This document shows, one piece after another, positions 1 through 32,000 of a stretch of DNA of 32,000 nt. The DNA is taken from NCBI RefSeq assembly GCF_018336915.1, contig NZ_CP064923.1:2160001-2192000 (forward strand), in the 5' to 3' direction. A program made the position numbers and the translations under genes. The notes under the pieces are model-generated. The model made no database searches, was not told the DNA's origin, and was given only the letters and a program-made list of their open reading frames with translations. Source of the stretch: Acaryochloris marina S15 (GTDB lineage: Bacteria > Cyanobacteriota > Cyanobacteriia > Thermosynechococcales > Thermosynechococcaceae). The stretch's first letter is position 1. The number at the start of each line of letters is the position of its first letter.

Positions 1-1768
1 AATCGGTCGTGAAGGGTCGGTTGAATACACCACTAATTCCCAAGCGGTTCACCCTAGGGGTATCGCCATTGGGGAGATCTACTTCAATTGGACCTTCATC
101 AAACACGAGGGGCAGGGTGAGTCGATTGAAAATGTTGATGCTGTAGGACGAATGGTGCTTATCTCCGGCAATCCAAGGATCCGTAAACCCGGCATCAAAT
201 AAGAATTCCCGGGTGCCTGCCTGGGCCTGGACGCTTAGGGTTTGGTTATTGCCCCCTAAATTACTTTGAGTAAAGGAGCCGGTACCAAAGAAACCACTTC
301 GAGAGCTAAAACCAGCACCAGCCGAGAAGCTGGCCGTGCTTCGTTCCTGTACATTTAGGTTCACCACTACTTTTCGTGGATCTTGACCCGGTTCAAGGGC
401 CACTTTGACATCTTCAAAGAGTCCCAACCCAAATATTCGCTGCAGGTCGGTTTGTAGCTTGTTTCGATTCAAGGGCAAACCCGGTCCGGTGCGCATTTCT
501 CGGGTAATGATAAATTTCCGAGTCTTGCCTTTTGTGGGTTCTCCATCTTCGTTGATGTAGCGAACGTCAATATCTTCAACGACTCCTTCAGCCACCTGGA
601 GAGTGACGGTGCCATCGGGATCGACTTGGGGAACGCCAACGACTTGACCGAGGACGAAACCTTCATCTTGATAATATTTATTGACCCGGGTGACTCCTGC
701 TTGGAGGTCCCGAAGGTTGAGGATTTTGCCGTATTGAGATTTGAAAATCTCATCCACTTTCTCTTGGGTGAGGACCTGATTGCCAGCCGCTTGCACCGAC
801 TGCAGAGTGGGGTTGGGCTGGACAAAGAAGGTGACTCTGACTCCTAGAGGAGTATCACTGGGTTCCGCTTTGACGTTACTGAAAAAGCCGGTGCCAAAAA
901 TGGCATTAATGTCGGATTGAATTTGCGATCGCGTCGTGGTTTGTCCCGGTCGCGTACTAATGGCTTCATAGGCATTAATCGCTAAATCACCATCTACCCC
1001 TTCAACCAAGACCTCTGAGACTAAAACCTCTGGTTCAGGGGCTGCTGGCGGTTCGGCGGTTTCGGTTGGGGGTTGAGGGGGGGTGCCTGGAGACTCTACA
1101 GAATTTTCTGGGGATTGAGTGGGAGCCTGGGTTTCACCAGGATTGCCACTGGGAATATCACCCCCAGGAACTGGAAGTCCAGGAGCTGGGGCTACTGGGG
1201 ATGACTCTGTAGGGGTGACATCATCAGCAGACGGTGTTTCTGTCGGCACATCTCCAGGTGCGCCTGTATCTGGGGCAGCTTCATCTGTTGCAGGCACATC
1301 TCCAGGTGCGCCTGTATCTGGAGCAGCTTCATCCGTTGCAGGCAACTCTCCGGGGACTGCAGGAGTGGCTTCTTCAGCTGCAGGGGCGTCTCCTGGTCCT
1401 ACAGGAGCGATGTCTTCGACTGTGGGGGGCTCTCCAGGGGCACCGGTATTTGGAGTAGCCTCATCTGGGGCAGACTCTACTTGTTCTTCCGGTGTAGAAG
1501 GTGCCTCAATCGCTGGGGTGGCAGGCTGATCCGGCAGGGTAAAAACCGGGGCAGTTTGGCTGGGAGTCGCATCTGTTGGCAGTTGCCCGATGGGTTGCGG
1601 TGGGGCAAAAGGTGAAGAGAGCCTGAGCTGTTCTTGGAGGCTATTGCTTTCGGAAGAGGACTGGTCTTTGGCTTGCGCTGGCGCAACCCCCAGTAGGACC
1701 GCCGTGATCACGGTTGCACCGAGAATCGGTGGAAGACTGAGAATCTTGATCGATGGAGATTGAGTCAC
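1..1768 (-). CDS. Omp85/BamA-family outer-membrane protein (cyanobacterial Toc75-like), 5' portion; 3' end lies beyond the window start
   Basis: Absent from the ORF track because it is open at the window edge. My translation of the minus strand starts at GTG 1768 (alternatives GTG 1777/1780, TTG 1786; in-frame TAA at 1816-1814). It gives a signal-like VTQSPSIKILSLPPILGATVITAVLLGVAPAQA and a ~200-aa Pro/Ala/Glu/Thr-rich region. POTRA-like sequence follows (VLVSEVLVEGVDGDLAINAYEAISTRPGQTTTRSQIQSDINAIFGTGFFSNVKAEP; LQRIFGLGLFEDVKVALEP), then the barrel start (ERSTASFSAGAGFSSRSGFFGTGSFTQSNLGGNNQTLSV). The frame is open down to position 1. Confidence 0.85.
   Translation of the reverse strand, partial: MTQSPSIKILSLPPILGATVITAVLLGVAPAQAKDQSSSESNSLQEQLRLSSPFAPPQPIGQLPTDATPSQTAPVFTLPDQPATPAIEAPSTPEEQVESAPDEATPNTGAPGEPPTVEDIAPVGPGDAPAAEEATPAVPGELPATDEAAPDTGAPGDVPATDEAAPDTGAPGDVPTETPSADDVTPTESSPVAPAPGLPVPGGDIPSGNPGETQAPTQSPENSVESPGTPPQPPTETAEPPAAPEPEVLVSEVLVEGVDGDLAINAYEAISTRPGQTTTRSQIQSDINAIFGTGFFSNVKAEPSDTPLGVRVTFFVQPNPTLQSVQAAGNQVLTQEKVDEIFKSQYGKILNLRDLQAGVTRVNKYYQDEGFVLGQVVGVPQVDPDGTVTLQVAEGVVEDIDVRYINEDGEPTKGKTRKFIITREMRTGPGLPLNRNKLQTDLQRIFGLGLFEDVKVALEPGQDPRKVVVNLNVQERSTASFSAGAGFSSRSGFFGTGSFTQSNLGGNNQTLSVQAQAGTREFLFDAGFTDPWIAGDKHHSSYSINIFNRLTLPLVFDEGPIEVDLPNGDTPRVNRLGISGVFNRPFTTD
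1247..1342 (-). repeat. 2 x 48-bp tandem direct repeat inside the Pro-rich region of the Omp85 gene (encodes PATDEAAPDTGAPGDV twice)
   Basis: Copies at 1247-1294 and 1295-1342 differ at 2 of 48 positions. More degenerate related units flank them (e.g. around 1430-1475). Confidence 0.9.
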
Positions 1769-1853
1769 TTCACACACCACATGCAACTGAACAACAATGA
1801 ACGCTGGGAATCCTTAAAAAAATCCAAAACAGGAAGTATTCTATCGCACCATG

Positions 1854-2594
1854 CTAGGGAACGTATATGTCCTGAGCTAGAACCCGCTCCATGACCCGAG
1901 CATAGGCTGTGTCCACTTCTCCTAAATCCCGTCGGAAGCGATCTTTATCCATGACCCGTCGATTGGGGTCCGACTCAGCATCGTCCCAGAGTCGACAGGT
2001 ATCGGGACTAATTTCATCCGCTAGCAACAGCTGTTGGTCCGACGTTATCCCAAATTCCAATTTGAAATCCACCAGGGTAATGCCGCATTGGTGGAAGAAA
2101 TTAATTAGGATTTGGTTGATTTGTAGGGCCAGTTGGCGCAGTTGCTCCAGCTGCTCTGGCGTTGCCAGTTCCAGTAGCAAAATGCGATCGCGGGTCAGTA
2201 ACGGATCCCCCAAGGCATCATCTTTATAATAAAAATCGACTAACGGCTGCGACAAGGGAACACCTAACTCTAGTCCTGTCTGTTGACAGAGACTCCCGGC
2301 CGCAATGTTCCGCACTACCACTTCTAAGGGCACAATTTGTACCGCTCGCATGCGCATCTGGTCTGGGTTGGGCTGATCGATGAAGTGGGTCGCAACCCCT
2401 GTCGCCTCCAGGACCTTAAAGAGGTGAGTCGCAATGGCACAATTGATGCGGCCCTTGTTGGTAATAGTGCCGCGCTTCTGAGCATTAAAGGCAGTCGCAT
2501 CATCCTTATACTGGGCTAAAAGGATATCTGGATCGTCTGTCCGATAAATAATTTTGGCTTTCCCTTCGTAGAGAACCTCGCCAGTAGACATCAC
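1854..2594 (-). CDS. purC: Phosphoribosylaminoimidazole-succinocarboxamide (SAICAR) synthase
   Basis: 246-aa ORF with typical PurC blocks: LYEGKAKIIY, YKDDATAFN, VVVRNIAAGS, LVDFKLEFG, ADEISPDTCRLWD. Confidence 0.95.
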   Translation of the reverse strand: MMSTGEVLYEGKAKIIYRTDDPDILLAQYKDDATAFNAQKRGTITNKGRINCAIATHLFKVLEATGVATHFIDQPNPDQMRMRAVQIVPLEVVVRNIAAGSLCQQTGLELGVPLSQPLVDFYYKDDALGDPLLTRDRILLLELATPEQLEQLRQLALQINQILINFFHQCGITLVDFKLEFGITSDQQLLLADEISPDTCRLWDDAESDPNRRVMDKDRFRRDLGEVDTAYARVMERVLAQDIYVP

Positions 2595-2701
2595 AGTCTC
2601 CTTTATTCAGGGATTGGGGGCAATATAGAGATGAGCTGCAAAAATTCTATGAGATTCGGGTCAAAGTCAACGCTTTGGGAGTGACACTTTCTGAAGATGG
2701 A

Positions 2702-3112
2702 TCAAGCCTCAGAGAATAAATCCAGCGGGAAATGACCATAGGTCTGATTGATGATTTCTTCTGACTCAGACTGAAAAGAGATTAGCACCCCACGATGATT
2801 CCCCACATAATCATCGGTATAGCAGCTGCCTAAGTTGGGGTTGAACTTCAGGTAAGTGGGCCCGGTAATGGGCTGCCAACTCGTCGGCATCTCATAGCTA
2901 AAGGCTTGAGTATAGGCCGTTAAGGCAGCAATGGCTTGATCGCAGGTTTCTGCCAAGATGCCGAACATTTGGTAGTCAGTGACCTGGGCTAAGGCCAATA
3001 ACGCAGTCTGGGTCTGTTCTCGCTCCTCAGTAGTGGAAATAGGTGGAGGGTCTAGGGTTGCAAATTTGGCGAGGGTTGCTTGAGATTGTTGAACGGTTGG
3101 GGAAGGAGGCAT
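2702..3112 (-). CDS. Small conserved hypothetical protein (from memory resembles cyanobacterial/plant DUF1824-type proteins; unverified)
   Basis: 136-aa ORF with neighbour-like codon usage and no overlapping alternative ORF. No catalytic motif recognised. Confidence 0.55.
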   Translation of the reverse strand: MPPSPTVQQSQATLAKFATLDPPPISTTEEREQTQTALLALAQVTDYQMFGILAETCDQAIAALTAYTQAFSYEMPTSWQPITGPTYLKFNPNLGSCYTDDYVGNHRGVLISFQSESEEIINQTYGHFPLDLFSEA

Positions 3113-3136
3113 CGCGATACTTTTACTAAAAGGAAA

Positions 3137-3955
3137 TTATGACGTTGTTTGAGGCTGGCCAATGGAAGTAACAAGGGGGACAAATTGTTCTACCCACTGG
3201 GCCTGACTGAGGGCCAAGGTAGGATAGGCAACCTGGCTATAATTTTGCCCAACGGTTAACGGAAAAATAGGGTCAGGTGCTAAGGAGAGCCATGCCCCTC
3301 CAGCGGCTTGGATAATGGGCCAAACTCCAGCAATATCCCAAATCTTGGGGGTTGCTTCTACTGCGCCAATCGTCACGCCTTGAGCAACGATTAGCAGGTT
3401 GTAACTTGCAGACCCCAGCATGCGAAGTTTGCAGGGGAATGGTTTTTTTAACACTGAAAGACTCCGGGCACAGAGACTGAAACATTGATCTCCAGAAGGT
3501 TTATCTGGACGGGTTTGGATGGGTATTTGATTGCAAAAGGCCCCGTCTTTTTGCTCTGGAGCAGACCAAAACCCATGAAAGGTTTGCCCTAAGGGGGGGA
3601 AGTGAACACAGCCAAACACTGGAACCCCTTGATAAAGCAATCCTAGGGAGGTGCCCCAAATGGGGACACCGCGAGAAAAATTAGTGGTGCCATCAATCGG
3701 ATCAATCACCCAACACCAGTCGTTGCCAGGGAAAATATGTTCTGCTTCTTCGCTCAATACCCCATGTTCTGGGAAAGCAGTCGCAATGGCCTGACGCAAA
3801 TAGTGATCGGCCCATTGGTCTGACTGCGTGACTAAGCTGCCATCGGACTTAGACGTCGCTTGAACTTTCCCATATTCAGTGAGTAAGCGTTCCCCAACTT
3901 GTTGTGTAACGGTGTGGGCAAAAGTGACAATAGAAGTCCAGAATGTTTGCATCAA
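3137..3955 (-). CDS. Inositol monophosphatase-family phosphatase (IMPase/SuhB/HisN-like)
   Basis: 272-aa ORF with the family motifs LSEEAE, WVIDPIDGTTNF and WDIAG. Substrate cannot be assigned from sequence. Confidence 0.85.
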   Translation of the reverse strand: MMQTFWTSIVTFAHTVTQQVGERLLTEYGKVQATSKSDGSLVTQSDQWADHYLRQAIATAFPEHGVLSEEAEHIFPGNDWCWVIDPIDGTTNFSRGVPIWGTSLGLLYQGVPVFGCVHFPPLGQTFHGFWSAPEQKDGAFCNQIPIQTRPDKPSGDQCFSLCARSLSVLKKPFPCKLRMLGSASYNLLIVAQGVTIGAVEATPKIWDIAGVWPIIQAAGGAWLSLAPDPIFPLTVGQNYSQVAYPTLALSQAQWVEQFVPLVTSIGQPQTTS

Positions 3956-4153
3956 TCTTCCATATGGGATGTTGACCTCTACCGTACCTTGTTTATGAAG
4001 GATAATCGAGCAACTATTTATCTCCGTTAGACGTCAAAATTTCTAAATACTGGATGACTGTATAAAAACGAGTTGATTTGCAGTGTCCAAGAGTGATTTA
4101 GTTCTTTGTCTAGAACGTTCACTGCCATTATTGGGTTTCTTCTCCATTACACT

Positions 4154-5203
4154 ATGACTTATCTTTTTCGTAGCTTATCGATTGTTGGTTTGGGATGTGC
4201 GATAGCCGGTGGCTGCCTTTCGAGCATCGCCAATCGACCGCTGCTTTCCCTGCCTGCCCTAGCCCAAGCCGCTTCTCCCCCCAGCCAATCTCAATCGGCT
4301 CAGGGCAATCCCCTCTTTCAGATTCGCCAGAATGACAAGCTGGGTTTTATCAATCGCTCAGGCAAAATTGTGGTGTCACCTCAGTATGACGATAGCCATG
4401 CTTTTTCAGAGGGGTTAGCAGTGGCTCAACTTGGCGAAAAATATGGCTATGTCAACCCTCGGGGGCAATGGGTGATTAAGCCCCAATTTGAGCTGGCAGA
4501 AGATTTTTCTGAAGGCTTAGCTGCTGCCATGATCAATGATCAGCTGGGCTATATTAATGCTTCGGGTCAATGGGTGATCAAGCCCCAATTCTTTTTGGTA
4601 GGACCGTTTTCAGAAGGAATGGCACGGGTCTTGATTGGTAAAAAGTATGGCTTTATTAACCGTCAAGGAAAAGTGGTGGTTCCGGCACAATATAATCTAG
4701 CCCACGACTTTTCCAATGGCCTCGCCAAGGTCCAGCTTAGAGGCCGGGTGGGGTTTATCAATAAATCAGGACAAACCGTTATTGCTCCCCAGTTTTATGA
4801 AGCCTCGCCGTTTCAAGAGGGGCTGGCAGCGGTGGAAACGAATCAAAAATGGCGCTATATCCAACCGAACGGCCAATTTGCCCATGTGGCCCAATTTGAT
4901 CGAGCCTGGGCATTTAGCGAGGGCTTAGGACTGGTTCGTATGGGCCTCAAATATGGCTTTATCAGTAAAACTGGGAAAATCGTGATTGCCCCTAAGTTTG
5001 ATCGGGCTGGCTCTTTTTCTGAAGGCAAGGCCTGGGTCACGGTTGGTAACAAGCAGGGCTATATCAACAAGACGGGTGCGTTTGTGATTTCACCTCGCTT
5101 TGATGAAGCCAGCAACTTCAAGCAAGGATTAGCTCTGATTAAGACAGGGGGCAAAGCAGGATATGTGAATCCATCGGGCCAAATCGTTTGGCAAAGTCCT
5201 TGA
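4154..5203 (+). CDS. WG-repeat (KWG-type) protein, secreted or lipoprotein-like
   Basis: Nine ~32-aa repeats of the form K.G(F/Y)IN..G..VI.PQF..A..FSEGLA. I prefer ATG 4154 (MTYLFRSLSIVGLGCAIAGGCLSS, signal-like) over the track's TTG 4106. Confidence 0.8.
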   Translation: MTYLFRSLSIVGLGCAIAGGCLSSIANRPLLSLPALAQAASPPSQSQSAQGNPLFQIRQNDKLGFINRSGKIVVSPQYDDSHAFSEGLAVAQLGEKYGYVNPRGQWVIKPQFELAEDFSEGLAAAMINDQLGYINASGQWVIKPQFFLVGPFSEGMARVLIGKKYGFINRQGKVVVPAQYNLAHDFSNGLAKVQLRGRVGFINKSGQTVIAPQFYEASPFQEGLAAVETNQKWRYIQPNGQFAHVAQFDRAWAFSEGLGLVRMGLKYGFISKTGKIVIAPKFDRAGSFSEGKAWVTVGNKQGYINKTGAFVISPRFDEASNFKQGLALIKTGGKAGYVNPSGQIVWQSP

Positions 5204-5231
5204 ATGCCCAGAAGGGGATTTAAATCCTGTC

Positions 5232-7028
5232 TTAGGAAAGAGGCTCTAAGCCATATAGCAAAATGATGAGTGGTGGGGTGATCAGTGCCATTAATAGACT
5301 CAAGGGGCCACCCACCCGCATAAAATCTAGAAAGCGATAGCCCCCCGTTCCGTAAACCATCGTGTTGGTTTGATAGCCAATCGGGGTCATAAAGCTGTTC
5401 GAGGCCGCAAAGGTCACGACAAACATAAAGGCAAAGGGGTTATAGCCAAGTTCCTGGGCAACTTGGACGGCCACTGGCAACAGCAAAATTACAGTGGCGT
5501 TGTTGGAGAGAATCTCAGTCAGTAGCGCCGTTAGAACAAAAAACAGGGTGAGTAGCCAATAGCCTGATAATTGTCCCCCAACTGAAATAAGTTGATCGGC
5601 TATCAGTTGGGTCGCACCAGACTTCTTCATGGCAATCCCCAAAGGGAATAAGCCAGCAAGCAAAAATACCACATCCCAACGGACGGCTCGATAGAGTTCT
5701 CCGGGTTTTAGACAGCCTGTTAAGACCATTAACATCACCCCAGCCAAGGCGGTTACGGCAATGGAGAATTGTTTGGTGCCAGCGACGCCTACGACCAGGA
5801 GACCAATTGCGATCGCAATCCACGCTTTGTCCCGTCGGAGATTTTCAACATCTCGCTGTTCCATCACCAACAACTCTTTGCTGGTCTGCAAACCCACCAA
5901 ACTTTGCTTGGGGCCTTGCACCAACAACAAGTCACCAAATCGGAGTCGAACTTTTCCTAAACGATCTCGTACTAACTCTTGTCCCCGCCGAATTGCTAAC
6001 ACTGTGCAGTTGTAGCGTTGGCGGAATCGTAAATCTTTAAGCGTTGAACCAACTAGGTTAGAATCCGCCAGTACCATGGCTTCAGCTGCCCCTTCCTCAG
6101 CACTGATATCGGCTTGCCAGGATTTTTGACCAAATTGCACATCTGGCAGAATTTCTAAGCCTTGGCCATCCCGAATTTTCAGTAAATCTTCTCGGCCCCC
6201 ACGAACCAGCAAAATATCTCCAGCTGACAGGGTTTTATCGGCAAGGGGTTGAGGGAAATGGTTGTCATCATGGATCAGTTCCAAAATGTCAACGTCATAT
6301 ATCCGCTGAATCAGACTGGAACGAACGGTTTGCCCCACCAAATTTGACTGAGGGGTAACCACGACCTCACTGACATAGTCCTTCAACCCATACCCTTGAC
6401 TCAAGCTGGAAGAGGTCTTCCGATTCGGTAGCAACCGATGGCCAATGGTGGCCATGTAAATCAGGCCCGCCGTAAATGTACATAAACTCAGAGCCGTAAA
6501 TTGAAAAATATCAAAAGAACCTAAGCCTAGATCTGACGATAAGCCGCTTGCCAAAACGCTCGTAGAGGTGCCCAGAACCGTAATCATGCCACCCAAAATC
6601 GTGATGTAGGACAGCGGAATCATTAATTTGGACACTGGAATGCGGCGTTGGCGACTCCAATCTTCGACGACGGGTAGAAAAACGGAGACAATCGCGACGT
6701 TATTGATAATGGCGGTAAAAGGGCCAATGACAGCACCCATGATCAGCATGTGTTTTGCGGGTCGTTTGCCCCCCCATTTGAGCAAAAACTCGCTGGCCAT
6801 TTGAATGGCCCCAGTCCGCGCAATCCCCGAACTGAGAATAAACATAGCCATCACCGTGATCGTGGCGGGATTGCTAAATCCAGATAATCCTTCTGTTGTG
6901 TTTACGAGTCCCAGCAACATTAGAACGACCATGACGCAGATTGCCGTCAGATCAGGGGGTAACCATTCAAAAACAAAACAGAGGAATGTTAGTCCTGTCA
7001 CCAAAAAGGTCTGAAGAATTGGCTCCAT
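5232..7028 (-). CDS. SLC13/DASS-family anion permease with two central TrkA-C (RCK-C) domains
   Basis: 598-aa ORF. Hydrophobic N- and C-terminal halves flank a ~180-aa soluble insert with two RCK-C-like units (VVVTPQSNLVGQTVRS...GDILLVRG and MVLADSNLVGSTLKDL...GDLLLVQG). Confidence 0.8.
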   Translation of the reverse strand: MEPILQTFLVTGLTFLCFVFEWLPPDLTAICVMVVLMLLGLVNTTEGLSGFSNPATITVMAMFILSSGIARTGAIQMASEFLLKWGGKRPAKHMLIMGAVIGPFTAIINNVAIVSVFLPVVEDWSRQRRIPVSKLMIPLSYITILGGMITVLGTSTSVLASGLSSDLGLGSFDIFQFTALSLCTFTAGLIYMATIGHRLLPNRKTSSSLSQGYGLKDYVSEVVVTPQSNLVGQTVRSSLIQRIYDVDILELIHDDNHFPQPLADKTLSAGDILLVRGGREDLLKIRDGQGLEILPDVQFGQKSWQADISAEEGAAEAMVLADSNLVGSTLKDLRFRQRYNCTVLAIRRGQELVRDRLGKVRLRFGDLLLVQGPKQSLVGLQTSKELLVMEQRDVENLRRDKAWIAIAIGLLVVGVAGTKQFSIAVTALAGVMLMVLTGCLKPGELYRAVRWDVVFLLAGLFPLGIAMKKSGATQLIADQLISVGGQLSGYWLLTLFFVLTALLTEILSNNATVILLLPVAVQVAQELGYNPFAFMFVVTFAASNSFMTPIGYQTNTMVYGTGGYRFLDFMRVGGPLSLLMALITPPLIILLYGLEPLS

Positions 7029-7246
7029 AGAGGGACAGTCACTCCAAAAATCGCCGTAGTTCGCTGTTTGCCATTGAACTCAACTCTTGAACTAGACCAT
7101 TCTTAAGTTAGGTTCGCAGATGTTGAGTCAGGTGAGATTATCACATACTCATTAGGATAGCTAGTACTGCGTAGGATACCAGTCAGAACATCAGATGACT
7201 AGACAACTATTTCTTAGTTCTAATGGGATAGGAATATGGATAGTTC

Positions 7247-7645
7247 TCAAAGGCTGACTGTCTCTACCAAACCTTGGACATGTCGTTTAACCTGATCACG
7301 GATAATACGGAAGACTTCAATCGATTGTCCAGCCGGATCTTCTAGCTGCCAATCCGCAAATATCGGTCGAGTCACCCAGGCTTCCGGTAGATTAACCCCA
7401 CAACCGCATAAAGAAATGACGGCCTCAAAGTCTGGGGGCTCAAATTCAGCTAAGGCATTGGAGGTGTGATTGCTAATGTCGACTCCCACCTCTTGCATCA
7501 CTTGAATGGTAAGAGGATCGACCTGGCTGGCTTCTAAGCCAGCACTCGCTACTGCAATCTTGTTACCCGCGATTGACCTTGCAAATCCTTCAGCCATATG
7601 GGAGCGACGAGAATTATGCTTACAAACAAACATGATACGTTTCAT
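7247..7645 (-). CDS. arsC: Arsenate reductase, LMW-PTPase type (Synechocystis-like Cys8/Cys80/Cys82 arrangement)
   Basis: MKRIMFVCKHNSRRSHMAEGFA carries the CX5R P-loop, and ISLCGCGVNLP carries the Cys pair. Counting from ATG 7645 puts the cysteines at 8, 80 and 82. ATG 7657 (MEEKMKRI) is an alternative start. The 158-aa track ORF extends 5' into IS630 sequence and is not credible. Confidence 0.85.
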   Translation of the reverse strand: MKRIMFVCKHNSRRSHMAEGFARSIAGNKIAVASAGLEASQVDPLTIQVMQEVGVDISNHTSNALAEFEPPDFEAVISLCGCGVNLPEAWVTRPIFADWQLEDPAGQSIEVFRIIRDQVKRHVQGLVETVSL

Positions 7646-7710
7646 CTTTTCTTCCATGAGTGGATTACTCCCTTCCCGCTGTAAAATCGAGAAGAAAGTA
7701 AATAGACGCA

Positions 7711-8244
7711 GTGAACCGAACACAAGCCTTTCGAGATAAGCCTTTTGATGTAGATGAGTGGCAGAAATTCTACAATCGCAATCAACAACAATACATTCGC
7801 CAGCGATTAACCGCTATTAAACTCTTGCATGAAGGACAGAGTCGTGCCCAAGCGAGTAAGCAAGTAGGGTGTCGCTATGACACTTTAACGTGTTGGATAG
7901 ACAAATTTCTCGACGGCGGACTGAGAGGTTTAGTCCAACCCATTCGACATCGAAAACCAAGTCGGTTGCCTCCAGAACAACAACAGCAACTCAAAGAAAT
8001 GGTGCTAACACAACACCCGACAGACTATGGCATTGATCGCAATATGTGGACGGGGGCTATTTTGTCAGTTGTAATTGAGCAACGCTTCGAGGTGCAGTTG
8101 AAAGACTCTCGTATTTATGAATTGCTCTCGGAGTTGGGGTTGTCTTACCAGCGAGCCCACCGCGACTATGCAAATGCTGATCCGCAAGCCCAGCAAGAAT
8201 GGGTAGCAGCAGTAAAAAAAACTGCAATCGCTACAACCAGGTGA
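7711..8244 (+). CDS. IS630-family transposase, N-terminal (HTH/DNA-binding) part, orfA
   Basis: 177-aa ORF with a GTG start. It contains HTH-like LLHEGQSRAQASKQVGCRYDTLTCWIDKF and a second winged-helix-like segment. It ends just after an A8 run. Confidence 0.8.
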   Translation: MNRTQAFRDKPFDVDEWQKFYNRNQQQYIRQRLTAIKLLHEGQSRAQASKQVGCRYDTLTCWIDKFLDGGLRGLVQPIRHRKPSRLPPEQQQQLKEMVLTQHPTDYGIDRNMWTGAILSVVIEQRFEVQLKDSRIYELLSELGLSYQRAHRDYANADPQAQQEWVAAVKKTAIATTR

Positions 8245-8809
8245 GCGCATCGTATTTTTTGATGAGTTTGCTGTCTCTGAGCGTCCCAATTTATTCTATG
8301 GCTGGGCAGAACGCAATACTCGTCCAGAGGTTCCGAGCAATGAGCGGGCTCGCAAGAAACTCAACGGTTTCCTTTGTGTTGATGCCCATAGTGGCGAGGA
8401 GTATTTTGGAATAAGCCCATATTCCAAAACAGAAGATGTATCAGAGTACTTTGCAGACCTATGCTCCGAATGCGTTGAATCAGGCTACACTCAACTGTGC
8501 ATTATTCTCGATAACAATCCGACTCATAAGCTCAAAATGCAGTCCCAGCTGGCTGTTCATCTAGAGCAAATGGGACTGGCCCAATCGATTCAAGTTGAGT
8601 TTTTGTATCTGCCGTCCTACTCTCCCAAGCTAAACTTGGTCGAATATGTGATTCACTTACTGAGATTGCGATTGCTGCATCATCTCCCCATTGGAACGAC
8701 ACTTCCGCAAATCAGACAACAGCTCTTTCAGTTCATTACCTCAAACCAGTTTCTATCGGCAGCACAAGTCCAAAAAACGCTTAATCATATCTTTTCACTC
8801 GCGCCCTAA
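8216..8809 (+). CDS. IS630-family transposase, DDE catalytic part, orfB (+1 frame relative to orfA, no own start codon)
   Basis: My translation of the frame containing 8216: [25 protein letters not shown]...[11 protein letters not shown]...[11 protein letters not shown], open to TAA 8807-8809. The track reports only its distal part (8537..8809). Confidence 0.75.
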
Positions 8810-8829
8810 TCTTATGCCGGGAAGGGAGT

Positions 8830-9832
8830 AAGCTAAAGGGCGAGAACAACGTGGATCTAAAAGCGTGGCCTTTTCAGGATCTCTAGGGAACCAAAAAGCA
8901 GTTCTTTTACAGACTTCAACTAGTGCCAGCATAAGCGGAACTTCAATCAGAACTCCGACCACTGTAGCGAGAGCAGCTCCCGAGTTCAGGCCAAACAGCA
9001 TGACCGCAGTTGCGATTGCTACTTCAAAGTGGTTACTGGCTCCAATCAGAGCGGCAGGTGCTGCGTCTTCATAGGTCAACCCCAGCTTTTGAGCTATGAC
9101 ATAGGTCATTAAAAAGATAAAGTTCGTCTGTAGAAACAGAGGAACTGCAATCAACACAATATGCAAGGGGTTGTTAACGATTAACTCCCCTTTCAGGGCA
9201 AACAGTAGTACCAAGGTGACCAGTAGAGCGATGACGGCCATGGGGCTGAGCCACTTCAGGAAAACTTGCTCAAACCACTGTCTACCGCGATGCTTCAGAA
9301 TCCAGTATCGGGAACTCATACCGGCGATTAACGGCAGCCCCACATAGATCAAGACCGACAAAACGATGGTCTGCCAGGGCACGATTAAATCGTTAGCGGC
9401 TAATAGCCAGCGCCCCAATGGGGCATAAAGAAATAGCATTGCTAGAGAATTCACAGCTACCATGACCAGGGTATGTCCTTGATTGCTGTAAGACAGGTAT
9501 CCCCACATCAGCACCATGGCTGTGCAGGGCGCAATCCCCAACAAAATAGCACCGGCAATATAAGAATCTGCCAAAGACACTTCACTACCACGAATGACTT
9601 CAGTCCCTTGCAACAGAGGCGTAAATACCTGTCCTAAAAAGAACTGAGCTAAAACCACCATCGTGAAGGGTTTGATCAGCCAATTGACGCCTAGGGTTAG
9701 TAGCACAGGCTTTGGGGTGCGAGCTGCACGACGAGCTTGGCTGAAATCTATCTTGACCATGATGGGATACATCATGAAAAAAAGACAAACCGCAATGGGG
9801 ATAGAGATTTGGTGGAAACTGGCTGCATCCAG
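8830..9832 (-). pseudogene. acr3: Acr3-type arsenite efflux permease, C-terminal fragment (codon ~51 to the native end)
   Basis: The minus frame reads [30 protein letters not shown]...NWLIKPFTM...[11 protein letters not shown]..., typical Acr3/BART-superfamily sequence. The upstream end is cut by the IS at 9833. The native TAA stop is split by the IS630 insertion, so the present ORF reads 11 extra codons ([11 protein letters not shown]) into IS630. Confidence 0.85.
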
Positions 9833-11263
9833 ACAATACCTTCGCCAGGTAAGGATATGAATACAAGGTATTAGTCAAGAGGGCTTTAGTAGGACACTTG
9901 GAATTACTCCTAACCCAGTATCGCTAAAGCCCATGTTTGAGATCCTACCGCTTTTAGATTGCTTGCATCCTTACATCAATCAGACAACCCAGAAACAGCT
10001 GAGCGTCATTATCAGCGCTATGTTGGCGATGAGTGGTCGTGTCACCATGCTAGGGATATCCCGCTGGGCCGGTAAGGGGGGTAGCTATCGGAGTGTCCAG
10101 CGTTTTTTCTACACAACCATTTGCTGGCCGAACCTCCTGTGGGTGTTTTTCCGTGAGCACTGCTGGCGTCGCCACGACACCTATCTTCTCGTGGGAGACG
10201 AAGTCGTGGTGACCAAAGCTGGCAAACACACCTATGGTCTAGGTCGCTTCTTTTCAAGTTTGTATCAGCAGCCAGTGCGCGGTCTCGCGTTCTTTGGTTT
10301 ATCGTTAGTGAGCATTGAGCAAGGTCATGCTTATCCAGTGCGTATTGAGCAAGTGATTCGAGCCCCTCAGCCCCAAATCTTGCCCAAAGTCGAGAAGAAA
10401 CGAGGTCGGGGTCGGCCCAAAGGCTCCAAAAATCAAGACAAAACATCTGTGAGTCTCAATCGAGAATTACTACACATCAAAAGTATGATCACGGCCCTGC
10501 TGGAGCTGATGTGGGGAAGCCTATCACCGACTCATTTGGCCCTGGATGGACACTTTGGCAACAACTATGCCGTGCAAATGGCCCGCCGGGTGGGACTCCA
10601 TTTGGTCTCCAAATTACGGTATGACTCCGCCTTGTATCTCCCCTACCAAGGGGCCAACAGCAAACGCAAATATGGACAGAAGCTCAATCCCCGCCAGATC
10701 GATGAACCATTTCTGTGTGAGCGCTTCTGCGATAAAGGTATTCAAACCGAGATTTTCCAAGTCCCACAGGTCCTCCATAAGGAATTTGCCCAAGCTCTCA
10801 ATGTCGTCATTATTGTCAAAACGAACCTGAGCACCCATGCACAAGTTCACGTCATTTTGTTTAGCAGTGATTTGGAGTTAGCCTACCAGAACGTGATTGA
10901 CTATTACTCCCTCCGATTCCAGATTGAGTTTAATTTCAGGGAGGCCAAGCAGTTCTGGGGCTTGGAAGATTTCATGAACACCACTCAAACCGCAGTGACC
11001 AATGCAGTGAATCTGTCTTTCTTTATGGTCAATCTCTCTGAGCGTCTATTGCGAGACTGCCGGCACGACAATGCCATATTCAGTGTGCTGGACTTGAAGG
11101 CTTGCTGTCGTGGGTACCGCTATGTTGAGGAGGTCTTGAAATTACTTCCGCAAAAACCAGAGCCTATTTCTTGGGCACAGATTATTGCTAAGGTAGCCAA
11201 CTTAGGCGCGATACATCCTAGACAAGCATCCGAAAAACCTGAATGATTTGGCGAAGGTATTGT
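9833..11263 (+). mobile_element. 1431-bp insertion sequence (IS701/IS4-superfamily-like) with 15-bp terminal inverted repeats and a 4-bp target duplication
   Basis: IRL is ACAATACCTTCGCCA at 9833-9847 and IRR is TGGCGAAGGTATTGT at 11249-11263, a perfect reverse complement. CCAG occurs at 9829-9832 and 11264-11267. There is a single 437-aa transposase ORF. Family assignment is uncertain; the 4-bp duplication favours IS701-like. Confidence 0.8.
9933..11246 (+). CDS. DDE transposase of the IS701/IS4-like element
   Basis: 437-aa ORF filling the element. The N-terminus ([33 protein letters not shown]...[25 protein letters not shown]) resembles cyanobacterial IS4-type transposases as I remember them. 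The stop lies 2 nt before IRR. Confidence 0.75.
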
Positions 11264-11414
11264 CCAGACCGACTGCGATGCCAGGCGCAATCCGCCCCAA
11301 GAGAATGCCCACACCAATACAAAGACCCACCCACAGGGTGAGATAGCGTTCAAAGACATTAAGCTGTCCCCCTGCCTGGACTGGAGGGGTGAGTCGAGTT
11401 TTTTGAGTTGTCAT
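11264..11414 (-). pseudogene. acr3: Acr3-type arsenite efflux permease, N-terminal fragment (codons 1-50)
   Basis: [50 protein letters not shown] is a typical Acr3 N-terminus (FERYLTLW). The rest of the track ORF ([10 protein letters not shown]...) is read-through into the IS. Confidence 0.85.
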
Positions 11415-11472
11415 AATTTGATGAGGTTGACGAGAACCCGCTGAATCAGAAAATACTTGAAATAAGAAAGTT

Positions 11473-11892
11473 CTAGCTTGTGCCTATAGATATTTCGTTT
11501 TCTTTAAAAACGCCACAATCTGTATGAATTTGCTGTTGGCTGAGTTGCTCTTCACATCGATGGATAAGCGGTAGTAATTCTGCTTTTAGTTCTTGGAGCT
11601 GAATGATTTTGCTTTCGATCTGTTCAAGCTTTTTGAGTAGTCGTTCATGAATTTCACCGCAAGTTAAGGTATTCCCGGCTTGTAGTACCAAGATCTCTTT
11701 AATCTCGTCTAGGGTTAGCCCTAACGTTTTTGCTCGCTCTATAAGAGATAAACGGGCCAAATCTTGATCATTGAAGACTCGATATCCGGAGTCATTTCTC
11801 TCTGGCGCAGGAATGAGGCCAATCCGCTCATAGTAATAGAGGGTCTGAGGATTAAGGCCAAAGGTTCGAGCAACATCGCTAACACGGTTCAT
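11473..11892 (-). CDS. MerR-family metal(loid)-type transcriptional regulator
   Basis: 139 aa. There is an N-terminal MerR HTH ([37 protein letters not shown]) and a long coiled-coil helix. Cys78, Cys113 and Cys126 sit at positions equivalent to the metal-ligand cysteines of MerR/ZntR-type sensors. Confidence 0.85.
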
Positions 11893-11920
11893 GATGGCGA
11901 TAGGGATTTACACTGGTTGC

Positions 11921-11952
11921 ATCATAAACCTTATACCTAGCTATAAGGTCAA
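11921..11952 (-). promoter_or_regulatory. MerR-type promoter/operator: -35 TTGACC, 20-nt spacer carrying the dyad ACCTTATA-N6-TATAAGGT, -10 TATGAT
   Basis: The minus strand reads TTGACCTTATAGCTAGGTATAAGGTTTATGAT. The -35 is at 11952-11947, the dyad at 11949-11928 and the -10 at 11926-11921, about 29 nt upstream of the merR-like ATG (11892). An over-long 19-20 nt spacer containing a dyad is the hallmark of MerR-family regulated promoters. Confidence 0.65.
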
Positions 11953-12306
11953 GGAGCATATGCTTCCTGACTGTTGTCGCTAAGTCTTCAAACCTCTACA
12001 AATCAGGGGTCTTTAGTCCAAGGAGTGAAAGCATGATGTTGCTGAAAGCGGAGTTAAGGTTGAACCAGGCCTCTTGAAACCCTTATTCCCTCCTAGATGA
12101 CTGTCAGTTAAACAACTTTATTGCGATTGAATGGGCAAGCAAGAACCCTGATGAAAAAGCTGCGAGTCTTCTGCTAAAGGGGGGGAAGAGATAACGGCAA
12201 AAGTCAGCTCTCCAAACCTCTTCCCCTTTTGCCGTAGTCCCACGATAGACTGTGTAAGCAAACCTTTGGTCTGCATGAATTAGGCAATATTTCAGTGGGG
12301 TCGGTG

Positions 12307-14445
12307 ATGGCGACGTTTTTATTAGAAGTGGGTACAGAAGAGTTGCCCGCAAGTTTTGTAGAATCGGCGATTCAGCAATGGAGATCGCAAATTCCTAACA
12401 GTCTAAAAGAACATCTCCTGACCCCAAAATCCCTCAAGGTTTATGGTACGCCCAGACGACTCGCCATATTGGCTGAAGGCTTGCCAGAACAGCAGCCTGA
12501 CCAAACTGAAGAGGTCAAAGGTCCTCCTGCCAAAGCCGCGTTTAAGGACGGCCAACCGACCAAAGCCGCCGAAGGATTTGCCCGTAAACAAGGGGTTGGT
12601 ATTGCTGATTTTGAATTGCGCGATACGGAGAAAGGTGAGTTTATCTTTATCCAGAAAACGACCCTGGGTAAGCCTGCGGTTGAAGTTTTAGCCGCCCTGA
12701 TTCCAGATTGGATTTTTGGCCTAGACGGTAAGCGGTTTATGCGTTGGAGCGATGGAGAAGTTAAATTCTCCCGGCCGATTCGATGGTTGGTATCGCTGTT
12801 GGACGATCATCTTATACCTATTAAATTGGAGAATTCAACAGGTACGATAACTAGCGATCGCATTTCCAGTGGTCATCGGGTGCTCCACCCTGAACCGGTG
12901 ACGATCAAGCATCCCCAAGACTATGTTGCCACCTTAGAAAAGGCTTCTGTACAGGTGGATCCAGGCCAGCGCCAAACTTTAATTCAAGAGCAGATTCACG
13001 CCTGTGCCCAGTCCGTTAAAGGCAAAGCCGTCATTTCCGAAGATCTGCTGACGGAAGTGACCTATTTAGTGGAATGGCCTACCGCCGTAGTGGGGGGCTT
13101 TGAGTCAGAATTTCTGGAGCTGCCTTCCGAGGTAATTACGACAGAAATGGTGAGCCATCAGCGCTATTTCCCCGTTGAGGCTAGTAAAGAAGCTAAGCTT
13201 TTGCCTCACTTCATCACGATTTCCAACGGCGATCCAGCGAAGTCAGAGATTATCTCGTTTGGGAATGAACGGGTGATTCGGGCTCGGTTAGCCGATGGTC
13301 AGTTTTTCTATAAAGCGGATCAGGCGCTGTCTCTTGCGGATTATTTACCGAAGCTAGAAACGGTGACCTTCCAGAAAGATTTAGGATCTGTACGGGCCAA
13401 GGTGGATCGTATTCAGGCTAACGCCCAACGCATTGCCCAGCAGCTCAAGCTCGATAAAAAGACGACTCAACAGGTAGAGCGGGCAGCCTTGCTTTGTAAA
13501 GCAGATTTGGTGACCCAAATGGTAGGTGAGTTTCCTGAATTGCAGGGAGTGATGGGTGAGAAATATGCGATCGCAAGTGGTGAATCCACCGAAATTGCCA
13601 CTGCTATCGTTGAACATTACCTACCCAAAGGGGCCAACGATCAGCTCCCACAGACTCTTGTAGGGCAGATCGTCGGTATTGCCGATCGATTGGATACCCT
13701 AGTCAGTATTTTCGGCCTAGGGATGATTCCCACCGGGTCGTCCGATCCATTTGCTTTGCGCCGGGCAGCCAATGCCATTCTCAATATCGTTTGGGCTGCC
13801 AATCTAGATCTCAACCTAGATCAACTACTCACAGAAACCATCACTGCCTTTACCAAGACCTTTGCTAAATTCCAGCCCGATGTCCAAAAGCTTCATGACT
13901 TTTTTGGGCAACGACTACGCAGTTTGCTTCAGGATGAGCAGAACATTGACTACGACTTAGTCAATGCAGTCTTAGGCGAAAATGGTGAGCATGCCCAGCG
14001 GGTGCTGGTGGATGTGCTAGATGGCCGCGATCGCGCTCAATTTCTGCAGACCATCCGCACCGATGGCACGTTAAACACGATTTATGAAACCGTCAACCGA
14101 GCTGCTCGACTGGCGACGAAAGGCGATTTGCCAACCGATGTGCTGGATCCGAAAGACCTTGTGAATCCGAAGCTGTTTGAACAGTCATCCGAACAGGCTT
14201 TTTATGATGGCTTACTCAAGCTCTTACCTCAAACTGAGGCAGCCCAAGCTTCTCGAGACTATCAACAGCTTGTCCAGGGCTTAGCAGAAATTGCGCCTGC
14301 AGTGAGCCAATTTTTTGATGGCGACGATAGTGTTTTAGTTATGGCAGAAGATGCTGATTTGCGCACTAACCGCTTGAACTTACTGGGATTATTGCGCAAT
14401 CACGCCCTCGTGCTAGGTGACTTCGGAGCCATCGTCAAAAGCTAG
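12307..14445 (+). CDS. glyS: Glycine--tRNA ligase beta subunit
   Basis: [18 protein letters not shown] is a typical GlyS N-terminus, and the length (~712 aa) fits. I prefer ATG 12307 over the track's GTG 12295. Confidence 0.93.
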
Positions 14446-14477
14446 AATGGAGGGGATCTATCGGCCCCCTTGCCTAT

Positions 14478-15734
14478 ATGGCAGCTCCCCCTTTACTGAA
14501 TCCCACCTGCCACCGTACCCCTGAAGGGTTAATGATTATTGCAGAGCATCTACCCGTGGATGCGGTCAACTTTAGCCTTTGGGTGAATGCTGGCTCGGCG
14601 GTGGAAGCTGATGCCATCAATGGTATGGCTCATTTCTTAGAGCATATGGTGTTTAAGGGGACAGAGCGGCTCCCAGAAGGTGCGTTTGAACGCCAAGTGG
14701 AGGCCCGAGGCGGCGTTACCAATGCCGTCACGAGTCAGGACTACACCTGCTTTTACGTCACTGTTGCTCCTCGGGATTTTAATGCGATCGCACCGTTGCA
14801 AATTGATCTGGCCCTCAATGCCCGTCTAGATGCCGAGAGCTTTGAGCGAGAACGGCTGGTGGTGCTGGAGGAAATTCGCCGTTCTGACGATAATGTTCGC
14901 CGTCGACTATTTCGGCAAGCCATGACCTTGGGATATGCCCAATTACCCTATCGGCGACCTGTTCTGGGTCCTGCTGAGGTAATCCAATCCCTTGCTCCCA
15001 AGCAAATGTATGACTATCATCGGTCTTGGTATCATCCTGAAAATCTAACCGCTGTTGTGGTGGGTAATCTGCCCGTGGAGCAGATGATCGAAACCGTTGC
15101 TCAAGAATTTGCCACACCCTCTAGTCCTCCTCCCTCGGCCCCAGTCCAGGCCATCGAGCCGCCTTTTGTTGACATCACTCGTCAAACAGTCGTTGACCTT
15201 AAACTGACCCAGGCTCGCTTAGTGTTGCTATGGCGGGTACCCGGAATTCAACAGCTCTCTCAAACCTATGCCTTAGATGTCCTAGCCAAAATTTTAGGAG
15301 GTGGACGAAACGCGCGCTTAGTTAAATCCCTACGAGAAGAGAAGCAGTGGGTTGAGCGCATCTCTGTCAGTAACCTCACTCAGGTATGGCAAGGGTTATT
15401 TTGGATCTCCGCCCAGGTGCCGCCAGAGAATTTGGAGCGGGTAGAAGCGGAAATTATCCGTCATTTACAGCAGCTCCAAGATGAACCGTTGCCCGCATCA
15501 GAGTTAGAACGACGACAACGGCAAATGGTGAACCAGCATTTATTTGGTACTGAAAGCCCGTCTAGTCGAGCCGGTCTGTATGGATACCACCATGCGATCG
15601 CCCATAACCTAGAAGCTGGCCTGCAGTATCCACAGTATATTCAGCAACTGACCCTAGCTGATCTGCAACAGGCTGCTCAGACTTACCTCTCCACCACGGC
15701 TTATCGGGTATTAACAGTACTGCCAGAGGCTTAA
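14478..15734 (+). CDS. M16 (pitrilysin/insulinase) family zinc peptidase
   Basis: 418 aa with the inverted zinc motif HFLEHMVFKGT (HxxEH) near the N-terminus, and a downstream E in EERGG-like VEARGG. Confidence 0.88.
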   Translation: MAAPPLLNPTCHRTPEGLMIIAEHLPVDAVNFSLWVNAGSAVEADAINGMAHFLEHMVFKGTERLPEGAFERQVEARGGVTNAVTSQDYTCFYVTVAPRDFNAIAPLQIDLALNARLDAESFERERLVVLEEIRRSDDNVRRRLFRQAMTLGYAQLPYRRPVLGPAEVIQSLAPKQMYDYHRSWYHPENLTAVVVGNLPVEQMIETVAQEFATPSSPPPSAPVQAIEPPFVDITRQTVVDLKLTQARLVLLWRVPGIQQLSQTYALDVLAKILGGGRNARLVKSLREEKQWVERISVSNLTQVWQGLFWISAQVPPENLERVEAEIIRHLQQLQDEPLPASELERRQRQMVNQHLFGTESPSSRAGLYGYHHAIAHNLEAGLQYPQYIQQLTLADLQQAAQTYLSTTAYRVLTVLPEA

Positions 15735-15749
15735 TCCCTCAGACCGTCC

Positions 15750-16853
15750 TTAACTGACCGATAACTGTTTTAACAAGGCATCCACTTTCTTAACCCCATC
15801 GGCTTGGCGCTGAAGTTGGTACAGCTGACGGGCTTTGCGTAATTCAGGAATGGCTTCCCGATGGCGGTTCCGGGCAATGAGCGCTTTCGCTAATTTATAA
15901 AAGGCGCTGGGATTACGCTTTTCTAGCTTAGCTGCCTGACGAAAGGCAACCACAGCCCCTAAGGCATCCCCCTTTTGCATCAATACATCCCCCAGACCTT
16001 CATGGGCTGCCCCTAAATTCTTGTCATGCTGCAACGCCTGTTTATAGGCCGCTAAGGCTCGCTCGTTGTTTCCCTGGCTCTGCAACAGCTGTCCTGTCCG
16101 CAAATGGACCTTGGGGTTTCTTGGATCTAATTTGACTGCTTTATCTAGGGCTGCTAATCCTTCTTTCGTTTTGCCTTGAGCGGCATAGGCCAAAGCCAGA
16201 TTCATCTGAATTTCGCCATTCTTGGGAGACAAAGTGGCGGCTTTTTTCAAATTAGTAGCGGCAGGCTCCACCTGATTCCTTTTCAAGTGAATCAGCCCAA
16301 TCGAGTTGTAGGCTCCGCCATTCTTGGGGTTAATCTCGATCACTTTTTGGAAGTTTTGGAACGCTTCGTCATATTTCTGTTGGCGACTGTAAATGACGGC
16401 CAGGCCTTCATAGGCCCGTACATTTTTGGGTTCCAGTTCGATGACTTTTTGATAGGCCGCCGCAGCTTGGTCATTCTGGCCTAAGTTGCCCAAGCTGTAT
16501 CCCAAGGCATAGTGAAAATTGGCATTTTTACCATCGAGGGCGATTGCTTTTTTATAAGCTTCGACGGATCGGGCAAAATCCTTTCTTTGGGCCTGAATAT
16601 AGCCAATCGCTGAAAATATACGCGGGTTTTTGGTGTCTAGCAGAGTGGCTTGTCGATAGGCCTGCAAGGCCATATCTAAATTATTGGCCTCCACCAACTC
16701 TTTACCTTTCTTAAATAGCTGAAAAAGTTGGCGATCTTTATTCACCTGGGCCACAGGTTCAGCATGGACAGGGCTGTTTACCTGTTCAGGAATGATGACT
16801 CCAACCCCCAGAATTAACAAAATACTGGTGCTTAGTAAGCGCATGCTTAACAT
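15750..16853 (-). CDS. Secreted tetratricopeptide-repeat (TPR) protein
   Basis: 367 aa. An N-terminal signal-like MLSMRLLSTSILLILGVGVII is followed by about 9 consecutive 34-aa TPR units (A..Y..A..LDP.N..A pattern). Confidence 0.8.
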   Translation of the reverse strand: MLSMRLLSTSILLILGVGVIIPEQVNSPVHAEPVAQVNKDRQLFQLFKKGKELVEANNLDMALQAYRQATLLDTKNPRIFSAIGYIQAQRKDFARSVEAYKKAIALDGKNANFHYALGYSLGNLGQNDQAAAAYQKVIELEPKNVRAYEGLAVIYSRQQKYDEAFQNFQKVIEINPKNGGAYNSIGLIHLKRNQVEPAATNLKKAATLSPKNGEIQMNLALAYAAQGKTKEGLAALDKAVKLDPRNPKVHLRTGQLLQSQGNNERALAAYKQALQHDKNLGAAHEGLGDVLMQKGDALGAVVAFRQAAKLEKRNPSAFYKLAKALIARNRHREAIPELRKARQLYQLQRQADGVKKVDALLKQLSVS

Positions 16854-17099
16854 TCATCTCTCCTGATTACAAAATCGTCAACATACTTCATGGTTGTTAA
16901 CCCTGCCTTAAAAGAAGTGGCATTTTTGCCAAAACAGACTGAATCCTGAGTTACACCAGAGGTACGTCTCAAGTCTCTGCAGTCTACGAGCAGGAACTCC
17001 TTCATTCATGAGACTGAGATTTACCCCTTCTAGTTTCAATTTTCATTATTTTGCTTGCTGCGATTGATCGCAGCGATATCGTCTATCAACGAGGTAACT

Positions 17100-19118
17100 A
17101 TGAATAGTTTCCGAAATATTGCCCTGGTGGGTCCCTATTCCAGTGGCAAAACAACGCTCCTCGAAAGTTTACTCCATGTCACGGAGGTCACCACCCGAAA
17201 AGGGTCCATAAAAGAAGGCAACACCGTGGGGGATGCAAGCGCTGAAGCCCGGGAACGCCAAATGAGTACAGAAGTAACGGCTGCCAGTTTTGAACATGGC
17301 GGCCTTTCTTTTACTTTTTTAGACTGCCCAGGTTCTGTCGAGTTATTGCAAGAAACCCTAAACTGTCTGGTTGGGGTTGATGCTGCTGTAGTGGTGTGTG
17401 AGCCTGAACCCGAGAAAGTCCTCACCCTGGCTCCCTTATTTCAAACCCTGGATGAATGGGAAATTCCCCATCTGGTGTTTATCAATAAAATGGATCGTGC
17501 CAACGCTCCCTTTAGCGAAGTCTTAGATGCTCTCAAGCAAGTCTCCAGCCGTCCTCTGGTCCTTCATCAATACCCCATTGGCCAAAACGAAGACCTTCAG
17601 GGATTTATTGATCTCGTTTCTGAACAAGCTTTCCATTACCATCCCGACTCCCCTGCGGACCCGATACCTTTACCTGCAGAACTGGCGGATCAGGAAAAAG
17701 CGGCCCATACAGAAATGTTGGAAGCGTTAGCTGATTTTGATGATCATCTTTTAGAAGAACTCTTAGAAGATATTGAGCCACCCCAATCCGAAGTCTTACA
17801 AGATCTGAAAACAGAACTTGGGGCCGATTTAATTGTGCCGGTCTTTATAGGGGTCGCTGAGGCAGGATTTGGGATTCGTCCCCTACTAGACGCCCTTGAG
17901 AAGGAAGCACCCGATGCGAATGACACGGCTCAATCTCGTGAACTAGAACCCAGCTCAGATCGTCTGGTTGCCCAGGTATTGAAAAACTATTTCTCTCCTC
18001 AGGGCGGCAAACTATCCCTAGTGCGAGTGTGGCAAGGGACCCTGACCGAGGGGATGACCTTAAACCAAGTGCGAGTCGGTGGCATCTACCGTTTATTGGG
18101 ACAACAGCAACAGAGTCTCACCCAAGCAAAGGCGGGAGACATTGTGGCCTTGAGCCGCTTAGATGGGGCCAAAACTGGGGATACCCTTGTTGTTGTTAAT
18201 GGAGTTGCTCCTCCAGATTTACCGACGGCTCAGCAGCTTGAACCCGTCTATTCTCTAGCGATTTCCCCCAGAGATCGCAAAGATGAAGTCAAACTCAGCG
18301 GTGCCATTAGTAAGCTCTTGGAAGAAGACCCCAGTTTGAGTTGGGAGCATCGGGACACCACCCACGAAATTGTGCTGTGGGGGCAAGGGGATATCCACCT
18401 GCAAATTGCCACGGATCGGCTACAACGTAAACATAAGTTACCCATCAAAACCCATACCCCCCATGTCCCCTACATGGAAAGTATTCGCAAGTCAGCCTCT
18501 AGTCATGGCCGCTATAAGCACCAAACCGGTGGACATGGTCAATATGGAGATGTGCAGTTAGATATCAAACCGAAGGCGAGAGGAGAAGGCTTCAGCTTTA
18601 AGGACACCATTGTGGGAGGGGTGGTCCCTCGACAATATATCCCAGGTGTGGAGATGGGCGTTCGTGAATTCCTTCAGCATGGTGTGTTGGGTTTCCCCAT
18701 CGTCGATATTGATGTCACCCTCACCGATGGCTCCTATCACTCGGTGGATAGCTCAGAACAGGCCTTTAAGCAGGCGGCACGGATTGCCATGCAGTCTGGA
18801 CTTCCCAATTGCCAACCCGTACTCTTGGAACCTATTGAACGAGTGACCCTATCCACTCCGACAGAATTCACATCCAAGGTCCTGCGTTTAATCAGTAATC
18901 ATCGCGGTCAGGTCTTAGGCTATGAAGGCAAGGCCGATTGGGACAGCTGGGATGAAATCTCGGCTTATTTGCCGATGGCAGAGATGCAAAGCTTGATTAT
19001 TGAGTTGAGATCCCTCACCCAGGGGGTTGGCTTCTTTAATTGGCGAGACGATCATTTGGAAGAAGTGCCCGACAAAGTAGCCGAACGGGTTTTGGCAAGA
19101 GTCGAAACAGAAGTCTAG
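17100..19118 (+). CDS. Elongation factor G paralog (EF-G-like translational GTPase)
   Basis: G1 is GPYSSGKTT, G3 is DCPG, G4 is NKMD. EF-G domains II-V can be followed through to the C-terminus. I prefer ATG 17100, preceded by GAGG, over the track's TTG 17055. Confidence 0.85.
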   Translation: MNSFRNIALVGPYSSGKTTLLESLLHVTEVTTRKGSIKEGNTVGDASAEARERQMSTEVTAASFEHGGLSFTFLDCPGSVELLQETLNCLVGVDAAVVVCEPEPEKVLTLAPLFQTLDEWEIPHLVFINKMDRANAPFSEVLDALKQVSSRPLVLHQYPIGQNEDLQGFIDLVSEQAFHYHPDSPADPIPLPAELADQEKAAHTEMLEALADFDDHLLEELLEDIEPPQSEVLQDLKTELGADLIVPVFIGVAEAGFGIRPLLDALEKEAPDANDTAQSRELEPSSDRLVAQVLKNYFSPQGGKLSLVRVWQGTLTEGMTLNQVRVGGIYRLLGQQQQSLTQAKAGDIVALSRLDGAKTGDTLVVVNGVAPPDLPTAQQLEPVYSLAISPRDRKDEVKLSGAISKLLEEDPSLSWEHRDTTHEIVLWGQGDIHLQIATDRLQRKHKLPIKTHTPHVPYMESIRKSASSHGRYKHQTGGHGQYGDVQLDIKPKARGEGFSFKDTIVGGVVPRQYIPGVEMGVREFLQHGVLGFPIVDIDVTLTDGSYHSVDSSEQAFKQAARIAMQSGLPNCQPVLLEPIERVTLSTPTEFTSKVLRLISNHRGQVLGYEGKADWDSWDEISAYLPMAEMQSLIIELRSLTQGVGFFNWRDDHLEEVPDKVAERVLARVETEV

Positions 19119-19146
19119 CCTTACCCAAGTCTTTCTCCGAATTTTT

Positions 19147-19184
19147 GTGATGCGGTCTGTTGGTATCAACCGCATCACTTTTTT
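19147..19184 (+). terminator. Rho-independent terminator downstream of the EF-G-like gene
   Basis: Perfect 10-bp stem GTGATGCGGT / ACCGCATCAC (19147-19156 / 19169-19178), a 12-nt loop, then T6 (19179-19184). Confidence 0.8.
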
Positions 19185-19517
19185 GATGAATACCCTCAGA
19201 TTTACAAACAAATTTTTCCCAAATATTGATAAATTATGAAGTTCTTTTGCCTATCCTAAGATAGGCTGCATATTCTCTATACAAAGCGGGCATGTTAAAC
19301 CTGCAACCAGTGAGAAGTGCTTAGATCACAGCCCCTATCTGTTTTGGGTCACAGTCAACATTAATGAGCGAAGATTATATTTTCTTATAAAGGGAATAAA
19401 ATTACTCAAGCTCAAGGGATATTGTCGAGTGCCTCTAGGCAAAAATGCATATTCTAAGCAATAATGCGTAGTCAAGTGTGTGTGTGTTGTTTGTGTTTGT
19501 GAGGAGTTACAGTCGTT

Positions 19518-20420
19518 GTGCGGAAAAGAAGCGAAGGCGATCTCGATGGTATCCCCAGCTACGTTCGAAGAACTACAAGTGCTTATTCCCCCCAGCAATT
19601 ACCTATAGGTGTCTTTGATAGCGGTGTGGGTGGTTTAACGGTTCTGAAGGAATTGCAGCAGCAGCTTCCTCAGGAGTCTTTTCTCTATTTTGGGGATACG
19701 GCGAATGTCCCCTATGGAACACGCTCTCAATCCGAAATTCTCGGATTTGTCCGCCAAATTTTGCGTTGGATGACATCTCAACCCATCAAGATGGCAATTA
19801 TGGCCTGCAATACTAGCTCAGCATTAGCCTTAGATGAAGTGCGTGCTGAGTTTGATATTCCTATCTTAGGTATTATCCTGCCAGGGGCACGAGCAGCCGT
19901 TAAACAAGGGAAACGTATCGGCGTGATTGCAACGCCTGCCACAGTGGCGAGTAAAAGTTATCCGCAAGCGATTCAAGAGGTCAATGCCACTGCCCAGGTT
20001 TTCCAAGAGGCCTGCCCAGAATTTGTCCCTCTCATTGAACACAACCGCATTCGCGAACCTGAAACCCTCCACATTGTCCACCAACACTTAAAGCAACTTC
20101 TGCAACAAGGAATTGACACTCTTGTCTACGGATGTACCCATTACCCTCATTTGTCTGGTGTGATTCGACAAATTTTGCCACCCCACGTCAAAACCGTTGA
20201 CCCGGCTGTGTATATCACTACCGCTGCAAAACAAGAGCTAAAGCTTCTCCAATTGCAGAACGGAAACCCCTCTCCAACGACTCGGTTCTTTGTCAGTGGT
20301 TGTCCCGAACAGTTTGCTGAGTTATCCTACCAATGGCTAGGGTTTCTGCCAGTCGTTGAGAAGGTTGTCTTGCCTGAACTCGCCTCACCACAATCTGTTG
20401 AGGCTGTTGAGCAGATTTAA
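19518..20420 (+). CDS. murI: Glutamate racemase
   Basis: Motifs IGVFDSGVGGLTV, the ACNTSSA first catalytic Cys and the GCTHYP second catalytic Cys. There is no in-frame ATG before the conserved core. The GTG 19518 start is preceded by GAGGAG at 19501-19506. Confidence 0.9.
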   Translation: MRKRSEGDLDGIPSYVRRTTSAYSPQQLPIGVFDSGVGGLTVLKELQQQLPQESFLYFGDTANVPYGTRSQSEILGFVRQILRWMTSQPIKMAIMACNTSSALALDEVRAEFDIPILGIILPGARAAVKQGKRIGVIATPATVASKSYPQAIQEVNATAQVFQEACPEFVPLIEHNRIREPETLHIVHQHLKQLLQQGIDTLVYGCTHYPHLSGVIRQILPPHVKTVDPAVYITTAAKQELKLLQLQNGNPSPTTRFFVSGCPEQFAELSYQWLGFLPVVEKVVLPELASPQSVEAVEQI

Positions 20421-20620
20421 ATCTACCAGATCAAGATTGCTGTCCTTAATGCAAGGCAGAGGTTCGCGAACACGTCATGGTTGCTATTGTTGATTCGTCT
20501 CAACAGTGGTTGATTAGTTTGACTAGGTTTATAGGGATTGTTGTTACAGAACAACAGTTCTAGCCTCGTGGGGTGGCTCACGATCGAGCTGGCTTGATTT
20601 AAGTTGCAATTTTAGGATCT

Positions 20621-21715
20621 ATGTATAGTCTTCATTCTTGGTTGAAAAGAACAGCCCTGCTGCTGCTCACCCTCGCTTTTTCCTTTGGTCTATCAGGGCC
20701 AGTCTGGTCCGCCCCGCTTTTGTCGCTATCTGTTTTACCAACGGCTAATGCCGTGAAAGATGGCAATAGCATTCTGCGTTTTGCCCTACCCATTGATGAA
20801 CCCTATATTCGGGATATTCAAAATGCTGTAGAGGGAACGACGCCCCAAATTCGCGGCAAACGATGGCCTGAAATTCGCAAAGGACTGGGCAAAGCGAAAA
20901 GAACCCTCGATTTTCACCGCTCCGATATTTTGGCGGCGGTTGTGACTGATCAACAAGGGGTTGCAGCCGAACAGTTAGATCTAATTGGTCAAGCGTTACT
21001 AGAATTAGAAGATGCTGTAGCGAACAAGGACATTGACCAGTTCAACGCCATTCGTAAACCTCTGGCGGATCGAGTGGGCATTATCGAAGAAGCGATGCTC
21101 ACAGAGTTTCCCTTTGAGGTGCCTGAAGAATATCAAAATCTGCCTCAATTGAAAGGTCGAGCCACGATTGCTGTCACTACCAGTAAAGGTGAGATGACGA
21201 TGGTGGTAGATGGCTATAGTGCTCCAGTGACAGCAGGGAACTTTGTCGATCTCGTTCAGCGCAAATTTTACGATGGCCTAGAGTTCACCCGGGCTGAAGA
21301 GTCTTATGTGGTTCAAACGGGCGATCCAGATGGTCCCGATGCAGGTTTCATCGATCCTAGCACTGGAGAATACCGGGCTATTCCTCTAGAAATCATGGTT
21401 AAGGGCGATTCTGAGCCGATTTATGGTTCTACTTTGGAAGAGCTGGGAATCTACCTAGATGAGCCAGTATTGACTTTCTCTTCCTACGGCACTATGGCAA
21501 TGGCTCGGCCAGGCGATGATGCTAACGGCGGTTCTTCCCAGTTCTTTTTCTTGCTTTTTGAACCTGAACTAACGCCTGCTGGCTCAAATCTATTGGATGG
21601 TCGTTATGCGGTCTTTGGATACGTGGTGGAAGGCCAAGATGTGCTCGGTATGATTAAGCCCGGCGACGTGATTGAGTCTGCTCGGGTGATTAAAGGGGCT
21701 GAGAATCTAGTCTAA
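20621..21715 (+). CDS. Cyclophilin-type peptidyl-prolyl isomerase with an N-terminal helical domain (TLP40/CYP38-like, lumenal/periplasmic)
   Basis: 364 aa. There is a signal peptide (LLLLTLAFSFGLSGPVWSA). The C-terminal cyclophilin core includes VDGYSAPVTAGNFVDLVQRKFYDG and GTMAMARPGDDANGGSSQFFF. Confidence 0.85.
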   Translation: MYSLHSWLKRTALLLLTLAFSFGLSGPVWSAPLLSLSVLPTANAVKDGNSILRFALPIDEPYIRDIQNAVEGTTPQIRGKRWPEIRKGLGKAKRTLDFHRSDILAAVVTDQQGVAAEQLDLIGQALLELEDAVANKDIDQFNAIRKPLADRVGIIEEAMLTEFPFEVPEEYQNLPQLKGRATIAVTTSKGEMTMVVDGYSAPVTAGNFVDLVQRKFYDGLEFTRAEESYVVQTGDPDGPDAGFIDPSTGEYRAIPLEIMVKGDSEPIYGSTLEELGIYLDEPVLTFSSYGTMAMARPGDDANGGSSQFFFLLFEPELTPAGSNLLDGRYAVFGYVVEGQDVLGMIKPGDVIESARVIKGAENLV

Positions 21716-21749
21716 TTTCAAAATCTAGACCAGTATCAACCACAATAGG

Positions 21750-21783
21750 CTTGGGAACTTAACGCGGTTCCCAGGTCTTTTTT
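21750..21783 (+). terminator. Rho-independent terminator downstream of the cyclophilin gene
   Basis: 9-bp stem CTTGGGAAC / GTTCCCAGG (one G-U pair), an 8-nt loop, then TCTTTTTT (21776-21783). Confidence 0.7.
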
Positions 21784-21796
21784 GATCAGGTTATGG

Positions 21797-22804
21797 ATGA
21801 AAAATAAAAACCTAGGTCTCACGGTGGCCGAGTTAGGTGAGCAACAGTTATTACAGCGGCTGTATCGGTTTTGTGAACCCAGTATGGTGGGCGATGATGC
21901 AGCGGTGCTCACCCCTCGTTCAGGACATCACCTTGTGGTGACGACGGATATGTTGGTGGATGGGATTCACTTTAGCGATCGCACCACGTCTCCCGCTGAT
22001 GTCGGTTGGCGATCGGCTGCCGCAAATTTGTCGGATATCGCAGCTATGGGGGCTAGCCCTTTGGGGCTGACCATCAGTCTAGGCTTACCTGGAACATTAC
22101 CTGTGAGCTGGCTCGATCAGTTTTATCAGGGGGTGGCCGATTGCTTAAACACCTATGGAACGGCCATTATTGGTGGAGATTTGAGTCGTTCTTCAGTCAT
22201 TACCGTGAGCATGACGGCGTTAGGGGAGGTCTTGCCCCAGGAAGAAATTTTGCGCTCTACGGCTCAACCGGGAGATGCAATTGTGGTTACGGGTGTGCAT
22301 GGTGCTGCTCGGGCTGGATTAGAACTCTTACTCCACCCGGATTGGGGACAGACATTGAGTCTTACAGAGCGATTAGCGCTACAGAAAGCCCATCAGCGTC
22401 CTCAACCCCGATTAGATGTGATTCAAGCGCTTCAACAATTCACACCTGTTCCTAGGGCGACAGGAATGGATAGTAGTGATGGTTTAGCGGATGCTGTTTT
22501 ACAAATTTGTAGAGCTAGTGGAGTTGGGGCTGAGATCCAGCAAACTCAAATCTCGATACCCGATAGTTGTAAAAACTCTCAAGTTTTAACCTCAGAGCAA
22601 GCCCTAGAATGGGCGCTTTATGGGGGCGAAGATTTTGAGTTGGTTCTCTGTTTACCGCTATCCTCGGCACAGAAGTTGGTTGAAAAACTAGACTCAACAG
22701 CAGTGATTTTAGGTCAAATCATTGCTGGGAATGATATCAAGTTAATCAGAAAAGATGGGACAAAATATTTTTTAGATCTGCAAAAAGGCTATCAGCACTT
22801 TTGA
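21797..22804 (+). CDS. thiL: Thiamine-monophosphate kinase
   Basis: Motifs ELGEQQLLQRL, GDDAAVL, TTDMLVDGIHF, NLSDIAAMGA and an AIR-synthase-like C-terminal domain. I prefer ATG 21797 over the track's TTG 21782. Confidence 0.88.
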   Translation: MKNKNLGLTVAELGEQQLLQRLYRFCEPSMVGDDAAVLTPRSGHHLVVTTDMLVDGIHFSDRTTSPADVGWRSAAANLSDIAAMGASPLGLTISLGLPGTLPVSWLDQFYQGVADCLNTYGTAIIGGDLSRSSVITVSMTALGEVLPQEEILRSTAQPGDAIVVTGVHGAARAGLELLLHPDWGQTLSLTERLALQKAHQRPQPRLDVIQALQQFTPVPRATGMDSSDGLADAVLQICRASGVGAEIQQTQISIPDSCKNSQVLTSEQALEWALYGGEDFELVLCLPLSSAQKLVEKLDSTAVILGQIIAGNDIKLIRKDGTKYFLDLQKGYQHF

Positions 22805-22834
22805 TAAACTATATTATCTAGAGTTGGGTAACAC

Positions 22835-23263
22835 ATGCAAAAAGCAGTTCGATATTTAGACACTGCAATACCAAGCATGCCCTGTGCAGATATTTCATAT
22901 GCATGGACCTCTATCCTTAATATAACCATGCATTTCGCTAGAGTTATGGGTGGTTTTGAGTCAGATCTCAGCATCACTTTCGAGCATCCTTTTGCTTTTC
23001 AGTGGGAGAAGGAATCCTTTGGTTTAATCGCATTACCCTCTCCGATTCCACAATGTGAGCATCCGAACTTTCAAGATTGGACCTACCCTATACTCATTTT
23101 TCATAATTCGCCTTGGGCAGATCAATATGCTGCTCATTTCATGACTGACGAAGAATTTCAAGTCCACAAAATACAGCATTTTATTTTCATCTCAATGAAT
23201 GATGTTTGTCACATACTGTCACTGGAGAATCCCAGGATATTGGTGATAAAGGAACAGTTATAA
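22835..23263 (+). CDS. Hypothetical protein (orphan, A+T-rich gene)
   Basis: 142-aa ORF with no recognisable motif. The true start could be internal (MHFARVMGG...). Its composition is visibly more A+T-rich than thiL and the P450 gene on either side. Confidence 0.45.
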   Translation: MQKAVRYLDTAIPSMPCADISYAWTSILNITMHFARVMGGFESDLSITFEHPFAFQWEKESFGLIALPSPIPQCEHPNFQDWTYPILIFHNSPWADQYAAHFMTDEEFQVHKIQHFIFISMNDVCHILSLENPRILVIKEQL

Positions 23264-23422
23264 AACCTTCTCAGGAACAGCCTATGGCCAACCTTGGAAA
23301 ATTTACTCAAGGGAATAGAGTCTTAAGTTTCCACCTAAAATTCTGATCTTCCCTGGCAAGATATTGGGCCTGCTATGAGAGTGGTATCAAGATTAGCCTA
23401 TTGATAGCTTGGAGAAAAAACA

Positions 23423-24781
23423 ATGACTACTACAGCGCCTGCCCCTACTCCGTCTGCGCCAATTCCTCGTGTTCAAGTGCCAACTTGGCTGCAAACGATT
23501 CGAGCCATAGTCAACCCCATTCCTTATTTGGAAAACGCCCAAGCCGATTATGGTGACATCTTTGAAGGTCGATCCTTTGGCTTCCCACCCTTTGTTATCC
23601 TCAGTTATCCTGATGCCATTGAGCAGGTCTTTACCACTGACCCCAATCTTTTCGATAGTGTCAGCGGCAACCGGATCATCTCTCCTATTACGGGCGATCA
23701 GGGCCTCCTTCTATTAGATGGGGAAGCCCACAAAAAACGGCGAAAACTGGTGATGCCCCCCTTTCATGGTGAGCGAATGCGGGCTTATGGTGAATCGATG
23801 TGTGCGATCGCAACTCAAGTATCGCAAGAATGGCCCCAAAATCAGCCCTTTGTGATGCTCTCAGCCACCCAAGAAATCACCCTTCGGATTATCCTTCGGA
23901 CCATTTTTGGCATTGACAACAATGAACGCTTTCAGCAGCTGCGCCAGCTCTTGGACGAGATGCTCCATACCTTCGATACTTCCTTGGGGTCTAGCCATCT
24001 CTTTCTCACGGGTTTGCAAAAAGATTTAGGGCCTTGGAGTTTATGGGGAAAATTTTTACGTCGTCGTCAAGCCATTAATGCGCTTCTGCTCGCCGAAATT
24101 CAGGAAAGGCGCCAGCAGCCCTTGGGGCAAGATATTCTCAGCCTACTCCTGGCTGCCCGAGATGAGCAGGGAGAACCCATGAGCGATACCGAATTACGGG
24201 ATGAGTTGATGACATTGCTCTTTGCTGGCCATGAAACTACCGCTTCTGCATTGGCTTGGGCCTTTTATTGGATTCATAAAGTTCCAGAAGTGCGAACTAA
24301 ATTACTGGCAGAACTCAGTGCCATCACTCCAGATACTGACCCGAGTGAGATTGCTAAGATGCCCTATCTCAGTGCAGTCTGCTCAGAAACCTTGCGAATT
24401 TATCCGCTGGTGTTGTTTACCTTTAGCCGTACCCTCAAACAGCCCCTGCGAGTCATGGGATACGATCTGCCTGCAGGGGTAATGCTGACCCCCTGTATTT
24501 ATCTGGTTCATCATCGTGAAGATCTCTACCCTAATCCCGATACCTTCCGGCCCGAACGGTTTTTGGAACGCCAGTTTTCACCCTATGAGTATTTCCCCTT
24601 TGGAGGGAGTAATCGACGCTGTTTAGGATACGCGTTTGCCTTATTTGAAATGAAATTAGTGCTGGCCACCATCCTCAAACAAGCGCCCTTGCAATTGGTT
24701 AGCTCCAAATCAATTCAACCTGTTCGGCGGGGAATCACCTTTACGCCAGCAGGAGGCGTACCCATGCTAGCTACTCGCTGA
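23423..24781 (+). CDS. Cytochrome P450 (cyanobacterial CYP110/CYP120-like class)
   Basis: Heme-thiolate loop FPFGGSNRRCLGYAFALFEM (FxxGxxxCxG), I-helix LFAGHETTASAL and K-helix SETLR. Confidence 0.92.
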   Translation: MTTTAPAPTPSAPIPRVQVPTWLQTIRAIVNPIPYLENAQADYGDIFEGRSFGFPPFVILSYPDAIEQVFTTDPNLFDSVSGNRIISPITGDQGLLLLDGEAHKKRRKLVMPPFHGERMRAYGESMCAIATQVSQEWPQNQPFVMLSATQEITLRIILRTIFGIDNNERFQQLRQLLDEMLHTFDTSLGSSHLFLTGLQKDLGPWSLWGKFLRRRQAINALLLAEIQERRQQPLGQDILSLLLAARDEQGEPMSDTELRDELMTLLFAGHETTASALAWAFYWIHKVPEVRTKLLAELSAITPDTDPSEIAKMPYLSAVCSETLRIYPLVLFTFSRTLKQPLRVMGYDLPAGVMLTPCIYLVHHREDLYPNPDTFRPERFLERQFSPYEYFPFGGSNRRCLGYAFALFEMKLVLATILKQAPLQLVSSKSIQPVRRGITFTPAGGVPMLATR

Positions 24782-24812
24782 GGTGGCTAATTCTGGATTA
24801 GAATATTTCTCC

Positions 24813-25556
24813 CTAGAGTTCCTTCTTTAGGCTCAGGAGCATTCGGTCTGCTTTATTAGCGGTATGGCGATGCTGTCTGTAATAAAATTCAGGGCAAGCT
24901 TTCAGTTTTGACAGCATTGTCTTCAAGATATCGTGGGCATCTTGTTTTTCACCATCTTCTGCTTGAAGTGTAGCTAATATTAATGCTGCCTCAGGATGAC
25001 TCCAGTGTTTAATATCTTGAATAAGGTGGAGTTTTGCTAATTCTCGCTGTTCACTGGCGACGAGAACTTTACCTAGCAGCAAGGATGCATCGCCCCGTTT
25101 ATATTCAGGATCTAGGGATAGAATCTGCTGGAGATAGGCTTGAGCATCCTCCCACCGTTTAGCCGATGCTGCCACTGACGCCAGTCCCCATAGGGCATCG
25201 AGATGATTGGGCTCTTTCGAAATGGCTTCTTGAAAGGCTTCCTCTGCTTGAGTCACCTTGCTCATCTCTATCAAAACGTTACCCAGTTGAACATACTGGT
25301 GGGATTTTCCAATATTAACGACTGCAGCTTCAGCTGCTCGCAACTCCCTTCCTTTAGTCCAGCGTTTTAAGTAACTGGGAGCTGAAGAAGTATCCATTCG
25401 CGGTAGCATTCTCGTCGCGAAATAAATGACAGCACCAAGATAGTTAAAGAAGAGCAATAGCCAGATCCAAATATTTCGATCTGGATCGTTTCGGATGCAA
25501 TCAAAAATCGCATACATCCAAAAACCAGTTGTGGCAAGTACAACAATGTGAAACAT
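24813..25556 (-). CDS. Membrane-anchored protein: PLD-nuclease-N-terminal-type (PLDc_N) two-helix anchor plus TPR repeats
   Basis: The N-terminus FWMYAIFDCIRNDPDRNIWIWLLLFFNYLGAVIYFATR fits the PLDc_N pattern. The rest is about 3-4 TPR-like units. Confidence 0.65.
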   Translation of the reverse strand: MFHIVVLATTGFWMYAIFDCIRNDPDRNIWIWLLLFFNYLGAVIYFATRMLPRMDTSSAPSYLKRWTKGRELRAAEAAVVNIGKSHQYVQLGNVLIEMSKVTQAEEAFQEAISKEPNHLDALWGLASVAASAKRWEDAQAYLQQILSLDPEYKRGDASLLLGKVLVASEQRELAKLHLIQDIKHWSHPEAALILATLQAEDGEKQDAHDILKTMLSKLKACPEFYYRQHRHTANKADRMLLSLKKEL

Positions 25557-25730
25557 TAAGGTAAATCTTATGAATTACCCTTAGGTTTCCCATCTCCAAC
25601 CTTTAGGTGATCGAATTTCACTTTTTTGAATAAAAAAAGCGGTTTTGTAGGTCAAGAGATCAATCGCTAAAATGATGTTCACTATCATCTAGCAGCCTAG
25701 TTTCCTACGGATGCCTAATAGAAGTAGCGA

Positions 25731-27410
25731 TTAGCCTAGGTTAACGCTATAGATTGTTTGTGTTCCCAACTCGTGACATAGAGGTAAAGGTAATTGATCT
25801 GCCTGAATGCTTTTTCGATCTAATTTGACTTGGAGATTCTTAAGCGGATCGGTGCCAGAAGAAATCAAAAATTCAACACTAGCAACATATGAATCTTGTT
25901 TTAAATTTTCAAAGATATGAGTAATGGCTTCCAGGTAAGGGTGTCCTTTTTGTTGGTACCAATCTGCCGAAGCAACGTTGGGTTGATCTAAGCCCAAATG
26001 GCAAATTAACGAGGGGCCTTCGAACAGTGCAATTCCGACTGGACGTGCCTCTTCTTGTAACAACAAATGCTGATTGTCTGCCAAGTGACGTAGTTTTTCA
26101 AGACGGTCGTAGCGTTGAGTCACATCTAAGGGGGCATCTTGCCATTGAATAGCAATCGTCAGCAGGTAGGTTTGCAAAAGCATATGACCTAACTTTTCTG
26201 CCTTCGTGTTTAAGTAGGTCGTATTGTAAGTGTTGGCCTCGATCAGCAAAGGTACTCGGTCTGCAACTTCTAATCCATAGCCTTTGAGCCCTGCAATCTT
26301 ACGGGGATTATTGGTAATCAGACGAAGTTTTTGAATTCCCAGATCATTGAGGATTTGAGCCCCTACACCGTAGTTTCGGAGATCGGCTGGGAACCCTAGT
26401 TTCTCATTAGCCTCTACGGTATCTAGACCCATATCTTGCAAGGAATAAGCCTTTAATTTATTGACTAGACCAATTCCACGGCCTTCTTGTCTTAAATACA
26501 CTACGACGCCCTGCCCCACATTCTCAATCATTTTGAGGGCGGCCTGGAGCTGCATACGACAGTCACAGCGGAGGGAGCCGATGGCATCTCCGGTAAGGCA
26601 TTCTGAGTGCATCCGCACCATTACGGGCTGTTGACCAAACTGTTTTGGATCACCTTTAACGATAGCGACATGTTCTTTGTGATCGAGCTGATTTCGGTAA
26701 GCATAAATTTGAAACTGGCCAAACTCAGTGGGCATCTCAGCAACGGTTTCTCGATGAACAAACCGTTCATGTTGAAGCCGATAGCTAATCAAATCGGCAA
26801 TGCTGATGATTTTAAGCTGATGTTCGCGGGCATAATCTTGAAGTTCTGGCAGTCGAGCCATGGATCCATCGGGATTTTGGATTTCACAGATTACACCAGC
26901 TGGATATAACCCTGCTAACCGAGTCATGTCAATCGCCGATTCAGTATGGCCTGCTCGGTTTAAAACACCGCCAGGGCGGGCTCTCAAGGGAAAAATATGC
27001 CCAGGTCGTCGCAAATCTGTGGGTAAAGAATCGGGATTGACGGCGACTTGAATCGTACGGGCGCGGTCTTCCGCTGAAATGCCGGTTGTGACACCTAAAT
27101 GAGGAGAGGCATCGATACTGACGGTAAAGGCCGTTTGGTTCATGTCGGTGTTATTGGTAACCATCAGGGGCAGCTCTAATGCATCTAATCGCTCCCCCGT
27201 CATGGCTAGGCAAATTAACCCCCGCGCTTCCACGGCCATAAAGTTAATCATGTCAGGGGTGGCGAATTGAGCTGCACAAATTAGGTCGCCTTCATTTTCC
27301 CGATTCTCATCATCCACCACGACAATGGCATGTCCCGCTTTAAACTCCGCAAGGGCGTCTTCAATGGAGTCAAATTCAAAAGAGTCTGTTGGCGTGTCGT
27401 GGGGATTCAA
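25731..27410 (-). CDS. ribBA: Bifunctional 3,4-dihydroxy-2-butanone-4-phosphate synthase / GTP cyclohydrolase II with a ~150-aa C-terminal extension
   Basis: The RibB part includes [15 protein letters not shown] and GHTE. The RibA part includes [14 protein letters not shown] and RQEGRGIGL. The start is ambiguous: TTG 27410 in the present sequence (see finding on the uORF and A6 run). Confidence 0.92.
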
Positions 27411-27572
27411 AGTGACGGTACCGTAACGTTTTTTAACATCTTCTCCTTAATTCTAAGGGGTGGGGACGCCAGTTCGCACAGAATCCTTTGATTCTGCAAA
27501 ACCAGTCGAAATGGGGATTTGGTACTACAATGCAGCACATGTGATCTAATGCAGTCGTTGCTATTCCATGCA

Positions 27573-27607
27573 GTGATCGATATCAATTAATACGGTGATC
27601 GATATCA
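27573..27607. repeat. Two exact copies of GTGATCGATATCA spaced 22 bp apart in the ribBA-argC divergent intergenic region
   Basis: Copies at 27573-27585 and 27595-27607. A third GTGATC lies at 27541. (A/C)ATGCAG recurs at 27529, 27548 and 27567, i.e. a 19-bp period. Confidence 0.9.
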
Positions 27608-27672
27608 TCATCATTATTTTTGGGAAGCCTGAACTACATTAACTGTTTGTATGACTGACCTCTGAGGAAAAA

Positions 27673-28737
27673 ATGAATATGGGTTCTCAGGAAGATATTC
27701 CTGTTGGCATTATTGGAGCATCTGGATATGGTGGGGTCCAGTTGACTCGTCTACTGTTGGAACATCCCCATGTCCAGCTGGCCTATTTGGGGGGCAATAG
27801 CAGTGCTGGTCGTCCATTTGCGGATTTGTACCCCCACTTGGGATTTAAACAAGGTCTAAAGGTAGAAGCCATCGATTTAGACAAAATCGTTGAGCGGACC
27901 CAGGTGGTCTTTTTGGCTCTTCCCAATGGTTTGGCAGCAGAGATGGCTCCGACTTTAGTGGAACGAGGTTGCAAGGTATTGGACCTCTCTGCTGATTACC
28001 GATTTACTAACCTGGATACCTATGAAGATTGGTACGGGACTAAACGACAAGATCGCGATCTTGCCTCTACCGCAGTCTATGGTTTGCCTGAACTCTATCG
28101 GCAGGGGATTACAACGGCTCAATTGGTGGGCTGTCCAGGATGTTTCCCTACCGCTAGTTTGTTGGCTTTAGCACCCTTGCTCAAACAAGGGCTAATCGAT
28201 CCAAACAGTGCCATTATTGATGCCAAAACGGGCACATCAGGGGGGGGACGCCAAGCCAAAACCCATCTACTCCTAGCTGAGGCCAATGACAGTATTGGTC
28301 CTTATGGTGTGGCCCATCATCGTCATACTCCCGAAATTGAACAGGTGAGTAGTGATTTGGCTGGGCGAGAGGTGGTCGTCCAGTTCACGCCCCATTTAGC
28401 ACCGATGACTCGGGGGATTTTGGCAACGGTCTATGCCACGATGCGGGACCCAGGACTGGTGCGGGAAGATTTGATTACGATCTTTAGCGCGTTTTATCGT
28501 AATTCGCCATGGGTGAAAGTCTTACCTAGTAGTACCTATCCCTATACGAAATGGGCCTATGGCACGAACCTGTGCTATCTCGGCATAGAAGTTGATCAGC
28601 GAACCGGTCGTGTCATCGTGATTTCAGCCATTGATAATTTGATGAAGGGTCAAGCAGGGCAAGCTGTCCAATGCTTAAACCTGATGATGGGCTGGCCAGA
28701 AACCTTAGGATTGCCGGAACTAACGTTTTATCCCTAA
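27673..28737 (+). CDS. argC: N-acetyl-gamma-glutamyl-phosphate reductase
   Basis: Motifs IIGASGYGG (NAD-binding) and GCPGCFPTA (catalytic Cys), with typical length (354 aa). Confidence 0.93.
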
Positions 28738-28785
28738 GGGATCCGTATTGGGGGAAAATAAAAGAGTTAGCAACAATCTAAGCAA

Positions 28786-29220
28786 ATGGCTACAAATTAT
28801 AAGAATGGGCTGGTGTGGGCGGTGTGGACCATCGTCACTATTGGCATTGGCTCTGCGATTGGGGCTTTGGTCGGTTCAACCAAAGTCTCTGCAGGAACGA
28901 CGATGGCGGTGGTCACAGGAATGGGATGTGTCATTGGCATTGGTGCTTTGGTGAAAGCAATTGCCAGCCGTGTGAATCAAGATGCCACTGCTGGATGGGA
29001 AGCCCTCTCGGTCAAAGCCAGTTTTTTGCTAGGTGCCATTAATTTATCCGTGGGGTTGGTCCTTGCCCCCATTGCTATCTGTAGTATTGTCTGGCCATTT
29101 GCTGTGATTAATTGGACTCAAGTGGGGATGATCATTGGCATCGTTGCTTCTGGTATGGGCGGACTGCTGGCAGCCATGGTCGAGATTCGTGCTTTGGAAA
29201 ATCCGGTGGTGGTGGATTGA
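28786..29220 (+). CDS. Small Gly/Ala-rich integral membrane protein of unknown function (about 4 TM segments)
   Basis: 144-aa ORF with hydrophobic segments containing GxxxG/A-type motifs (GIGSAIGALVG, GMGCVIGIGALV, GIVASGMGGLLAA). No family recognised. Confidence 0.55.
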   Translation: MATNYKNGLVWAVWTIVTIGIGSAIGALVGSTKVSAGTTMAVVTGMGCVIGIGALVKAIASRVNQDATAGWEALSVKASFLLGAINLSVGLVLAPIAICSIVWPFAVINWTQVGMIIGIVASGMGGLLAAMVEIRALENPVVVD

Positions 29221-29223
29221 CCG

Positions 29224-30006
29224 CTAGCTGGATGCACTGGTGTAAAAGCGGAGTGCAAACTGCCAGAAACGATTGGACAGTATAAATAAAGCAATCGCGA
29301 GTATTCCTGCACCTAGGCTCCAATTCCAGGTGGCTCGGTTGAGCATGGCTTGAGCGGGGACTGTCGTTAGGAACGTCACAGGAATAACAAAGGTAAAAAA
29401 GAAGCGATAGGCGGTTGGATAGGCTACTACTGGGTAGCGGCCAGCTTCGACTAGACCTCGCAAGACTTCCGTAACGTTATAGATTTTGACAAACCAAATG
29501 CTGGTGGCTCCCAAAATAAACCACAGGCTGTAGAGGCTGAGAAATCCGCAGAGAAGTGGCCCCAGGCCAAGAGCATAATTTTGCCAACCTAGCTCCAAGT
29601 GAAATCCGGCATAGCCGATTAGTCCTAGCCCAAAAATGACATCGGGCAAGCCCCAAGGGGATATGGAATAAGTTGATAACCAAAATTGACTACTGATGGG
29701 TTTGAGTAAAATAAAATCGAGGGTGCCTTCTTGAACGTGGCGAACAATGCGGTTTAGATTGGGGACTAAGCAGGTGGCTGAAAAGCCTTGAAGGAGGGTG
29801 AAGATGCCCAGAACAACAAGGGCTTCATGCCAAGTCCAATCTTGGAAGGTATATCCTGTGCGGTAAAACAAAGACAGGCCGAATAAACTGCCCGCGAGAT
29901 TTCCTACGCTGCTAAGGGCTGAGATTGCAAAGTTGGCTCGATATTCCATCTCGGCTGCAATGGTCGTTGCCCAAAACAGCTTCAGTACCCGCAAATACCG
30001 TTTCAT
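29224..30006 (-). CDS. ABC-2 family transporter permease (DUF990 / ABC2_membrane_6-like)
   Basis: 260 aa. MKRYLRVLKLFWATTIAAEMEYRANF..., LDFILLKPISSQFWLS and six hydrophobic segments match the family as I remember it. No ATPase or second permease gene is adjacent. Confidence 0.75.
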   Translation of the reverse strand: MKRYLRVLKLFWATTIAAEMEYRANFAISALSSVGNLAGSLFGLSLFYRTGYTFQDWTWHEALVVLGIFTLLQGFSATCLVPNLNRIVRHVQEGTLDFILLKPISSQFWLSTYSISPWGLPDVIFGLGLIGYAGFHLELGWQNYALGLGPLLCGFLSLYSLWFILGATSIWFVKIYNVTEVLRGLVEAGRYPVVAYPTAYRFFFTFVIPVTFLTTVPAQAMLNRATWNWSLGAGILAIALFILSNRFWQFALRFYTSASS

Positions 30007-30506
30007 TCTCTCATCCTTTTTCGCCTGTATGGTCTCTTAAAGACACCCTTAAGATAAACGATGCCGAACTGGGTGAGGTCATCATGCAGCAGAAGCGAGA
30101 TCTCTTTCGTCCAGCCCATCGGGCTAGCCTAAAAGCACTCAATTTATGATGGCGACCTCTAGATTGGGATTGCCGAATTCTCCGAACTTAGATCGGGTTC
30201 GCTCCCAGGGCGGAATCAGCGGCGTCTCCTTATCAGGGTTGTGCCAATTATCACTGAAAAGCCTATGGTATGAGTACTGAAGCACGGCAAGAATTAGGCT
30301 GTGCTGTTCATGCTTTTGGCTGGCAACAGTTTTCAGCGGGTCCAGATTGGTATCTGCAGATGTTTGAAATTAAGGAGATGGAGGCATAGGGATTAAACAT
30401 CTTGTTGCAATTGATGGAGGTAACGCTCCTCCCAATGCGACAATAAACTCACTCAATGAATCGAATTTGTCTACAAGCAAAGGAAAACGGGTTAAGGACA
30501 CATAAC

Positions 30507-31046
30507 ATGTTCAAAAGAATCGCAGCACTTGCACTCATTATTTTAAGTCTGACCTTACAAGCCTGCGCGTCTGATACAGCCGGATTGCAAGCTTATGCAG
30601 ACAATATTGATGGTTATACTTTTATGTATCCCAATGGCTGGGCACCCATCAAAGTTCCCGGTAGCTCTGACGTCGTGTTTCATGACCTGATTGAAGAAAC
30701 CGAAAATGTGAGCGTAGTTGTTAGTGACATTACCAGTGATACTCAGTTGACCGATTTAGGGGATCCAACTGAAGTGGCTCGCACTCTTTTGAATGCGGTG
30801 ATTGCGCCTTCCCAATCGGGTCAAGAAGCGGATTTATTGGCGGCAGCTTCGCGAACAGAAGATGAGAAAGTCTATTACGCCCTTGAATATTCGATTGATT
30901 TACCCATTGGTAAACGCCATAACCTCTCAACTGTGGTTGTTCGTCGGGGTAAGCTGTTTACTCTCAGCCTTTCTACACCAGAGTCTCGTTGGACTAAGGT
31001 TGAGCCTGTTTTTCAGCGTGTCGTTGATTCATTCTCTGTTTATTAA
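30507..31046 (+). CDS. psbP: PsbP-like protein (CyanoP), lipoprotein
   Basis: MFKRIAALALIILSLTLQAC is a lipoprotein signal with a lipobox. PsbP-type blocks include DGYTFMYPNGW, ENVSVVVS, YYALEY and RHNLSTVVVRRGKLFTLSLSTPESRW. I prefer ATG 30507 over the track start 30456. Confidence 0.85.
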   Translation: MFKRIAALALIILSLTLQACASDTAGLQAYADNIDGYTFMYPNGWAPIKVPGSSDVVFHDLIEETENVSVVVSDITSDTQLTDLGDPTEVARTLLNAVIAPSQSGQEADLLAAASRTEDEKVYYALEYSIDLPIGKRHNLSTVVVRRGKLFTLSLSTPESRWTKVEPVFQRVVDSFSVY

Positions 31047-31075
31047 ATTGGGTTTAATGCGTGGCTGCTCCTTAA

Positions 31076-31105
31076 TTGACAGAGCAAAAACGGACTCACT
31101 AGAAT
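31076..31105 (+). promoter_or_regulatory. Sigma70-type promoter for tRNA-Ala: TTGACA - 18 nt - TAGAAT
   Basis: Consensus -35 at 31076-31081 and near-consensus -10 at 31100-31105, about 30 nt upstream of the mature tRNA 5' end. Confidence 0.6.
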
Positions 31106-31135
31106 ATGTTGGCGCGGCAATAGTCCGCGTTTCTT

Positions 31136-31208
31136 GGGGAATTAGCTCAGCTGGTAGAGTGCTGCGATCGCACCGCAGAGGTCAGGGGTTCGAATCCCCT
31201 ATTCTCCA
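31136..31208 (+). tRNA. tRNA-Ala (anticodon CGC)
   Basis: I folded the cloverleaf by hand. The acceptor is GGGGAAT/ATTCTCC with the G3:U70 alanine identity pair and an A73 discriminator. The D arm is GCTC-AGCTGGTA-GAGT. The anticodon arm is CTGCG-ATCGCAC-CGCAG (anticodon at 31169-31171). The T arm is AGGGG-TTCGAAT-CCCCT. CCA is not encoded. Confidence 0.93.
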
Positions 31209-31253
31209 TTCGTCCAAATCGTTCTAGAGTAGATAAAGCAACGTGGCTGGCTC

Positions 31254-31283
31254 TGCTTCCTGCAATACAAGCGAAGCATTTTT
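31254..31283 (+). terminator. Weak candidate terminator after tRNA-Ala
   Basis: 6-bp stem TGCTTC / GAAGCA with a 13-nt loop, followed by T5 (31279-31283). Confidence 0.3.
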
Positions 31284-31319
31284 GTAATGGCTCAGCCCTT
31301 ATTTCTCTAGAGGCCCCTC

Positions 31320-32000
31320 ATGACCGCATCTCCTTCTACGCCTTCAGCGGTAATAAATGCTCCTCCACCCCCTTCAGACTCTAAAGAGCAGGTGGGGGAA
31401 TTTCTGCGAGGCTTGCAAGACAGTATTTGTGACAAGCTCCAAGTATTGGATGGTAAAAGCACGTTCCAAGAGGATTCCTGGGACCGACCTGAAGGAGGAG
31501 GTGGCCGCTCGCGAGTCCTAAGAGAAGGGGCACTCTTAGAGCAGGGTGGTGTGAATTATTCTGAGGTTTGGGGGGATCATTTGCCTCCTTCTATTCTCAA
31601 ACAACGACCGGAAGCTGCAGGGCATCGATTTTATGCGACGGGGACTTCGATGGTCTTGCATCCACGTAGTCCCTATGTGCCAACGGTGCATCTGAATTAT
31701 CGATATTTTGAAGCTGGACCTGTGTGGTGGTTTGGTGGCGGGATTGATTTGACCCCTTACTACCCTTTTAAGGAAGATGTGGTCCATTTTCATCAAACGA
31801 TGAAAGCAGCCTGCGATCGTCATCATCCTGAGTATTACTCGACCTTTAAGCCTTGGTGTGATGAGTACTTTTACCTCAAGCACCGGCAAGAAATGCGAGG
31901 TGTTGGCGGTCTTTTCTTTGATTATCAGGATGGTATCGGTGCCCTATACCGTGGTCCCCATACTGAAGGGATTGCTGCCCACCATAGCGATCAGCTGGGT
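31320..32000 (+). CDS. hemF: Oxygen-dependent coproporphyrinogen III oxidase, 5' portion (continues past the window end)
   Basis: Absent from the track because it is open at the edge. My translation from ATG 31320 reads MTASPSTPSAVINAPPPPSDSKEQVGEFLRGLQDSICDKL...RPEGGGGRSRVL...HPRSPYVPTVHLNYRYFE...WWFGGGIDLTPYYPF...GVGGLFFDY, which is typical HemF. Confidence 0.9.
   Translation, partial: MTASPSTPSAVINAPPPPSDSKEQVGEFLRGLQDSICDKLQVLDGKSTFQEDSWDRPEGGGGRSRVLREGALLEQGGVNYSEVWGDHLPPSILKQRPEAAGHRFYATGTSMVLHPRSPYVPTVHLNYRYFEAGPVWWFGGGIDLTPYYPFKEDVVHFHQTMKAACDRHHPEYYSTFKPWCDEYFYLKHRQEMRGVGGLFFDYQDGIGALYRGPHTEGIAAHHSDQLG

Follow-up and report, generated by a model that had tools for sequence, protein, structure and literature searches.

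The mer operons of Gram-positive bacteria, such as those of Bacillus sp. RC607 and Staphylococcus pI258, begin with merR, the gene of their own activator. To our knowledge, the bacterial arsenic sensors characterised so far as controlling ars operons are all repressors of the ArsR/SmtB family. The portion of a 2024 review of the MerR family drawn on here lists sensors for Hg, Cd, Pb, Zn, Cu/Ag/Au and Co, and it treats arsenic sensing under ArsR only (PMC11672702). The same portion describes how Pb(II), a lone-pair ion, is bound in PbrR by three cysteines in a trigonal pyramid, and how As(III) is likewise bound by three thiolates in ArsR proteins (PMC11672702). The ars operon of Synechocystis is under the control of an arsR gene that is not linked to it (PMC4284471). 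Our search of the literature, which covered MerR-type arsenic regulators, arsenic in Acaryochloris and the regulator Slr0701, turned up no description of an arsenic sensor from the MerR family, in line with the original prediction, made from this DNA alone, which knew of no characterised MerR-family arsenite sensor.

The window analysed here is a stretch of 32,000 nt of Acaryochloris marina S15 (GCF_018336915.1, NZ_CP064923.1, positions 2,160,001-2,192,000 of the forward strand). On its minus strand, a merR-like gene (11892-11473) encoding a regulator of 139 aa (Pfam MerR_1, MerR and MerR-DNA-bind) is followed by a 58-nt spacer (11415-11472), by acr3, which starts with an ATG at 11414, and by arsC; the gene order, the coordinates and the terminator-free gap of the original prediction all held on re-check. 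The gene acr3 is split into a 5′ fragment (11263-11414, minus strand) covering approximately codons 1-51, and a 3′ fragment (8829-9833, minus strand; Pfam SBF and reconstruction) that reaches down to the TA of the TAA stop codon. The arsC gene (7247-7657, minus strand) encodes 136 aa from its first ATG or 132 aa from a second ATG at 7645. Its product, with matches to Pfam LMWPc and TIGR02689 (202 bits against a cut-off of 157.6), is an arsenate reductase of the glutathione/glutaredoxin-dependent LMW-phosphatase type. An Acr3 carrier and an arsenate reductase are thus combined in one unit, as in an ars resistance operon, which is here disrupted by two insertion sequences. An Rfam scan of the whole window detected a single tRNA and nothing else.

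The element within acr3 (IS2; 9834-11262, plus strand) is a 1429-bp IS4/IS701-like insertion sequence with 14-nt terminal inverted repeats (CAATACCTTCGCCA) and an intact transposase ORF of 437 aa (9933-11246; Pfam DDE_5 and DDE_Tnp_1). It is flanked by a 6-bp target duplication, TCCAGA, at 9828-9833 and 11263-11268, the latter copy forming the terminal 6 nt of the 5′ fragment of acr3. The second element (IS1; 7668-8828, plus strand) is a 1161-bp member of the IS630 family with inverted repeats CTCCCTTCCCG, whose transposase reading frame is fragmented, with Pfam HTH_33, HTH_32 and DDE_3 matched on ORF pieces. It inserted at the TA within the stop codon of acr3, with a copy of this duplicated dinucleotide on either side (7666-7667 and 8829-8830). 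Excision of both elements restores an acr3 of 383 codons ending in TAA, as had been predicted, and the encoded 383-aa protein matches PF01758. Compared to an uninterrupted A. marina locus (L001), the reconstructed stretch aligns over 2395 nt without gaps at 96.7% identity, and the reconstructed Acr3 shares 379 of its 383 residues with the intact ortholog. After excision, the TAA of acr3 lies 7 or 19 nt from the two candidate ATGs of arsC, which agrees with the predicted distance.

The regulator has an N-terminal winged helix-turn-helix of the MerR type (PF13411, 1.1e-17; PF00376, 3.6e-15; both above the gathering scores), followed by a match to the dimerisation/metal-loop domain (PF09278, 6e-17). 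In the AlphaFold2 model (mean pLDDT 79.5), a predicted helix spanning residues 78-118 is followed by a loop. The protein contains exactly three cysteines, Cys78, Cys113 and Cys126, in addition to His82, His111 and His123. Alignment with Bacillus MerR (Cys79 and Cys114), CadR (Cys77 and Cys112) and PbrR (Cys78 and Cys113) places the first two cysteines at metal-ligand positions, whereas Cys126 aligns with the loop cysteine of PbrR, so the predicted location of all three was borne out. With this helix-turn-helix, the long helix and loop, the ligand-position cysteines and a dyad-containing promoter of the 19-20-bp-spacer class, the regulator belongs to the heavy-metal branch of the MerR family. 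Among the 25 homologs compared, Cys78 and Cys126 are invariant, and Cys113 is present in at least 90%. The three histidines, seen at first as leaving a divalent-metal specificity possible, are indeed present, but position 82 varies in the family (H/Y/Q/R). Assignment to a named subgroup was rejected in each case: the protein scores 90.2 bits against a cut-off of 150.85 for MerR sensu stricto (TIGR02051), in a window without mer genes, and it stays below the NCBIfam cut-offs for CueR, ZntR and CadR-PbrR (98 vs 147, 88 vs 168 and 89 vs 151 bits, respectively). Moreover, no ArsR/SmtB domain (Pfam HTH_5 or HTH_20) was found in the regulator.

Structural database search revealed that the best solved match is the Bacillus Hg(II) sensor MerR (PDB 4ua1, E = 3e-22), followed by CadR and PbrR. 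Cyanobacterial relatives adjoining merA, merT and merF have the same cysteine triad and the same loop length. The triad, taken in the original prediction as an arsenite-type feature, is therefore a family-wide one and gives no evidence for arsenite specificity. Comparison of arsenic-linked with mercury-linked family proteins did not reveal a consistent arsenic-specific residue signature; only positions 94, 116 and 127 emerged as weak candidates, the sole hint being a small residue after Cys126. As both the mercury-linked relatives and the best structural match point this way, the three-cysteine site could still be a site for mercury or for thiophilic metals more broadly. The regulator might then be a sensor of Hg(II) or of thiophilic metals in general (Hg/Cd/Pb/Zn), with acr3-arsC riding on its transcript or induced by cross-talk and arsenic not being the cognate signal. 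Family members of 53-59% identity with the same cysteine spacing and operator precede MerA, MerT/MerP and MerF, and Synechocystis possesses a mercury-responsive MerR, Slr0701 (PMC6741143). However, Acr3 and ArsC have no known role in resistance to mercury or divalent metals, the window holds no mer gene, and the MerR equivalog score is far below its threshold. We regard this reading as unlikely, also in view of the gene neighbourhoods.

The regulator family was seen only in cyanobacteria in the present searches. Of the 13 loci examined with a regulator of at least ~61% identity, eleven carry merR-acr3-arsC (including L097, whose contig ends within acr3), one carries merR-arsJ (L018) and one is an orphan (L019), and merR-acr3 also occurs in two further, more distant clades of the MerR tree; the neighbourhood survey proposed with the original prediction thus came out in its favour. 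Altogether, merR is followed by acr3 in the window and at 17 other distinct loci. The next gene is arsC at all of them but three, two of which lack arsC and one of which lies on a contig ending within acr3. The merR-acr3-arsC arrangement recurs amid several different flanking contexts. By contrast, mer genes adjoin only homologs of ~50-60% identity, encoding MerA (above the TIGR02053 cut-off), MerT/MerP or MerF, and these homologs share their cysteine spacing and operator with the arsenic-linked ones. A sensor of mercury or thiophilic metals would leave it unexplained that acr3-arsC lies directly downstream of merR in Acaryochloris-type loci of many genomic contexts, and that these genes come first downstream in the two further clades. 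In a neighbour-joining tree of the regulators (130 columns, 40 bootstraps), merR-acr3 falls in three clades that were never joined in any of the 40 bootstraps, with three state changes by parsimony. Given the weak deep branches of this 130-column tree, three independent origins of the linkage are only moderately supported. In addition, a search of a plasmid collection retrieved a single family member, of the permease-linked type, on an Aulosira plasmid, and no acr3-linked member.

Upstream of merR, a MerR-type promoter/operator (11921-11952, minus strand) consists of a -35 element TTGACC (11952-11947) and a -10 element TATGAT (11926-11921), separated by a 20-nt spacer that holds the dyad ACCTTATA-N6-TATAAGGT (11949-11928). 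The dyad had been noticed before and proved to be real: the promoter with its dyad is unique in the window and found no match in 100 shuffles. A promoter-anchored search of the upstream regions of the family recovered a MerR-type promoter at 78 of 85 loci, with the consensus TTGACC-N20-TAnnnT and the dyad ACCTTATAC-N4-GTATAAGGT. It lies ~58-79 nt upstream of merR at 61 of the 85 loci, and between merR and the cargo, directly before the cargo genes, at 17 more, which ties the operator to the cargo.

Neither a terminator-like nor a sigma-70-like site was found on the minus strand of the 58-nt merR-acr3 spacer, as judged by a signal scan, and comparison with orthologs revealed no second operator or conserved element in it. 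Across loci, the merR-acr3 spacers measure 27-213 nt and lack terminators. Their sequence shows no conservation, not even from one A. marina strain to another, in contrast to the conserved operator upstream of merR. A conserved promoter upstream of merR, combined with an unconserved and terminator-free spacer, supports the view that the genes form a single transcription unit, as originally proposed. Alternatively, acr3-arsC might have a promoter of its own in the spacer, under an ArsR encoded elsewhere, with the MerR-like protein regulating itself or distant targets. Cyanobacterial promoters often lack a recognisable -35 element, so a consensus scan of the spacer is a weak test. In Coleofasciculus loci, acr3-arsC lies upstream of merR, behind an ArsR gene, indicating that the merR and acr3-arsC modules can be separate, and the unlinked arsR of Synechocystis sets a precedent for control at a distance (PMC4284471). 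Nevertheless, such separate control, which we consider improbable, fits poorly with short, terminator-free and unconserved spacers downstream of a conserved operator, with a co-directional merR-acr3 order that is kept despite changing flanking genes, and with relatives that place the operator directly before the cargo genes. Neither the window (best E = 0.7) nor 14 merR-ars loci yielded an ArsR in searches with tblastn and a custom HMM, the latter of which recovered its positive controls at 6e-64 and 4e-42, so that locally a MerR-family protein stands in place of an ArsR/SmtB repressor, as the original prediction had it.

In other clades, the cargo consists of an ArsE-like thioredoxin with an ArsP_1 permease, of fatty-acid desaturases, or of a DUF442/TIGR01244-type sulfur-transferase-like protein. 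Such cargo would suit a third possibility, in which the cysteine triad is a thiol switch for oxidative, electrophilic or reactive-sulfur stress and arsenic genes are one of several stress cargos. The MerR family does include the redox and electrophile sensors SoxR and NmlR, both of which are weak matches to the regulator. However, its sequence groups with the heavy-metal MerRs rather than with SoxR or NmlR, its ligand-position cysteines follow the metal-binding pattern, and the cargo is element-specific in three subfamilies (mer genes, acr3/arsC and arsJ). A thiol switch therefore appears very improbable.

Judged from these sequence features, the locus is probably a self-regulated, As(III)-activated merR-acr3-arsC operon of an A. 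marina-like cyanobacterium. A dimeric MerR-family protein would occupy the dyad that lies, in front of its own gene, within the over-long 20-nt spacer. Binding of As(III), and probably of Sb(III) as well, would take place between the subunits, at a site to which one contributes Cys78 and the other Cys113 and Cys126. The effector-bound protein would untwist the promoter and thereby allow transcription of merR and of the genes for the arsenite exporter Acr3 and the arsenate reductase ArsC, which would convert arsenate to the inducer that is also the substrate of the Acr3 pump. What is seen directly is the order of the genes, the precise excision of both elements, the conservation of promoter/operator and cysteine triad, and the repeated occurrence of the regulator beside arsenic genes. 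We infer which effector the protein senses, that it activates rather than represses, and that the three cysteines are the ligands; the trigonal three-cysteine Pb(II) site of PbrR may serve as a chemical precedent for As(III) at the equivalent cysteines. In strain S15 the operon is inactivated: the IS4/IS701-like element splits acr3 at approximately codon 51, and the IS630-like element in the acr3 stop codon cuts arsC off from the promoter. Altogether, the observation behind the original prediction is confirmed, and its interpretation is partly supported.

We give about even chances to a broader proposal, namely that the regulator activates ars genes in response to As(III)/Sb(III) and is thereby the first metalloid sensor of the MerR family. 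Its family, which was seen here only in cyanobacteria, would have combined one operator and one three-cysteine scaffold with several kinds of cargo: mercury genes, arsenic genes (on at least three occasions, according to parsimony on the neighbour-joining tree), permease modules of the ArsE/ArsP_1 type, and desaturases. The recurrence of the arrangement in many cyanobacteria points to an undescribed MerR-family arsenic sensor. If so, the MerR repertoire would gain a new element, in the form of a promoter activated by arsenite in the MerR manner, and arsenic sensing would have a second solution with a mechanism of its own, activation rather than de-repression. It would also revise the picture of cyanobacterial arsenic regulation, which now rests on the Synechocystis ArsR, and provide tight-off, activatable parts of the activator type for arsenic biosensors. 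Moreover, the family is a natural series for how selectivity for Hg(II) versus As(III) is set on the MerR scaffold: since closely related mercury-linked and arsenic-linked paralogous clades share the same operator, discrimination between thiophilic ions is testable by loop or residue swaps.

The locus resembles the Gram-positive mer operons in its overall architecture: the regulator gene comes first and is read in the same direction as its cargo, merR is preceded by a single MerR-type promoter whose over-long spacer contains a dyad, and, as in Bacillus MerR, two of the three cysteines mark the two ends of the dimerisation helix while the third is in the loop that follows it. They differ in the cargo (acr3-arsC instead of merA/T/P/B), in the loop between the second and third cysteines (12 residues compared to 8) and in the promoter spacer (20 compared to 19 nt). 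Compared to PbrR, the Pb(II) sensor of Cupriavidus metallidurans, the positions of Cys78 and Cys113 are identical and the motif of the third cysteine is similar (DCGV here, ECGI in PbrR; related structure 5gpe), whereas the loop is four residues longer. The PbrR site, a trigonal pyramid of three thiolates (PMC11672702), has the geometry that As(III) prefers. Unlike CadR and PbrR, the regulator has a histidine instead of an asparagine at position 82, and its cargo includes no P-type ATPase.

Like the Synechocystis arsBHC operon, the cargo combines a cyanobacterial Acr3 with a Synechocystis-type glutaredoxin-dependent ArsC (PMC4284471). As in ArsR/SmtB systems, the presumed signal is As(III), which would bind through three thiolates. 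However, the regulator has a MerR fold with no ArsR nearby, in contrast to the winged-helix ArsR encoded by the unlinked arsR of Synechocystis (sll1957), and it is predicted to act by promoter remodelling rather than by de-repression. Slr0701 is likewise a cyanobacterial MerR-family regulator for detoxification of a thiophilic toxic element, but it is mercury-responsive and acts on an unlinked merA (PMC6741143); it is absent among the 80 best genome matches to the regulator family. Finally, CoaR (CorR), the cobalt-responsive activator of Synechocystis coaT, provides a precedent for MerR-type activation in cyanobacteria (PMC4284471), although it differs from the present regulator in possessing an extra precorrin-isomerase-like domain and in sensing cobalt and B12 intermediates.

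The anatomy that the original prediction gave for the minus strand between 7247 and 11955 was right to the base. A merR-like open reading frame (11892->11473, minus strand), which encodes a 139-residue regulator with MerR_1, MerR and MerR-DNA-bind domains, is followed after a 58-nt gap by the start of the arsenite pump gene acr3 (11414, minus strand), and then by the arsenate reductase gene arsC. The IS4/IS701-like element IS2 (9834-11262, 1429 bp) interrupts acr3 and has 14-nt terminal inverted repeats CAATACCTTCGCCA and a 6-bp target duplication TCCAGA. The IS630-family element IS1 (7668-8828, 1161 bp) lies inside the stop codon TAA of acr3, at its TA, with inverted repeats CTCCCTTCCCG and a TA duplication, which is typical of this family. 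Removal of each element together with one copy of its duplication restored the predicted intact acr3 of 383 codons ending in TAA, with two candidate ATG codons of arsC at 7 and 19 nt past the reconstructed stop. The reconstructed stretch aligned to L001, an uninterrupted homologous locus in Acaryochloris assembly GCA_052827785.1, with 96.7% identity over 2395 nt and no gaps; the two elements are therefore the sole lesions. Between the two loci, 379 of 383 Acr3 and 134 of 136 ArsC residues are identical. ArsC scores 202 bits on TIGR02689 (cut-off 157.6) and is a glutathione/glutaredoxin-dependent reductase of the Synechocystis type, with the LMW-phosphatase fold. A 598-residue CitMHS/TrkA_C transporter of the ion-transporter superfamily (5232-7028, minus strand) follows arsC in the same orientation at a distance of 218 nt, a position kept in A. 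marina-type loci (L001, L014, L016) and not in more distant acr3-linked loci. The sole Rfam match in the window at the gathering threshold is a tRNA gene (31136-31208, plus strand).

IS2 splits acr3 at about codon 51, and IS1 places 1.16 kb between acr3 and arsC and adds 11 element-derived codons to the Acr3 reading frame; both transposase genes are oriented against the operon. The intact IS2 transposase (437 residues, DDE_5), together with the perfect 14-nt ends and the 6-bp duplication, suggests a recent insertion. IS1 may be defective or dependent on frameshifting, because its transposase is broken into three or more ORFs (7711-8244, 8199-8414 and 8537-8809). No second copy of IS2 was found in the window or in the compared loci, nor one of IS1 in the window or in any compared locus. 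Judged from the sequence, the merR-acr3-arsC system is non-functional in the strain sequenced here.

The strain behind the window is A. marina-like: its regulator shares 97% identity with protein cluster P0001, which NCBI names from A. marina NIES-2412, and 91-93% with the counterpart in strain MBIC11017; both of these strains have the operon intact. The named metal-sensor equivalogs were ruled out by their cut-offs, with scores of 98 bits for CueR (cut-off 147), 90 for MerR (151), 89 for CadR-PbrR (151) and 88 for ZntR (168). By these profiles it classifies as a heavy-metal-type MerR protein without a named specificity; in public annotation such proteins go no further than "heavy metal-responsive transcriptional regulator", or carry the wrong label of a mercury or zinc regulator. 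The protein has exactly three cysteines (Cys78, Cys113 and Cys126) and histidines at 82, 111 and 123. An AlphaFold model built with 25 homologs (mean pLDDT 79.5) has a single long helix of residues 78-118 followed by a low-confidence loop, in agreement with the proposed placement of the cysteines at the helix start, the helix end and the loop.

Upstream of merR, on the minus strand, a promoter consists of a -35 box TTGACC (11952-11947), a 20-nt spacer and a -10 box TATGAT (11926-11921). The predicted dyad, ACCTTATA-N6-TATAAGGT at 11949-11928, is present, overlaps the -35 box and fills the spacer. According to a 2024 review of bacterial metal sensing, what defines the targets of MerR-type activators is an over-long spacer of 19-20 bp with a dyad (PMC11672702). 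No second instance of the promoter/dyad pattern occurs in the 32-kb window, and 100 shuffles gave none. Of 85 homologous loci, counting the window, 61 have TTGAC(C/T/A)-N20-TAnnnT with the consensus dyad ACCTTATAC-N4-GTATAAGGT at about 58-79 nt before the merR start. In 17 further loci (L028, L030, L033, L038, L040, L042, L043, L046, L047, L050, L052, L057, L061, L064, L066, L069 and L077) the same promoter stands directly after merR, with the operator 395-877 nt after the merR start, and faces into downstream cargo genes, namely an ArsE-like thioredoxin and an ArsP_1 permease or, in L040, MerA; it is absent from 7 of the 85. The location of the promoter between merR and cargo in these 17 loci provides direct comparative evidence that the operator drives the cargo genes, on either side of merR. 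The family therefore has two wiring schemes with one operator. The merR-acr3 spacers are unconserved among orthologous loci, even between A. marina strains, whereas the operator is conserved.

Homologs were collected from the protein database with contig look-ups, and by a genome scan with one genome per species, from which the best 80 loci were kept; all of these are cyanobacterial or from metagenome bins. In loci of ±6 kb, ORFs around each match were clustered, the main clusters were named with NCBIfam, and the results below combine an 85-sequence tree with four extra look-ups. The gene-neighbourhood survey proposed with the original prediction found merR-acr3 in 11 of the 13 loci examined at or above about 61% identity; the remaining two are L018, with a bona fide arsJ next (586 bits, cut-off 400), and the orphan L019. 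Altogether, merR and acr3 are adjacent and co-directional in the window and in 17 other distinct loci. All but three of the merR-acr3 loci have arsC next after acr3: L053 and L063 lack it, and the contig of L097 ends within acr3. The flanks vary among them (glyS/CitMHS, Tmemb_14, acetyltransferase, acetyl-CoA synthetase, IleRS/GHL10, lactamase_B and a stromatolite contig). The set also takes in a second clade of six loci at about 50% identity, from Geitlerinema and Coleofasciculaceae metagenome bins, and Lyngbya confervoides (L054). Of 40 bootstrap NJ trees, 39 recovered the Acaryochloris clade and 39 the second clade; in none of the 40 did either join the other or L054. Parsimony requires three state changes for the merR-acr3 arrangement. 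In the Acr3 tree these three groups recur, and the ArsR-linked Acr3 of Coleofasciculus falls between them.

Eight more loci carry acr3 beside merR in another orientation. Six of these, from five Coleofasciculus bins and one Stenomitos bin, have the order acr3-arsC-merR, usually with a permease next; the five from Coleofasciculus also have an ArsR gene upstream of acr3, as a rule separated from it by pstS. Such loci bear on the possibility that merR and acr3-arsC are separately regulated neighbours under a distal ArsR. We regard this as improbable. A custom HMM built from the ArsR genes of other loci found no ArsR in the window (best E = 0.7) or in the 14 merR-ars loci tested, with controls recovered at 6e-64 and 4e-42, and the coding strand of the merR-acr3 gap in the window contains no terminator-like or sigma-70-like site. 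The subfamily is recurrently and exclusively linked to acr3, arsC or arsJ without a local ArsR.

The commonest cargo, in 36 loci, is an MTH895/ArsE-family thioredoxin-like protein with an ArsP_1 (PF03773) permease, sometimes preceded by a DUF442-type protein. The regulator might also be a thiol-stress switch, a reading that sits beside such thioredoxin-like cargo on one side and the ars linkage on the other, and that we regard as very unlikely. A family member of 55% identity is encoded on a conjugative plasmid (L094, Aulosira laxa NIES-50 plasmid2, AP018309.1 67382-77780), followed by a small thioredoxin-like gene and a permease, and farther on by a major intrinsic protein (aquaporin-type channel) and a GNAT acetyltransferase. 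Sixteen loci, almost all from Pseudanabaena, have a fatty-acid desaturase downstream (L065, L072, L074-L076, L078-L082, L084, L086-L088, L092 and L093). A DesA-like enzyme of this kind would not be expected as the cargo of a metal-type MerR; the clade has the same operator upstream of merR, and most members possess two extra cysteines, 84 and 119.

Mercury genes occur in eight loci, among them MerA (above the equivalog cut-off), MerT/MerP, MerF and a CopZ-N-terminal-like protein. In Gloeomargaritales cyanobacterium VI4D9 (L009 / L024 6001-6600), a protein of 199 residues is apparently a fusion in which a MerF-like membrane segment forms the C-terminal part of a regulator of this MerR type; MerT/HMA and a CopZ-N-terminal-like protein come next. 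Because the Elainellaceae locus L010 has merR and merF as distinct genes that overlap, the fusion may be genuine or may stem from a frameshift or an annotation error. All family members have Cys78 and Cys126, and at least 90% have Cys113, mercury-linked ones included, and the 12-residue Cys113-Cys126 loop, the commonest length, is common to most mercury-linked members. The proposed three-Cys site is thus present at the ligand positions but is by itself no evidence for arsenite; its family-wide occurrence points to inheritance from a MerR-like ancestor. A mercury or broad thiophilic-metal sensor with the ars genes merely on its transcript would share this triad, and we consider it unlikely beside the recurrent ars linkage. 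Position 82 varies (H/Y/Q/R), which makes His82 unlikely as a conserved ligand. The sole recurrent difference between arsenic- and mercury-linked members is at position 127, next to Cys126: a small residue (G/S/A, once H) in arsenic-linked members of the three clades, compared to I/V/P in mercury-linked and mostly I/V in permease-linked members. In this small sample it is a possible specificity-related site and a lead only; positions 94 and 116 also differ between arsenic- and mercury-linked members, again in a small sample.

Alongside the operon structure, the conserved MerR-type promoter and the conserved cysteines at ligand positions, we infer as the probable reading that the regulator acts as an activator under As(III), and probably under Sb(III) as well. 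It would remodel its own promoter, with the three cysteines as ligands across the dimer interface, and arsenate would take effect once ArsC has reduced it. The original prediction knew of no characterised MerR-family arsenite sensor, and no report of a MerR-family arsenic sensor was found in the full-text literature, a coverage that excludes most subscription journals. Targeted reading of a review from 2014 on metal homeostasis in cyanobacteria (PMC4284471), of the paper on the arsenic transcriptome of Synechocystis (PMC4010505) and of the Slr0701 paper (PMC6741143) gave none. What is new here would be a MerR-family regulator with a new cargo and a new, predicted effector.

In the available text of the 2024 review, MerR sensors are those for Hg, Cd, Pb, Zn, Cu/Ag/Au and Co, and arsenic sensing is placed under ArsR only (PMC11672702). 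The best solved-structure match of the regulator is the Bacillus Hg(II) sensor MerR (4ua1, E = 3e-22), followed by CadR, the PbrR-like 5gpe and CueR. Cys78 and Cys113, at the start and end of the dimerisation helix, coincide with the ligands C79/C114 of Bacillus MerR and C77/C112 of CadR, and with C78/C113 of PbrR. The loop cysteine of PbrR, in the motif ECGI, is matched in the alignment by Cys126 in the motif DCGV, with four additional residues in the loop here. The same review text, which also describes As(III) binding by ArsR proteins, reports that PbrR binds Pb(II), a lone-pair ion, via a trigonal pyramid of three thiolates (PMC11672702). These thiolates occupy equivalent positions, and the triad of the regulator is chemically compatible with As(III).
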